DNA of 64,000 nucleotides, from contig OZ220705.1 in assembly GCA_965116515.1 (NCBI GenBank), forward strand, positions 1,697,329 through 1,761,328. The letters run 5' to 3'. Below the pieces are notes generated by a model. The model worked only from the letters and a program-made list of their open reading frames with translations. It made no database searches and was not told the origin of the DNA. The translations under genes and the position numbers were made by a program. Position 1 is the first letter of the stretch. Each line of letters begins with the position of its first letter. Positions 1-64,000 of the stretch are shown in pieces. The stretch comes from Alphaproteobacteria bacterium. Lineage in GTDB: Bacteria; Pseudomonadota; Alphaproteobacteria; SP197.

Positions 1-936
1 TGCCAGGAACAGCCACAGCGGCGGAACACCATCGAAGGCAAAGGTCAGCCCCCAGGTCACGGTGGAACTGGCCGTCACGATGATGGCCGCGATGACGGAC
101 AGCCGGCGCATGCCGTAGCGCATGACGAGATGACCGTTGATGAGACCGGTGATACCGAAGGAAAGAGCGAGGCCTCCGAAGTAGAGGGGAAAGAGGAGGC
201 CGACGTTGTAAGTGTCCTGAAAGACCTGCTGTGCGGTGCTGAGATAGGCGACAAAGGGAGCGAAGGCACAGCCCAGCGCCAGTGTGTGGGCGAAGGCCTG
301 GCGGGTTCGCACCACCATGACGGCCGATCTGATGATCGCCGTCACCGAGAACGGCAGGCGGCGGGGCAGGGTTTCCGGCTGGCGAAGCAGGAGCCACAGG
401 CCGACGATCCCCGCCACGACGAAAAGGGCGACAAAGATGGCTCGCCAGTCGGCGACGAGCAGAATCCCCTGTCCCATGGCCGGGGCGACCATGGGGACGG
501 TGATGAAGACAGCCATCACGAAGGACATGATCCGTGCCATCAGGCGTCCCTCGTACTGGTCGCGCACCAGGGCCATGGAAACGACGCGGGGCGCGGCGGC
601 CCCCACCCCCTGGAGCACGCGGCCGGCGATCATGACCCAGAACTCCGTGGCGGCGATGGAGATGACGCAACCGGCCATGAAAATCGCCAGGCCGATGAGG
701 ATGGAGCCCTTTCTGCCGATGCTGTCCGACAGGGGCCCGAAGAGGAGGGGACCGACGCCGATTCCGAGGAAGAGCGCGGTGATGACGTACTGCACGTCGT
801 TGCGTTCGGCCGCTCCCAGGTCGACGCCGATATCGGGCAATGCCGGCAGCATGGCATCGGTCGACAGTGCCGAAAGCGCCATGAGCAGGGCGACCAGCGG
901 CACGAACTCGCTGTTTTTCAACATCGCCTTCGTCAT
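1..936 (-). CDS. Bcr/CflA-family multidrug efflux MFS transporter (3' end runs off window)
   Basis: Not in the ORF track because it has no stop in the window. Manual translation from ATG 936 gives MTKAMLKNSEFVPLVALLMALSALSTDAMLPALPDIG...GPLSDSIGRK, the Bcr/CflA N-terminus plus MFS motif A. Confidence 0.85.
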   Translation of the reverse strand, partial: MTKAMLKNSEFVPLVALLMALSALSTDAMLPALPDIGVDLGAAERNDVQYVITALFLGIGVGPLLFGPLSDSIGRKGSILIGLAIFMAGCVISIAATEFWVMIAGRVLQGVGAAAPRVVSMALVRDQYEGRLMARIMSFVMAVFITVPMVAPAMGQGILLVADWRAIFVALFVVAGIVGLWLLLRQPETLPRRLPFSVTAIIRSAVMVVRTRQAFAHTLALGCAFAPFVAYLSTAQQVFQDTYNVGLLFPLYFGGLALSFGITGLINGHLVMRYGMRRLSVIAAIIVTASSTVTWGLTFAFDGVPPLWLFLA

Positions 937-1376
937 CCCTGCACCCCGTATCCCCGAACGGATTTCTGATCAGGTGGACGCGGCGTCCGGGAGACCCCTG
1001 AAGCTCTGGCGAACCTGTCGACAGCCAGGAACATACGCATTTCCCCGCGGGACGCTACCACCCTGGAGATGGACCGGCCACCGCACAGCGTTCGTGCACG
1101 GGACCATCCGGTTCCGGAGATCAGGACTCCGGATGAATCGCACTGCTGGCGCAGGGATGCCCTGTTTCCTTGTGACATCTGCTGACGGCCTGAGAGGATC
1201 AGGTACCGTCGCCGGGCGACGGCACCGGCCGTCCTCTTGTCCACGCTCGATCGCGAAATCGGGGATCAGGCGAACCCCCACCCGTTGCCGATGCGGCGAA
1301 CGAGCCTGGCCGATGGTGACACCGGGCTCCGTCGTCGGCACCCGGCCCGGTTCTCCAACGATGCGGATCCGTGTGC

Positions 1377-2138
1377 TTACTGGACCAGGGGTGTATCCGC
1401 GGCGGCGATCCGGAAGCCCGAGATGCTGGCGTTGCCGGCCAGAAGCTGAACGTATTGCCGGAAGGCGCGGCGCCAGGAAGCCTCCTTCAGGTAGTCGGCA
1501 ACCTTGTCGGCGACGGCCTCATAGGGGAGCTGACGTCCGGAAATGCGCTTGTCGACACGCACGACATGGATGCCGTAACGGCTCCTGACCGGCACCGGCG
1601 AGAGCTGGCCCTCGTCCAGGTTGAACAGGAAGGTCTCGAGTTCAGGCACGGTGTCACCACGCGATACCTGGCCGAGCCTGCCGTCGTTGTGACGTGAATC
1701 GCAGGCCGAATGGGCCCGCGCCAGTTCGCCGAAGCGTTCGGGGGATTCGCTCAGGGTGTCGATGGCGCGTTGTGCTTCGGTTTCCTTGCGTGTGCGCTCT
1801 TGCGCGTTGTCGGCTGGTGCGGCGAAGAGGATGTGCGCCGCCTCCACCAGATCGGGGCTGCGAAAGCGTACCCGGTTGTTGCCATAGTAGCGCCGGCATT
1901 CCTCGTCGGTTGGCTCGGGAACGTTCACCTCGCGTTCGATCAGGGCCTGGAACGTCCCGCTGTCATCGTCACCCTCGATGCCGATGGCCCGTGCCCGGTC
2001 GAGAATGAGGGTGCGGATCACCAGCCACTCGCAGGCGGCCTGGCGTGCCTCGTCGGCGCTCTTCGCCGGGTGATACTGCATCTCCCGCAGGATGTCGTCT
2101 TCGCTGATGTGCTGATCGTTGACCCGGATGCCGGTCAC
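1377..2138 (-). CDS. PpiC/parvulin-type peptidyl-prolyl isomerase (nar-associated)
   Basis: Rotamase motifs AAHILF, FGELARAHSAC.S...GRLG and PVRSRYGIHVV. Lies directly downstream of narI, a common position. Confidence 0.85.
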   Translation of the reverse strand: MTGIRVNDQHISEDDILREMQYHPAKSADEARQAACEWLVIRTLILDRARAIGIEGDDDSGTFQALIEREVNVPEPTDEECRRYYGNNRVRFRSPDLVEAAHILFAAPADNAQERTRKETEAQRAIDTLSESPERFGELARAHSACDSRHNDGRLGQVSRGDTVPELETFLFNLDEGQLSPVPVRSRYGIHVVRVDKRISGRQLPYEAVADKVADYLKEASWRRAFRQYVQLLAGNASISGFRIAAADTPLVQ

Positions 2139-2140
2139 GG

Positions 2141-2845
2141 TCAGGCCGTCCGCTTGTGGTCGCGGCTGCGCACCACCTGGTAGCCGCGGCGGCCGAGATA
2201 GCCGACGGGAGCGCTCCAGATGTGGACGAGGCGGCTGAACGGAAAGACGAGGAAGATCGTCAGTCCAAGAAAGATATGCGCCTTGTAGACCCAGGAGACG
2301 TCAACCACATGGAGCGCGGCATCGGCCTGGAAGGTGACGATCTTCTGCGCCCACAGGGACAGCGTCACCATGACGTCGCCGCTTTCGCGATGCGCCCAGG
2401 AAAACGGCAGCGTCACCATGCCGAGTACAAGCTGCAGCCACAGGATGACCAGGATGGCGATATCCATGGCGCTTGACGTCTTGCGGATGCGCGGATCGAG
2501 GAGGCGCCGGTGAAGCAGCATGGTGAGGCCGACGAAGCACACGGCTCCGGCGACGCCGCCGGCGACGATCGCCATCACCTGCTTGGCCGACGAGGTGAGA
2601 CCAACGGCGTGGTAGATCTCCCTGGGTGTCAGGAGACCGACAAGGTGCCCGAAGAAGAGGAACAGGATTCCGACATGGAAGAGGACGCTCCCCATCATCA
2701 GCTGGTGCCGGCGCAGAAGCTGGCTGGAGCCGCTGCGCCAGGTGTACTGCTCGCGGTCGAAGCGGATCAGGCTCCCCGCCAGGAATACCGTCGCCGCCAG
2801 GTAGGGGTAGTAGCCGAAGACCAGGATGTGGAACCAGTCGCCCAT
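2141..2845 (-). CDS. narI: Respiratory nitrate reductase gamma subunit (cytochrome b)
   Basis: YYPYLA, QYTWRSGSSQLL, LFHVGIL...GH and FPFSRLVHIWSAP motifs. Start taken at ATG 2845 rather than the longer ORF. Confidence 0.95.
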   Translation of the reverse strand: MGDWFHILVFGYYPYLAATVFLAGSLIRFDREQYTWRSGSSQLLRRHQLMMGSVLFHVGILFLFFGHLVGLLTPREIYHAVGLTSSAKQVMAIVAGGVAGAVCFVGLTMLLHRRLLDPRIRKTSSAMDIAILVILWLQLVLGMVTLPFSWAHRESGDVMVTLSLWAQKIVTFQADAALHVVDVSWVYKAHIFLGLTIFLVFPFSRLVHIWSAPVGYLGRRGYQVVRSRDHKRTA

Positions 2846-2847
2846 CG

Positions 2848-3543
2848 TCACACTCCGTCCCGTGCGTGGTCCGTGGGAAGAGCGAATTCCGCCATGCGGT
2901 TGAGAGTTTCCCGCGCTGCCGGGCATGACCCGTCACCGGCAAAGGCGGGGACCTCTTCCCAGTCCTCATCGATGGCCGCGGCCTCTTCCGCCGGGGCCCT
3001 GTCGTGTTCGAGAAGGCTCTCCACTGCGGCACGGGGCGCTTTCCTTGCGGCCAGATCCTCGAGTGCCGCAAAGATCGCGCCATAGTCGCTGCCACGTCGC
3101 TCCAGGCGAATGCGGATGGCCGAGAGGATGTGGATGACGTCGCCGAGAAGGCTGCTGGCCTCATCGTCCGCGGTCAATGACAGGAACTCGAGGAAGAGCG
3201 GCAGGTAGTCCGGCAGTTCACGCGTGTCGATACGGTAGCCTGCCGCTTCATAGTGGGCCGCCAGATTGACCATCGCCTGGCCGCGGTCGCGCGATTCACC
3301 GTGAATGTGTTCGAAGAGGTGAAGCGACAGGCTGCGCGAACGGTCGAACTGGCTGACATAGATTTCCTGCGCCTCGATGAGATCGCTGGCGCCAAGACGC
3401 GCGACGAGCCGGCTGACAGCGGCCCGAGTCGTCGCCGTCAGGCGCCTGTCGGCGTCGAGAACCGCGCCGATCTCCGCCGCCGCCTCCACCAGGCCGGCGT
3501 CCGGGTAGTGCAGCAGGGCGCCCAGGGCCCGGTAGATCATCAT
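2848..3543 (-). CDS. narJ: Nitrate reductase Moco assembly chaperone
   Basis: SLHLFEHIHGESRDRGQAMV and ELPDYLPLFLEFLS motifs. Overlaps the narH stop. Confidence 0.95.
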   Translation of the reverse strand: MMIYRALGALLHYPDAGLVEAAAEIGAVLDADRRLTATTRAAVSRLVARLGASDLIEAQEIYVSQFDRSRSLSLHLFEHIHGESRDRGQAMVNLAAHYEAAGYRIDTRELPDYLPLFLEFLSLTADDEASSLLGDVIHILSAIRIRLERRGSDYGAIFAALEDLAARKAPRAAVESLLEHDRAPAEEAAAIDEDWEEVPAFAGDGSCPAARETLNRMAEFALPTDHARDGV

Positions 3544-5081
3544 CGTTCACCGGCATGGATGCCGGAACGCCCGCCGGCGCTCGGTCCCACCCGGACCTCG
3601 TGGCTGAAGAGATCGATCTTGCCTCCTCCGCTGCACCCGTCGCCGAAGCTGAATCCACATTCACCGCGCAGGTCGAAGGCCTCCTCGGCGTATTCACGAT
3701 GGGAGGTGGGGATGACGAAACGGTCTTCGTAGTTGGCGATCGCCATGGTCTGGTACATGTCCTCGACCTGCGCCTCGGTCAGACCGACGGCGTCGAGAAC
3801 ATCCGTATCACGGCGTCCCTCGACATGCCTGGCGCGCATGTAGATACGCATGGCCAGCATCCGCTCGAGCGCCAGGGTGACCGGCTTGTCGTCTCCGGCC
3901 GTGAGCAGGTTGGCGAGATACCTGACGGGAATCCGCAACTGGGAGACGTCCGGGATGAGCCCCTGTGAGCCAAGCATGCCGTTTTCCGCCGCCGACTGGA
4001 TCGGCGAGAGCGGCGGCACGTACCACACCATGGGCAGGGTGCGGTACTCCGGATGCAGCGGAAAGGCGACCTTCCAGTCCATCGCCATGCGCCACACGGG
4101 CGAGCGTTGCGCGGCATCGATCCACGCCTGGGGAACGCCGTCCTTCAGTGCCTGGCGGATGACTTCGGGATCATGGGGATCGAGGAAGATATCAAGCTGT
4201 GCCTGGTAGAGGTCCTGGGGGTCCTCGACTGAAGCGGCCTCCTCGATACGGTCGGCATCGTACATCAGGACGCCGAGATAGCGGATGCGACCCACACAGG
4301 TCTCCGAACATACCGTCGGTTCGCCGGCCTCGATGCGCGGATAGCAGAAGATGCACTTCTCCGATTTTCCCGAGCGCCAGTTGTAGTAGATCTTCTTGTA
4401 GGGACATGCGGACACGCACATGCGCCAGCCGCGGCACTTGTCCTGATCGATGAGGACGATGCCATCCTCTTCGCGCTTGTAGATGGCGCCGGAGGGACAG
4501 GCGGCAACGCACGAAGGATTGAGGCAGTGCTCGCACAGACGCGGCAGATACATCATGAAGGTATTCTCGAACTGCCCGTAGATCTCCTTTTCCATCGCCT
4601 CGAAATTGACGTCCTGGCTGCGCTTGGCGAACTCGCCACCGAGAATTTCCTCCCAGTTCGGTCCCCATTTCACCTTGTCCATGCGTTCGCCGCTGATCAG
4701 GGAACGTGGTCGCGCTGTCGGCGGTGTGCGTGATTCCGGGGCGTTGTGGAGATGCTCGTAGTCGAAGGTGAAGGGCTCGTAGTAGTCGTCGATCTGCGGC
4801 ATGTCCGGATTGGCGAAGATCTTCGCCAGGATGCGCAGCTTGCCCCCCATCTTCGGCGCGATGCGGCCATTCTTCTTGCGCACCCAGCCGCCGTTCCAGA
4901 CGTCCTGGTTCTCCCATTGGCGGGGATAGCCGACACCGGGCTTGGTCTCGACGTTGTTGAACCAGGCGTACTCCATGCCCTCGCGACTGGTCCACACGTT
5001 CTTGCAAGTGACCGAGCAGGTATGGCAGCCGATGCACTTGTCGAGATTGAGAACCTTGCCGATCTGTGCGCGCACCTTCAT
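3540..5081 (-). CDS. narH: Nitrate reductase beta subunit (Fe-S)
   Basis: NLDKCIGCHTCSVTCKNVWT, CEHCLNPSCVAACP and CRGWRMCVSACPYKK motifs. Confidence 0.98.
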   Translation of the reverse strand: MKVRAQIGKVLNLDKCIGCHTCSVTCKNVWTSREGMEYAWFNNVETKPGVGYPRQWENQDVWNGGWVRKKNGRIAPKMGGKLRILAKIFANPDMPQIDDYYEPFTFDYEHLHNAPESRTPPTARPRSLISGERMDKVKWGPNWEEILGGEFAKRSQDVNFEAMEKEIYGQFENTFMMYLPRLCEHCLNPSCVAACPSGAIYKREEDGIVLIDQDKCRGWRMCVSACPYKKIYYNWRSGKSEKCIFCYPRIEAGEPTVCSETCVGRIRYLGVLMYDADRIEEAASVEDPQDLYQAQLDIFLDPHDPEVIRQALKDGVPQAWIDAAQRSPVWRMAMDWKVAFPLHPEYRTLPMVWYVPPLSPIQSAAENGMLGSQGLIPDVSQLRIPVRYLANLLTAGDDKPVTLALERMLAMRIYMRARHVEGRRDTDVLDAVGLTEAQVEDMYQTMAIANYEDRFVIPTSHREYAEEAFDLRGECGFSFGDGCSGGGKIDLFSHEVRVGPSAGGRSGIHAGER

Positions 5082-8000
5082 GACGTCGCCTCCATTGCAG
5101 TGGCCGGGAGTGGATCGTCCATCCAGTCCACTTCCCGCATCCGGCGCACGATCACGAATTCGTCACGATTCGAGCCGACAGTGCCGTAGTAGTTGAACCC
5201 GTAGGACTGCTGCGCGTAGCCGCCGACCATGTGGGTTGGCTTGACCGTGGCGCGGGTGACGGAGTTGTGGATGCCGCCGCGCTGACCGGTGATCTCGCTT
5301 CCGGGCATGTTCACGATCTTCTCCTGGGCGTGATACATCAGCGTCATGCCTTCCGGAACGCGCTGGCTGACGACCGCCCGGGCGACCAGAGCGCCGTTGG
5401 CGTTGTAGGCCTCGACCCAGTCATTGTCCTCGGCGCCAATGCGTGCGGCATCGGTTTCGCTGATCCAGATGATCGGTCCGCCACGCGACAGGGTGAGCAT
5501 CAGGAGATTGTCGGTATAGGTGGAGTGGATGCCCCACTTCTGATGCGGCGTGATGAAGTTGAGAACCACCTGCGGGTTGCCGTTGTCCTTGTCATCGATG
5601 AGCGGGGAGATGGTCTTCGTGTCGATGGGCGGCTTGTAGACGCACAGCTGTTCGCCGAAGGCACGCATCCACAGGTGGTCCTGATAGAGTTGCTGGCGGC
5701 CGGAGAGCGTGCGCCAGGGGATCAGTTCGTGCACGTTGGTGTAGCCGGCCGTGTAGGTGACATGTTCCGACTCGACGCCCGACCAGGTGGGCGAAGAGAT
5801 GATCTTGCGCGGCTGGGCCTGGAGATCGCGAAAGCGCAGGCTGTCCTCCTCGCGGGCCGCCGCCAGGTGTTCGTGATCGCGCCCTGTCGCCTTGCCGAGG
5901 GCCTTCCAGGCCTTGACCGCCACCTTGCCGTTGGTCTCCGGGGCCAGGGTCAGAACGACCTCCGATGCATCGATATCGGATTCGATCCGGGCCATGCCCT
6001 GTGTGATGCCTTCCGTGCGCACCTCGCCGTTCAGCCGCTTCAGGAAGGCAACCTCGTCATCGGTGTTCCACGTGATGCCCTTGCCGCCATTGCCCGCTTT
6101 CGTCAGCAGGGGGCCAAGGGCCGTGAACTTCCGGTAAGTGTTCGGGTAATCGCGCTCGACGACCACCATGCCCGGCATGGTCTTGCCGGGCTGCGGCTCG
6201 CACTCGCCCCTCTTCCAGTCCCTGACCGTGGTCGCCTGGGCAAGTTCCGCGGGCGTGTCGTGCAGGGTCGGCACCAGCACCAGGTCGCGCTCGACACCGA
6301 GTGTGCCCTCGGCGAGGTCGGAGAACGTCTTCGCAATTCCCTTGAAGATCTCCCAGTCGCTGCGGGTTTCCCACACCGGGTCCACGGCTGCGGACAGCGG
6401 ATGGATGAAGGGGTGCATGTCCGAGGTGTTGAGGTCGTTCTTTTCGTACCAGGTCGCCGTGGGGAGGACGATGTCGGAGTAAAGGCAGGTCGTCGACATG
6501 CGGAAATCGAGGGTGACGAGAAGGTCGAGCTTGCCTTCCGGTGCACTCTCGTGCCAGTCCACCTCGACCGGCTTGCATCCGCCCGTTTCACCCAGATCCT
6601 TGCCCTGCACTCCGTGCTGGGTTCCCAGCAGATGCTTGAGGAAATACTCGTGGCCCTTGCCGCTGGAACCAAGGAGGTTGGAGCGCCACACGAAGAGATT
6701 GCGCGGCCAGTTCTTCGGATTGTCGGGATCTTCGGCGGCAAGGCGCAGATCGCCCGAGGAGAGGCCGGCGACGGTCGTCGCCACCGGGTCACCCTCTCCC
6801 GCCGCCCGCGTCACCTCCAGGGGATTGGCCTCGAGCTGCGGAGCGGAGGGCAGCCAGCCCATGCGTTCGGACCTGACATTGAAATCGATGAGGCTGAGTG
6901 ACGACCATTCGCCGTCGGGCGCCAGCGGCGAGACCAGCTCGCTGGCAGCCAGCTTCTCGTAACGCCACTGGTCGGTATGGGCATACCAGAACGATGTGCT
7001 GTTCATGTGGCGCGGCGGCCGGTTCCAGTCGAGAGCGAAGGCGAGCGGCAACCAGCCGGTCTGCGGGCGCAGCTTCTCCTGACCGACATAGTGCGACCAG
7101 CCTCCGCCGGACTTGCCGACGCAGCCGCACATCACCAGGAGGTTGATGATGCTGCGATAGATCATGTCCATGTGGTACCAGTGGTTGAGGGCGGCGCCGA
7201 CGATGATCATCGAGCGCCCCTCGGTCTTGTGGGCATTGTCGGCAAAGGCCCTGGCCACGGCGATCACCTTGTCGCGCCCCACGCCGGTGATGCGCTCCTG
7301 CCACGCCGGTGTGTAGGGCACGTCGTCGTCGAATGTCTGCGCCACGTTGTCGCCGCCCAGCCCGCGGTCGATCCCGTAGTTGGCCACAAGGAGGTCGAAG
7401 ACCGTGGCGACCGGCATTTCGCCATCCCTGGTGGCGATCGTCTTCACCGGAACATGGCGCCACAGCACGTCGTCGTGATCCGTGCCCGTGAAATGGTCGT
7501 GTTGGGCGTTGCCGAAGTAAGGGAACCCGACTGACAGGACGTCGTCTCTGGATTCCAGAAGGCTCAGACGCAGCCTTGTGGCATCTCCCCGGGCCCCCTC
7601 CTTTTCCTCGATGTTCCACTTGCCGCTCTCTCCCCAGCGGAATCCCACGGATCCCACCGGACACACGAGGGCATCCCCGGCACTCTCGTCCACCGCGACG
7701 GTCTTCCATTCGGGGTTGTTGGTCTCACCCAGGGCACCCTCGATATCGGCGGCGCGCAGCAGGCGGTCCGGCACCCAGCCGTCATCCGTCTTCCTCAGGG
7801 CGACCAGCATCGGCATGTCGGTAAAGCGCCGGCAGTACTCCTCGAAGTAGGGGCTTTTCGATTCGAGATGCCATTCCCTGAGAACGACGTGACCCATGGC
7901 AAGGGCCAGGGCCGCATCGGTGCCCTGCTTGGGATTGAGCCAGATGTCGGCGAACTTCGATGCTTCGCTGTAGTCGGGCGTGACGGTCACCGTCGTGGCG

Positions 8001-8821
8001 CCCTTGTAGCGGACCTCGGTCATGAAATGGGCGTCGGGTGTGCGCGTCTGCGGCACGTTCGAGCCCCACATCATGAGGAAGGTCGAGTTGTACCAGTCGG
8101 CACTCTCGGGCACGTCGGTCTGCTCGCCCCAGGTCTGCGGGCTCGACGGCGGAAGATCGCAATACCAGTCGTAGAAGCTCATGCACACACCGCCGATGAG
8201 CGACAGGTAGCGCGATCCGGCAGCATAGGAGACCATCGACATCGCCGGAATCGGCGAAAAGCCGATGACCCTGTCAGGCCCGTGAGTCCTGATGGTGTGA
8301 ATGTTGGCGGCGGCGATGATCTCGTTGACCTCGTCCCAGTTCGAGCGGACAAATCCGCCCTGGCCGCGGACTTTCTGGTAGTCCCGGCGCTTGCTTTCAT
8401 CACCGGCAATCGAGGCCCAGGCGGCCACCGGGTCCATGGTCCGGCGCGCCTCGCGCCAGTGACGCACCAGCCGGCTGCGCACCAGCGGATACTTGAGCCG
8501 GTTGGCGCTGTAGATGTACCAGGAGTAGCTGGCGCCGCGCGAGCAGCCGCGCGGCTCGTGGTTGGGCAGATCGGGCCGCGTGCGGGGATAGTCGGTCTGC
8601 TGCGTTTCCCAGGTGATGATCCCGCCCTTGACGTAGATCTTCCAGCTGCACGATCCGGTGCAGTTCACACCGTGGGTCGAGCGTACGATCTTGTCATGGC
8701 TCCAGCGCGCCCGGTAGGCATCCTCCCAGGTGCGGTCCTCGGCTGTGACCACCCCGTGTCCGTCCGAGAAGGTGTCGATCGTCTTCGTGAAGAAGGTCAG
8801 TCGATCCAGGAAATGGCTCAT
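5078..8821 (-). CDS. narG: Nitrate reductase alpha subunit
   Basis: Starts MSHFLDRL at ATG 8821 after a GAGGAG RBS. Contains THGVNCTGSCSW and FYDWYCDLPP; C-terminus YGFNYYGTVGSNRDE. Confidence 0.98.
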   Translation of the reverse strand: MSHFLDRLTFFTKTIDTFSDGHGVVTAEDRTWEDAYRARWSHDKIVRSTHGVNCTGSCSWKIYVKGGIITWETQQTDYPRTRPDLPNHEPRGCSRGASYSWYIYSANRLKYPLVRSRLVRHWREARRTMDPVAAWASIAGDESKRRDYQKVRGQGGFVRSNWDEVNEIIAAANIHTIRTHGPDRVIGFSPIPAMSMVSYAAGSRYLSLIGGVCMSFYDWYCDLPPSSPQTWGEQTDVPESADWYNSTFLMMWGSNVPQTRTPDAHFMTEVRYKGATTVTVTPDYSEASKFADIWLNPKQGTDAALALAMGHVVLREWHLESKSPYFEEYCRRFTDMPMLVALRKTDDGWVPDRLLRAADIEGALGETNNPEWKTVAVDESAGDALVCPVGSVGFRWGESGKWNIEEKEGARGDATRLRLSLLESRDDVLSVGFPYFGNAQHDHFTGTDHDDVLWRHVPVKTIATRDGEMPVATVFDLLVANYGIDRGLGGDNVAQTFDDDVPYTPAWQERITGVGRDKVIAVARAFADNAHKTEGRSMIIVGAALNHWYHMDMIYRSIINLLVMCGCVGKSGGGWSHYVGQEKLRPQTGWLPLAFALDWNRPPRHMNSTSFWYAHTDQWRYEKLAASELVSPLAPDGEWSSLSLIDFNVRSERMGWLPSAPQLEANPLEVTRAAGEGDPVATTVAGLSSGDLRLAAEDPDNPKNWPRNLFVWRSNLLGSSGKGHEYFLKHLLGTQHGVQGKDLGETGGCKPVEVDWHESAPEGKLDLLVTLDFRMSTTCLYSDIVLPTATWYEKNDLNTSDMHPFIHPLSAAVDPVWETRSDWEIFKGIAKTFSDLAEGTLGVERDLVLVPTLHDTPAELAQATTVRDWKRGECEPQPGKTMPGMVVVERDYPNTYRKFTALGPLLTKAGNGGKGITWNTDDEVAFLKRLNGEVRTEGITQGMARIESDIDASEVVLTLAPETNGKVAVKAWKALGKATGRDHEHLAAAREEDSLRFRDLQAQPRKIISSPTWSGVESEHVTYTAGYTNVHELIPWRTLSGRQQLYQDHLWMRAFGEQLCVYKPPIDTKTISPLIDDKDNGNPQVVLNFITPHQKWGIHSTYTDNLLMLTLSRGGPIIWISETDAARIGAEDNDWVEAYNANGALVARAVVSQRVPEGMTLMYHAQEKIVNMPGSEITGQRGGIHNSVTRATVKPTHMVGGYAQQSYGFNYYGTVGSNRDEFVIVRRMREVDWMDDPLPATAMEATS

Positions 8822-8838
8822 CGGCTTCGACTCCTCTT

Positions 8839-10446
8839 CTAGGGGTTCTTCACGTAGGCGTTCGGCCTCAGATAGAACCACCAGTTGATCATGATGCACA
8901 ACGCGTAGAAGGCGGCAAAGCCGTAGAGGGCGTTTTCCGGGGTGGTCGCCTTGATTTGTTCCCCGAACACCTTGGGAATGATGAAGGCGCCATAGGCGGC
9001 GACAGCCGATGTCCAGCCAAGGACCGGGCCGGCCTGCACCTTGTCGAAGACGATGGCGATGGTCCGGAAAGTGGACCCGTTGCCGATGCCGGTGGCGGCA
9101 AAGAGGACGAGGAAGAGAATGAGGAATGGTACGAAATGGTCTTCCGGCGTCGGCGATACGTAGGCCAGGGACAGGATCCAGGCAACGCCGAGCGCACAGG
9201 CGACCATGACGACGGAGACGATCTGCGTGATCAGCGCACCGCCGAACCGGTCCGAGATCATGCCGCCGACGGGACGGATGAGAGCGCCGATGAAGGGGCC
9301 GGTCCACGCGTACATGAGGGCGCTTGGCCCGTTGGGATTGATGGTCGTGTGGGTGAGCACCCCGTCAACCTCGATGTGCTGGAAGCCGAAAACGACCTTG
9401 ATGGCGAGGCCGAACGTGGCCGCAAAGCCGATGAAGGAACCGAAGGTCATGGTGTAGATGACCGTCATCGCCCACGTGTGGCGGTTTCGGAAGATGGCGT
9501 ACTGCTGATCGAGGCTGCGGCGGATGGTGCCGGGGATCAATCGCAAGGCAAAGACCGTCGCCGCCACGACGAGGGGGAGGACCAGCCACTTGCTGATCTC
9601 GAGGCCCGATCCGCCGGCATCGGCCGGCAGCAGCAGCCACAATCCGGCAGCGGCCGTGACGAGGCCTATTCCCAGCATGCCGAGGATCTTGGCGAAGGCG
9701 CCCGCGGTCGAGTTGAGACCGGGGGAGACATGATCGGCGGTGATGTTGTTCATGCCGAACCAGGCGGCGATGACCAGGGGCACCAGGATAGCGACCCAGA
9801 TGTAGCCTGCATTGTGGATGTAGGTCTCGGTGCCGGCCGGGATCTTTCCGATCAGCGTGCCCGAACTGTTGGCAAGGACGAGGGCCGAACCGCCGAAGAC
9901 TCCGACGGTCATCACAAGCGGCACCAGGATCTGCATCGTGGTGACGCCGAAATTGCCGAGGCCGGCATTCATTCCCAGCGAGTAGCCCTGCACCTTCTTG
10001 GGAAAGAAGAAGGAGATGTTCGACATCGACGAGGCGAAGTTGCCGCCACCGAAACCCGACAGCAGGGCCATGATCTGGAACTGCCACAGGGGTGTCGCCG
10101 GGTCCTGCAGAAGGAACCCGGTGCCGGCGGCCGGGATGATGAGCAGAGCTGTGGTGAGGAAGATCGTGTTGCGTCCGCCGGCGATGCGGATGAAGAAGGA
10201 CGACGGGATGCGCAGCGTGGCGCCGCTCAGACCGGCGATGGCGGCGAGGGTGAAGAGTTCCGCCTGGGAGAAGGGGAACTTCAGGTTGATCATCTGGACG
10301 GTGATGATCCCCCAGTAGAGCCACACCGCAAACCCGCATAGCAGGCACGGGATCGAGATCCACAGGTTGCGTGTCGCCACGCGCCTGCCCTCGCTTTGCC
10401 AGAAACGTTCGTCTTCCGGGTTCCAGTTCGTCAGGTTTCTGGCCAT
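8839..10446 (-). CDS. narK: NarK2-type nitrate/nitrite antiporter (MFS)
   Basis: Starts MARNLTNWNPEDERFW...RNLWIS. Nitrate signature motifs GFGGGNFASSM and GIGNGSTF. Confidence 0.9.
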   Translation of the reverse strand: MARNLTNWNPEDERFWQSEGRRVATRNLWISIPCLLCGFAVWLYWGIITVQMINLKFPFSQAELFTLAAIAGLSGATLRIPSSFFIRIAGGRNTIFLTTALLIIPAAGTGFLLQDPATPLWQFQIMALLSGFGGGNFASSMSNISFFFPKKVQGYSLGMNAGLGNFGVTTMQILVPLVMTVGVFGGSALVLANSSGTLIGKIPAGTETYIHNAGYIWVAILVPLVIAAWFGMNNITADHVSPGLNSTAGAFAKILGMLGIGLVTAAAGLWLLLPADAGGSGLEISKWLVLPLVVAATVFALRLIPGTIRRSLDQQYAIFRNRHTWAMTVIYTMTFGSFIGFAATFGLAIKVVFGFQHIEVDGVLTHTTINPNGPSALMYAWTGPFIGALIRPVGGMISDRFGGALITQIVSVVMVACALGVAWILSLAYVSPTPEDHFVPFLILFLVLFAATGIGNGSTFRTIAIVFDKVQAGPVLGWTSAVAAYGAFIIPKVFGEQIKATTPENALYGFAAFYALCIMINWWFYLRPNAYVKNP

Positions 10447-10459
10447 GGAAAGGGTATCC

Positions 10460-11806
10460 TCAGCGCGGTGTGTGGCTCTCGTGGCCGGAGTCCGGTGACA
10501 CCCGTGGCTTATCGGGTACATCGGAAAGATAGCGTTCATCGACAAGCTCGGGATAGCGGCGGCGCTCCATCAGCCGGATGGCGACATGCATCCACACGGT
10601 ACTCACCGCCACGATGACGAACAGCAGCATGAAGGAACTTGTCCAGACTCCGAACCAGTCGTTGAGAATGCCGAAGGTGATGGGAAGGACAAAGCCTCCC
10701 AGGCCGCCGATCATGCCGACAAGCCCACCGACCGATCCCACGTGATTTGGATAATAGACCGGGATGTGCTTGTAGACGGCGGCCTTGCCCAGCGACATGA
10801 CGAATCCGAGCAGGATGCTCAGGATGACGAAGACGGTGAGGCTGACGCCGAATGTGAACTCGATCGGGCCCTCGATGCCCTGAACGACATAGCGTGTCTG
10901 CGGATAGCTCATCGCGAAGAGGCAGGCCAGCGACACGAGGAACGTCAGGTACATGACGGCGCGGGCCCCCCACTTGTCCGACATCCAGCCTCCAAGCGCC
11001 CGGAACACGGAGCCTGGCATTGAGTACGCCGCGGCAAGCATGCCGGCGGTTGCCAGCGGCAGGTCGTAGGCGCCGACGTAGAATCGCGGCAGGTAGGAGG
11101 CGAGGGCGACGAACCCGCCGAAGACGAAGAAGTAGTAGGTGGCGAAGCGCCAGACCTGCAGGTTCTTCAGGGGCGCCAACTGTTCGGCCGTGGAGACCGG
11201 TTTCAGGCCCTTCTTCTTGCGCGACACCTGCCCCGGGTCAGGGCGTGCCAGCACGTAGTAGACAAGGGCGGTGACGGCCAGAGTCACGGCATAGATCTGC
11301 GCTGTCTGTTCCCAGCCGAAGGCCAGCACCAGGAAGGGGGCGCAGAAATTGGTGACGGCAGCGCCGACATTGCCGACACCGAAGAAACCCAGGGCCGTTC
11401 CCTGGTGCTCCCTGTCGAACCATTGCGATGTATAGGCAATGCCGACGATGAAGGATCCGCCGGCGAGACCGACACCAAGCGCGGCGACAAGGAAGACCTC
11501 GTAGGTCCTCACCTCCGAGAGGAGCCAGCAGGCCAGCGCGGTCGTCAGCATCTGCAGGGTGAACACCAGGCGGCCGCCGAACTGCTCGGTCCACACGCCG
11601 AGGAAGATGCGGCTGACCGACCCGGTGAGGATCGGCGTGGCGACCAGGATTCCGAACTCCGTCTCCGAGAGACCGAGGTCCTGCTTGATCTTCACGCCGA
11701 TGATGGAAAAGATCGTCCAGACGGCAAAACAGACGGTGAAGGCAAATGTACTCAAGCCCAGGGCTTTCAGCTGATCACCTCTCGTGACATCCTTCAGATC
11801 AGACAT
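10460..11806 (-). CDS. narK: NarK1-type nitrate/proton symporter (MFS)
   Basis: STFAFTVCFAVWTIFSIIG, GLAGGSFIVGIAY and SLGKAAVYKHIPVYYP motifs. Confidence 0.9.
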   Translation of the reverse strand: MSDLKDVTRGDQLKALGLSTFAFTVCFAVWTIFSIIGVKIKQDLGLSETEFGILVATPILTGSVSRIFLGVWTEQFGGRLVFTLQMLTTALACWLLSEVRTYEVFLVAALGVGLAGGSFIVGIAYTSQWFDREHQGTALGFFGVGNVGAAVTNFCAPFLVLAFGWEQTAQIYAVTLAVTALVYYVLARPDPGQVSRKKKGLKPVSTAEQLAPLKNLQVWRFATYYFFVFGGFVALASYLPRFYVGAYDLPLATAGMLAAAYSMPGSVFRALGGWMSDKWGARAVMYLTFLVSLACLFAMSYPQTRYVVQGIEGPIEFTFGVSLTVFVILSILLGFVMSLGKAAVYKHIPVYYPNHVGSVGGLVGMIGGLGGFVLPITFGILNDWFGVWTSSFMLLFVIVAVSTVWMHVAIRLMERRRYPELVDERYLSDVPDKPRVSPDSGHESHTPR

Positions 11807-11836
11807 TTGCCAGCCATCCTGTCCGGTCGTGGCGGT

Positions 11837-11865
11837 GCATTATCGAAGCGGCCTTCAGATGTCAA
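11837..11865 (-). promoter_or_regulatory. Putative sigma70 promoter of the nar operon (TTGACA-N17-TAATGC)
   Basis: Perfect -35 at 11865-11860, a 17-nt spacer, and TAATGC at 11842-11837, about 30 nt upstream of the narK1 ATG. Confidence 0.55.
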
Positions 11866-11889
11866 AACACCTGCCAGGAAGGAATTCCC

Positions 11890-12729
11890 ATGGCCGACAT
11901 CATTGATGAACACGAGGCGGCGCGGCGCCTCTCCATGACCGTCGAGGAGGTCATCTACCGTCTCGACTACGGGCAGATGATGGGCGTCGAGGTCGATGGC
12001 GGCTGGCGGATCGACACGCGGGATCTCGAGTCGTTCAGGAGGGGTCAGGCCCTTGGCCGGGCCATTGCGGCAGCCGGAAAGGCGCCGGTGGACAGCAAGT
12101 CGCCGGAGGACTTCCAGGAGATATCAGCGGATGAGTCACCTGGCTGGCGGCGCAACCCCGAATACGAGATCGATCTTGCCATCGTGCCCGCCCGCGTCGA
12201 GGCCCGATGTGCGGGCGCCACCGTTGCGGCCAGCGGTCGCACCCTCACGGTCATGGAACTCGGGCACGGGGCTGTCTACTACATGCCGAGGGACGATGTG
12301 GACTGGTCGTGCTTTGCGGCCAACACGCACTCCACCTACTGCCAGTACAAGGGATTTGCGCGCTACTGGACGCTTCAGGTCGATTCCAGGGTCGAGGAGA
12401 ACGTGATCTGGGCCTATGACGAACCGCACAGGGAGGTCTCTCGCCTGAAGGATCACGTGGGATTCTACTGGCACCGCATGGATGCCTGGCTCGAGGATGG
12501 CACCATGGTCGAAAGTCCGCGCGACATCGCCGGGCGCTGTGATGCGCGGCACAGTTTCCGTGCGCTCTATCCCGAACTCGCCCGCCAGTGGCACTCGGAG
12601 AAGAATCCCAACATCAACCCCTATGAGTGCGCCCCGTGGTTCCACGCATGCGTCTGGTGGCAGGACGACACGGGTCGCGAATGGCGCCAGTCAATCCGCG
12701 ACCGTGTACTCGGCCACCCCGCCCCCTGA
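11890..12729 (+). CDS. Excisionase-like HTH + DUF427 + degenerate DUF4379/Zn-ribbon-like protein
   Basis: N-terminus EAARRLSMTVEEVIY...VDGGWRID resembles HTH_17. Centre VYYMPRDDV, YCQYKG and WAYDEP is DUF427. C-terminus YPELARQWHSEKN...VWWQ..GREW resembles DUF4379. Confidence 0.7.
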   Translation: MADIIDEHEAARRLSMTVEEVIYRLDYGQMMGVEVDGGWRIDTRDLESFRRGQALGRAIAAAGKAPVDSKSPEDFQEISADESPGWRRNPEYEIDLAIVPARVEARCAGATVAASGRTLTVMELGHGAVYYMPRDDVDWSCFAANTHSTYCQYKGFARYWTLQVDSRVEENVIWAYDEPHREVSRLKDHVGFYWHRMDAWLEDGTMVESPRDIAGRCDARHSFRALYPELARQWHSEKNPNINPYECAPWFHACVWWQDDTGREWRQSIRDRVLGHPAP

Positions 12730-12795
12730 GTTTCGCGATTTCGGCAGACAGGGACGGACCCGAATGGCGCGCTCGGCACTGTGACGACCGAGTTC

Positions 12796-12837
12796 GGGAG
12801 CGGGCGGTATCGATGCCCACGTATGGGCCACGCTCCC
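12796..12837. terminator. Imperfect GC-rich hairpin between convergent genes
   Basis: GGGAGCG-GGC (12796-12805) pairs with GCC-A-CGCTCCC (12827-12837). No U-tract. Confidence 0.3.
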
Positions 12838-12919
12838 CGCGCCGCAGTCATCCCATGGCTGACAGGTCCGCAACAAGCCTGACGGGAGGGACGTTCACCC
12901 TCATCGAGGCGGAAAGCGG

Positions 12920-13996
12920 TCAGGTGTCGAAGACGATGACGCTGCGGGCCACCTCGCCGGCCTTCATGTCGTCGAAGCCGTCGTTGATCTCCTCGAGGCT
13001 GATTCGGCGGCTGATCATGTCGTCGAGCTTGAGCTTGCCGTCGAGGTAGAAATCGACGTAGCGCGGCATGTCGACCCGGAAATGGTTGGAGCCCATGTTG
13101 GAGCCACGCAGCACCTTGTCGTCGAGCAGGTCGGCACCGTGAATCTCCAACATGTCACCCTCCGGCACCATGCCGATGACGGTGGCCATGCCGGAGACCT
13201 TCAGCATCCGGAAGGCATGCTCGCTGGTCTGCTTGAGACCGAGCGCCTCGAAGGAGTACTCGACGCCGCCCCCCGTCATCTCCCGCACCGCTTCCACCGG
13301 GTCATTCTCGGCGGCATTGACCACGTCTGTCGCTCCAAAGTGGCGCGCGAGGTTGAGCTTGGTTCCCTTGACGTCGACGGCAATGATGCGTCCGGCGCCG
13401 GCGATGGCCGCACCGTTGATGGCCGAAAGCCCGACTCCACCGCAGCCGATGACCGCCACCGTGCTGCCGACCTCGATCTTCGCTGTGTTGACCACGGCGC
13501 CGAATCCGGTGGTGACGCCGCAGCCGATCAACGCGGCGCGGTCGAAGGGCATGTCGTTGCGAATCTTCACGAGCGCATGTTCGTGCACCAGCATCATTTC
13601 GGCGAAGGCGGACAGGTTGTAGAACTGGCCGACACCGTTGCCGAGACGCGGTTCCTCGTCATCGGCGCGTGACACCTCGGGATTCTGGCAGCTGAAGGGA
13701 CGGCCTGTCGTGCAGTACTCGCAGTGGCCGCAGAAGACGCTGAGACAGGAAATCACGTGGTCGCCGGGCCTGAAATGGCGCACCTCGGAACCGACGGCCT
13801 CGACGACGCCCGCGGCTTCGTGCCCGAGAACCGTCGGCAACGGTGCGGCATACTTGCCCTCGATGTAATGGAGGTCGCTGTGACAGACGCCACAGGCCGC
13901 CGTGCGGACCAGGACCTCACGGGATTTTGGCTTCGAGATCGGTACGTCCTCGACGACAAGGGGGGTATTGACCTCATGCAGCACCGCAGCCTTCAT
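12920..13996 (-). CDS. Zn-dependent alcohol dehydrogenase (class III-like MDR)
   Basis: CHSD, GHEAAG, structural Zn site CGHCEYC...C, and GCGGVG NAD-binding motif. Confidence 0.9.
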   Translation of the reverse strand: MKAAVLHEVNTPLVVEDVPISKPKSREVLVRTAACGVCHSDLHYIEGKYAAPLPTVLGHEAAGVVEAVGSEVRHFRPGDHVISCLSVFCGHCEYCTTGRPFSCQNPEVSRADDEEPRLGNGVGQFYNLSAFAEMMLVHEHALVKIRNDMPFDRAALIGCGVTTGFGAVVNTAKIEVGSTVAVIGCGGVGLSAINGAAIAGAGRIIAVDVKGTKLNLARHFGATDVVNAAENDPVEAVREMTGGGVEYSFEALGLKQTSEHAFRMLKVSGMATVIGMVPEGDMLEIHGADLLDDKVLRGSNMGSNHFRVDMPRYVDFYLDGKLKLDDMISRRISLEEINDGFDDMKAGEVARSVIVFDT

Positions 13997-14082
13997 GGTA
14001 TCCTCCTCACGGGATCCGACAGACGTTCATGCTCCCGATCGGGTCTGTCGAGTCAAGTCGCCGGAAGCAAAGGTCGCGCAGG

Positions 14083-14958
14083 ATGCCGCATGCCGACGTG
14101 GTGCCCGTTCCCCGCAAAGCGATTGATGATTTTCGCCGTGATGGCGCCGTGGTGCTGAAAGGTGTTCTCGACGTCGGCTGGCGCCGGGAACTCGAACGGG
14201 GCATCGCCGCCCTCAGGAGCAACCCCGGCCGCCACAGGGTGGACTGGGTCCGTGACGATGCGACCGGCGATCATGTCCTCTTCGATGCGGCCCTCGTGCC
14301 CGACAATCCCTTCTTCGCCTCCTGCATGACCGCCTCACCGCTTGGCCCGATTGCGGCGCGGATGATGGAGTCGCCCACGGCCCTGGCGTTCTACGTGTCG
14401 ATGTTCCTTCGCTCACCCGGCACGTCGACGCCGACCCCTTGGCACCAGGACCAGACGTACTGGTGTGCCGAAGGCCGCCAGGCCTTGAGTATCTGGACGT
14501 CCCTCGATCCGGTGCCGGCGGGCACCGAGTTGCAGTTTGTCCGCGGATCCCACCTGTGGGACCGCCCGCTCGCGCAGCCATTCTTCGAACACGAGCAGCT
14601 TGGCGGGGTGCGCGATGACGGCTCCGGCGACACCGTTGCCATCACGGACTTCGCGGCCAGTGACATCCACGAGGTCATCGGCTGGCCCACGGAACCCGGC
14701 GACGTCGTGGTGTTTCACGGCATGACAGTCCACGGCGGATCGGGCAACCTGCCCGAAGGGCTGGGAAGACGGACACTGTCGTTCCAGTGGCTGGGCGAGG
14801 ATATCCGGGTGACCACCCGCCCGGGGGGCTGTTCGCCGGACTGGTTGCCGGAATTCGCCCGCTACGGCGTGGAACCGGGAGACTGTCCATGGTGTGCCAT
14901 GTGCCCCAGGGTTTCGGCCGACGGTGTGGTCACGCACCGGGAAGGGAGATTGTCATGA
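14083..14958 (+). CDS. PhyH-family Fe(II)/2-oxoglutarate dioxygenase
   Basis: FRRDGAVVL, TPWHQD (HxD), FHGMTVH and RRTLS motifs. Start uncertain (14029 or 14083). Confidence 0.85.
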   Translation: MPHADVVPVPRKAIDDFRRDGAVVLKGVLDVGWRRELERGIAALRSNPGRHRVDWVRDDATGDHVLFDAALVPDNPFFASCMTASPLGPIAARMMESPTALAFYVSMFLRSPGTSTPTPWHQDQTYWCAEGRQALSIWTSLDPVPAGTELQFVRGSHLWDRPLAQPFFEHEQLGGVRDDGSGDTVAITDFAASDIHEVIGWPTEPGDVVVFHGMTVHGGSGNLPEGLGRRTLSFQWLGEDIRVTTRPGGCSPDWLPEFARYGVEPGDCPWCAMCPRVSADGVVTHREGRLS

Positions 14959-16205
14959 CCAGTATCGGTTTGCGCCCCGGACACTTCGACGCCTCGGGCA
15001 TGGCGCCGGTCGATCTGCCGTTCACCGAAGAGGAGTATTGCGCGCGCCTGAAGAAGCTCACCGCCATGGCAGCCGACGAGGGGATCGACCTTCTCTGGGT
15101 GACGTCGCCCGAGGGTGTCGCCTGGCTCCACGGGTTCACCGCCTCGTGGTACAAGGGCCAGGCGCCGATGCGCTACCCGCAGTGCTATGGCACCGCCGTT
15201 CATGTCGCCAGCCGCCGGTTCATCCATTTTGACAACCCGACCGAGGAACCGGTCCTGGCCCTGACCTCGCGGTCACGGGACAACCGCTGGCTTCCCGATC
15301 GCGAGGCGGGACCCAACATCGCCTTCATTGTCGAGGAACTCACGAGGCAGGGATGGCTTTCCGGCACCGTCGGCATGGAGTTCTGGAGCTATCTGCCGAA
15401 TCGCGCCATCAGCACCATGTTTGAGGGAGCCTTTCTCGCTGCCGGCGCCCGCCCGGTCGACATGAGCGCCATGGTGCGCCGGGCTCGGCGGGTCAAGTCC
15501 GCAGCCGAGATCGCCTGTATCGAGCGGGCCATGGAGATCTGCGACATCGGGCATCAGGCGATCGTCGACAACCTCGTTCCCGGTATCACCGAGCTCGATC
15601 TCTTCGGCAGGGTGATGGCCGCCATGATGGCGGCTGGCGGTGAATTCTCGGCTCTCATCCCGGTCTTCAATGCCATGCCGCTTGCCGGGTCGAAACCGAT
15701 GTCAAGCGGTCATTCGATGGCATCGCGCAGGGTGATCAACGCCGGGGAAGTCCTGGCCGCGGACCTGTGCGGCGTGTTCAACCGCTATCATGCCAATGCG
15801 TTGCGGGGATACTATGTCGGCGATGATCCCCCACCCGATCTCGTGGAGCGCTACCGCCTCTCGGGCGGCGTGTTCGGGGTGATCGCCAGCGACGTGAAGG
15901 CGGGCATGACGGTGCGGGACGTCAATCAACTGCTGCGCTCCTACTACGAGGAAACCGGCCTGTGGTCCGAGGACGAGGGCTGGGCGCTGGGCTATGAGCT
16001 CGGCTGGTCGTTGCCGCCCGACTGGGTCGGGGACTTCTACTTTCACCTGGGAGATGACCGCTATCTCGACCGGGTGTTCGAGGAGAACATGGTGACCAAC
16101 TTCGAGAGCCTCTTTGACACCCACCTCATCGACACCCTGGTCTATGGCAGGGACGGAACGAGGGTGCTTTCGAAGACGCCACTCGAACTGATCGCCGTGG
16201 GATAA
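14955..16205 (+). CDS. M24/creatinase-fold hydrolase, ectoine hydrolase (DoeA/EutD)-like
   Basis: FTEEEYCARL, RRVKSAAEIA, RYHANALR and GYELGWSLPPDW motifs. ATGA overlap with the PhyH stop. Confidence 0.75.
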   Translation: MTSIGLRPGHFDASGMAPVDLPFTEEEYCARLKKLTAMAADEGIDLLWVTSPEGVAWLHGFTASWYKGQAPMRYPQCYGTAVHVASRRFIHFDNPTEEPVLALTSRSRDNRWLPDREAGPNIAFIVEELTRQGWLSGTVGMEFWSYLPNRAISTMFEGAFLAAGARPVDMSAMVRRARRVKSAAEIACIERAMEICDIGHQAIVDNLVPGITELDLFGRVMAAMMAAGGEFSALIPVFNAMPLAGSKPMSSGHSMASRRVINAGEVLAADLCGVFNRYHANALRGYYVGDDPPPDLVERYRLSGGVFGVIASDVKAGMTVRDVNQLLRSYYEETGLWSEDEGWALGYELGWSLPPDWVGDFYFHLGDDRYLDRVFEENMVTNFESLFDTHLIDTLVYGRDGTRVLSKTPLELIAVG

Positions 16206-16275
16206 GGAGACCGGGTGTCCGCCTCTCGGTCCCGGAACATCAGCCACATCACATCGGGCGGACAGGAGAGGACCC

Positions 16276-17442
16276 ATGACCGAACCAGCCGCGGCCGGCC
16301 TCCTGGAGACCGAAACCCAGATTCTGGCGGCGCTTGACCGCTTCCTTGTCCGCGAGGTGGAACCCCATGTCATGGCGTTGGAGGATGCCGACGAGTATCC
16401 AGGCGACATCGTCGAGGGCATGAAGGAACTGGGTCTCTTCGGCTGTGTCATTTCCGAGGAGCACGGAGGCCTCGGCCTGCCGGTGACGACCTACGTGCGT
16501 ATTGTCGAGCGCATCTGCGAGACCTGGATGTCCCTGTCAGGCATCTTCAACACCCATCTCCTGATGGCCTGGATCGTCCAGGCGTGCGGCACCGCGGAGC
16601 AGAAGGCAACGTGGCTGCCGAAGTTCGCCAGCGGCGAGATGCGGGGCGGTCTGGCGCTGACGGAACCCGGATGCGGCACGGACCTGCAGGCAATCCGCAC
16701 GCGTGCGGTGCGGGACGGGACCGACTACGTGGTGAACGGGACCAAGACCTGGATCACCAACGGCTATTACGGGGATTGCGTGGCTTTGCTGGTCAAGACC
16801 GACCTGGAGGCCGAACCTCGCCACAGGGGCATCAGTCTCTTCCTTGCGCAAAAGGGCGAGGGATTCACGGCGAGCCGCAAGCTCCGCAAACTCGGCTACC
16901 GCGGAGTCGATACTGCGGAGCTCGTCTTCGAGGATTTCAGGATTCCGGAAACCCGGTTGATCGGCGGCACGGAAGGTCTTGGTCTCAAGCAGGCCCTCGG
17001 CGCCCTCGAACTCGGCCGCATCAATGTCGCCGCGCGGGGTGTCGGAGTGGCCAGGCGGGCACTCGACCTCGCCGTTGCCTATGCTCAGCAGCGCCAGACA
17101 TTCGGCAAGGCGATCGCCAATCACCAGGCGATCCAGATCAAGCTTGCCGACATGGCGACCAGACTCGAGGCATCCAGGCATCTCACCCGGTCCGCGGCTG
17201 CGGCGTTCGACGCCGGAGAACGCTGCGACATGGAGGCCGGCATGGCCAAGTTGCATGCCACCGAGACCGCGCTCTTCAACGCGACGGAGTCCATGCGCAT
17301 CCATGGCGCCTACGGCTATTCCAAGGAGTTCGAGATCGAGCGCCTCTACCGGGACGCCCCCCTGCTGGTCATCGGCGAGGGAACGAACGAGCTGCAGCGG
17401 ATCATCATCGCCCGTCAGCTTGTCGCCCGTCATCCGGACTGA
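16276..17442 (+). CDS. Acyl-CoA dehydrogenase
   Basis: ALTEPGCGTD, NGTKTWITNG, RQTFGKAI, IHGAYGYSKE and IGEGTNELQR motifs. Confidence 0.92.
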   Translation: MTEPAAAGLLETETQILAALDRFLVREVEPHVMALEDADEYPGDIVEGMKELGLFGCVISEEHGGLGLPVTTYVRIVERICETWMSLSGIFNTHLLMAWIVQACGTAEQKATWLPKFASGEMRGGLALTEPGCGTDLQAIRTRAVRDGTDYVVNGTKTWITNGYYGDCVALLVKTDLEAEPRHRGISLFLAQKGEGFTASRKLRKLGYRGVDTAELVFEDFRIPETRLIGGTEGLGLKQALGALELGRINVAARGVGVARRALDLAVAYAQQRQTFGKAIANHQAIQIKLADMATRLEASRHLTRSAAAAFDAGERCDMEAGMAKLHATETALFNATESMRIHGAYGYSKEFEIERLYRDAPLLVIGEGTNELQRIIIARQLVARHPD

Positions 17443-17449
17443 TCGCGCC

Positions 17450-18646
17450 ATGGAATTCCCCCTTGAGGGCCTGCGGATCCTCTCGGTCGAGCAGTACGCC
17501 GCCGGTCCCTTCGGCACCCTGCCGCTTGCCGATCTCGGCGCCGAGATCATCCGGATCGAGAACCCGGCCGATGGCGGGGACATCGGCCGGCGCGTTCGCC
17601 TCGCCGATGAGACTTCCGCCGAGGGGGACAGCCTGTTTCACCAGACCTTCAACAGGAACAAGAAGAGCATCACGCTCGACCTGAAACATCCACGGGGACG
17701 CGACATCCTGCATCGCCTTGTCGGGCGCGCGGACGCGGTCTTCAACAACCTGAGGGGTGATCTGCCCGAAACACTCGGTCTCGACTATCAGGCGCTCGGC
17801 GCGGTGAAGCCGGAGATCGTCTGTGTTCACCTCTCGGCCTATGGCCGGGCGAACGAGCGTGCCGGCTGGCCCGGATACGATTATCTCATGCAGGCCGAGT
17901 GCGGCTGGCTCTCGGTGACGGGCGAACCCGGAGGCGAACCCCAACGCGTGGGGCTCTCCCTCGTGGATCTCTCTGCCGGTCTCCAGGCTGCTGTTGCCCT
18001 CCTCGCCGGAATCATCGGCGCCCGGACACGTGGAAGGGGTGGGGACCTTGATGTCAGCCTGTTCGGCGCCGCCGTCACCAGCCTTGCCTACGTCGCCACC
18101 TGGTATCTCTCGGCCGGCGTCCAGACCGGCCGCACCCCCCGCTCGGCGCACCCCAGCCTCACCCCGAGCCAGCTCTTCCGTACCCGCGACGGCTGGATCT
18201 TCATCATGTGCAACAAGGAGAAGTTCTGGCCAAGGCTGTGCGCGGCCATAGGGGAGCCGGCCCTTGCCGATGATCCGGCCTATGCCGGATTCGCCGAACG
18301 CCTGCGCCATCGCGACCGACTCACCGGGCTGCTCGACCGGGCGCTCGGGCGACGGACCACGAACGAATGGATGACGGTGTTCTCCGGTGAGGTGCCGGCC
18401 GCACCGGTGCACGACATAAAGGGCGCCCTCGACAGCCCCTTTGCGCGCGAGAGCGGCTACATCCTCGCCTGCGAGACATCCGCCGGGACGCCCGTCGCGG
18501 CGCCCGGTCCGGCGGTGCGGGTCGCCGGCGCCAGTCCGCTGGCAGGAGCTGCCCCCGACCTTGCCGGCCACCTCGAATCGGTGATGGCCGAAATCGGCAT
18601 CGAAGGCGAGGAGCTGGCCGACTTGCGGAAAGCCGGCGTCTGCTGA
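17450..18646 (+). CDS. CaiB/BaiF family (class III) CoA-transferase
   Basis: PLEGLRIL, AGPF...LADLGAEIIRIE, NRNKKSITLDLK and PGYD motifs. Confidence 0.9.
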   Translation: MEFPLEGLRILSVEQYAAGPFGTLPLADLGAEIIRIENPADGGDIGRRVRLADETSAEGDSLFHQTFNRNKKSITLDLKHPRGRDILHRLVGRADAVFNNLRGDLPETLGLDYQALGAVKPEIVCVHLSAYGRANERAGWPGYDYLMQAECGWLSVTGEPGGEPQRVGLSLVDLSAGLQAAVALLAGIIGARTRGRGGDLDVSLFGAAVTSLAYVATWYLSAGVQTGRTPRSAHPSLTPSQLFRTRDGWIFIMCNKEKFWPRLCAAIGEPALADDPAYAGFAERLRHRDRLTGLLDRALGRRTTNEWMTVFSGEVPAAPVHDIKGALDSPFARESGYILACETSAGTPVAAPGPAVRVAGASPLAGAAPDLAGHLESVMAEIGIEGEELADLRKAGVC

Positions 18647-18799
18647 CCGGTCCCTGTTCTGCAACCTGAGGGCCGCCGCCGCGAATCCTCTCCCTGCGAC
18701 CGGGACCGATATTGCGATCTGGGGCTCCTTCCGGCCCAATCGATGATGGCGCCGAGTTCGCCACGGAGCGCCCGTTCGGACTGCGGATGATCCGGCCCC

Positions 18800-18941
18800 C
18801 GCCAGCCGCGTCGCCTTGCGCCGGCCGATCAGCCGGGCCAGCGTCACGACGGCGGCATCGATCCGCGCCTTAGCCCCGCCACCTGTCCCGGCCTTCCCCG
18901 GACCCCGATCCGGGGTTGTCGTTCGCTGCCACGCCTCGCAT
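18800..18941 (-). pseudogene. Probable frameshifted remnant of a small mobile-element-associated gene
   Basis: MRGVAANDNPGSG... in one frame continues as ARIDAAVVTLARLIGRR in another frame. Family recognised from memory only. Confidence 0.3.
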
Positions 18942-19155
18942 GGCGATAATCCCGCGATCCTCGCTCTCCGGCAACTCTCGGCAACTCCCGCAACACGACG
19001 CTCCCGGGAGTCGATCTGGCCCCGCGACTTGGCCATGCCAAACGGGAGAGGCAGGGGGTTGCCTACATGGAATCACGCACTTGAGTAGATCATGGGGCGC
19101 AAGGAGGGAGATGCGGTGCCGGAAGTATGATCGAAAAAATCTACGGTCGCGCGAC

Positions 19156-19557
19156 TCATGACCCTTCCGGATCGGAGAGCGGAAAATCCATCGCGCGGGC
19201 CACATCGTTCATCTGCCGGTCGTAGCTCGCGAGTTCCACCTCCTGGCGCTGATCGGCCAGATACGCGCACGATGCCAGATGCAGTGCATCGAGGGTCCGC
19301 AGCGGCGCCGGACCGGGAAAGGCGTCCAGCGCCCGCGCCAGAACCCGCGGGCTCAGCTCCAGTAGCGCGACCCGTCCGACAAGCTCGCGCGCCGCCTCAC
19401 CGTGCGAGTCCGCAAGCCCGTGCGCGTGCAACGCCGTCCATATCTCGTATTCGAGGAGACGGCTGGAGACCAGCGTCCCGTCCCAGAGGGAAGGCGGGGG
19501 CCGACGGTCCTCGGTCAACAGCCAGGCCAGCGCGACGGACGTGTCGAGATAGATCAC
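19156..19557 (-). CDS. PIN-domain VapC-family toxin
   Basis: YLDTS, LLEYE, LRTLDALHLAS and ASYDRQM PIN motifs. GTGA overlap with the antitoxin stop. Confidence 0.9.
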   Translation of the reverse strand: MIYLDTSVALAWLLTEDRRPPPSLWDGTLVSSRLLEYEIWTALHAHGLADSHGEAARELVGRVALLELSPRVLARALDAFPGPAPLRTLDALHLASCAYLADQRQEVELASYDRQMNDVARAMDFPLSDPEGS

Positions 19558-19823
19558 CGGTCGCGCCGGCTCTCGTCGAGTTCGGCCAGAACTTCGTCCA
19601 GGCTGGCGACCGGGGCGGGCCGTGGCGGCGGTCCCGATCCCGCCAGCGCCGGCGGCGCGAGCACGCCGGACCGCACCGCCTCGGCAAGGAAAGCGTCCGC
19701 GAGGACCGGGCTCCGGCTCTCCCTGAGCGGGCCGAGCTCCGCCACAACGGTCTCGCCCGACGCCGCGAGCCGGACATACTCGCTCAACCGGTTGTTCAGC
19801 GCCTTGATTCCGACCGATCTCAT
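19554..19823 (-). CDS. Phd/YefM-type antitoxin
   Basis: MRSVGIKALNNRLSEYVRLAASGETV N-terminus and acidic C-terminus LDEVLAELDESRRDR, directly upstream of the PIN toxin. Confidence 0.8.
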   Translation of the reverse strand: MRSVGIKALNNRLSEYVRLAASGETVVAELGPLRESRSPVLADAFLAEAVRSGVLAPPALAGSGPPPRPAPVASLDEVLAELDESRRDR

Positions 19824-19829
19824 GCGCAC

Positions 19830-19858
19830 AAGGTAGCTACTGGTCCCTACCACATCAA
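19830..19858 (-). promoter_or_regulatory. Putative leaderless sigma70 promoter and operator of the TA operon
   Basis: TTGATG-N17-TACCTT-N6-ATG with no SD. Palindrome GTAGCTAC (19833-19840) overlaps the -10. Confidence 0.55.
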
Positions 19859-20020
19859 TTGACATCGCGGCCCGGGCTCCTCGACTACCGACGCAATCGC
19901 TTCTGCCGAACGTCCCGAGCACCCACCCTGCCCGGAATGGCAATTGACCAGGGTCGCTGGCGTGTTCGGCTCGCAATCTTGTCTTGTGCGGGGTGCCGTG
20001 CTGGAAGAAGGGGCGATCTG

Positions 20021-20662
20021 TCACTCGATGAGGTAGGCGTGCTCCACGAGCCGGGTGACGCCACGTTTCCGCAGGTCCGAGCGGCCGATGATGTCTTCCT
20101 CCCCCAGGTGTCGTATTCGGCGTCGCTCGTCAAAAAGCGCCCGCACTTCCGATTCGGCCACCGGGAAGGGGGGACCGTCGATCTCGTGCTCGGGGTAGAC
20201 CATGGAGATCAGGAGTATCGGAGCTTCGAAGAGTTCGCCGAGGCGCCGCGCATAGCGTTGCCGCATGTCGGGCGGCACGGCGACAAGAGCGGCCCGGTCA
20301 TAGACGGCCTTGACGCCCTCGAGGTCGGTGGCGTCGAGCGCGAAGAAGTCCCCCGCGAACAGGCGGAAACCGGGACTCTCGAAGACGGAATGGCGGCGGT
20401 GCCGCGTCTCGGTGAAGTCGCGACCGTGAGCCTCCAGGAACGTGCGCCCGGCAATGGGGCTGAGGTCGACGCCGAGAACGTGGAGGCCGCGTTCATGGAG
20501 CCACCACATGTCCTCCGCCTTCCCGCACAACGGCACGAAAACGCTGTCCCCGGGCTGCAGTTCCAGACAATCGAAGTGGCGCTTGAGCGCCGCGTTGACC
20601 ACGCCCTCGTGCCAGGGGGTGCTGCCCTCCTGCCAGCGCTCCAGCCAGAACTCTTCCTTCAT
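20021..20662 (-). CDS. tpm: Thiopurine S-methyltransferase
   Basis: FWLERWQEG, VFVPLCGK, GDFFAL, YDRAALVA and GPPF motifs. Confidence 0.9.
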   Translation of the reverse strand: MKEEFWLERWQEGSTPWHEGVVNAALKRHFDCLELQPGDSVFVPLCGKAEDMWWLHERGLHVLGVDLSPIAGRTFLEAHGRDFTETRHRRHSVFESPGFRLFAGDFFALDATDLEGVKAVYDRAALVAVPPDMRQRYARRLGELFEAPILLISMVYPEHEIDGPPFPVAESEVRALFDERRRIRHLGEEDIIGRSDLRKRGVTRLVEHAYLIE

Positions 20663-20785
20663 GGATCGGTCCCTCCGGCGCCCGCAAGCCGGCGTTCCCG
20701 GAGAATGCCGGCAGAGCGGGGCATGCGCCGACCCGGGCGCCGGGCAACAAAAGCCGGATCGGTGGTGAGCATTGTCTGCCCGCGA

Positions 20786-21865
20786 TCAGAAGACGATGAC
20801 GTTGCGCAGGGCCTCGCCGCGTTTGACGGCGGCGATGGCCTCGTTGATCTCGTCGAGGGGATAGGTGCGGGTGATGAGTTCATCGAGCTTGAGCCGGCCC
20901 TCACAATAGAGATCGACCAGTCTCGGCACATCCACCCGGAGCCGGGTCGAGCCCATTTTCGAGCCGAGAATGTTCTGGCCGGTGCCGGCAATGGCCTGGG
21001 TTTCGAAGGCGGAGGTCTCACCAACCGCCGGCAGGCCGACGATGACCGCCGTGCCGCCCGGACGGATCACGTCCATCGCCTCTTCCATGGCCCGGGCATT
21101 GCCGACGGTGATGAAGGCGTAATCGGCCCCGCGGCCACCCGTCAGGCGTCGCACCGCTGCGCCGACATCGCCCTGGGCGCCGTTCACCGTCGCCGTGGCG
21201 CCGAAGGAGAGAGCCGATTCGAGCTTCTCGTCGAGGACATCCACGGCGATGACCTGGCGGGCACCGCAGATGGCCGCCCCCTGGATACTGTTGAGACCGA
21301 CACCCCCGGCACCGATGACGACGACGCTGCAGCCGGCGGGAATTCGCGCCGTCCCGGCCACGGCGCCAAACCCGGTGATGACGCCGCAGGCGAGAAGCGA
21401 GGCACTTTCCAGGGGCATGGACCGCGGCACCGCCACCACCTGTGAATGGTGCACGACAACCTCTTCGGCAAAGCCGCCGGTGCGCAGGCCCTGGAGCACC
21501 GGCGTACCGTTCTTCGTGTGCAAGCGTCCCTTGCGGTCCACGGGGAACTCTGCCTCGCACAGGTAGGGCATGCCCTGGTCGCAATAGAAGCAGTTGCCGC
21601 AGGATCGGATCAGGGTCACGATCACGGGGTCGCCAACCCCGGGAGAGTCGACCCCCGGTCCTGCCTGGACCACCTCACCGGCCGCCTCGTGGCCGTAGAC
21701 CGCCGGCAGCGTGCCGCCCCAGGCCCCTTCCGCGTAGTGGATGTCGCTGTGACAGATGGCGCAGGCGGCGATCTTCACGCGAAGTTCGCCGTCCTGCGGT
21801 GGATCAAGATCAAGATCCTCGATAACCAGAGGCTCGCCAAAGGCGCGGCACACGGCTGCCCTCAT
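20786..21865 (-). CDS. Zn-dependent alcohol dehydrogenase (class III-like MDR), second paralogue
   Basis: CHSD, GHEAAG, CGNCFYC...C and GAGGVG motifs. Confidence 0.9.
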   Translation of the reverse strand: MRAAVCRAFGEPLVIEDLDLDPPQDGELRVKIAACAICHSDIHYAEGAWGGTLPAVYGHEAAGEVVQAGPGVDSPGVGDPVIVTLIRSCGNCFYCDQGMPYLCEAEFPVDRKGRLHTKNGTPVLQGLRTGGFAEEVVVHHSQVVAVPRSMPLESASLLACGVITGFGAVAGTARIPAGCSVVVIGAGGVGLNSIQGAAICGARQVIAVDVLDEKLESALSFGATATVNGAQGDVGAAVRRLTGGRGADYAFITVGNARAMEEAMDVIRPGGTAVIVGLPAVGETSAFETQAIAGTGQNILGSKMGSTRLRVDVPRLVDLYCEGRLKLDELITRTYPLDEINEAIAAVKRGEALRNVIVF

Positions 21866-21889
21866 GACGTGGTCCCCTCGTGACGAACC

Positions 21890-22981
21890 TCACGCCCCGG
21901 CGCGGACCTCCTGATAGAGGTTCTCGTACTTGCTCTCGAACTCCGGTTCGAGAGCCGGGAAGAAGATCGTGTTGGCGATCAGTGACTCCGGATCGGCAAA
22001 GCCGAGCTGGTCGAGGCGCTCCTGGGGCACCAGGTCGTAGGCCGCGAGATTGGCGCTGCCGTAGCCGTAGTTGTCGATCAGCCAGGCCCCCGATTCCGCA
22101 GAGATCCAGGCGTCGATGTAGGTGTAGACGGCCTCGAGGTCCGTCGCGTCCTTGTGGATGATGAAGCCCGACCCCCAGGCGAAGATCCCTTCCTTGGGCA
22201 CCATGTAGCCGACGGGAATGTTCTCGTTCTGCAGGTTCACGAAGGACTGGTTCCACGAGTAGGCGGCGACGATCTCGCCAGCGGCAATGGCCTGTTCCAT
22301 CAGCGTGACGTCGGACCAGTAGAAGCGTGTCAGGTCGCGCTGTTTCTCCATCAGCTTCTGGACCTCGACAAGCTGGTCATCCGACAGCGTCCAGAGGTTG
22401 TCGTACCCCGCCACCAGGGCCGATACGGCGACGGTCGCAGCCGACGTGTCATACCACGCGAGGCGATTCTTGTAGCGCTCGTCGTAGAGAATCTTCCAGG
22501 TATTCTCCTCCAGATACTCCTCGGCAACGAGGTCGGTGCGATAGATCAGAGACGAGTTGCCGAATTCGGCGGGCACGAACCAGCGGGTGCCGTCAATGAT
22601 GGAGCCGTCGATGTCGGCGATGCCCGGCGCGATGGTCGACCAGTTGGAAAGACGGCCGGTGTCGATCGGCTGGATCAGTCCGGCATCGTAGTACCGCTGG
22701 ATCATGTAGTTTCCGGGATGGATGAAGTCCGGGGCGAAGCCGGCGCGGATCTTCTCGAAGGACTCGTCGTCCGAAGCGATGTAGCTGAACTCGGGCGGGC
22801 CACCGTACTTGTCGATGTAACCACCCATCAGTTCGGGCAGATCGTAACCGGCCCACGTATGACCGGAGACTTCCCCGGCGGCACGGGCGTTGCGCGACAG
22901 GATGGGCCAGCTCACGACGCCTACGCCGACCGCCGCCATCGCCTTTGCCAGTTCCCGCCTGTTCATGGTCATGTTCTTCAT
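21890..22981 (-). CDS. PotD/PotF-like ABC substrate-binding protein with Tat signal
   Basis: MNRRELAK Tat motif; TWAGY, LIQPIDTGRLSNW and VPKEG motifs; GAGGAGG RBS. Confidence 0.85.
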   Translation of the reverse strand: MKNMTMNRRELAKAMAAVGVGVVSWPILSRNARAAGEVSGHTWAGYDLPELMGGYIDKYGGPPEFSYIASDDESFEKIRAGFAPDFIHPGNYMIQRYYDAGLIQPIDTGRLSNWSTIAPGIADIDGSIIDGTRWFVPAEFGNSSLIYRTDLVAEEYLEENTWKILYDERYKNRLAWYDTSAATVAVSALVAGYDNLWTLSDDQLVEVQKLMEKQRDLTRFYWSDVTLMEQAIAAGEIVAAYSWNQSFVNLQNENIPVGYMVPKEGIFAWGSGFIIHKDATDLEAVYTYIDAWISAESGAWLIDNYGYGSANLAAYDLVPQERLDQLGFADPESLIANTIFFPALEPEFESKYENLYQEVRAGA

Positions 22982-23060
22982 GATCGTCCTCCTCAAGTTC
23001 TGGATCACATGCGGCTTGCAGTCATTCCCTGCAACGGTTCCTGCATGGCTGTCGCAAACC

Positions 23061-23135
23061 TGGAGCGGGCGATGGGATTCGAACCCACGACCCCAACCTT
23101 GGCAAGGTTGTGCTCTACCCCTGAGCTACGCCCGC
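23061..23135 (-). tRNA. tRNA-Gly(GCC)
   Basis: GCGGGCGTAGCTCAGGGGTAGAGCACAACCTTGCCAAGGTTGGGGTCGTGGGTTCGAATCCCATCGCCCGCTCCA folds as a cloverleaf with encoded CCA. Confidence 0.97.
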
Positions 23136-23181
23136 CCGGTCACAAGCCGGAACGCATCCCTACACCACGGCCGCCGGTGGC

Positions 23182-23262
23182 CGCAAGCACATTGCGCGGG
23201 GAGGGGCACGGATCGAGAAATCACCCGGACCGGATCGGTGAACGCAAGCACATTGCGCGGGG
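23182..23262. repeat. 20-bp direct repeat containing the palindrome CGCAA-N5-TTGCG
   Basis: CGCAAGCACATTGCGCGGGG occurs at 23182-23201 and 23243-23262. Confidence 0.85.
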
Positions 23263-23280
23263 GAGGGCAGTGGGGCGAAG

Positions 23281-24165
23281 ATGGGACGAGAGGCAAGCTC
23301 CGGAGTGCCGCCTGTGACCGCTGCCAGATCGAGACGCAGTTTCATCTTCATGCCCGGTCTCAAACCCGGGATGTTCCCCAAGGCGGTCTCGTCGGGCGCC
23401 GATATCGTATGCATCGATCTCGAGGACGCGATCCATCCGCGCGACAAGGCGAGTGCGCGGGAGCGCACGTTCGAACTCCTGGCGTCGCTCCCCGAGTCAG
23501 GCGTCACCGAGATCGTCCTGCGGATCAACTCCCTTGCCTCGAGCGAGGGCCTCAAGGACCTCGGCGCCGTGATCGATGCCGGCCGGTGCGGCCCTCCCTC
23601 CCTGATGCTCCCCAAGGTGGCCAACCGGGAGCAGGTCGCCCTCGTTGCCGACCACCTCGATGCGGCCGGTCTCGATACCACGCTGCACGTCATCATCGAA
23701 TCGGCCGAAGGACTGGAGAACGCCGCCGCCATTGCCGGATCGGGTCCGCGGCTGCAGTCACTCTTCTTCGGCGCCATCGACTATTCCTCCGACATCGGGG
23801 CCAGCAACACCTGGGAGGCGATGCTGTTTGCGCGTTCCAGGGTCGTTCAGGCGGCGGCCCTGGCCGGTCTTGACGCCATCGATGTTCCCTGGCTCGACCT
23901 TGACGACATGGCAGGCATGAAGGCCGAAGCCGAGGCGAGCCGGGCAACCGGTTTCGTCGGCAAGGGAGCCATTCACCCTCGCCAGATTCCTGTCATCCAC
24001 GAAGTGTTCAGCCCGTCACCAGGTGAAATCGAGGAAGCGCGCCGTATCGTGGAGGCCTTTGACGAGGCCGCCACGGGTCTGGTGGTGATCGATGGCAAGC
24101 TCATCGAAAGGCCCGTGCTGCGGGCCATGGAACGCGTTCTCGAACAAGCCAGACGCATGGACTGA
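23281..24165 (+). CDS. CitE/HpcH-HpaI family acyl-CoA lyase
   Basis: RSFIFMPG, DLEDAI, IIES, FGAIDY, GKGAIHPRQI and DGKLIERP motifs. Start uncertain. Confidence 0.88.
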   Translation: MGREASSGVPPVTAARSRRSFIFMPGLKPGMFPKAVSSGADIVCIDLEDAIHPRDKASARERTFELLASLPESGVTEIVLRINSLASSEGLKDLGAVIDAGRCGPPSLMLPKVANREQVALVADHLDAAGLDTTLHVIIESAEGLENAAAIAGSGPRLQSLFFGAIDYSSDIGASNTWEAMLFARSRVVQAAALAGLDAIDVPWLDLDDMAGMKAEAEASRATGFVGKGAIHPRQIPVIHEVFSPSPGEIEEARRIVEAFDEAATGLVVIDGKLIERPVLRAMERVLEQARRMD

Positions 24166-24218
24166 ATTCGGCCCGGGGCGGGCCACATAAAGAGGCGAAC
24201 TGATCAGGGAGTGACCCC

Positions 24219-24848
24219 ATGGCCGCAGAGATCGTGTTCTACACCCATCCCATGTCGCGGGGACGGATCGTGCGCTGGATGCTGGAAGAAATCGGTATCG
24301 ACTACACCACCGAAATCATCGAGTACGGGCGTCCGATGAAGTCCCCCGACTACCTCTCGATCAATCCCATGGGCAAGATTCCGGCACTCAGGCACGGGCC
24401 CGCGGTCGTCACGGAAGCGGCGGCCATCTGCGCCTACCTTGCCGATGCCTTCCCCGAGGCCGGTCTGGCGCCCCCTCCTGGTGCACGCGGCCCCTACTAC
24501 CGGTGGCTCTTCTTCGGCGCCGGTCCGCTCGAAGCGTCCACCACGAACCGGCATTTCGGGTTCACGGTGCCCGAGGATGGCATAGGCATGATCGGCTTCG
24601 GCACCTGGGATCTGGTCATGGACGTCCTGGAACAAACCCTGGCAGGGGGCGGTCATGTCGCCGGCGGGAATTTCTCGGCGGCGGACATCTACATCGGCTG
24701 CCAGATCGGCTGGGGCATGCAGTACGGAACCGTCGACAAACGCCCGGCCTTCGAGGACTACTGGGCGAGACTGAGCGCCCGGGAAGCCTGCCGCCGCGCC
24801 AATGCCATCGATGACGAGCTGATGGCCGACTTCAAGGTGCCGTTTTAG
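24219..24848 (+). CDS. Glutathione S-transferase family protein
   Basis: [35 protein letters not shown] and FSAAD motifs. Confidence 0.9.
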
Positions 24849-24856
24849 AACCCGCC

Positions 24857-25963
24857 ATGATCATCACCCGCCTGGAAACGTTCACCAACCGCTGGGTCGG
24901 CTTCGTGAGGGTGACGACCGATACCGGCGACGAGGGCTGGGGTCAGATGTCGACCTACAACGCCGACATCACGGCCGGGGTCTTCCACCGCCAGGTCGCA
25001 CCCCATGCCCTCGGGCACGACGCCCGTGACTTTGCTCCGCTCATCGAGCTGATACCCCTGCGCGAGCACAAGTTTCCGGGATCCTATCTCAGACGCGCCA
25101 TGGCCGGTCTCGATACCGCGCTGTGGGACCTCGCCGGAAGGCTCGAGGGCAAGCCGGTCACCGTTCTGATTGGCGGCACACCGGGTCCGTTGCGTGCCTA
25201 TGCAAGCTCGATGAAGCGTCAGATCGGACCGCGGGACGAGGCCGACCGGCTCTGTCGCCTGCGTGACGAGAAGGGGTTTGATGCCTTCAAGTTCCGGGTT
25301 GGTGCCGAATGCGGCCGCGACGTGGACGAGTGGCCGGGGCGCACCGAGGAGATTGTCCCCGTGGTGTCGCGGGCACTTGGTGATGGTGTGGCGCGCCTGG
25401 TCGATGCCAACTCCGGATTTTCCCCGGCGCGGGCCATCGAGGTGGGATCCATGCTGGAGGGGGAAGGTGTGTCCCACTTCGAGGAGCCGTGCCCCTACTG
25501 GGAGGTCGACGAAACGCGTGAGGTGACGCGGGCGCTGGCGATCGACGTCACGGGCGGAGAACAGGACTGCGACCTGGCCCAGTGGCGGCGTATCATCGAC
25601 ACCCGTGCTGTCGATATCGTGCAGCCCGACATCATGTACATGGGCGGGCTGACGCGCACCCTCGAGGTGGCCGGCATGGCGGCGTCGGCGGGGCTGCCCT
25701 GCACGCCGCACTGCGCCAACCTGACCCTCGTGACCGTCTGCACCATGCATCTTCTCCCCGCTCTCGCCAACGCCGGGAAGTACCTGGAATTCTCCATCGA
25801 GGGCGCTGACTACTATCCCTGGCAGCAGGGTCTCTTTGTTGGCGATCCCTTCCGCATCGAGGATGGCAGGGTGACCGTGCCGGATGCGCCGGGCTGGGGC
25901 GTGGACATTCACCCGGACTGGCTGCAGCGGGCCGACTACCAGGAGAGTTCCCTCGAGTCGTGA
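24857..25963 (+). CDS. Mandelate racemase/muconate lactonizing enzyme family (enolase superfamily)
   Basis: DTALWDL, KFR, VDANS, FEEP, GGEQD, QPD and PGWGV motifs. Confidence 0.88.
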
Positions 25964-26171
25964 TCCGAACGGGGTGCCGAAAGATCGTCGACGAAGCGGT
26001 CGAAACCGGCAATGAAGGTCGCGGGATCCTCACCGCCCTGGCGCGGCGCCAAGTCCTCGGGAGCACCCCTGATCTCAACAGGGCGCCTCGGGGCAGTTGC
26101 CGGCACGTGTATCCGGCGCATGCAGGCCTTCAACGTCGACAACCTGCCGGCCGGACCATAGGGTCACTGCC

Positions 26172-27512
26172 ATGAGAACGTGGATCAGGTCGCCGCTGGC
26201 AATTCTCGCCGATGACTGCGAGGGCGGTGTCGTCGTCGAGGATGAGAGGATCGTCGAGTGCCTGGCACGTGGCAGCGCTCCGTCGTGTGCATGTGACGGT
26301 ATCTTCGATGCCTCCCGGCACGTGGTCCTGCCGGGACTGGTCAATGCCCATCACCACTTCTACCAGACGCTGACGCGCGCTCTCGCCCTCGATCGCGGCC
26401 TCTTCGACTGGCTGCAGGCGCTCTATCCCGTCTGGACGCACCTTGATCCCCACCACCTCGACTGTGCGGCCCGCCTGGCGCTGGCGGAACTGCTGCTGTC
26501 GGGAACCACGACGGCGGCAGACCATCACTACGTCTTTCCCGCCGGCCTCGCGCAAGCGATCGACATCGAGGCCGGCGCGGCGCGGTCCCTGGGCGTGCGG
26601 GTGACCCTGACGCGGGGATCGATGAATCTCGCCGAGGAGGATGGAGGCTTGCCACCGCGGAGCATTGTCGAGGACCGCGACGCCATTCTCGCCGACAGCG
26701 AACGGGTGATCGACACCCTGCACGACGCGACCGAGGGAGCCCTCGTGCAGATTGCGCTGGCGCCCTGTTCCCCCTTTTCCGTCACCCCCGACATCATGCG
26801 GGAGACGGCGGATCTGGCGGAAGAGAAGGGGGTCCGTCTCCACACCCACCTCGGTGAAACCCTGGACGAGAACCGTTTCTGTGAACAGAACTTCGGGTGC
26901 CGTCCGCTCGACCATGTCGAGAGCCTGGGCTGGTTGACCGGACGGGCGTGGTTTGCCCACGGAATCCACTTCACCGATGACGAGATCTCAAGGGTGGGCA
27001 GGGCCGGTGCCGGCATCGCCCACTGCCCGGGGTCCAACATGATCCTGGGATCGGGGCTGTGCCGCGCGCCTGAACTCGAGGAGGCCGGATCTCCCGTGGG
27101 CATCGGTGTCGATGGTTCGGCGTCCCAGGATGCGTCGAACATGATCCAGGAAGTGCGTCTGGCGCTTCAGGTCGAACGCCTGCGCTATGGAGCCTCCAGG
27201 GTCAGCCACAAGGATGTGCTGCGCTGGGCAACGCAAGGCTCCGCCGCATGCCTGGGACGCGACGACATTGGCCGGATTGAAGAGGGACGCCAGGCCGATC
27301 TGGCCCTCTTCACGCTGGATGAACCGCGGTTCTCCGGGGCCCACGATCCGGTGGCTGCCCTGGTGCTGTGCGGCGCCCACCGGGCCGACCGGGTCATGGT
27401 GGCGGGCCGGTGGCGGGTCATCGACGGCGCCGTCGTCGGCCTCGATCTCGAACGTCTGATGGCGCAACACGACGAGGCGGCCCGCTCACTGCTGCGCGCG
27501 GCCGACGTCTGA
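26172..27512 (+). CDS. 8-oxoguanine deaminase-like amidohydrolase
   Basis: NAHHHFYQTLTRA, DHHYVFP, APCSPFSV, HTHLGET and GVDGSAS motifs. Confidence 0.85.
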   Translation: MRTWIRSPLAILADDCEGGVVVEDERIVECLARGSAPSCACDGIFDASRHVVLPGLVNAHHHFYQTLTRALALDRGLFDWLQALYPVWTHLDPHHLDCAARLALAELLLSGTTTAADHHYVFPAGLAQAIDIEAGAARSLGVRVTLTRGSMNLAEEDGGLPPRSIVEDRDAILADSERVIDTLHDATEGALVQIALAPCSPFSVTPDIMRETADLAEEKGVRLHTHLGETLDENRFCEQNFGCRPLDHVESLGWLTGRAWFAHGIHFTDDEISRVGRAGAGIAHCPGSNMILGSGLCRAPELEEAGSPVGIGVDGSASQDASNMIQEVRLALQVERLRYGASRVSHKDVLRWATQGSAACLGRDDIGRIEEGRQADLALFTLDEPRFSGAHDPVAALVLCGAHRADRVMVAGRWRVIDGAVVGLDLERLMAQHDEAARSLLRAADV

Positions 27513-27519
27513 GGCCGTC

Positions 27520-28392
27520 TCAGTTTCGGTTGGCGGCCCTGCCTCCGGTCCACCGGCGGTCCTCTTCCGCCACGCCGGAAAAGTAGGCGCCGGCGCGTTC
27601 TACGGTCACCTTGCGCCACAGGGCGACCGCTTCCGGCGAGGCGTCCGTGCGGGGCCTGGGAACCGGTGTGTAGTGACCGTAGGCATCTTCTCCGCAAACG
27701 AGCTGAGCATGGTCGCGTTCGATGACCACCGGCCGCATCGCCGGAGTGGCGAAACGCACCACCAGGCCGACGCGCCGGTGCGGCGAACGATTGGGGTCGG
27801 ATGCGTGCATGGTGAGACCGTGGTGAACGGACATTTCGCCAGCCTTGAGTTCACCGACTCTCGCCCGGCTCTCGTCAATCTCCCACTTCACGTTCTGGCC
27901 CCGGGTCAGGAGGTTGTCGGTTTCGAAGGTGTCTTCGTGGGCGACGAGACCGGCCCGGTGTGATCCGGGAAGAAAGCGCATGCATCCCATGGCGCCCGTG
28001 GCGTCGGTCAGGGCGATCCACGCCGTGACGGCATCGTGGGAATCGACCCCCCAGTAGCGAAGATCCTGGTGCCAGCTGACATATCCTTGCGAGTGGGCCT
28101 CCTTGATGAAGACATCGCTGTCCCAGACGATGAGATCGTCACCGAGCAGTTGGCGCACCACGTCGAGAACACGCGGATGACGCACCATGTCGTCAACGCA
28201 GCGCATGACGAGGTGGCTTCCCGTGCGGAACATCTCGGCCACCGGCAGATCGGCGGCATGGGTCCGCGCGAACGCATCGACCCTCTCGAGGACGGCGGCA
28301 GCGGCATCCGCCTCGAGAACCCTCGCACCGGCGATGAAGCCGTCACGCCGGAACGTGTCGGCAAGCGCCGAATCCCCGGTGTCAACCATCAC
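27520..28392 (-). CDS. PhyH-family Fe(II)/2-oxoglutarate dioxygenase
   Basis: FRRDG, FIKE, VSWHQDLRYWG and HHGLTMHASDPNRS..RR motifs. Confidence 0.88.
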   Translation of the reverse strand: MMVDTGDSALADTFRRDGFIAGARVLEADAAAAVLERVDAFARTHAADLPVAEMFRTGSHLVMRCVDDMVRHPRVLDVVRQLLGDDLIVWDSDVFIKEAHSQGYVSWHQDLRYWGVDSHDAVTAWIALTDATGAMGCMRFLPGSHRAGLVAHEDTFETDNLLTRGQNVKWEIDESRARVGELKAGEMSVHHGLTMHASDPNRSPHRRVGLVVRFATPAMRPVVIERDHAQLVCGEDAYGHYTPVPRPRTDASPEAVALWRKVTVERAGAYFSGVAEEDRRWTGGRAANRN

Positions 28393-28395
28393 GCG

Positions 28396-29940
28396 TCACG
28401 GCTGGCGCGTCATCTCGTACCAGAACACGATCGCCGAATAGGGCGGCACGGGTACCAGGCCCTCGATGTCGCTGCCGTGGGCGATGATGAGCGGCGCATC
28501 CATGGCGAAGATCGATACCGCTTCCTCGTGCAGGATGCGCTGCGCTTCCACCCACGTCGCGCCGGCGGCGCCGGCGTCCGTGGCTTCCTGCCCCCAGGCC
28601 TCGAACACGAGGCTGTCGAATGCGGGATTGTTGTAGCCAATGGCCGGGAACCAGCCGTAGGGCGAACTGGTGAAGATGATGAGCCAGGCGTAGGGCGAGG
28701 GCACGTCACCGGAAGCGGCGACCACGAAGACGTCGTAGTCCTCGTTGTCGGGGTTGAAGGCACTGTCCCAGAAGGCGCCACCGGACAGCTGGCGAATGTT
28801 GAGTGTCACCCCGACTTCGGCCAGGGCCGACTGCCACAGGCGTACCGCCTCCGCCACTTCCTTGGAACCGGCCGAGACCGCGAGATCAAGCTCGAACCCG
28901 TCACCGAAACCGGCTTCGGCGAGCATGGCACCGGCGGCATCGAGATCCTGTTTCCAGGAGGGGAAGTCGTCCGGGGGTGTCCACAACGCTGTCGGTCCGG
29001 AGCCGGCGCTGACCCGGCCGTGACCGAGAAACACCCCTTCATGGACATCAGCATAGGGAAAGGTCATCGCCAGAGCCCGGCGCACCGACCGGTCGTCAAG
29101 CGGCGGATTGCTGTGATCGAAGGCGAAGATGAGCTGCGCCAGCGGCAGATAGGGCAGGACCACGAGATCGTCCACACTCTCGAGACTGGCCATCGAATCG
29201 AAGGGAAGATGGGTTGTCAGGTCGACCTCGCCGGAACGAATGAGCTGATCGCGCACGGTCGGGTCCTCGACGATGAGGTAGACAATCTTGGTGAACTGGC
29301 CCTCTTCCCAGCCTCCCCAGTAGCCGGGATAGCGATCGATAACGGCACGGGTTCCGGGTTCGAAGCCGGCAACGAAGTAGGGACCCGTACCGGCATCGTT
29401 TCCTTCGGCCCACCACTCGGGAGGCTGGTCCACCGCCTCGGCCTTGTAGATGAACATGCCGTACTGCGCCGACACGATGAGCGGCACGTTGCGCGGTTCG
29501 CTGGCGATGAAGCGCACCGTCATGTCGTCGACCACTTCGATCGATTCGATGCCGATGAAGTCGTAGGCGACCATGCCGACCGCGATGTTGCGATCGAGCG
29601 ATGCCTTGACGTCAGCGGCCGTGAAGGGCGATCCGTCGTGGAATGTGACGCCCTCGCGCAGTGTGAACGTCCACTCGGTACCCTCGGCATTGGAGTCCCA
29701 GGACGTGGCAAGCACCCCGACGATGCCTTCGTCCTCGGTCCAGCGGGTGAGGGTCTCATACACGTTGAAGCCGAGCGTCGTGTCCCAGCTCAGCATGTAG
29801 GGAGGATCGAGCGAGGGCAGTTCACCGGGAATGGCCTGGAAGGCGATGTTCTCGGTGATGTCCTGTGCCTCGAGTGGCCCCATGCCGACCGACAGTGCGG
29901 TGACGGCGGCGATGACCGGTCCGCGGACATACCTGTTCAT
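28396..29940 (-). CDS. Family 5 (Dpp/Opp-type) ABC substrate-binding protein
   Basis: Signal peptide; SLDP, LATSW, LREGVTFHDGSPFTAADV and GTGPY motifs; GGGGAGG RBS. Alternative start 29946. Confidence 0.9.
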   Translation of the reverse strand: MNRYVRGPVIAAVTALSVGMGPLEAQDITENIAFQAIPGELPSLDPPYMLSWDTTLGFNVYETLTRWTEDEGIVGVLATSWDSNAEGTEWTFTLREGVTFHDGSPFTAADVKASLDRNIAVGMVAYDFIGIESIEVVDDMTVRFIASEPRNVPLIVSAQYGMFIYKAEAVDQPPEWWAEGNDAGTGPYFVAGFEPGTRAVIDRYPGYWGGWEEGQFTKIVYLIVEDPTVRDQLIRSGEVDLTTHLPFDSMASLESVDDLVVLPYLPLAQLIFAFDHSNPPLDDRSVRRALAMTFPYADVHEGVFLGHGRVSAGSGPTALWTPPDDFPSWKQDLDAAGAMLAEAGFGDGFELDLAVSAGSKEVAEAVRLWQSALAEVGVTLNIRQLSGGAFWDSAFNPDNEDYDVFVVAASGDVPSPYAWLIIFTSSPYGWFPAIGYNNPAFDSLVFEAWGQEATDAGAAGATWVEAQRILHEEAVSIFAMDAPLIIAHGSDIEGLVPVPPYSAIVFWYEMTRQP

Positions 29941-30139
29941 GATCATGATCCTCCCCATTCCAGCGACAGATTCAGGCACCTGAAGTGTGCACCTTGTCGA
30001 TGGTTGCCTCAACCATGTCTGCCAACACGTGATTTCGCGTCTCGCCTGCGCCGGGAATTTGGTGGTCAAACGCAGTCCGCGACCGCACAATCGCGAATGT
30101 CATGTCGGGCGTTTGCGCGTTCATTGAAAAGGTGCGGCC

Positions 30140-31177
30140 ATGAGCGGGATCCGCTACCTCCTGCGGCGGTTGGTTCTGGCCCTCCTCGTGATGCTGGGGG
30201 CGCTGACGGTGACCTTCGCCATTTCCCATGTCATTCCCGGCGATCCCGCACGCCTCTATCTGGGCGCCCGTGCCAGTGAGGAAGCGATTGTCGCCGTGCG
30301 CGCCGACCTTGGTCTCGACGATCCCCTGCCCGTGCAGTTCGTGCGCTTCGTTTCCAACGCCGTCCAGGGAGAATTCGGCTACTCCTATCGCACCAAGCGG
30401 CCGATCATCGAGGATCTGGCCGAGCGCCTGCCTGCCACCATGGAACTCGTGGTGCTTGCCACCATCCTGGCTCTCGCTGTCGGCGTTCCCGCCGGTGTCC
30501 TTGCGGCTGCGCGCTTCGCCAGCGGCTTTGACCGCGTGATGCGGGTGGTGTCCATTCTCGGCGTGTCGATGCCCGCCTTCTGGCTTGCCCTGCTGCTTCA
30601 ACTTTTCTTCTTCCTGTGGCTCGACCTGCTGCCGCTCGGCGGACGTCTGAGCCAGACCACCAGCTTCCTGCATCCGGTAACGACGCTGACGGGCTTCCAT
30701 CTCGTCGATGCCGCACTCACCGGGAACTGGGTGGCGTGGCGGGACGCGGTGGCCCACGCGATCCTGCCGGTGGTGGTGCTGGCGACCTTTCCGGTCAGCC
30801 TCACGCTGCGCATGACCCGGGCGTCGATGCTCGACGTGCTCGCGGAAACCCACATCACCGCCGCCCGTGCGGCGGGATTGCACGAACGCGAGATCCTGTT
30901 CCGCCTGGCGTTGAAGAACGCCATTGTGCCCACGCTGACGGTTCTGGGACTGGTGTTCGCCTTCTCGATCACCGGTGCCGTCCTCATCGAGAGCATCTTC
31001 AAGTGGCCGGGCCTGGGCAGCTACATGCTCGATGCCATTCTCAACGACGACATTCCGGTGCTGTTTGCCGTCACCCTGGTCGTGACCGTGATCTATATTG
31101 TCATCAATCTCCTCGTGGACCTGTTGCAGGCGGGGCTTGATCCGCGAATTCGGCTCGGTGAGAGCAGTGTCGGCTGA
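30140..31177 (+). CDS. Dpp/Opp-type ABC permease (DppB-like)
   Basis: IPGDPA, LGLDDPL, RLPATMEL, EAA-like loop ARAAGLHER and C-terminal LDPRIR. Confidence 0.9.
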   Translation: MSGIRYLLRRLVLALLVMLGALTVTFAISHVIPGDPARLYLGARASEEAIVAVRADLGLDDPLPVQFVRFVSNAVQGEFGYSYRTKRPIIEDLAERLPATMELVVLATILALAVGVPAGVLAAARFASGFDRVMRVVSILGVSMPAFWLALLLQLFFFLWLDLLPLGGRLSQTTSFLHPVTTLTGFHLVDAALTGNWVAWRDAVAHAILPVVVLATFPVSLTLRMTRASMLDVLAETHITAARAAGLHEREILFRLALKNAIVPTLTVLGLVFAFSITGAVLIESIFKWPGLGSYMLDAILNDDIPVLFAVTLVVTVIYIVINLLVDLLQAGLDPRIRLGESSVG

Positions 31178-32087
31178 AAGGCCGGCTTCCGGGGCCGCAA
31201 GGACATTGCTGGCGGCACTCGTCAACCCGCCGGCGGGATCAGCGCGCCGGCATGTCCTCGGCGACCGCCTGGCTGCGGGCGCCCTGGTGGCCCTTGCGGT
31301 CATTGTCATGCTGGCCGTTGCGGCACCCCTCGTCACACCCCATGCCGACCAGGGACGCGGGGCGACGAGCATCGAGGACAAACTCCTGGCGCCTTCACTC
31401 GCTCACCCATTCGGCACCGACGCCCTGGGCCGCGACGTGCTGGCCCGTGTCCTCTTCGGGGCGCGTACGGCACTCGCCTCGGGTCTTGCCATCGTCCTTA
31501 TCGGGGTGGTGGCGGGGACGCTGCTCGGGGCCACGGCAGGCTATGTCGGGGGCTGGCTCGACGAGGCGATCATGCGCGTCACCGACGTGTTTCTCGCCTT
31601 TCCGCCCCTGCTGCTGGCCATGACCGTCGCCGTGGTTCTGCAGCCCAGTCTGGAGAATGCGATCCTGGCCATCGCGATCACCTGGTGGCCGTGGTACGCG
31701 CGTATCGCGCGCGGGCAGGCGATTTCGCTGCGCGAACGGCACTATGTCAGGGCGGCGCGTGGCATCGGTGTCAGTCACCCGATGGTAGTGCTTCGCCATG
31801 TCCTGCCCAATGTCATGACTCCGGTATGGGTTCAGGCGACGCTGGATCTCGGCGCTGCCATCCTGACCGTGAGCGCGCTGGGCTTCGTCGGACTGGGTGT
31901 GCCGCAGCCGACAGCTGACTGGGGGGCGATGATCTCGGAGGGGCGGATCTACGTGCAGACCGGCCACTGGTGGGTGCCGACCTTTCCCGGCCTGGCGCTC
32001 TTCGTGACCATCATGGCGTTCAATCTCGCCGGTGATGCAGTGCACATGGCGACCAGCCCGCGCGGCCGTGCCATGCAGGACGCATGA
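31158..32087 (+). CDS. Dpp/Opp-type ABC permease (DppC-like)
   Basis: HPFGTDALGRD, RHVLPNV and PTADWGAMI motifs. Start approximate. Confidence 0.88.
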   Translation: MRAVSAERPASGAARTLLAALVNPPAGSARRHVLGDRLAAGALVALAVIVMLAVAAPLVTPHADQGRGATSIEDKLLAPSLAHPFGTDALGRDVLARVLFGARTALASGLAIVLIGVVAGTLLGATAGYVGGWLDEAIMRVTDVFLAFPPLLLAMTVAVVLQPSLENAILAIAITWWPWYARIARGQAISLRERHYVRAARGIGVSHPMVVLRHVLPNVMTPVWVQATLDLGAAILTVSALGFVGLGVPQPTADWGAMISEGRIYVQTGHWWVPTFPGLALFVTIMAFNLAGDAVHMATSPRGRAMQDA

Positions 32088-33055
32088 ACACACCGCTCCT
32101 CGCCGTCAGCGGCCTCAGGGTCGGCTTTCCCGCGCCCGGGGGGCGCCGCCTGGTGTTGCGCGGAATCGATTTCGAGGTCGAGGAGGGCACGGCCTATGGC
32201 ATCGTCGGCGAGTCGGGATGCGGCAAGTCGATGACGGCCCACGCCATTCTTGGCCTGGTGCCACCGCCAGGGTCGATAGCCGGCGGCACAATCGCCTACC
32301 GCGGTCAGGACCTGGTATCCGGAGACCCCAGTGCCTGGGCCGGACTGCGTGGCCGGCACATCGCCATGGTCCATCAGGATCCAGGCGCCGCTCTCAACCC
32401 CCTGTTCACGATCGGCAGCCAGATCAAGGCGATCATGCGACGCCACGGAAGGGCCCGGTCCAGGGAGGCACGGCAGCGTGCGGTGTCCCTGCTTGGCGAG
32501 CTCGAACTGGCCGATCCCGCCGCCCTGCTCGATCGCTATCCCCACGAACTCTCCGGCGGCATGCAGCAGCGGGTCCTTCTCGCCATGGCACTTGCCGGCG
32601 ATCCTGACCTGGTGATCGCCGACGAGGCGACGACGGCGCTGGATGTCACCATCCAGGCCCAGGTTCTCGCCCTGCTCGACCGGTTGCGCAAGAAGCGCGG
32701 CCTGACACTGGTCATCATCACACATGATCTCGGTGTGGTGGCCCAGACCTGCGACCGGGTGGCGGTGCTGTATCTCGGACGGATAGTCGAGGAAGGCGAC
32801 CCCGAGGATATCTTCCTCGCGCCGCATCACCCCTACACGAGGGGACTCCTGAAGGCACGGCCGGGCGAACAGACGCAACGCACGCCGCTTGCCGTCATTC
32901 CGGGCTCGGTGCCCGCTGATGCCGCGAACATAACGGGATGCGCCTTCCGCGAGCGATGCGCCTTCGCCATGGACTCGTGTCGTCTCGAGGACCCTGCGGA
33001 GCGGCGGCTCTCGGATCGTCATCGCAGTGCCTGCCATCTCGAGGGCGGGCGATGA
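32084..33055 (+). CDS. Dpp/Opp-type ABC ATPase (DppD-like)
   Basis: [24 protein letters not shown] and C-terminal Cys cluster. Confidence 0.92.
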
Positions 33056-34032
33056 CGATGGAACACGACATCCTGCTCGACGTCATGAACCTCGCGGTCG
33101 ACTATCCAACAGGAACAGGCATCTTCGGCAGTCGACGCGGACATGTGCGGGTTCTCGAGGACATCAGCCTGCGGCTTCGGCGTGGCGAAACCCTGGGCGT
33201 CGTCGGCGAATCGGGGTGCGGCAAGTCAACCCTTGCCATGGCGCTGGCGGGGTTCGTGATCGCCAGCCACGGTGACATCCTGTTTGACGGACGTGACGTG
33301 CTCCGGCTTGACGCCGCCGGTGTCAGGGCATGGCGCCGGGACATGCAGCTCGTGTTCCAGAATCCCCTAGCCTCTCTCAATCCGCGCATGACCGTTCACA
33401 CCATCGTCAGTGAACCTCTCGTGACACACACCAGGCTCGGCCGCGGCGAGCGCCGCAGACGGGTCGAGGCCTTGCTTGGCGAAACCGGTCTCGATCCGTC
33501 ATTCCTCGCCCGCTATCCCCATGAACTCAGCGGTGGCCAGGCCCAGCGGGTCGTGCTGGCACGCGCCCTTGCCCTCAACCCGCGGCTGCTGGTGCTTGAT
33601 GAACCGACATCCGCCCTCGACGTCTCCGTTCAGGCGCAGATTCTCAATCTCCTCATGCGCCTGCAGGCGCAGCACAACCTGACCTACATGCTGATTTCCC
33701 ACAGTCTCGGCGTTGTCGAGCATGTCAGCGACCGCATCGCCGTTCTCTATCTTGGCGAAATCGTCGAGGAAGGGCCGCGAGACGAGATCTTCAGGCAGCC
33801 ACGCCATCCCTACACCCAGGCGCTGATGGCGGCGACACCTGTTGTCGATCCCTCGAAGCGGCAGGTTCATCGGCCGCTGTCGGGGATGATCCCCGGTCCC
33901 GCGTCGCGGCCCCGCGGTTGCCGGTTCCACACCCGGTGTCCCCGTGCCTGGTCCTTGTGTCATGACACGAGGCCCCGCCCGCAGCGTGTCGGCGACGGTC
34001 ATGTGGCAGCGTGCCACCTTCTGACGCCATGA
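33052..34032 (+). CDS. Dpp/Opp-type ABC ATPase (DppF-like)
   Basis: [25 protein letters not shown] and GCRFHTRCP motifs. Confidence 0.92.
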   Translation: MTMEHDILLDVMNLAVDYPTGTGIFGSRRGHVRVLEDISLRLRRGETLGVVGESGCGKSTLAMALAGFVIASHGDILFDGRDVLRLDAAGVRAWRRDMQLVFQNPLASLNPRMTVHTIVSEPLVTHTRLGRGERRRRVEALLGETGLDPSFLARYPHELSGGQAQRVVLARALALNPRLLVLDEPTSALDVSVQAQILNLLMRLQAQHNLTYMLISHSLGVVEHVSDRIAVLYLGEIVEEGPRDEIFRQPRHPYTQALMAATPVVDPSKRQVHRPLSGMIPGPASRPRGCRFHTRCPRAWSLCHDTRPRPQRVGDGHVAACHLLTP

Positions 34033-34104
34033 AACCGCCTCAGGCTGTCGCATTGCGGGTGGTCTTGCGGCTAGACTCGATCATGCCGGAGTGAGGAGAG
34101 ACAC

Positions 34105-35715
34105 ATGAGCGGACGCGACGGCCAACGCAAGGCGCCCTATGCCTGGTCGATGCCGGACTGGCCGTCCCCGGGACAGTCCACAGATGACGATGCCCTCGAA
34201 GTATGGGGCTACACGGATCGCATGTCCTACGAGGCGGGTGACGTGATCAGACTCCACGTCAGTGCGACACGTGCATTCTGGTCGCTGACGATCTACCGCG
34301 ATGGGGCATCGCCGCAGCGTGTCCTGCAGCGCCAGGACCTGCCCGGCCTGCGCCACGCCGTTCCCGACGACGCCTATGCCTCGGGCTGCGATTGGCCCGT
34401 GGCTCTCACCATCCCTGTCGATGAGGACTGGCCGACGGGTCTCTACATTGTTGTCCTCGGCATCGGCGACGGTTCGGACCACTTCGAGTCCGATGCCTTC
34501 TTTGTCGTGCGCAGCCCGGCCCGGAAACGGCGGAAGATCGGCTTCATGCTGACGACGAGCACCCTGATTGCCTACAATGACTGGGGAGGCGCCAATCACT
34601 ATCGCGGCCTTGGGAACGACCCGCGTGACGACATCGCTTCGCCGGTGTTGTCGACACAGCGTCCCGTGGGCCGCGGCTTTCTGCGCAAGCCGGCTGAAGC
34701 GCCGCGCGAATCCCATGCCTTCTCGCCGCCGATCGGCTGGCAGCCCCGCTATCCCTCCTACGAATGGGCACGTCTCTACGACATGAGCAGGCATCATGCC
34801 GATGCCTTCTGGGCGACCTACGAGAGACTGTTTGCCGTGTGGGCCGAGAACCGGGGCTATGAACTCGATTATCTGACACAGCACGACCTTCACTTCGACG
34901 AGAGCAGCCTCGAGGGCTTTGATGCGCTGGTGATCATCGGACACGACGAGTACTGGACCTGGGAGATGCGCGACCGGGTCGACGACTTCGTTGATCGCGG
35001 TGGCGGCCTTGCCCGTTTCGCCGGGAACTTCTACTGGCAGGTGCGGCTGTCCGATGACGGGACCACGCAGTACTGCTACCGGGTTCCCGATGCCGATCCC
35101 GCCACGTCCACCACGCCGCACCTGGCGACCACCGCATGGGATTGCACCCTGATCGGACGTCCGGCGGCGACGACGATGGGACTGACGGGCATGTCTGGAA
35201 CCTACAACCGATACGGAGTGGCGGCGCCCCGCTCTTCGGGAGGCTATACCGTTTACCGGCCGCGGCACTGGGCCTTCGCCGGGACCGATCTCTACTACGG
35301 CGATCTCCTGGGCGGTACGCCTGTCAATCTCGCGACTTTCGAACTCGACGCGGTGGAGTACACCTTCCGCCGCGGGCTTCCGTTCCCGACTTTCGAGGAT
35401 GGCGCCCCGGAATCCCTGGAAATCCTCGCCCTGGCGCCCGCGGTACGCGGCGAGGAGGACCGTTTCGGCGGCACTGTCCCGCTCAATGGTCCGTTGCACG
35501 AGGCCGAGCAGATCATGGAGGCGCTGGGCGACCTGCTGCCGGCTCACTGCCGCGAGAACGAGGGACGCGGCGCCGGCATGATCGCCACCTTCACCCGCGG
35601 CAGGGGAGAGGTGTTCAACGGCGGCTCGACGGAATGGCCGCGGGCGCTGGAACTGCGCGATCCCTTTGTCGAGCGCATCGTCGCCAACGTTCTCGGCCGG
35701 TTCACCGCGTCGTGA
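34105..35715 (+). CDS. N,N-dimethylformamidase large (beta) subunit family protein
   Basis: VWGYTDRMSY, DWPTGLY, TLIAYNDWGGANHY, IIGHDEYWTWEMRD, FAGNFYWQV and GEVFNGGSTEW motifs. Confidence 0.8.
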   Translation: MSGRDGQRKAPYAWSMPDWPSPGQSTDDDALEVWGYTDRMSYEAGDVIRLHVSATRAFWSLTIYRDGASPQRVLQRQDLPGLRHAVPDDAYASGCDWPVALTIPVDEDWPTGLYIVVLGIGDGSDHFESDAFFVVRSPARKRRKIGFMLTTSTLIAYNDWGGANHYRGLGNDPRDDIASPVLSTQRPVGRGFLRKPAEAPRESHAFSPPIGWQPRYPSYEWARLYDMSRHHADAFWATYERLFAVWAENRGYELDYLTQHDLHFDESSLEGFDALVIIGHDEYWTWEMRDRVDDFVDRGGGLARFAGNFYWQVRLSDDGTTQYCYRVPDADPATSTTPHLATTAWDCTLIGRPAATTMGLTGMSGTYNRYGVAAPRSSGGYTVYRPRHWAFAGTDLYYGDLLGGTPVNLATFELDAVEYTFRRGLPFPTFEDGAPESLEILALAPAVRGEEDRFGGTVPLNGPLHEAEQIMEALGDLLPAHCRENEGRGAGMIATFTRGRGEVFNGGSTEWPRALELRDPFVERIVANVLGRFTAS

Positions 35716-36015
35716 CTCCGCCGCCCGGACAGTCCCGGGATAGCAGCCTCATCGCCAACTCGCGCCAGTGGCCGGCAGTCGTCACGTGGAAGGGGTGGAT
35801 TGAAGTCCTTGTCCGGGGCTTCAGGAACATTGGCCGTCCAAGGTCGGGACGTGTTTCCCCGGCACGTTGGCCTTCCGGCAGGGGCGTCGGCATCCGGATC
35901 CAGCAACCCGACAGCGGGCAAGGGGCGCGGATGCTCTCACTCGATCGGCGTGTTCCAAGCGACATTGGCATGGAGGCCAGAGTCAGTTTGCCCAGGCGCA
36001 TTCCGGAACAAGAAT

Positions 36016-36032
36016 CAGACAGATGTTGTCTG
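36016..36032. promoter_or_regulatory. Inverted repeat CAGACA-N5-TGTCTG, candidate operator
   Basis: Lies about 110 nt upstream of the LIV-type SBP start. Confidence 0.3.
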
Positions 36033-36141
36033 CACGAAGGCGATAGTGGATGATGGCGGGATAACAGAGGAGATACGCGGGGGAGACACCGCGTCACATG
36101 TCGGATCTCCCCGAACCAGAAAACGGCAAGGAGGACAGATC

Positions 36142-37425
36142 ATGACTTTTGGCTCCATTGACAGACGCAGGTTCATTGGCACGTCGGCACTCGCTGGCGC
36201 CGCTGCGGCCACCACGGTGCATCCGGGTAGACTGCGCGCCGAGGAGACGGTCCGCATCGGATTTCTCGCACCACTGACAGGCGGCGTCGCAGCCTGGGGG
36301 CTGCCCGGACTCTATGGATGCGAAATCTGGGCAGAACAGAAGAACGCCGCCGGAGGCGTCGAGATCGGCGGGACGTCCTACAACGTCGAAATCGTCTCGT
36401 ACGACAACGAGTACCTTCCGGACAAGGCGCGCACCGGCGCCCAGAAGCTGATCAGCGAAGACGGCGTATCGTTCATCGAGATGCTCGGCGGCGACACCAT
36501 GCCTGCCGTGACCCCGATCGCCAATCGCGCCGAGATGCTCGTCTCGACGCTTCTTCCCTCGGACCTCTCGCCGGACACGCCCTTCCTGGTCGCGCCCGCG
36601 GAAGTCCATCCGATCTACAATCTCACGGGCGTCTGGTGGATGGCAGAGAACATGCCCGAAGCGAAGACGGCAGTGATCTGCGCCCAGGATGACGCGCTTG
36701 GCAGGCCCTCCGTGGCAACCTACCTCGCGGCATTCGAAGCGCACGGCATCGAGGTCAAGGACACGATCTTCTTCGACATCTCGACAACGGACTTCGCGCC
36801 CGTCATGACCGCGATGCTGGCTCACAAACCAGATATCCTGTGCCTCGACACGGCCTATGCGGAGTTTGTCAACGAGCTGTGCAAGCAGGCGTTCGTGCAG
36901 AACTACGGTGGCCAGATCATCTCCTGCACAGCGGATTTCTACGCTGACATCATCGCCAACACGTCCGAGGAGTTCATGGAGGGGGTGATCTTCCAGTTCC
37001 CCGACTTCGACGATCCGGCGCTCAACAGCGAGGACATCAACTTCAACGATCCCAACGGTTTCTTCGAGGTCTACAACGAGCGTCATCCCGGGCAGTGGGG
37101 TGCGGTATCCTGGGAGTACGCATCAATCCTCGATCTGTGGCTTGATGGCGCCCAGAAAGCGGGTTCCATCGAACCGGCAGCGGTGCTTGGTGGCATGAAG
37201 CAGGGCGGCAAGGGCGCCCACGCCTTCGGCGAGGCCAACTGGTGGGGCGAGGAGCTGTTCGGAATCGACAATGCGCTTGTCGGCAACTGGCCCGTGGTGC
37301 AGATCCAGAACGGGAAGGCCGTGATCGTCGAGTTCAAGAGCATCCCCGAGTGGTGGGGCGAACACAGTGCGACCATGATCAAGCACTTCGAAGCGATGGG
37401 CGAAATGTGGTACCAGCGCGCCTGA
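36142..37425 (+). CDS. LIV/HAAT-type ABC substrate-binding protein with Tat signal
   Basis: DRRRFIG Tat motif; RIGFLAPLTG and TDFAPV motifs; AGGAGG RBS. Confidence 0.88.
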   Translation: MTFGSIDRRRFIGTSALAGAAAATTVHPGRLRAEETVRIGFLAPLTGGVAAWGLPGLYGCEIWAEQKNAAGGVEIGGTSYNVEIVSYDNEYLPDKARTGAQKLISEDGVSFIEMLGGDTMPAVTPIANRAEMLVSTLLPSDLSPDTPFLVAPAEVHPIYNLTGVWWMAENMPEAKTAVICAQDDALGRPSVATYLAAFEAHGIEVKDTIFFDISTTDFAPVMTAMLAHKPDILCLDTAYAEFVNELCKQAFVQNYGGQIISCTADFYADIIANTSEEFMEGVIFQFPDFDDPALNSEDINFNDPNGFFEVYNERHPGQWGAVSWEYASILDLWLDGAQKAGSIEPAAVLGGMKQGGKGAHAFGEANWWGEELFGIDNALVGNWPVVQIQNGKAVIVEFKSIPEWWGEHSATMIKHFEAMGEMWYQRA

Positions 37426-37464
37426 TCACCTTCCCCGCCGGCCCGCGTGGCACGGCGGCACGCA

Positions 37465-37497
37465 ATACCGGGACCGGCCTTGTGCCGGGCCCGGTAT
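37465..37497 (+). terminator. Intercistronic stem-loop after the SBP gene
   Basis: ATACCGGGACCGGC-cttgt-GCCGGGCCCGGTAT. Such hairpins often stabilise SBP mRNA. Confidence 0.5.
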
Positions 37498-37523
37498 CGT
37501 CTTTCCGGACGTTTCGTTAGCCC

Positions 37524-38402
37524 ATGGACATCGCTGTCTTCCTGCAGACCTGCCTGAACGCGACCTATGCGTCGAGTTATCTGGCACTCGTTGCGGTCGG
37601 CCTCGTCCTCATCTTCGGCGTCATGCGGGTCGTGAACTTTGCCCACGGCGAACTCTACATGGCCGGCGCCTACTGCCTGTTCTGGGTGTTCTACCAGAAC
37701 GAACTGCCTTTCTTTGCGGGCGTTGCGGTCGCGGTTCTCGTTGTGGCCGCGGTCGGACTCTTCCTGGAGAGAACGATGTTCCGGCCCATGAAGGACAACC
37801 CGCTTGGAGGTCTCATCTGCTCGATCGGCGCCCTGCTGGTCCTGCAGGCCGGCGCCGTCTCTCTCTTCGGCGTCCGCAAGAAGTCATTTGCCGGTCCCTA
37901 CAATGAAGCCGTGACACTGTTCGGAGTCGACGCCCTGACCATTTCCGGCCAGCGTCTTGTCGTCATCGCCTTTGCCATCATCCTCCTTGGAGCCTTGTGG
38001 GCCTTCCTCCGGAAGAGCCGGTTCGGCTGGGCATTGCGTGCCGTCGCGCAGGATCCCGAGGCCGCGGCGCTGCAGGGAATCTCGATCAGCCGCATTTCGA
38101 TGCTCGCGATGGTTCTCGGCGCCGCGCTGGCGGGAGCCGCCGGGGCGCTGACTGCCACCATCGTGCCGACGGGCCCCTACATGGGACATCCGGTCATCAT
38201 TGGAGCCTTCATCGTCATCATCGTCGGAGGTCTGGGCAGCCTTGAGGGTGCGATCATTGCATCCGTGCTCTATGCCTTTACCCATACTTTCGTCACCACG
38301 CTCTTTGATGGCACGATTGCCGACATCACGGGCCTCGTGCTGATGCTCATCGTGCTCGTCGTGCGTCCGCACGGCCTTCTCGGCAAGCCGGAGCGCGCCT
38401 GA
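37524..38402 (+). CDS. LIV-type ABC permease (LivH-like)
   Basis: GLVLIFGVMRVVNFAHGE, RAVAQDPEAAALQGI and GGLGSLEG motifs. Confidence 0.9.
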   Translation: MDIAVFLQTCLNATYASSYLALVAVGLVLIFGVMRVVNFAHGELYMAGAYCLFWVFYQNELPFFAGVAVAVLVVAAVGLFLERTMFRPMKDNPLGGLICSIGALLVLQAGAVSLFGVRKKSFAGPYNEAVTLFGVDALTISGQRLVVIAFAIILLGALWAFLRKSRFGWALRAVAQDPEAAALQGISISRISMLAMVLGAALAGAAGALTATIVPTGPYMGHPVIIGAFIVIIVGGLGSLEGAIIASVLYAFTHTFVTTLFDGTIADITGLVLMLIVLVVRPHGLLGKPERA

Positions 38403-39469
38403 TGATGGGTGTTGTCACTTACGCGATCTGGCTTGCGCTCATTGCGCTGTCGCTGGCGGCGGCGGCCCTCAGTCTTGATCCACAACTCGGTGGCCCGCAC
38501 CGCCGCCGGTGGTGGCAGGGGCTCGCTCTCGCGTCGGCCGCCGTGCTTGCACTCTCACCCCACGTCGTGACCTTTTCGCAGCAGGAACTCCTCGTGTTCC
38601 TCACCATCAACACCTTGGTCGTGGTGAGCTACCGGCTGCTTGCGCTGACCGGCGAGTTCTCGCTCGGCCATGTTGTCATGATGGGGTTCGGGGCCTACGC
38701 ATCGGCCCTGCTCAGCAAGCAGCTCGCCATTCCCGTTCCGCTTTCGATCATCCTCGCCGCCGGTCTCACAGGCCTCGTCGCCTTCGTCCTGGCCTTTCCG
38801 CTGTTCCGCATGAAGGGGTTCTATTTCCTGATCGGGTCCTTTGCCGCGGGCGAGACCATCAGGTTGCTCTGGAAGGCCTTCATCGGTCCCAAGGGCATCT
38901 CCCGCATCCCCGGTGTTCCCGACATCGAGATCGGCGCCTGGGAGATCAATTTCTGGGAACCGGTCGCCTCGTACTACCTGATACTCGTGATCGCAGCCGT
39001 TTCCATCTGGATACTCTGGCGTATCGAGCATTCGCACGTCGGCCTGACCTTTCATGCCGTTCACTGGCGTGATCAGCTCGCCGGCGCGGTTGGTGTCAAC
39101 ACTTGGCGGACGAGGACCCAGGCCCTGGTCCTGGCGTCGTTCTTCGCCGGTCTCGCCGGCGCGCTGCTGGCGCACTATATCACCACCGTCAATCCCAACC
39201 GCTTTGCGGTCCACGAGATGGTGTTCGTGCTGATCTGGGTGATTGTCGGAGGCACGGCGACGATCTGGGGGCCCATCATCGGGCTCGTCACGCTGACCGC
39301 CATCAACGAGGTGCTGCTGCGGGATATCGGATACGACGAACTGCGCCCCCTTTTCTATGGCGTGCTCCTCGTTCTCGCCATGCTGTTTCTGCCGAACGGT
39401 CTCGAGACTCTGCCAGCACGCCTCGTCCGGCATTTCAGACGCGTGAGGCTCCTCGCATCACAGCGTTGA
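38402..39469 (+). CDS. LIV-type ABC permease (LivM-like)
   Basis: TGEFSLGH..MGFGAY, RMKGFYF, VIVGG..TIWGP and FLPNG motifs. Confidence 0.88.
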   Translation: MMGVVTYAIWLALIALSLAAAALSLDPQLGGPHRRRWWQGLALASAAVLALSPHVVTFSQQELLVFLTINTLVVVSYRLLALTGEFSLGHVVMMGFGAYASALLSKQLAIPVPLSIILAAGLTGLVAFVLAFPLFRMKGFYFLIGSFAAGETIRLLWKAFIGPKGISRIPGVPDIEIGAWEINFWEPVASYYLILVIAAVSIWILWRIEHSHVGLTFHAVHWRDQLAGAVGVNTWRTRTQALVLASFFAGLAGALLAHYITTVNPNRFAVHEMVFVLIWVIVGGTATIWGPIIGLVTLTAINEVLLRDIGYDELRPLFYGVLLVLAMLFLPNGLETLPARLVRHFRRVRLLASQR

Positions 39470-40133
39470 GGCGCCGCGCGGGGTCGAGCGTCGGCGGCAC
39501 GAGCAGCGCTGCGGCGTAAAGGCGCGCTTCGTCGTCCCTGACCACCGGCGGGTGTTCGGCAAAGCGGTCGATCTCGCGGCCCCGCACGAGTTCTCCAAGC
39601 CAGTGCGCCATGGCCGCGGCCGCCGACTCGCGATGTCCGAAGGCATCGCGCCGGCAGGCCAGGGCCGCCTCCATCGCCTGCCGGTCTCCTTGACGGGCGG
39701 CACGTTCGGCCTCGACAAGGGCCATGCCCGCGCGCAGCATCTTGCGGCATCGCTGGCGTGCGATGTCGGGATAGACACCGCGATGTTTCAATTCGAGCCG
39801 CATGTGGAAGAGCGAGCTGCGGGCACGGACGCCCAGCGCCATCCTCTCGACCCAGGGACCGGCGGCCTGCCATGCCTCGAGTGCGGCTTCAAGCCCCGCT
39901 TCGACACCCTCCGGCCCCGGAGACATCAGGGCAAGAGCGTGCGACGTTGCCGCCCGCCTCGGGTCGTCCGGCTCGAAGCCCGAGGCCAGCACGTCGGCCT
40001 GACTGCAGCACGCTGCCGCATGGGCCGGATCATCATCGAGCCATGCGGCGCGGGCTCCCGCCATCCAGTCCACCCACAGTTCGTCTCCCAAGCGCCAGCC
40101 CGAGCGGTCTTCCCTAGCCTCCGAGGTAGGCAC
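39435..40133 (-). CDS. Hypothetical Ala-rich helical protein co-transcribed with livG/livF
   Basis: Open frame fills the gap after livF. Probable GTG start at 40133 overlaps the livF end. Contains FEPDDPRRAATS and RARSSLFHMRLE. Confidence 0.6.
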   Translation of the reverse strand: MPTSEAREDRSGWRLGDELWVDWMAGARAAWLDDDPAHAAACCSQADVLASGFEPDDPRRAATSHALALMSPGPEGVEAGLEAALEAWQAAGPWVERMALGVRARSSLFHMRLELKHRGVYPDIARQRCRKMLRAGMALVEAERAARQGDRQAMEAALACRRDAFGHRESAAAAMAHWLGELVRGREIDRFAEHPPVVRDDEARLYAAALLVPPTLDPARRLNAVMRGASRV

Positions 40134-40824
40134 GGCGGACGTGTTCATTCTCGCGCAGCACATCGGTCGGTCCGTCCAGCGCGATGCGGCCGGTTTCAAG
40201 CACGTAGCCGTAACTTGCCAGGTGAAGCGCCAGGCTGGCGTTCTGCTCGACGAGAATGACGGGAACGCCCTTCCGGTTGATATCGCCGATGATCGCGGCA
40301 ATCTCCTGCACCATCAGGGGCGACAGCCCGATCGAGGGCTCGTCCATCAGCAGCAGCCGTGGCGCCGCCATCAGGGCGCGCCCCATGGCCAGCATCTGCT
40401 GTTCACCGCCCGACAATGTCTTGGCGTACTGGCCACGCCGCTCGCGCAACCGTGGAAAATGGCCATAAACCATGTCGAGATCGGACCGGACCGACGGGCC
40501 GTCATGGCGGAGATAGGCGCCTGTCATCAGGTTTTCCAGGACCGTCAGTTCCGGAAAGACGCGGCGGCCCTCGGGGACATGGGCGATGCCGCGGGCGACA
40601 ATGCGGTCGGGCTCGAGTCCGTCGATTCTCTCGCCTTCGAACATGATCGTCCCCGCGGTGGGACGATTGAGCCCGGACAGGGTTCGCAGGGTCGTCGACT
40701 TTCCAGCTCCGTTGGCGCCGATCAGGGTGATGATGTCCGCCGCCTGCAACCGGATGTCGATTCCCTTGATGGCCTGGACCTTGCCATAGTGAACCTCAAG
40801 TCCCGTCACCTCCAGGAGAGTCAC
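40114..40824 (-). CDS. LIV-type ABC ATPase (LivF-like)
   Basis: GANGAGKST, VPEGRRVF, LSGGEQQMLAMGRAL, DEPSIGL and VEQNA motifs. Confidence 0.92.
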   Translation of the reverse strand: MTLLEVTGLEVHYGKVQAIKGIDIRLQAADIITLIGANGAGKSTTLRTLSGLNRPTAGTIMFEGERIDGLEPDRIVARGIAHVPEGRRVFPELTVLENLMTGAYLRHDGPSVRSDLDMVYGHFPRLRERRGQYAKTLSGGEQQMLAMGRALMAAPRLLLMDEPSIGLSPLMVQEIAAIIGDINRKGVPVILVEQNASLALHLASYGYVLETGRIALDGPTDVLRENEHVRRAYLGG

Positions 40825-41600
40825 GCCACGCCCTCGATCGGGGTCCCGAGGTAGGCATCGACAACCTCGGGATTGGCGCGGATCGCCTCGGGGTCTCCCT
40901 CGGCAAGCAGGGTGCCGAAATTGAGCACGGTGATCGTCTCGCACAGACCCATGACGGCCTGCATGTCATGCTCGACGAGGAGAATGGTGACCCCCCGGTC
41001 CCGCACCTGGCGCACGAGATTCATCATGCGACGTGTCTCGTCCGGATTCATGCCCGTGAACGGCTCGTCGAGCAGGAGCAGTCGCGGTTCTGCGGCCAGC
41101 GCGACGGCGACCCCCAGTGTGCGCTGAAGTCCATGGGGGAGATTTGCGCACGACTCACCGGCGACTCCGTCGAGCCCCATGAATGCGAGGATCTCCTCCA
41201 CCCGGGCCAGGGCCTCCTCCTGGCGCTCCCGCTGCCGGCCGAGGAGGACGCTCACGAGCCCGATCCTTGCGCCGAGATGGCAACCGGCGAGAACATTCTC
41301 GGCGACAGTGAGTTCGTGGAACAGGGTTGTCGCCTGGAACGTGCGAACGAGGCCCAGTGCGGCGATGGCATGGGTCGCCATGCCCGAGATGTCTCGTCCG
41401 GCGTAGATCACGCGTCCCCTCGTTGGCCTGTAGAATCCGGAGATTACGTTGAAGGTCGTGGTCTTGCCGGCGCCGTTTGGCCCGATGAGTCCGTGGATCG
41501 CACCTTCCTTCACGGTGAAGGTGAGGTTGTCCACCGCCGTCAGGCCGCCGAATCGCCGTGTCAGGCCCTCGATGTTCAGCACGGCTGTCTGCTGTCCCAC
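40821..41600 (-). CDS. LIV-type ABC ATPase (LivG-like)
   Basis: FGGLTAV, GPNGAGKTT, RTFQ, VEHDM and VVDAYLG motifs. Confidence 0.92.
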   Translation of the reverse strand: MGQQTAVLNIEGLTRRFGGLTAVDNLTFTVKEGAIHGLIGPNGAGKTTTFNVISGFYRPTRGRVIYAGRDISGMATHAIAALGLVRTFQATTLFHELTVAENVLAGCHLGARIGLVSVLLGRQRERQEEALARVEEILAFMGLDGVAGESCANLPHGLQRTLGVAVALAAEPRLLLLDEPFTGMNPDETRRMMNLVRQVRDRGVTILLVEHDMQAVMGLCETITVLNFGTLLAEGDPEAIRANPEVVDAYLGTPIEGVA

Positions 41601-41791
41601 GGATCCACCTTGCCGGGCATGTCAACCAGCAGATCCATCATTGTCCAGAAGCGACTGTTCCGTACGCCAACCACGTCATCAAGGGGCCTCCTTACGACAA
41701 TGCATGTGATTCCGGCGCGAGCCATCGGACCCTGCGATGCGACTATAGCCGAAAACCGGCGTCCGAGCCCGAATCGGATGTGCCCGGCTGA

Positions 41792-42526
41792 TCATGCATC
41801 GACGACGCCACGGCCCAGAAGCGCCGGCAGGTCGTCGATGGCGTCGATGACGATGTCGAAGAACGGCTCCTGATCCTGCGTCATTGTGCCTGCGGCGCGC
41901 ACGCCGATGGCCGCTCCGAATCCTGCGGCCCTGGTCATCAGGGCATCGACGATCGAATCGCCGACCATGAGGACACGCTCGGGCGGGATCCCGGTCTGTT
42001 CACAAAACGCCAGTCCCATGCCCGGATCGGGCTTTGCCCCATGCCCGGCATCGGCGCCGCAGTGGAAGGCAAGGTCGTCGGCAAGGTCGAGGTAATCGAC
42101 CGTCCGCTGCATCTTGCGTGTGCTGTCGTTCGTGGCCGCGCCCAGAATGTAGCCCTGCCTGCGAAGGGACCCCAGAAGTGCCTTCACATCGGTGACGGGC
42201 ACAGGATCGCGCGTCGAGGCTTCGGCAAACACCTTCAGCAGCGTGGATTCGAGATCGCCCGGCAGATTGTTGTCCAGGACTGTTCTCCAGGCGTCGATGA
42301 TGTCGAGCACCGTGCCTGTGAGGAGCGTGGCATCCGGATCGAATGTTCCCGTGGCGCGATGATAACCGGTCTTGCGCAACATGGCGTCGGCAAGGAGGGG
42401 TTGTCCGGCACGCGTCGCCAGTTGGCGCGCGGCGTCTTCCCAGGCCGGAAGCCACATCGGATCCATTTCGATCAGCGTTCCGTCCTTGTCGAACAGGATG
42501 CCTCTGATGGCGCCGAGATCGATCAT
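41792..42526 (-). CDS. HAD-superfamily hydrolase (phosphatase)
   Basis: FDKDGTL (DxD), ATND, KPDP and MVGDS..D motifs. Confidence 0.88.
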   Translation of the reverse strand: MIDLGAIRGILFDKDGTLIEMDPMWLPAWEDAARQLATRAGQPLLADAMLRKTGYHRATGTFDPDATLLTGTVLDIIDAWRTVLDNNLPGDLESTLLKVFAEASTRDPVPVTDVKALLGSLRRQGYILGAATNDSTRKMQRTVDYLDLADDLAFHCGADAGHGAKPDPGMGLAFCEQTGIPPERVLMVGDSIVDALMTRAAGFGAAIGVRAAGTMTQDQEPFFDIVIDAIDDLPALLGRGVVDA

Positions 42527-42844
42527 GCGGTGACGCTCGTCGTCAGCATGTGCATTCTGGAGTGTTCCGACATTCGGCCCGCAGTCTGGCTTCAACCCTT
42601 ACGAGTGTCACGGGAACGTGCAGCGCCCTGATTGCGTCTCAAAGGGAAAATGCCGGGAACGCCCGCCTTCACATGAATGTCACCATGGCCACCGTTGACC
42701 CATTGCCTTCGGGTCGTCAGTTCGCCGCATCCGGATGCCGACCGGTTCGCCCGGGATGAGGGAGCGTGCGATAGTCCTCAACAAGGCGACATGACCGCAG
42801 GCAGAGCCTCGGACATGGGCCTCCGGCGACTGGTGGCGTGCGGC

Positions 42845-44488
42845 ATGAAGGCTTGTGACTACATCATCATTGGCGCGGGCTCCGCGGGCTGCGTGCTCGC
42901 CAACAGGCTCAGTGCCGACGGGCGTCACTCCGTTCTCCTTCTTGAGGCAGGCCCGATGGATCGCCACCTGATGATCCACATTCCGGCCGGATTCTACAGC
43001 GCCTACAAGGATCCCCGAATCAACTGGAACTACCTGACGGAGCCCGAATCCGGGCTTCGCGGCCGTCAGGTGGAGATGCCGCGGGGCAAGGTGGTCGGCG
43101 GTTCGTCGTCGATCAACGGCATGGTCTACATGCGGGGACATCCACTGGATTACGACCTGTGGGCAGACGAACTCGGCCTTGAGGCTTGGCGTTACGCAGA
43201 CTGCCTTCCCTACTTCAGGGCAGGAGAGACCAGTGATCGCGGGGCCAGCGACTGGAGGGGCGGCGACGGACCGCTGGGCGTGACGAAGGGCACGTCCGAC
43301 AATCCGCTCTATCACGCCTTCCTCGAGGCTGGCGCGATGGCCGGTCAAGGCACGACCGACGATCCCAACGGCTACGAGCCGGAAGGAGTCTCCCGACTTG
43401 ACCGCACCACCCGGAGCGGGCGCCGGTGCAGCGCCGCCATGGCCCACCTGCACCCGTCGCTTTCGCGCGCCAACCTCACTCTTATCACACGCGCAACGGT
43501 CGAGCGGATTGCCGTCAGCGGAAATCGTGCTTGCGCGGTCACGTTCTCTCACGGTGGAGAAAGCCGCACGGTCGAGGCCGAAAGGGAGGTGATCCTGTCC
43601 GGCGGGGCCTTCAACTCGCCCCAGATCCTCATGCTGTCGGGCATCGGACCGGCCGACCATCTGCGCGAGCATGGCATCGAGGTCCGGTGCGATCTTCCGG
43701 GGGTCGGCCAGAACCTGCAGGACCATGTCTCGGTCGCGATCACGTGGGCATGCACCCGCTCGTTTCCGGTGCACCGGGTCGACCGTCCGCTCAACAGGCT
43801 GCTTGCGGGCGCCGGATGGTTCCTGACGCGCGGGGGGCTCGCCGCGTCCAACCACTTCGAGGCCGGTGGCCTCATTCGAGGCAATCCGGACGTCGCCTAT
43901 CCCAACCTGCAGTACCACTTCGGGCCGATCGGCTACGAGCACGAAGGAACGAAGCTCAGGCTGAAGCAGGCGTTCATGCTCCAGGTCGATCAGCTCAGGC
44001 CGAGAAGTCGGGGGCACATGGCTTTGAAGTCCGCCGATCCCGGCGCAAGCCCGGCGATGTTCTTGCGCTATCTCAGCAATTCCCATGATCTGCGGGAACT
44101 CGTCGAGGCCGTTAGGAAGATGCGGGATCTCGTCGCTCAGCCGGCGTTCGGCGAACTGCGTGGTGCCGAACTCACGCCCGGACCCGACGTGCAGACAGAC
44201 GCGGAGGTCGCAGAGGCGGTGCGTGCCCTGGCCACAACGGATTTCCATCCCTGCGGAACCTGCCGCATGGGCCATGGCGCCGATGCCGTGGTCGATTCGG
44301 AACTCAGGGTTCACGGCATGGAAGCCCTGCGCGTGGTCGACGCCTCGGTCATGCCGCGCGTGGTCAGCGGCAATCTCAATGCGCCGACCCAGATGGTCGC
44401 CTCGCGGGCCGCCGACTGGATTCTCGGCACGCCGCAGCTTGAGCCCTTCGAGGCTCGTTTCGCATTCAGGAAGGCGGATCCGGAATGA
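42845..44488 (+). CDS. GMC oxidoreductase, choline dehydrogenase-like
   Basis: GAGSAGCVLANRLS, GGSSSINGMVYMRG, GQNLQDH, FHPCGTCRMG and SGNLNAPT motifs. Confidence 0.88.
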   Translation: MKACDYIIIGAGSAGCVLANRLSADGRHSVLLLEAGPMDRHLMIHIPAGFYSAYKDPRINWNYLTEPESGLRGRQVEMPRGKVVGGSSSINGMVYMRGHPLDYDLWADELGLEAWRYADCLPYFRAGETSDRGASDWRGGDGPLGVTKGTSDNPLYHAFLEAGAMAGQGTTDDPNGYEPEGVSRLDRTTRSGRRCSAAMAHLHPSLSRANLTLITRATVERIAVSGNRACAVTFSHGGESRTVEAEREVILSGGAFNSPQILMLSGIGPADHLREHGIEVRCDLPGVGQNLQDHVSVAITWACTRSFPVHRVDRPLNRLLAGAGWFLTRGGLAASNHFEAGGLIRGNPDVAYPNLQYHFGPIGYEHEGTKLRLKQAFMLQVDQLRPRSRGHMALKSADPGASPAMFLRYLSNSHDLRELVEAVRKMRDLVAQPAFGELRGAELTPGPDVQTDAEVAEAVRALATTDFHPCGTCRMGHGADAVVDSELRVHGMEALRVVDASVMPRVVSGNLNAPTQMVASRAADWILGTPQLEPFEARFAFRKADPE

Positions 44489-44570
44489 CCGCGGTCCCTT
44501 GCCGATTGCATCGTCGCCAATGTGCCCGACCGGATCACGGCATCCGGTAGCCTGAACCAGGGAGGAACCC

Positions 44571-46151
44571 ATGGACATATCTGACGCCAAACGCTCGGCA
44601 CTCGACTGGGTCGATGGCCATCGTCAATCGCTCTCCGACTGGCACACGACAATCTGGGACCTTCATGAGCCGGCCTGGCGGGAGTACCGGTCGGCGGCCT
44701 GGTACGTCGATCGCCTGCGCCGCGAGGGATTCGAGGTCGAGGAAGGATCCGGGGGCATGCCGACTGCCTTCTGCGCCACCTGGTCCAACGGTGACGGACC
44801 GACGATCGGCTCCTATGCGGAGTACGACGCTGTTCCCGGCAACAACCAGGATCGCGTTCCCTGGCGCAAGCTGCGTGACGGCACCCATCATGCCGCCGCC
44901 GGACACACCGATCCCCACTCCGCCCTCGGTGTGTCGGCTCTGGGTGGCGTTCTGGCGGCCAAGGCGGCGATGGAACGGCACGGCGCCGGAGGGCGGCTGA
45001 AGTTCATGGGCGAACCGGCGGAGAAGGTGTGCGGATCCAAGCCTGTCCATGCGGCGAAGGGTTACTACGACGACATGGACGCGGCGGTCTCGTTTCATCC
45101 TTCTTACGGGACCCTGCGCACCAACACCTGCATTCTCGACACCCACTGCGGCAGCTACTGGAGCCGCATCTACAGCTTCATCTGCGATTCCCCGGAGACG
45201 TGGCGGAGCGTCGGCGCCCCCGGTCCATCGACCTCCCACACCATCGCCCGGGCGCCCGGGGCCAATGATGCGCTGTGCCTGATGTACACGACCACCAAGT
45301 ACACGAAGGAGTCGATGCTGCCGCACACGGGCACGTGGACACTGAACGAAGCACTGCTGGCGACCGGCAATGCGACGAGTGACAACCTGGCGCCGCGGTT
45401 CAGCCAGATCCAGTACTCCTGGAGGTCGCCGACGCTGGAGATGCAGCAGCGAATCGCCGATGTGCTCGACCGGAATGCCGAACATGTCGCCGCCATGACC
45501 CACTGCCGCCTGGAAGCTCACTGGGTGACGCGTACGCGGGTAGGGTTGCCCAACCACGCGATGGCCCGTCTCGCCTATGCGAATCTCGAGCTGGTCGGCG
45601 GACCGCAATGGGATGACGAGGCCAGGTCCTTCTGCCGGGAACTGCAGAAGAATCTGGGGATCGAACCCATGGAGGAGCCGATCCTCGCCGAGATGACGGA
45701 TCTCTGCCGTCCGGAGGAGGGTGAGGCGCAACTGCGCGCCATCCTGCCGCCGTGGCAGCTCAACTACACCTCCGACGACTACGTCGACTGGACATGGCAT
45801 ACGCCCACGGTTCGGCTGATCGTCGGCCGCTGCACCCTGAAGGCTCCCGAGGGCTATACCTATCCGGACTGGTCATGGAATGCTCTGGGCGGCCATGCGC
45901 CGACCATCGATCCGACCATCATGTGCGCTGCGAAGGTGATCGGTGCGACCATCGTCGACCTCATCACCGATCCGCAGCGCCTCGATGAGGCGCGCGCGGA
46001 ATTCGAGGAGAGGACCGGAGGCGGTATCGGTGGATCGTCCTGGGTGGCGCCGTTGTTGCCGCGCGATTTCCAGCCGCCGGTCGGCTTCGCCTGGCCGGAG
46101 TACGTCACGACAGCGCGAGGGGAAAGCTGGTATGTGCCGCAGAGCGCCTGA
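44571..46151 (+). CDS. M20 family amidohydrolase (AbgB-like)
   Basis: EPAWREYRS, GMPTAF, AEYDAVPG, GEPAEK and SDD motifs. Confidence 0.8.
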   Translation: MDISDAKRSALDWVDGHRQSLSDWHTTIWDLHEPAWREYRSAAWYVDRLRREGFEVEEGSGGMPTAFCATWSNGDGPTIGSYAEYDAVPGNNQDRVPWRKLRDGTHHAAAGHTDPHSALGVSALGGVLAAKAAMERHGAGGRLKFMGEPAEKVCGSKPVHAAKGYYDDMDAAVSFHPSYGTLRTNTCILDTHCGSYWSRIYSFICDSPETWRSVGAPGPSTSHTIARAPGANDALCLMYTTTKYTKESMLPHTGTWTLNEALLATGNATSDNLAPRFSQIQYSWRSPTLEMQQRIADVLDRNAEHVAAMTHCRLEAHWVTRTRVGLPNHAMARLAYANLELVGGPQWDDEARSFCRELQKNLGIEPMEEPILAEMTDLCRPEEGEAQLRAILPPWQLNYTSDDYVDWTWHTPTVRLIVGRCTLKAPEGYTYPDWSWNALGGHAPTIDPTIMCAAKVIGATIVDLITDPQRLDEARAEFEERTGGGIGGSSWVAPLLPRDFQPPVGFAWPEYVTTARGESWYVPQSA

Positions 46152-46153
46152 CG

Positions 46154-47038
46154 TCAGCCGTTGCGCCGCCACGCGCCGAGGGCGCGGGTGAAGCGGTCGA
46201 GGTAGTCCGCCGTGTAGGCCACATAGTCGACGTCCAGGAGCGAGTGGGTCTCCTGGACCATGCTCCACATCGCTTCGCGCAAGAGGGATGCGCAGGCCAG
46301 TGCCCCGAGGCGACGCCTCACCTCATCGGTGATGTTCTGGTCCAGAGCCAGTTCAGCTACCGTCCCCAGGCCGTCGGTGTCGAGGTGGTTGTTGGAGGCA
46401 AGGTTGGCGATGTCGAAGAGTGCCGTGTTGTAGCCGGCGTATTCCCAGTCGACGAGCCACAGCCTCTCGCCGTCATCGAGGAAGTTCGCGGCCAGCAGGT
46501 CGTTGTGGCAGAGCACCGGGCGGATCGGGCCGACGGCCGCCTCCAGTTCCTGCGCTGCTTCGAGGAGCTGCGGAACCTCCGCCAGCAGGCGATGGCGGTC
46601 GTCGTGGAGACGGTGCCCGTAGTCGCGGATCACGTGGAAAACCCAAAAAAACGGGGCCCGGCCGCGCAAGTGACGCGCGCCGTTGCGGTGCAGGCGGGCC
46701 AGCAGGTCCGCTATGCGTTCGAGATTGCGGGGATCGCGCACATCGGCATCGTCGAAGGTGTGGCCGTCGATCCAGCGCACAACCAGGACGCCCTTGGCGG
46801 TAAAGTGGACCTCCGGGGCGATGCCTGCCGCATGCGCTGCGCGGCTGCAGGCGGTCTCGTAGGTCCGGCGGATGCCATGGACAGGAATGTTGCCCCCCAC
46901 CCGCACCAAGAAGCTCCTCGCGCCGTCGTCGACGCGGAAGTTGAGGTTTGTGATGCCCCCATCGATCGGGCGGGGCGTCACCGGCCCGTTCCAGCAGGGC
47001 AGTCCGGCGGCCCTGGCAGCCGCCTCGTCATGCGTCAT
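46154..47038 (-). CDS. Choline/ethanolamine kinase family phosphotransferase
   Basis: GGITNLNF, Brenner motif CHNDLLAAN, and LVDWEYAG. Overlaps the DUF2948 end. Confidence 0.85.
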   Translation of the reverse strand: MTHDEAAARAAGLPCWNGPVTPRPIDGGITNLNFRVDDGARSFLVRVGGNIPVHGIRRTYETACSRAAHAAGIAPEVHFTAKGVLVVRWIDGHTFDDADVRDPRNLERIADLLARLHRNGARHLRGRAPFFWVFHVIRDYGHRLHDDRHRLLAEVPQLLEAAQELEAAVGPIRPVLCHNDLLAANFLDDGERLWLVDWEYAGYNTALFDIANLASNNHLDTDGLGTVAELALDQNITDEVRRRLGALACASLLREAMWSMVQETHSLLDVDYVAYTADYLDRFTRALGAWRRNG

Positions 47039-47477
47039 GATGATCGCCTCCCGCCATCGCGGTGTACCGGGGCGTGTCCCTGGCTGCGGCCGGTTGGCCG
47101 ATATCGGCGAGGCGGCCTTCGATGGCGTCGGTCTCGAGACGGATGAGGCCACCCTTGCGGAAGACGAGGGACACGGAAACGCCGGTCTCCCGGCGGCCGT
47201 CGCTGACAATGGTCATCAGCTCCGCATCGCCGTCGCCTCCCAGGCCTTCGAGATCCCAGGTCTCGACCCTGGCGACGCGGTCGAGAACGAGCGCGCAGTC
47301 GACCTGCATGCCCTCTCCACCGGGGAGTTCATAGCAGAACCGTCGGAAAAGGGCGGCAAACCGCTGGTCCTCCTCCACCCAGGTTACCTCTGCAAGGGGC
47401 ATGCGTGCGCTCTGCAACACGGTGGCGAAGACCTCCAGGTCGTCATCGTCGACAGCCTTGAGACGCAGCGTCTTCAT
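47028..47477 (-). CDS. DUF2948 family protein
   Basis: LRLKAVDDDDLEV...LQ...RF.YE...GG.IRL pattern. Usual position after murA in Alphaproteobacteria. Confidence 0.8.
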   Translation of the reverse strand: MKTLRLKAVDDDDLEVFATVLQSARMPLAEVTWVEEDQRFAALFRRFCYELPGGEGMQVDCALVLDRVARVETWDLEGLGGDGDAELMTIVSDGRRETGVSVSLVFRKGGLIRLETDAIEGRLADIGQPAAARDTPRYTAMAGGDHHDA

Positions 47478-47478
47478 G

Positions 47479-48741
47479 TCAGTCCGGAATCCTCTCGATC
47501 GTTGCACCGCATCCCTGGAGCTTTTCCACGAGCCGTTCGTAGCCGCGATCGAGGTGATAGACGCGGTTGACCATGGTTTCGCCTTCAGCGGCCAGTCCGG
47601 CAAGGATCAGGCAAACCGAGGCGCGAAGATCCGTGGCCATGACCGGAGCGCCCTTCAGCCTGTCGACCCCCCGGACGATGGCCGTTCCGCCGCGAACCTC
47701 GATATCCGCGCCCATGCGCATCAGCTCGGGCACATGCATGAAGCGGTTTTCGAAGATGCTCTCGTGAATCCGCGAGACCCCGCGTGCCGTGGTCATGAGC
47801 GCCATGAACTGCGCCTGAAGATCGGTGGCGAAGCCGGGGAAGGGGCGGGTGGTGACATCGACCCCCTTGAGGATGCCGTCTGCGCGCCGGACATCGATAC
47901 CGTCGGCCCGGCTCTCGATGAACACACCCGCCTGGCGCAGTGCAGCGGCGACATCGCCGAAGTGGTCCTCCGTGGCGCCGGAGAGTTCGAGACGCCCACC
48001 GGTTGCCGCCGCCGCCATGGCATAGGTGCCGGCCTCGATGCGGTCGGGAAGCATGCGGTGGGTGGCGCCGCCCAGGCGGACGACACCGTTGATGCGGATC
48101 TCGCTACTGCCGGCGCCGGTGATATCGGCGCCCATCGCGTTGAGGCAGTCGGCAAGGTCGCGGATTTCAGGTTCCATGGCGGCATTGCCGAGCAGGGTGG
48201 TACCGCGGGCCAGAGCTGCCGTCATCATGACGTGCTCGGTAGCGCCCACCGAGACCTGTGGAAAAATGAACTCGGCGCCTTCAAGGCCACCTGGCGCGTC
48301 GCCCACGAGATAGCCTTCCTTCAGTTCGATGTTGGCGCCAATCGCTTCGAGTCCGGCAATGTGGAGGTCCACCGGCCGCGTACCGATGGCGCAACCGCCG
48401 GGGAGCGAGACCTCGGCGTGACCGCAGCGGGCAAGGAGGGGACCGAAGACCAGGATCGAGGCCCTCATCTTGCGGACCAGGTCATAGGGAGCCCTCATCG
48501 AGGTCAGCGATGAGGCGTCCAGTGTCATGCATCCGGCACTGTCTCTCTCCACGCGGACGCCGAGTTCGGCGAGCAGGTGAGCGAGGACGTTGACATCCAC
48601 CAAGTCCGGCTGGTTCGAGAGAACGAGGGGTTCGTCGCTCAACAGTGAGGCGACCATGAGCTTGAGCGCCGTGTTCTTGGCGCCCGCTATGGCGATCGTG
48701 CCCTCGAGTGGTCTGCCGCCCTCAAGGCGTATCCTGTCCAC
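47479..48741 (-). CDS. murA: UDP-N-acetylglucosamine 1-carboxyvinyltransferase
   Basis: [37 protein letters not shown] and HLDRGYE motifs. Confidence 0.97.
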
Positions 48742-48772
48742 GTCCCTGCTCCCGGAATCCCTGGCGTCGCTC

Positions 48773-48988
48773 TCATAGACCTTCGGGCCGGCGACAAGTC
48801 AACCGCGGTTCTGTGGTTGAATCGTGGTCGTGCGGCGTATCGCGTTCCCGGGTGGTCTCCTCGCCGGTGTCCGGCGCGGCGGGCCGGCAACGCGCCCGGG
48901 ACTGTTCCTTGCGCCGTTTCAGGTTGGCGCGCAGGGCCTCGGCAAGGCGTCTTGCCCTGGTATCGGAAGTTTCGGCTCCCCTGCCCAC
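48773..48988 (-). CDS. Small basic hypothetical protein upstream of murA
   Basis: [17 protein letters not shown] resembles the small protein usually found between tRNA-Thr and murA in Alphaproteobacteria. Confidence 0.6.
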
Positions 48989-49056
48989 GATCTCGGCCTC
49001 CGAGCTTGTCTCCGCCAGTCCACTGTGGCAGGTTCCGGTCGCCTGTCAGGCGCCAC

Positions 49057-49131
49057 GCCGCCGTAGCTCAGTGGTAGAGCGCACCCTTGGTAAGGGTGAG
49101 GTCCTCAGTTCAATCCTGAGCGGCGGCACCA
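49057..49131 (+). tRNA. tRNA-Thr(GGT)
   Basis: GCCGCCGTAGCTCAGTGGTAGAGCGCACCCTTGGTAAGGGTGAGGTCCTCAGTTCAATCCTGAGCGGCGGCACCA folds as a cloverleaf with encoded CCA. Confidence 0.97.
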
Positions 49132-49241
49132 CACCTTGAGACGATATCCGACCCGTGCCCCGGCACCAAGGCTGCAACGGCTTGATAGCGGCGGCATGAG
49201 GTGCGTTATGGTGACGGTTTCTCCAGGGACAGGTGGCCGCC

Positions 49242-49925
49242 ATGATGCTGACCCCGACAGAGCTCGAACGCATGACCATCTTCGTCGTCGCCGAGATGGC
49301 AAGGCGGCGCAAGGAGCGCGGCCTCAGGCTCAATCACCCTGAAGCCCACGCCTACATTGCCGATACCCTGCTCGAAGGGGCGCGGGAAGGGCGCAGCGTC
49401 GCCGACCTTGCAGGCTGGGGCGCGACGCTGCTCTCCAGCGACGACGTTATGCCGGGCGTGGCGGCACTGATTCCGATCGTCCAGGTCGAGGGACTCTTCC
49501 CGGATGGCGCCAAGCTGATCACGGTGCACCAGCCCATTCGTCCGCACACCGGTGGCGCGCAACCGGGAGAGGTGATGACCCCGGATTCGGACATCACGCT
49601 CAACGCCGGCCGTCGGCGGGTCGGTCTTGCGGTGCTCAACACAGGCGACCGGCCGGTCCAGGTGGGGAGCCACCACCACTTCTTCGAGGCCAATCCCGCT
49701 CTCGACTTCGATCGCGAGGCGGCATTCGGCATGCGCCTCGACATCGCGGCCGGGACGGCCGTTCGCTTCGAACCCGGCGAGAGCCGCACTGTCACGCTGG
49801 TGGCCTATGGCGGCGACGGCATGGTGGGCGGGTTCAATCGCCTTGTCGAAGGATCCCTGGACGATGCGGATATCCGCGACCGGGCCCTTCGACGGGCCCG
49901 AAGACGCGGCTTCAGGGGGGCGTGA
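49242..49925 (+). CDS. ureAB: Urease gamma/beta fusion subunit
   Basis: Gamma part MLTPTE...GLRLNHPEA...[11 protein letters not shown] is fused to beta part [19 protein letters not shown]...[15 protein letters not shown]. Confidence 0.9.
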
Positions 49926-49926
49926 C

Positions 49927-51636
49927 ATGGCGAGGATGTCCAGGGCGCGCTACGCCGGAACCTACGGGCCGACCACGGGCGATCGCGTCAGGCTCGGCGA
50001 CACGAGCCTCCTGGCCGCGGTCACCAGGGATCACCTTGTGGCGGGCGACGAACTGACCACGGGGGCGGGAAAGAGCTATCGCGACGGCATGGGGATGGAC
50101 TCCGGCGCCCGCCACGACGAAGGAGCTCTCGATCTCGTCATTCACAACGCCCTCGTGATCGATCCCGTGATCGGAATCGTGAAGGCCGACATCGGCGTGC
50201 GTGAGGGCCGCGTTGCCGGGATCGGCAAGGCGGGCAATCCGCGAATCATGGATGGCGTCCATCCCGGACTGGTCTGTGGACCCTCGACTGTCGTCGCCCA
50301 TGGCGAACGCCTGATCGCCACGCCGGGCGGCATCGATGTCCATGTCCACTTCAAGTCGCCCGATCTGGTGCGCCATGCCCTTGCCACCGGTCTGACCACC
50401 CTGGTGGGCGGTGGCCACGGTCCGCTCTTCAGCATCGATTCCGGTGGCGCCTGGACAACCGGGCGCATGCTGCAGGCCACCGACGCCCTGCCGATGAACT
50501 TCGGCTTTCTCGGGCGCGGCAGCACGAGCCGGGCCACGGGCATACTTGAACATGTCGCCTCCGGCATCATCGGCATCAAGGTGCACGAGGACTACGGGGC
50601 GAGTCCGGCGGCGATCGACACGGCACTCGGCGTCGCCGACGACGTCGACTTCCAGGTGCAGCTCCACACGGACACGCTGAACGAATCGGGTTTCTACGAA
50701 TCCACCATGGCTGCGATCGCCGGGCGCACCATCCACATGTATCACACCGAGGGTGCGGGCGGAGGTCATGCTCCCGACATCATCCGCTGCAACGGCGAAG
50801 CCCATTGCCTGCCGTCCTCGACCAATCCGACCAACCCCTTCACCGTCAACACGTTCGATGAACACCTCGACATGGTGATGGCGGTGCATCACCTGTCTGC
50901 GGATTCACCCGAGGATGTGGCCTTCGCCGAGAGCCGGATCCGCCGAACCACCACGGCGGCCGAAGACATTCTTCATGATCTCGGGGCGATCTCCATGTTC
51001 GGCTCCGACAGCATGGGCATGGGCCGGGTGAACGAGGTCGTGGCGCGCTGCTGGCAATTGGCCAGCAAGATGCGGGATCAGCGCGGACCTCTCGATGGTG
51101 AGCCGGTGGAGGGCGCCGACAACGCGCGTATCCTGAGATATCTCGCCAAGTACACGATCAACGCGGCCCGGGTCTTCGGCATCGATCACGAGGTGGGCAG
51201 CCTGGAAAGCGGGAAGATGGCCGACATCGTGCTGTGGAAGCCGGCGTTCTTCGGGCTCAAGCCACAGACCGTGATCAAGGGCGGCTTCACCACATTCGCG
51301 GCCATCGGCGACGCCGCGGCAAGCATCGGCCACGCCGATCCGGTCCTCGAGAGACCTGCCTGGGGCATGTCCGGTCGCGCGCCGTCGTCCATCGCGACAA
51401 CATTCGTCCACTCCTCGTCCATCGGGCAAGACCTGGCCGGCAGGCTGGATCTCGCGAAGCCCCTCACGGCGATCGGGCCGACGCGCCTGCTCACCAAGGC
51501 GGACATGCTCCACAACGATGCCCTGCCGGAGATCCGCGTCGATCCACAGACCTTCGAGGTGGTGGTCGATGGCCAGGTGGCGTGGTGCGAACCGGCAGAT
51601 CGCGTGGCCCTGGGACAGCTCTACCTTCTCGGATAG
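49927..51636 (+). CDS. ureC: Divergent urease alpha subunit-like metallo-amidohydrolase
   Basis: [49 protein letters not shown] and SDS motifs. Several pocket residues are altered (see findings). Confidence 0.88.
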
Positions 51637-51639
51637 GTC

Positions 51640-52572
51640 CTACCGGTCGTCGAGGAATCGCAGGTACTGTTCCTCGAAATCGAAGGCAAGAAGCTTCTTG
51701 TAGGCATCCATGATGCGCCGCGTCACCGGGCCGGGAATGGTCGTGCAGACCGTTTCACGGCGGTCGACCGAGCGGACGGGACAGACGCACAGACTGGTCG
51801 ACGACAGGAAGATCTCGTCGGCCGTGTAGGCATCGAAGAGATCGAGGCTGGTCTCGTGCACCACGACTCCGAGATCGGCGGCAAGGTCCATGACGGTCGA
51901 CCGGCTGACGCCCTCGAGCACCATGTCGCCCCGCGGCGTGAAGAGTTCGCCCTGGCGCACGATCCACAGGTTCTGACCCGCCCCCTCGTTGAGGTTCCCG
52001 TTGATGTCCAGCAATCCGGCCCAGGCGTCGGGATTCGCCGCCTTCACCTGCCGGTCCGCGAGGAAGACGTTGATGTAGTTCGTGAGCTTGGCGCGGGGAC
52101 TCTGGGATTCTGGCGGCGTCCGGCGGATCGACGAGATGCCGATGTCGATGCCGTCGCGGAACAGTCGCGCCCGTGGCCGGAAGGGAATCGGCTGGACATG
52201 AACGATGACCGTGGGACCGGCGCGCAGGTTGGGTTCGTCACCGACCCAGTCGGCGCCACGCGACACGTTCTGGAATACCCAGTAGTCCTCTCCCTTGGGG
52301 AGGAGCGGCAGGTTGCGGGAGACCACCTCCTCGGTGATGGCAGCCATGTCTTGAGGCGATTCGTTCACGTCGATTTCGAGGTAACGCAAGGACCGGTAGA
52401 GGCGGTCGATGTGTTCCGCCAAGCGAAACAGCTTGCCGTTGACCGTGCGTTCCGTGTCGAAGGCGCCGTCTCCCCAGCGGAATCCGCGGTCGCGGAACGG
52501 CACGACGACATGGCTTTCCGGAACGTAGCGGCCATTGAAGTAGGCGATTCGCTCGTTGGGACGATCGATCAT
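51640..52572 (-). CDS. Class IV PLP-dependent aminotransferase (BCAT/D-amino acid aminotransferase-like)
   Basis: DRGFRWGDGAF, HIDRL, AKLTNY, EGAGQN, LEGVSR and ADEIF motifs. Confidence 0.88.
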   Translation of the reverse strand: MIDRPNERIAYFNGRYVPESHVVVPFRDRGFRWGDGAFDTERTVNGKLFRLAEHIDRLYRSLRYLEIDVNESPQDMAAITEEVVSRNLPLLPKGEDYWVFQNVSRGADWVGDEPNLRAGPTVIVHVQPIPFRPRARLFRDGIDIGISSIRRTPPESQSPRAKLTNYINVFLADRQVKAANPDAWAGLLDINGNLNEGAGQNLWIVRQGELFTPRGDMVLEGVSRSTVMDLAADLGVVVHETSLDLFDAYTADEIFLSSTSLCVCPVRSVDRRETVCTTIPGPVTRRIMDAYKKLLAFDFEEQYLRFLDDR

Positions 52573-52713
52573 CAATTCTCTCCGGCAATGCATCACTGAA
52601 CCCAGAGAGTGGGCGAGATCACCGGCGCGGGCAACCTCCGGGTGTCGCCGGTCACACGGCATGTCACCACATGGCACCGGTTCTTGGGCAACCCCCCCAA
52701 TATGAGGGAGTCC

Positions 52714-52759
52714 GCTCAATATATGGTAGAAATGAAAAAACACGTTGGACATATGGTGT
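52714..52759. promoter_or_regulatory. Tandem NrdR boxes upstream of nrdJ
   Basis: gctCAATATATGGtag (52714-52729) and a weaker gttggACATATGGtgt (52744-52759) resemble acaCwAtATaTwGtgt. They are 30 bp apart. Confidence 0.65.
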
Positions 52760-52833
52760 AAGCGCCGTCACAATATCCGTTCGTCAGCAGCCGCAAAGAG
52801 CTGTGTTGAGGCAAGTCACCGGGAGTTGGGTTG

Positions 52834-55800
52834 ATGCGGATCAGTCGCCACTTCACCACCGCTGGCAAGGATGCCTATCACGGCATCGGTTTCCGCCAGG
52901 CGATGAGCGAAATCCGCAATCCGGATGGTTCGGTTGTTTTCCGGCAGGAGGGAATCGAGGTTCCCGACACCTGGACCCAGGTCGCCTGTGACATCATTGC
53001 CCAGAAGTACTTCCGCAAGGCGGGTGTGCCCGACAGCCTGCAAGCGGTCGAGGAAGGGTCGGTTCCGGCCTGGCTCAGCCGTCGCGAAGCCGCGCCGGGT
53101 GCCGGCACGACCGGTGAAACGGACAGCCGGCAGGTCTTTGACCGCATGGCCGGAACCTGGACCTACTGGGGCTGGAAGGGCGGCTACTTCGACCGGGAAG
53201 AGGATGCGCGCACCTTCTTTGACGAGGTGCGGTTCATGCTGGCCTCGCAGTTCGCGGCGCCCAACTCGCCGCAGTGGTTCAACACCGGCCTTCACTGGGC
53301 CTACGGCATCTCGGGCCCGGCCCAGGGTCACTACCACGTCAACCACGAGACCGGCCGCCTCAACCGTTCGACCAATGCCTACGAGCGGCCCCAGCCGCAC
53401 GCCTGTTTTATCCAGAGCGTGGCCGACGACCTGGTCAACGAGAACGGCATCATGGACCTGTGGGTGCGCGAGGCGCGCCTCTTCAAGTTCGGGTCCGGCA
53501 CGGGGTCGAACTTCTCGGCCCTGAGAGGCGAGGGCGAGCCGCTGTCGGGCGGGGGCCGTTCATCGGGTCTCATGAGCTTCCTCAAGGTGGGCGACAGGGC
53601 GGCGGGCGCCATCAAGTCCGGCGGCACCACACGGCGCGCCGCCAAGATGGTGGTCGTCGACATCGACCACCCCGATGTCGAGAACTTCATCTCCTGGAAG
53701 ATGATCGAGGAACAGAAGGTGGCGGCGCTCGTTGCCGGATCGAGGCAGTGCCACAAGCACCTCAACGCCGTGATGAAGGCATGCCACGAGGGAGACCGTC
53801 ACGACGATACGAGGTTTGATCCCAAGGAGAATTCCTCGCTGCGCAAGGCCATCGTTGCGTGTCGCCGGGCGCTGGTCCCGGAGGCCGGAATCCAGCGTGT
53901 GCTCCAGCTCGCCCGGCAGGGTTACCGCACGGTCGAGTTTCCGGTGCTGGACACGGACTGGGATTCCGAGGCCTACAGGACCGTTTCGGGACAGAACGCC
54001 AACAATTCCGTCAGGGTGACCAACGCCTTCCTCGAAGCCGTCGAGGCCGACCGCAACTGGGACCTGATACAGCGTACCGACGGCGCGGTCTCGAGGTCCC
54101 TGAAAGCGCGGGATCTGTGGGACAGGATCGGCTTCGCCGCCTGGGCGTCGGCGGACCCCGGGATTCAGTACGACACGACGATCAACGAGTGGCACACATG
54201 CCCCGGGTCGGGACGGATCAATGCCTCCAATCCCTGTTCGGAATACATGTTCCTCGATGACACGGCGTGCAATCTCGCCTCGCTCAATCTCCTCAAGTTC
54301 CGAAAGGACGACGGCCGCTTCGACATCACCGCCTTCGAGCATGCGGTCCGGCTGTGGACCATCGTGCTGGAGATATCGGTCATGATGGCGCAGTTCCCGT
54401 CCCGGGAGATCGCCAGGCGGTCCTATGACTTCCGGTCGCTGGGACTGGGCTATGCCAACCTCGGTGGCCTGCTGATGGCATCGGGGCACTCCTACGATTC
54501 CGCGCAAGGCCGGGCCTTCTGCGGCGCCGTCAGCGCCATCATGACCGGGGTCGGTTACGCCACGAGTGCCGAGATGGCCGGCGAGCTCGGACCCTTCCCC
54601 GGCTTCGCCAGAAACCGGGACGCCATGTTGCGGGTCATGCGCAACCACCGCCGGGCCGCCATCAGCGGACGACAGGACAACTACGAGGGATTGTCGGTGT
54701 TGCCGGTGGCCATCGATCACGCAGCACTGACACTACCCGAACTGGGCGAGGCGGCGATCAAGGCGTGGGACGAGGCTCTCCGGCTCGGTGAACAGCACGG
54801 CTACCGGAATGCCCAGGCGACTGTGATCGCGCCGACGGGAACCATTGGCCTCGTCATGGATTGCGACACCACGGGAATCGAACCCGATTTCGCGCTGGTG
54901 AAGTTCAAGAAGCTGGCCGGCGGCGGCTACTTCAAGATCATCAACCGCACGGTTCCGGTGGCCCTGGACGTTCTCGGTTACAGCGAGCACGAGATCACGG
55001 CGATGATCACCCATGCCGTGGGCCACGGCACGCTCGCCGGCGCCCCGTCGGTGAATCATGAGACCCTTCGTGCCAGGGGATTCACGGAAGAAGTCCTGGA
55101 GAAGGTCGAAGGCTCGCTGAAGGCGGCGTTTGACATCCGTTTCGTCTTCAACAGATGGACACTCGGCGAGGATTTCTGCATCGGGACGCTGGCGCTCGAT
55201 GCTCAGGATCTCGACGACCCTGCCTTCGATCTCCTGGCCGCCATCGGCTTCAGCCGGGCCGACATCGAGGCCGCCAACAGTTTCTGCTGCGGCTCCATGA
55301 CCCTCGAGGGAGCACCGCACATCCGTGACGAGCATCTCGCGGTGTTCGACTGTGCCAATCCCTGCGGCCGATTGGGCAGGCGGTTCCTGTCGACCGAGTC
55401 TCATATCAGGATGATGGCGGCTGCCCAGCCCTTCATCTCGGGCGCCATTTCCAAGACGATCAACATGCCCGCCACCGCATCGGTCGAGGAGTGCCGCGAC
55501 ACCTACAAGCTCTCCTGGCGCCTTGGTCTCAAGGCCAACGCGCTCTATCGCGACGGCTCGAAACTCTCGCAGCCCCTGTCTGCCCTGCATCTGGGCGACC
55601 TGGCAGAGGAGCTCGAGGAGGCGCAAGACCGCCCCGAGGCGATCCGCAAGGTTGTCACCACCATCGTGCGCAACGAGCGCCGGCGCCTCGACAACCGCCG
55701 TCGCGGCTATACCCAGAAAGCCATCGTCGGTGGCCACAAGGTCTACCTGAAGACCGGCGAATACGTTGACGGCAGTCTGGGAGAGATCTTCATCGACATG

Positions 55801-56385
55801 CACAAGGAAGGCGCGGCCTTCCGCAGCCTGATGAACAACTTCGCCATCGCCGTGTCCATCGGCCTGCAGTACGGCGTGCCGCTCGAGGAGTTCGTGGACG
55901 CCTACACCTTCACCCGCTTCGAACCCAGCGGCATGGTCGAGGGCAACGACACCATCAAGATGTCGACGTCCATCCTCGACTACATCTTCCGTGAACTGGC
56001 GATCAGCTATCTCGCCCGCAACGATCTCGCCCATGTCGAGCCCGGTGACCTGATGCCGGACACGGTGGGTCGCGGCAATGCCGGTGAGGAGTTCGCCGAC
56101 ATTGATGACAGCATGGACGAGGTCCAGAGCCTGCTCGAACAGGTGGCCAGCAAGGGCTACATGCGGGGCCGCCACCTCCAGGTTCTCGATGGCGGCCGCA
56201 AGAGCGAGCCGGTCAGGGTGGCCGCGTCCCAACACGAAACGACTGCAGGCGTCACCGCTATCGATGCGGCACGCATGCAAGGCTATGAGGGAGATCCGTG
56301 CGAAGAATGCGGCAACCTCACACTGGTCCGCAACGGGACCTGTCTCAAGTGCGTCACCTGTGGTGCGACAAGTGGATGTTCATGA
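52834..56385 (+). CDS. nrdJ: Vitamin B12-dependent (class II) ribonucleotide reductase
   Basis: [31 protein letters not shown] and C-terminal CEECG...[11 protein letters not shown]. Confidence 0.96.
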
Positions 56386-56419
56386 CTCCCGTTGCAGGCA
56401 TGGGCGGTCGAGCCTGGCA

Positions 56420-56497
56420 TTTGGCCGGCTGACTGCCTGATTTCATGGTGTGTCCTCCCCAACTTGGGGGTGGGTTTCGGCCCACCCCCATTTTTTT
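56420..56497 (+). ncRNA. Candidate MmgR/suhB (alpha-r8)-like small RNA; 5' end approximate
   Basis: GGTGTGTCCTCCCCAACTT (56447-56465) directly precedes a strong terminator, like the MmgR core GGUGUUUCCUCCCUAGACUU plus terminator. Confidence 0.5.
56465..56497 (+). terminator. Rho-independent terminator downstream of nrdJ
   Basis: TGGGGGTGGG-TTTCGG-CCCACCCCCA followed by T7. Confidence 0.9.
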
Positions 56498-56683
56498 GAT
56501 TCTGCAGCCCGCCTCCTCCACCTGTGAAGACGGCACGAGCCTCCTTCGGTTGCTCACCTGCATGATCGCCTGCGGTCCGGGCAGACACTGAACGGCAACA
56601 TCGGCGCCATCGAGCATCGGTCGGGCGAGTTGTCTTGGCGGTCAATCTATGCTGCACTGCACAATGACGAGCTCGGGGTGGGT

Positions 56684-57535
56684 ATGACGCCTGTACGCAC
56701 CGTGGCGACACTGCGCCGTCAGCTGGATGAATGGCGGGTGGCCGGTGACACCATTGCCCTCGTTCCCACGATGGGCGCCCTGCACGACGGACATCGTGCG
56801 TTGATCCGGGCGGCGAGGGAGCGCACGTGCCGCGTGGTGGCGAGTCTCTTCGTCAACCCCATGCAGTTTGCACCGGACGAGGACTTCGCCTGCTATCCAA
56901 GGGATGAAGCCGGGGACATCGCAAGTTTTCTTGATGCCGGCGTCGATCTTGTCTATGCCCCCGGGACAAGAGACATGTACCCGCATGGCTTTGCCACGAC
57001 CGTCACGCCGGGCGGTGCCGGTGAAGGACTCGAGGCCGATCACCGGGATGGGTTCATTTCGGGCGTCGCCACCGTGGTGCTGAAGCTGTTCATGCAGACC
57101 GGTGCCGACGTGGCGGTGTTCGGCGAAAAGGACTACCAGCAGCTTGTCGTCGTGACGCAGATGGTCCGCGACCTCGACCTTCGGATTGACATCGTTCCGG
57201 TGGCCACCGTGCGAGAGGCGGACGGTCTTGCCATGTCCTCGCGCAATGCCTACCTCGGTGGGGACGATCGCCAGCGCGCGGCCGGACTCTTCCGCATCCT
57301 GATGGAGACGCGTGGTGCCCTTGGCGCAGGAGAGCCTCCGGACACGGCGGTCCGCAACGCCGTGAGGCGACTGGAAGAAGCCTTCGACGCCGTTGACTAT
57401 CTCTCGTTGCGCGATCCCGTCACCCTCAGTGCGGCGGAAAGGCGGGCCGGCGCGGCGAGGCTGCTGTGCGCGGTGCGACTTGGAGGAACACGGTTGATCG
57501 ACAATGTGGCGGTGACGCTGCCGGGAGGAGAGTAG
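56684..57535 (+). CDS. panC: Pantoate--beta-alanine ligase
   Basis: PTMGALHDGH, FVNPMQF, FGEKDYQQ, READGLAMSSRN and RLIDN motifs. Confidence 0.96.
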   Translation: MTPVRTVATLRRQLDEWRVAGDTIALVPTMGALHDGHRALIRAARERTCRVVASLFVNPMQFAPDEDFACYPRDEAGDIASFLDAGVDLVYAPGTRDMYPHGFATTVTPGGAGEGLEADHRDGFISGVATVVLKLFMQTGADVAVFGEKDYQQLVVVTQMVRDLDLRIDIVPVATVREADGLAMSSRNAYLGGDDRQRAAGLFRILMETRGALGAGEPPDTAVRNAVRRLEEAFDAVDYLSLRDPVTLSAAERRAGAARLLCAVRLGGTRLIDNVAVTLPGGE

Positions 57536-57538
57536 GAC

Positions 57539-58363
57539 ATGGTGATCGGCCAACCGGATCCATGCGGACTGCTCGGCCCCCGGGGTGGTGCGCCGATCGT
57601 CGGCCTGACGGCCTATACCGCACCCATGGCCGCCAGGATCGACCGGCATGTCGATTTCATCCTGGTCGGCGATTCGGTCGCCATGGTGCTCTACGGAATG
57701 GAAACGACACGGACCATCGATATCGACACGATGATCCGCCACGGTCGGGCTGTCGCCCAGGCAGCCGCCAACACCCTGGTCGTCATCGACATGCCCTTCG
57801 GCACCTATGAGCACAACCGGGATGTGGCCCTCTCCAATGCCCGGCGCATGCTTTCGGAGACGGGATGTGATGCCGTGAAGATGGAGGGCGGGGACAGTCT
57901 TGCCGGGACGGTCGAGGCTGCGGTCGCGGATGGCATTCCCGTGATGGGCCATGTCGGCCTGATGCCGCAGCGGGCGCGAAGCGTCGCGCAGATGCGCTCG
58001 AGGGGCCACTCCGACACCACCCGGCGGCGTATCCTGAAAGACGCCCGGGCGATTGCCCGGGCCGGAGCCTTCGCCATCGTTGTCGAGGGAGTCGTCGAGA
58101 GCGTCGCGCGCGACATCACGCAGGCCTCGACCGTACCCATCATCGGCATTGGCGCATCGGTCGCCTGTGACGGGCAGATCCTCGTCACCGAGGACATGAC
58201 CGGCATGTTCGACGCCTTCACGCCAAGATTTGTGAAGCGCTATGCCGAGGTCGGTAAGATCGTGGAAGAGGCGGTCATGGCCTATGCCAGCGATGTCCGC
58301 AACCGGCGCTTCCCGGGCCCCGAGCACACTTTCGCGAAACGCGGGAAGAAGGCCGCCGGGTGA
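57539..58363 (+). CDS. panB: 3-methyl-2-oxobutanoate hydroxymethyltransferase
   Basis: LTAY, LVGDS, DMPFG, VKMEGG, GHVGLMPQ and IGIGA...DGQILV motifs. Confidence 0.95.
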   Translation: MVIGQPDPCGLLGPRGGAPIVGLTAYTAPMAARIDRHVDFILVGDSVAMVLYGMETTRTIDIDTMIRHGRAVAQAAANTLVVIDMPFGTYEHNRDVALSNARRMLSETGCDAVKMEGGDSLAGTVEAAVADGIPVMGHVGLMPQRARSVAQMRSRGHSDTTRRRILKDARAIARAGAFAIVVEGVVESVARDITQASTVPIIGIGASVACDGQILVTEDMTGMFDAFTPRFVKRYAEVGKIVEEAVMAYASDVRNRRFPGPEHTFAKRGKKAAG

Positions 58364-58436
58364 GGAATCTTGTTCCAGCGTTGATCGGGGCAGGGCGGGT
58401 GCATAGGATCGACGGCGGATGAAGTGGGCGGGAACC

Positions 58437-59195
58437 ATGACACATCGCGTGGAGTATGAACCTTCTCCCAGGCGGGTGAGGGCGGTGTTGCGGGACGAGA
58501 CGATCGTGGACAGCACGGACGTCCTTCTGGTGCGCGAGACGGGCCATACCCCGGTCTACTATTTCCCCCGTGACGACGTTGCCATGGAACGGCTCAGCTC
58601 CACCGAAAAGAGGACGCATTGTCCGTGGAAGGGAGATGCCTGCTACTGGACCATCACGACCGAGGGTCACGCGGCGGAGAATGCGGCCTGGGCCTATCGT
58701 GATCCGTTGCCGCAGGCATCGGCGCTGCAGGATCGCATCGCCTTCTACTGGCAGAGCCTCGATCACTGGTACGAGGAGGACGAGGAGGTCTTCGTTCATG
58801 CCCGGGACCCGCGCGTCCGGGTCGACACGCTGCTGAGCCACCGGTCTGTCGAGGTGATCCATGCCGGCGAGGTGCTGGCGCGCAGCAACCGGGCGCAGTT
58901 CCTCTTCGAAACCGATCTTCCGATCCGCTACTACATTCCTCCGGACGACGTGCGTCGGGATCTCCTTGTCGAATCGCCGACCACCACGCGCTGTCCCTAC
59001 AAGGGGATGGCCACGCACCTTTCACTCATCATCGACGGCGTCGCCCACGAGGACATCGCCTGGGTCTATCCCGATCCGATCCCGGAATGTCCACGCATCG
59101 CCAGTCACATCGCCTTCTACAACGAGCGGGTCGACCGGATTCTCGTCGACGGCAAGCCCGTCGGGCGGCCGCAGACGGCGTGGTCGCCAGGCTGA
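58437..59195 (+). CDS. Tandem DUF427 domain protein
   Basis: Two repeats: VYYFPRDDV...THCPWKG...AWAY and RYYIPPDDV...TRCPYKG...AWVYPDP. Confidence 0.88.
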   Translation: MTHRVEYEPSPRRVRAVLRDETIVDSTDVLLVRETGHTPVYYFPRDDVAMERLSSTEKRTHCPWKGDACYWTITTEGHAAENAAWAYRDPLPQASALQDRIAFYWQSLDHWYEEDEEVFVHARDPRVRVDTLLSHRSVEVIHAGEVLARSNRAQFLFETDLPIRYYIPPDDVRRDLLVESPTTTRCPYKGMATHLSLIIDGVAHEDIAWVYPDPIPECPRIASHIAFYNERVDRILVDGKPVGRPQTAWSPG

Positions 59196-59202
59196 CGGTC
59201 GT

Positions 59203-60972
59203 TCATGACGGCCTGGCGAGGCGGATGCCGAGTTCTCTCAGCTGACGCCCGGAAACCTCTCCCGGCGCTCCCATCATCAGGTCCTGGGCCTGCTGGTTCA
59301 TCGGGAAGAGCGTGACTTCACGGATGTTCGATTCGCCTGCGAGCAGCATGACGATGCGGTCGATCCCCGGGGCGATGCCTCCGTGCGGAGGGCACCCGTA
59401 GCGGAAGGCGTCGTGGAGGGCGCCGAACCGCGCCTCGACCTCGCTCGCCGGGTAGCCGGCGATCTCGAAGGCCTTGATCATGGTGGCCGGCTCGTGATTG
59501 CGGATGGCTCCGCTCGACAGTTCGACGCCGTTGCACACGATGTCGTACTGGTAGGCCAGGACGTCGAGGGGATCCCTGGTCTCCAGGGCCTCGAGGCCGC
59601 CCTGGGGCATGGAAAAGGGATTGTGGCTGAAGTCGATCCTCTTCCTCTCCGGATCGTATTCGTACATCGGGTAGTCGACGATCCAGCAAAACCGGAAACT
59701 GTCCCGCTCCGCGAGAGAAAGTTCATCGCACACACGGGTGCGCACGAGACCGGCGATGCGTTCGGCCGCATCCTTCGAATCGCACGAGAAGAACACCGCA
59801 TCGCCGTCACCAAGTCCGGCGAGTGAACGGATTGCGTCGAGTTCACTGTCCTTCAGGAGCCGTGCGACGGGCCCCTTGCCGGCACCGTCCTTGAAGACAA
59901 TCCAGGCCAGGCCTCCCGCCCCGTTCTCCTGGGCAAAGGCGATCATGCGATCGAAGAAACTGCGCGGCGAAGCCGCACCTCCCGGCGCGGGAATGGCGCG
60001 GACCACCGCGCCTTCGCTGATCTGCCGGCGAAAGATCCTGAAGTCGGAATCGGCAAAGGGCGCCGTGGCGTCGACGTTGACCAGGGGATTGCGCAAATCC
60101 GGCTTGTCGGTGCCGTACTTGAGCATGGCTTCGCCATGAGCGATGCGGGGGAAGGGTGACTGTGTGACCGGGAACGACGTGAACTCCCGGAACAGTCCGC
60201 TGATGACGGGTTCGATGGCCTCGAACACGTCGTCTTGCGTCACGAAGGCCATTTCCACATCGAGCTGGTAGAATTCCCCGGGCGAACGGTCGGCGCGCGC
60301 ATCCTCGTCACGGAAACAGGGCGCGATCTGGAAGTAGCGGTCGAAGCCGGAGGCCATGACAAGCTGCTTGAACTGTTGCGGTGCCTGGGGGAGGGCGTAG
60401 AAGGAGCCGTGGTGAAGGCGGCTGGGGACCAGGAAGTCCCGTGCCCCTTCGGGACTCGATGCGGTCAGTATGGGAGTCTGGAACTCCAGGAAACCACCCT
60501 GGGTCATGCGCCGGCGTATGGAGTCGATGATCCTCGAGCGCAGCACGATGTTCGCGTGCATCGATGGTCTGCGCAGGTCAAGAAACCTGTACCGCAAGCG
60601 CACGTCCTCGGGATAGTCGACCTCGCCGAACACCGGCATCGGCAAGGGTTCGGCCTCCGACAGCACGCGGAACTCCCGGATGCGTACCTCGACCTCGCCG
60701 GTGTCGATCTCCGGGTTCACGGTGTCGGCGTCACGCGACACCAGTTCGCCTTCGACGGTGACCACACTTTCCGGACGGATCTGCTCCACAGCCGCAAACC
60801 CGGGATCATCGGTCTCGATGACGCACTGGGTCGTGCCGTACTGGTCGCGCAGGTCAACGAAGAGGAGGTTGCCGTGATCCCGCTTGCGGTGAACCCAGCC
60901 GGAAAGGCGTACGGCCGCTCCGACATGGTCGCGGCGAAGTTCACCGCAGGTGTGTGTGCGATAACGGTGCAT
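59203..60972 (-). CDS. aspS: Aspartate--tRNA ligase (probably non-discriminating Asp/Asn)
   Basis: [14 protein letters not shown] (this His suggests the ND type), [17 protein letters not shown] and [12 protein letters not shown] motifs. Confidence 0.97.
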
Positions 60973-61229
60973 GAACGACAATCCGGGAAGCAGGTGTGAA
61001 GCTAGACAACGCAAGCCCGCCTGTTTGTCAAGGGGCGGATGGCATGCCGCCGTGTTCCGTCATTCACGGCGCTGCAATGATGCGAGGCCATGGTTGCCAA
61101 CGCGCCTCGTGGAGAAGGGCCGGCCGGCGTCGACAGGGTTACGGGCGTGACAGTCGCGCGCATACCGCGTCTGAGGACGCAACACCCCCGGAGTGGACTT
61201 CCGGGGAGCGCGCCGGTAGAGAGGCCATC

Positions 61230-62378
61230 ATGCAGGTTCTTGCCGACACGGAAAGTATCGCCGGATTCTGTCGCCGCCTGCGGGACGACACCTGGATCAC
61301 CGTCGATACGGAGTTCATTCCGGAGCGTACGTTCTGGCCGCAGTTGTGCCTTGTCCAGATCGCCGGCGCCGGTGATGCGGCGGTCATCGATGCCCTGGCG
61401 GACGGTGTCGATCTCGGTCCTGTATTCGATCTCATGACCGACAGGAACATTCTCAAGGTGTTCCATTCGGGTCGCCAGGACCTGGAGATCTTTCTCCATC
61501 TTTCAGGCTCCCTGCCGCATCCGGTCTTCGATACCCAGATTGCGGCCATGGCCTGCGGTCATGGCGAACAGGTCAGCTACGCCCGGATCGTCGAGGCCGT
61601 CACCGGCAAGGCCATTGGCAAGGGGGCGCGGATCACGGACTGGTCGAAACGGCCGCTTTCCAGGAACCAGATCGCCTATGCCCTCGAGGATGTAACCCAT
61701 CTTCGCCGTGTCTACGAACATCTCTCCTCGATGTTGGCCAGCAAGGGGCGCGAGACGTGGGTCGGCGAGAGAATGGCATGGCTCAACGACCCGCAGACCT
61801 ACCGAAATGACGTTTCTCACGCCTGGACGCGAATCAGGAAGAAGCCCCGGCGGCCGCGCGACCTCGCGGTGTTGCGCGAGGTCGCGGCATGGCGGGAGCG
61901 GCAGGCGCAGGAAAGGAATCTTCCCCGTCGGCGCATCATCACCGATGACGCCCTTGTCGCCATCGCCACCTCCCGACCGCAGTCGCAGGAGGCGCTCCAG
62001 GGAGTCCGGCTGGTTCCGCGAGGCATGGCGGGAGGCTCCCGGGGACGCCAGATCGTCCAGGCGGTCAATCGTGCCATGGAGATCGGCACGGACGCCTTGC
62101 CACGGCCGGATGACAGCCAAGCGGCACGAGTGCCGCTGGCCCTTGCCGATCTCATCCGCACCCTGATCAACGCCCGTTGCGAGGAAATCGGCGTGGCCCA
62201 GGCGCTGATCGCCAGCTCAGACGAGATCCGCCGGTTTGCCGCCACGCCCCCGGGCGACAGCCCGCTGGCATGCGGATGGCGCTACGACCTGCTTGGACGG
62301 GACATCGAACGTCTGCGTGATGGAACGGTGGCGCTGTCTTTGGAGAAGGGAACGCTAAGACTGGTTCCTCTCCCGTAA
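61230..62378 (+). CDS. rnd: Ribonuclease D
   Basis: VDTEF, KVFHSGRQD, DTQIAA, DWSKRPL, YALEDV and HRDC region (AWRERQAQ). Divergent from aspS as usual. Confidence 0.93.
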   Translation: MQVLADTESIAGFCRRLRDDTWITVDTEFIPERTFWPQLCLVQIAGAGDAAVIDALADGVDLGPVFDLMTDRNILKVFHSGRQDLEIFLHLSGSLPHPVFDTQIAAMACGHGEQVSYARIVEAVTGKAIGKGARITDWSKRPLSRNQIAYALEDVTHLRRVYEHLSSMLASKGRETWVGERMAWLNDPQTYRNDVSHAWTRIRKKPRRPRDLAVLREVAAWRERQAQERNLPRRRIITDDALVAIATSRPQSQEALQGVRLVPRGMAGGSRGRQIVQAVNRAMEIGTDALPRPDDSQAARVPLALADLIRTLINARCEEIGVAQALIASSDEIRRFAATPPGDSPLACGWRYDLLGRDIERLRDGTVALSLEKGTLRLVPLP

Positions 62379-64000
62379 TCAGTTGTCTGCCGGATAGCCG
62401 ATTGTCGCCAGGGAGTCCCTGATCTCGTCAAGTGCGGCGGGGTCCTCGATGGTGGCCGGCATGGGCACGGCTTCACCGTCGGCGATCTGTCGCATGGAAC
62501 GGCGCAGGATCTTTCCCGAACGGGTCTTGGGAAGACGGGGAACGATCACTGCCTTGCGGAAGTTCGCCACTGCGCCGACATCGCTGCGCACCCGGCGCAC
62601 GGCATCGGCCACGATTTCGGCATGGGGGACGCTCGACGTCGCTTTCAGCACCAGAAGTCCTACCGGAACCTGACCGCGCAGTTCGTCGGCGACGCCGATC
62701 ACGGCGCATTCGGCGACGTCCGGCAACGTGGCCAGGACTTCTTCCATGGCGCCTGTCGACAGGCGGTGACCGGCGACGTTCATGACATCGTCGGTGCGGC
62801 CCATGATGTAGAGATAGCCGTCGCTGTCGTACATGCCGGCATCACCGGTCGAATAGTATCCTGGGTACTCCTCGAGATAGCTCGAGACGAAGCCATCGTC
62901 GTTGTTCCACAGGGTCGGCAGCGAGCTTGGCGGCAAAGGCATGCGCACGCAGACGGCGCCCGTGGTGCCGGACGGCAGGCGATGGCCGCGGGCATTGAGG
63001 ATGTCGATGGCGTATCCGGGTGTCGGCCGGCCCGGTGAGCCGTGCCGTACCGGGAGATCGTCGATACCACGGCAATAGGCAGCCATCGCCCAGCCCGTCT
63101 CAGTTTGCCACCAGTGGTCGACCACCGGCCGTGACAGTTTCTCCTCCGCCCATGCGATGGTGTCCGGATCGGCGCGTTCGCCCGCGAGGAAGAGGGTGCG
63201 GAACGCGGAAAGGTCCGCCGCCCGGAGGAAGTCGCCTTCCGGGTCGTCGCGGCGGATGGCGCGGATCGCGGTGGGAGCGGTGAACAGGGCCGCAACGTCA
63301 TTTCTTTCGATGACGCGCCAGAAGATCCCGGCGTCGGGTGTGCCGACCGGCTTGCCCTCGAAGAGAATGGTCGGATTCCCGTGGAGGAGCGGCGCATAGA
63401 CGATGTAGCTGTGACCGACGACCCAGCCGATATCGCTGGCTGCCCACCAGCATTCGCCGGGCGCCACGTCATAGATCGCCTGCATGGTCCACATGAGTGC
63501 CACCGCGTGCCCGCCGTTGTCTCGCACCACGCCCTTGGGCTTGCCGGTGGTCCCGGAGGTATAGAGGATGTAGAGCGGGTCGGTGGCGGCCACAGGAACC
63601 CAATCGACGGGTGTCGCCCGTGCCGCTTCCTCGTACCAGTCATGGTCGCGTCCTGTTTTCAGCCGGGCGGACTGCTGTTCCCGCGCCAGGACGATCATCG
63701 TCTCGGGCACGTGCGATGCGAGGGCGAAGGCCTCTTCGAGTATGGGGAGGTAGGGGATGATGCGGCCGGGTTCCACGCCGCAGGTCGCGGTGAGAATCAC
63801 TTTCGGCGTCGCGTCATCAAGGCGCTTGGCGACCTCCGCCGCGGCAAATCCGCCGAACACCACCGAGTGGACGGCACCGATCCTGGCACATGCCAGCATC
63901 GCGATGACGGCCTCGGGCACGGCAGGCATGTAGATCACCACACGGTCTCCCCGGGTGACCATGTGGTTGCTCAGGACACCTGCAAATGTCGCCACTTCGC
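62379..64000 (-). CDS. prpE: Propionyl-CoA synthetase (5' end outside window)
   Basis: YILYTSGTTGKPKG, WAASDIGWVVGHSY, DHWWQTETG, AGHRLSTG and PKTRSGKILR motifs. Confidence 0.88.
   Translation of the reverse strand, partial: EVATFAGVLSNHMVTRGDRVVIYMPAVPEAVIAMLACARIGAVHSVVFGGFAAAEVAKRLDDATPKVILTATCGVEPGRIIPYLPILEEAFALASHVPETMIVLAREQQSARLKTGRDHDWYEEAARATPVDWVPVAATDPLYILYTSGTTGKPKGVVRDNGGHAVALMWTMQAIYDVAPGECWWAASDIGWVVGHSYIVYAPLLHGNPTILFEGKPVGTPDAGIFWRVIERNDVAALFTAPTAIRAIRRDDPEGDFLRAADLSAFRTLFLAGERADPDTIAWAEEKLSRPVVDHWWQTETGWAMAAYCRGIDDLPVRHGSPGRPTPGYAIDILNARGHRLPSGTTGAVCVRMPLPPSSLPTLWNNDDGFVSSYLEEYPGYYSTGDAGMYDSDGYLYIMGRTDDVMNVAGHRLSTGAMEEVLATLPDVAECAVIGVADELRGQVPVGLLVLKATSSVPHAEIVADAVRRVRSDVGAVANFRKAVIVPRLPKTRSGKILRRSMRQIADGEAVPMPATIEDPAALDEIRDSLATIGYPADN

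Follow-up and report, generated by a model that had tools for sequence, protein, structure and literature searches.

An orphan ureAB-ureC pair with a remodelled pocket loop and flap in an alphaproteobacterial genome: a candidate urease matured in trans

Urease is regarded as an enzyme of very narrow substrate range, and automated annotation gives every member of its fused gamma/beta-subunit family the label 'urease subunit alpha'. A locus in a 64,000-nucleotide stretch of an alphaproteobacterial genome (the window) raises the question whether a protein so labelled still hydrolyses urea. The host is a sponge-associated bacterium. The first-pass annotation had described the gene as a urease homologue with an intact metal centre and a remodelled substrate pocket and flap, possibly acting on another amide or a substituted urea. 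Reading of the open reading frames resolved the region 49242-51636 into two adjoining plus-strand genes rather than one (Table 1), with a spacer of a single base and the fused partner subunit UreAB directly 5' of the catalytic subunit UreC. UreAB scored 331.8 bits with NCBIfam NF009671 (cut-off 243), and UreC scored 762.7 bits with TIGR01792 (urease alpha subunit, EC 3.5.1.5; cut-off 680) and 801.2 bits with NF009686 (cut-off 354), while falling below the cut-offs of the narrower equivalogs NF009685, NF009834 and NF010591. UreC matched the S. pasteurii urease with an E-value of 3.8e-185, and its AF2 model (pLDDT 92.3) superposed on solved ureases with a TM-score of 0.97 and an rmsd of 1.4-1.5 Å.

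Table 1. Positions of genes, active-site segments and upstream elements in the window.
Feature	Position	Strand	Description	Basis
tRNA-Thr(GGT)	49057..49131	+	context only	ARAGORN; Rfam RF00005, 70.4 bits
conserved upstream block	49182..49212	+	TTGATA ... GTTATGGT	by-eye alignment of 9 close orthologue upstream regions
ureAB	49242..49925	+	fused urease gamma + beta subunit, 227 aa; stop TGA 49923-49925	
ureAB parts	residues 1-100 (gamma); residues 108-208 (beta)			Pfam Urease_gamma, Urease_beta
ureC	49927..51636	+	catalytic alpha subunit of urease, 569 aa; member of orphan clade a	
HxH nickel ligands	50341..50349	+	H139, H141 (S. pasteurii His137/His139)	invariant in 310/310 sequences
remodelled pocket loop	50407..50454	+	16 residues	alignment
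carbamylated-lysine segment	50578..50595	+	K218 (carbamylated-lysine position), H220, E221, D222, Y223 (Trp225->Tyr)	alignment
H247 ligand	50665..50667	+	His249	alignment
H273 ligand	50743..50745	+	His275	alignment
mobile flap	50872..50943	+	residue 319, V320 (Cys322->Val; 50884-50886), H321 (catalytic His323), H322, R337 (Arg339)	residue roles from PMC7433671
D361 segment	51007..51027	+	D361 ligand (Asp363), M363 (Gln/Leu365->Met), G364 (Ala366->Gly), M365, G366, R367	

The metal centre proved to be as the annotation had described it: all six ligands (H139, H141, K218, H247, H273 and D361), the catalytic histidine pair H321/H322 and R337 are present in UreC, as are H220, D222 and G278. The ligands and the equivalents of His222, Glu223, Asp224, Gly280, His323, Arg339 and Met367 were invariant in 310 sequences, with one exception at Asp224 in a member of clade a2 (see below). 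Motifs were compared with the S. pasteurii urease in a printed alignment, with canonical residue numbers given alongside, and every motif change listed by the annotation was recovered. The flap motif MVCHH reads MAVHH, TDALAMGR reads SDSMGMGR (position 365 being Leu in S. pasteurii), HEDWG reads HEDYG and FGGGK reads TGAGK; canonical-type relatives in the alignments carry KFGGGK. The pocket loop, likewise reported as shortened, is four residues shorter than the canonical loop and one shorter than that of the core fused type described below: S. pasteurii GGGTGPAEGSKATTVTPGPW aligns with its 16 residues across a four-residue gap at nucleotides 50407-50454. According to PMC7433671, the backbone carbonyls of Ala170 and Ala366 contact urea. 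In UreC the Ala170 segment lies inside the deletion, with no alignable counterpart, and position 366 is Gly. Because both are backbone contacts, pocket geometry could be preserved despite these changes. The flap Cys322 is replaced by Val320, and position 322 is Ala in two long-loop cluster representatives (P0013, P0020).

To place these changes within the urease family, homologues were collected in a search of 90%-identity representatives, which resolved a clade of close relatives (clade a); a 50%-identity search collapsed most ureases into a few clusters. Clade a comprises 32 unique sequences, 68-100% identical, all carrying the conserved substitutions, with Val (22/32) or Ile (10/32) in place of Cys322. 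It lies inside a group of orphan pairs (subclades a, a2, b, c and d) that is monophyletic, with the core type of the fused family as its sister group (SH-aLRT 100 and 95). Actinobacterial short-loop clusters (for example P0021, Euzebyaceae; P0023, Nanopelagicales) belong to a remote group outside the core-plus-orphan clade. The annotation had named a distinct conserved clade with the same substitutions as support for its claim, and both tree and alignment contain one. It had also allowed for unique, decaying changes, which the 32-member clade and the dN/dS among close orthologues (0.055-0.073 at dS 0.24-0.37) contradict: the ureAB-ureC pair is intact and under purifying selection. For the same reason a redundant duplicate heading for loss, or a non-catalytic protein, is highly improbable. 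Clade a is dispensable in the genus, with full or contig-truncated copies in 14 of 23 genomes including the window's own, a broken remnant in one genome (G005, locus L144) and a two-frame ureAB in another (G015, L100); however, the pair in the window contains no stops, and all 32 clade members, as distant as 68% identity, retain the catalytic residues.

The annotation's view of the pocket changes as concerted and pointing to another substrate was supported in part, since it had pooled two layers. Loss of the Ala170 segment, the largest of the changes, and Ala366->Gly are common to the whole fused-subunit family, core type included. Only Cys322->Val/Ile, Trp225->Tyr, Gln365->Met, Val321->Thr/Ala, Thr/Leu162->His, GGGHGP and a few others are specific to clade a, and no test in the analysis revealed a substrate other than urea. 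His164 of the pocket loop is invariant in clades a and a2. Without exception, the 210 core-type and 8 canonical sequences have Trp225, Val321, Cys322, His324 and Gln365, positions that vary in the orphans, with changes that are subclade-specific and conserved within each subclade; the core-type invariant motifs (LHGGGK, GGSLGPITVGID, HEDWG, MVCHH and SDSQGMGR) differ in UreC of the window, the last reading SDSMGMGR. Of the 81 core-type loci with enough flank, 80 have the full set of four accessory genes next to the structural genes, and the ureE-F-(AB)-C-G-D operons often adjoin urea/amide ABC importers. A UrtA-family binding protein was found in 58 of 85 core-type loci; three of six tested exceeded the curated UrtA cut-off and three fell below it. 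Since this importer-linked and accessory-linked type likewise has the short loop and Ala366->Gly, gene context makes both compatible with urea use. In all five named genomes that carry a core-type operon a canonical urease is present as well, and even the core type may therefore not be redundant.

Variation at otherwise invariant flap and pocket positions, fixed separately in each subclade of a monophyletic clade, is the pattern expected if specificity had shifted. We therefore considered a neofunctionalised amidohydrolase of the urease family, with an intact di-nickel site and, as its main substrate, a compound such as an N-substituted urea, hydroxyurea, a small amide or another ureide in place of urea. 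The new His164, the hydrophobic Val/Ile flap tip and Tyr223/Met363 would reshape the pocket, the Ala170 contact to urea has no counterpart, several paralogues with different signatures are kept per genome under purifying selection, and the canonical urease retained in each of the five named genomes with a core-type operon fits as well. However, all catalytic residues are kept, as are seven of the ten pocket residues that PMC7433671 gives for K. aerogenes, and the loop loss and Ala366->Gly are common to the importer-linked core type. The substitutions specific to clade a were only weakly enriched near active-site positions (9/28 versus 63/318 columns, p = 0.076) in a test that is itself weak, as distance was taken along the sequence and the sequences are not independent. 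No conserved neighbour hints at another substrate, contexts differ among lineages, and no urease-family enzyme with another physiological substrate was found in the literature searched. On balance such a shift is possible, if on the unlikely side. Slightly more speculative, and in our view unlikely, is a broader version in which the orphan ure(AB)C clade would be a radiation of nickel amidohydrolases off urea, its subclades each tuned by their own residues at the flap tip and pocket edge to different small ureides or amides, such as N-substituted ureas from substituted guanidino compounds via an expanded ureohydrolase set, and sharing one ureEFGD set.

How the enzyme might obtain its nickel was addressed in the genome. 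The own genome holds two alpha-subunit matches, both of orphan type (the second belongs to a b-type pair); a urease of canonical or core type is absent, and no match to urea carboxylase exceeded the cut-off. A single unlinked ureEFGD cluster lies 1.7 Mb from ureAB-ureC (G000:C1:27484-30025), with scores of 250.9 for UreG (cut-off 204.2), 179.7 for UreE (162), 86.2 for UreF (23.3) and 110.7 for UreD (27). A NicO-family metal transporter is also encoded, together with arginase-family ureohydrolases (13 matches, 12 by tblastn); ureohydrolase copy number showed no visible relation to the presence of clade a among the genus genomes. An alpha homologue was detected in 21 of 22 other genomes of the genus, and the same 21 contain exactly one UreF, never adjacent, while the single genome without an alpha homologue also lacks UreF. 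Each genome has two to three urease paralogues, and some retain orphan pairs together with a canonical urease (G017, G020, G022) or with a core-type pair (G002, G010, G011), which argues against simple redundancy. UrtA was above cut-off in 0 of 23 genus genomes, including those with canonical ureABC, and was thus uninformative as a discriminator of urease types in the genus.

These distributions also bear on a urease that no longer needs UreDEFG, or that uses a metal other than nickel, as in the iron-containing H. mustelae UreA2B2. None of the four clade a loci with at least 2.5 kb of flanks has an adjacent accessory gene, and the fused gamma/beta layout resembles that of Helicobacter, with the H. 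mustelae structure (PDB 3qga) among the structural matches (TM 0.96). Like UreA2B2, to which UreC is 48% identical (E-value 1.6e-170), the pair has a fused small subunit, no linked accessory genes and a second urease in the genome. In contrast to UreA2B2, orphan pairs in the genus co-occur strictly with an ureEFGD set: both were found in 21 of 22 genomes and neither in one. The own set is intact, a b-type pair lies directly 3' of ureEFGD on a metagenome contig (L154), and the metal ligands are those of canonical nickel ureases, so that independence from the accessory proteins or from nickel is quite improbable.

Among the closest known systems is the ureEF(AB)CGD cluster, a third urease cluster architecture according to Contreras-Rodriguez et al. 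(2008; PMC2492869), with Psyr_2197 of P. syringae B728a and Bbta_1962 and Bbta_4442 of Bradyrhizobium sp. BTAi1 as examples. It shares with the window pair the fused gamma/beta subunit, the short loop, Ala366->Gly and 61-65% alpha-subunit identity, and its accessory proteins are 43-65% (UreE), 36-49% (UreF), 63-77% (UreG) and 26-41% (UreD) identical to those of the own genome. In contrast, the window pair lies outside such an operon, its loop is one residue shorter, no UrtA-family importer lies alongside, and the core-invariant Trp225, Val321, Cys322 and Gln365 are replaced. The Streptomyces ure(AB)C pairs SCO5525/SCO5526 and SAV2715, noted as stand-alone in the same paper, resemble the window pair by description as two-gene fused-subunit ureases without adjacent accessory genes; no function was reported for them in the literature found, where this cluster description from 2008 was the only report bearing on family function or locus tags. 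With canonical nickel ureases (S. pasteurii, K. aerogenes, H. pylori and jack bean; PDB 4ceu, 2kau, 1e9z and 3la4) UreC shares the fold (TM 0.96-0.97), 49-53% identity and identical metal ligands and catalytic triad, whereas these enzymes have the long loop with Ala170 as well as Ala366, Cys322 and Trp225, gamma and beta parts encoded by separate genes (Helicobacter and plants excepted) and usually linked accessory genes.

The surroundings of the genes were inspected for regulatory and substrate clues. The upstream block at 49182..49212 is kept in nine close orthologues while farther-upstream sequence diverges, and may, with low confidence, be a promoter or regulatory site; it was missed by the promoter scan, and its spacing is at odds with the sigma-70 scan. 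A sigma-54-like GGCAC-N5-CTGCA at 49162-49176 was rejected, since one match against 0.68 expected is at chance level (at least one match in 49 of 100 shuffles) and it is not conserved in orthologues. The tRNA-Thr gene directly upstream of ureAB is missing 5' of the orthologue in L004/L105. No riboswitch or other Rfam family was found beside the gene in the window or in seven related loci, which gave two tRNAs only. In a single small RNA run from sponge (X20, 33 M letters), contigs covered the tRNA and the neighbouring aminotransferase and none covered ureAB or ureC, which speaks neither for nor against expression. The scavenging of nitrogen compounds that the annotation saw nearby held in part: a dimethylformamidase-like gene and an ABC importer are real (34-41.6 kb of the window), but housekeeping genes lie between and neither is conserved beside the gene in relatives. 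Outside the genus, clade a is flanked, among others, by genes for binding proteins of the OpuAC type and of family 5 (NikA-like), a LysR regulator, a methyltransferase of the MttB family and a 2OG oxygenase; they recur in two to three loci only, all from related lineages, and were discarded as a substrate clue.

Taken together, the explanation we favour, and to which we attach an even chance, is that ureAB-ureC is a functional two-gene nickel urease paralogue matured in trans; that the pair still splits urea is probable from sequence and context. UreAB and UreC would assemble as in solved ureases, K218 would be carbamylated, and two Ni ions would be inserted in trans by the single unlinked ureE-F-G-D set. 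A bridging hydroxide would then attack the Ni-bound substrate, with flap His321, Asp222 and Arg337 in the roles they have in S. pasteurii. The substrate would most likely be urea from the intracellular arginase-family ureohydrolases, with ammonia released for assimilation. The pair belongs to the orphan sister clade of the fused-subunit family, which has parted from the accessory genes, and its flap-tip and pocket-edge changes (Cys->Val, Val->Ala/Thr, Trp->Tyr, Gln->Met and the loop His) may tune kinetics, flap dynamics or side-substrate range with urea hydrolysis retained. This reading is favoured because the profile scores exceed their cut-offs, catalytic residues are invariant, clade a deviates in only 10 of the 219 columns in which core-type and canonical ureases share a conserved residue, and the fold is that of solved ureases; because ureEFGD co-occurs, a NicO transporter and ureohydrolases are present and the short loop also occurs in the UrtA-linked core type; and because the own genome has neither another type of urease nor a urea carboxylase. 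Counted against it are the subclade-specific flap and pocket changes, the lack of UrtA above cut-off in the genus, the orphans kept beside other ureases and a core type whose own use of urea is suggested by gene context; the literature searched gave no assayed member of the fused family, whether of core or orphan type.

The mapping of this large fused-subunit lineage has consequences for either outcome. If the orphans still split urea, the urea pocket can be rebuilt without the Ala170 loop and the flap Cys, and a single UreEFGD set can suffice for several apo-enzymes encoded at scattered places. If not, metagenome-based inferences of urea cycling, such as those for sponge symbionts, overcount ureases, and the orphans would form a new class of nickel amidohydrolases; a radiation off urea, if true, would provide the first member of the urease family whose physiological substrate is not urea. 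The window enzyme is a well-defined and intact candidate for a test of its substrate.

The urease homologue placed at 49242-51636 by the first-pass annotation is real, but consists of two co-directional genes rather than one, encoding a fused gamma/beta subunit (UreAB) and the alpha (catalytic) subunit (UreC). The Pfam domains Urease_gamma and Urease_beta cover residues 1-99 and 108-204 of UreAB, and a 1-base spacing separates its TGA stop codon from the start of ureC. Divergently oriented murA lies on the upstream side of the pair, and downstream of ureC come a class IV aminotransferase gene, oriented oppositely, and one for a class II ribonucleotide reductase. Among the window neighbours inspected, neither a urease accessory gene nor a urea transporter adjoins the pair. 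Two further segments lie upstream. In the first, about 8-15 kb from ureAB, a gene whose product resembles the beta subunit of N,N-dimethylformamidase (Pfam DMFA2_C, 235 bits) adjoins one for a Peripla_BP_6 binding protein, followed by Liv/Urt-type ABC permeases and ATPases that all score under the Urt cut-offs. The second encodes a GMC oxidoreductase resembling choline dehydrogenase (NF002550, 694 bits vs 605). It also contains a 526-aa ORF that matches an amidohydrolase in part, and a gene of the choline/ethanolamine kinase family; the top NCBIfam match of the encoded protein is guanitoxin kinase GntI, whose cut-off of 357 it does not reach (150.7 bits).

Features in the window and elsewhere in its genome (G000, contig C1; positions without prefix are window positions)
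Feature	Position	Context	Best match
Candidate amide uptake and hydrolysis module	34105-41600	window	
Oxidoreductase/kinase segment	42677-47209	window	
tRNA-Thr	49057-49131	upstream of ureAB	
ureAB, fused urease gamma/beta subunit, 227 aa	49242-49925	co-directional with ureC	NCBIfam NF009671, 331.8 bits vs cut-off 243
ureC, urease alpha subunit, 569 aa	49927-51636	co-directional with ureAB	TIGR01792, 762.7 vs 680; NF009686, 801.2 vs 354
Second ureAB + ureC pair (locus L002), clade b, 60% identical	G000:C1:4091046-4093453	outside window	
Lone ureE-ureF-ureG-ureD cluster (locus L003)	G000:C1:27484-30025	outside window, no structural gene beside it	
Arginase-family ureohydrolases (examples)	G000:C1:631542-632357; 1822612-1823427; 2016906-2017721		

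Alignment to S. pasteurii urease showed that all six metal ligands (H139, H141, K218, H247, H273 and D361) are intact in the window protein, and the equivalents of His222, Asp224, Gly280, His323 and Arg339 are kept. The changes described in the first-pass annotation were recovered, with exact nucleotide coordinates for the loop and the Val codon: the GGGTGP...ATT loop has a four-residue gap in the segment with Ala170, MVCHH, HEDWG and FGGGK read MAVHH, HEDYG and TGAGK, and SDSMGMGR replaces canonical SD(S/A)(Q/L)AMGR. The review PMC7433671 confirms the roles of the carbonyls of Ala170, Ala366 and Gly280, of His222, of the triad Asp224-His323-Arg339 and of Cys322. Of the ten residues it lists as enclosing the K. 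aerogenes pocket, seven are kept in UreC, the exceptions being Ala167 (loop remodelled), Cys319 (Val) and Ala363 (Gly; K. aerogenes numbering). An AlphaFold2 model of UreC (mean pLDDT 92.3, pTM 0.94; loop block 81, flap 85-90) superposed on solved ureases with TM 0.96-0.97 and rmsd 1.3-1.9 Å at identities of at most 53%, so that none of these structures belongs to the fused short-loop lineage.

To place the pair, the 120 best of 8000 scored homologues, 79 loci from species-representative genomes, 80 metagenome loci and the copies of the genus were combined; their motifs were tabulated, and trees rooted on canonical ureases were calculated with FastTree (250 sequences) and IQ-TREE (LG+G4, 59 chosen rows with SH-aLRT). 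Canonical ureases have a long loop and separate genes for A and B; source names place part of the remote short-loop clusters in the actinobacteria. The core fused type (support 95), with the essentially invariant motifs LHGGGK, GGSLGPITVGID(C/S)GG, HEDWG, MVCHH and SDSQGMGR, has the orphan pairs as its sister clade (support 100), with subclades a (window UreC), a2, b (second pair), c and d. Several full-length urease-alpha-like cluster representatives (P0017, P0025, P0029, P0032, P0036, P0045 and others) keep the long loop but show replacements at several metal-ligand positions (HxH, Lys or Asp) and, judged from these, are possibly non-catalytic homologues. Where the flanks of a locus reach 2.5 kb or more in both directions, all four accessory genes adjoin in 80/81 core, 0/4 clade-a and 1/13 clade-b loci, and in clade c ureD is the sole adjoining accessory gene (7/7). 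The clade-b exception is metagenome contig L154, where E-F-G-D, in the same order as in the lone cluster of the window's genome, directly precede ure(AB)C. Both the ureEF(AB)CGD architecture and Streptomyces ure(AB)C pairs that stand alone were described in 2008 (PMC2492869); the literature searched contained no functional studies, either of those loci or of 'urease-like' enzymes.

Which changes are specific to clade a was evaluated in 310 unique sequences (8 canonical, 210 core, 32 a, 9 a2, 33 b, 10 c, 8 other). The ligands, His222, Glu223, Asp224, Gly280, His323, Arg339 and Met367 are invariant throughout, apart from a single a2 sequence that deviates at Asp224. Every fused-family sequence, core type included, has the short loop and Gly in place of Ala366, whereas positions 225, 321, 322, 324 and 365 are invariant in canonical and core ureases and replaced subclade by subclade in the orphans.

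Residues at positions that vary between the urease types (S. pasteurii numbering; S. pasteurii itself has Leu at 365)
Position	Canonical	Core	a	a2	b	c
162	Thr	Leu	His	His	aromatic	Met
225	Trp	Trp	Tyr	Tyr	Leu/Ile	Tyr
321	Val	Val	Thr/Ala	Val	Leu	Ala
322	Cys	Cys	Val/Ile	Ala	Cys	Cys
324	His	His	His	Arg	Thr/Met/Ser	Leu
365	Gln	Gln	Met	Gln/Glu	Glu	Gln

The flap Cys is also replaced by Ala in two long-loop cluster representatives. Clade a differs from the shared consensus at 10 of the 219 columns in which core and canonical ureases share a conserved residue, and from the core type alone by fixed substitutions in 19 of 353 conserved columns. By a looser criterion the core residue is lost at 28 of 318 columns, 9 of them in the loop or no more than three positions from a ligand or pocket residue (background 63/318; p = 0.076, among related sequences), a suggestive but weak sign of clustering near the active site. 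A distinct, conserved clade carrying the same substitutions exists, as the first-pass annotation had predicted. The observation in that annotation was correct, and its idea of a different substrate is partly supported: the remodelling that stands out most belongs to a wider urease lineage as a whole, and the clade-specific share is smaller than claimed.

Neighbouring genes were clustered for 202 loci. A Urt-type ABC importer commonly precedes the core operon, with a UrtA-family binding protein at 58 of 85 core loci having at least 4.5 kb upstream. Three of six such proteins pass the TIGR03407 cut-off of 492.75 (524, L010; 539, P. syringae L057; 520, Methyloversatilis universalis L017) and three fall below it (342, 361, 377); UrtC scored 339 vs 296. 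Aliphatic amidase (28 loci; 715 vs 427), arginase-family (18) and glutamine synthetase III-like genes (12) recur. At L015, L022, L025 and L030, about 3 kb upstream of the core operon, an arginase-family gene also recurs together with the gene of a second, distant UreG/HypB-like GTPase (26-32% identical to UreG of the window's genome). An MFS transporter gene shares one neighbour cluster at 14 of 28 clade-b loci. From this context the core-type substrate is likely urea, or urea and short amides; by themselves, the short loop and Ala366 to Gly therefore do not indicate an enzyme for something other than urea. A canonical-type alpha subunit (52-55% identity) was also present in 5/5 named core-operon genomes checked, making even the core type a second system with a putative role.

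The window's genome, a single 4.71-Mb contig, encodes exactly two alpha homologues and no canonical or core urease. The second pair has diverged further around the site (HAH, GGGFAGCW, HEDLG, MLCHT, SDAEGMGR). The lone accessory cluster of the genome scores above the cut-offs (UreG 250.9 vs 204.2; UreE 179.7 vs 162; UreF 86.2 vs 23.3; UreD 110.7 vs 27), and such a cluster occurs once per genome throughout the genus. A NicO-family transporter is present; HupE/UreJ was not found. Among 22 other genomes of the genus, 21 carry at least one alpha homologue and exactly one UreF, which never adjoins the alpha gene, and the remaining genome has neither; a single accessory set is thus retained wherever any pair is. 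This strict co-occurrence with ureEFGD makes an accessory-independent or non-nickel enzyme, to which the isolated pair might point, highly unlikely.

Clade b occurs in all 21 genomes and clade a in 13 of them besides the window's own; core-type orphan pairs are found in four (one interrupted) and canonical split ureABC in three. There are signs of paralogue turnover: a fragmented clade-a remnant in G005 (L144), ureAB in two frames in G015 (L100; possibly an assembly error), and the last 60 codons of a core-type ureC about 2 kb away in G012 (L135), suggesting insertion. Decay of the window gene itself is scarcely credible given its selection signal, with dN/dS of 0.055-0.073 (dS 0.24-0.37) against six 95-97% identical orthologues and 0.11-0.27, at dS near saturation, against more distant members. 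Distribution and selection together mark clade a as an accessory but selected paralogue.

In the window's genome, no UrtA (best 248 vs 492.75) or urea carboxylase was found above cut-off. Arginase-family matches number 13 by HMM and 12 by tblastn, and 5-21 per genome (HMM) across the genus, an expansion suggesting that guanidino compounds are used widely, yielding urea. Most of the public runs that include this stretch are labelled as sponge metagenomes or as coded host organisms, hence the source is a sponge-associated alphaproteobacterium. Our best reading, which on sequence evidence we hold with about even confidence, is that the window enzyme is a nickel urease paralogue for which the unlinked ureEFGD would provide maturation in trans, and which would hydrolyse urea supplied internally by the many ureohydrolases. 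The main rival, a shift of the orphan clade to another small ureide or amide, is less likely. In its favour, the subclades replace, each in its own way, flap and pocket-edge residues that are otherwise invariant, two to three paralogues with different signatures coexist, and orphan pairs are retained beside canonical ureases. But nothing points to a particular substrate: no riboswitch beside the gene here or at seven related loci, no discriminating transporter, no transcript contigs on ureAB or ureC in one small sponge RNA run and, at the loci compared, no conserved partner genes of clade a were found.

Taken together, the urease lineage with the short loop is widespread and previously described, and the clade-a substitutions are a smaller, clade-specific addition to it.
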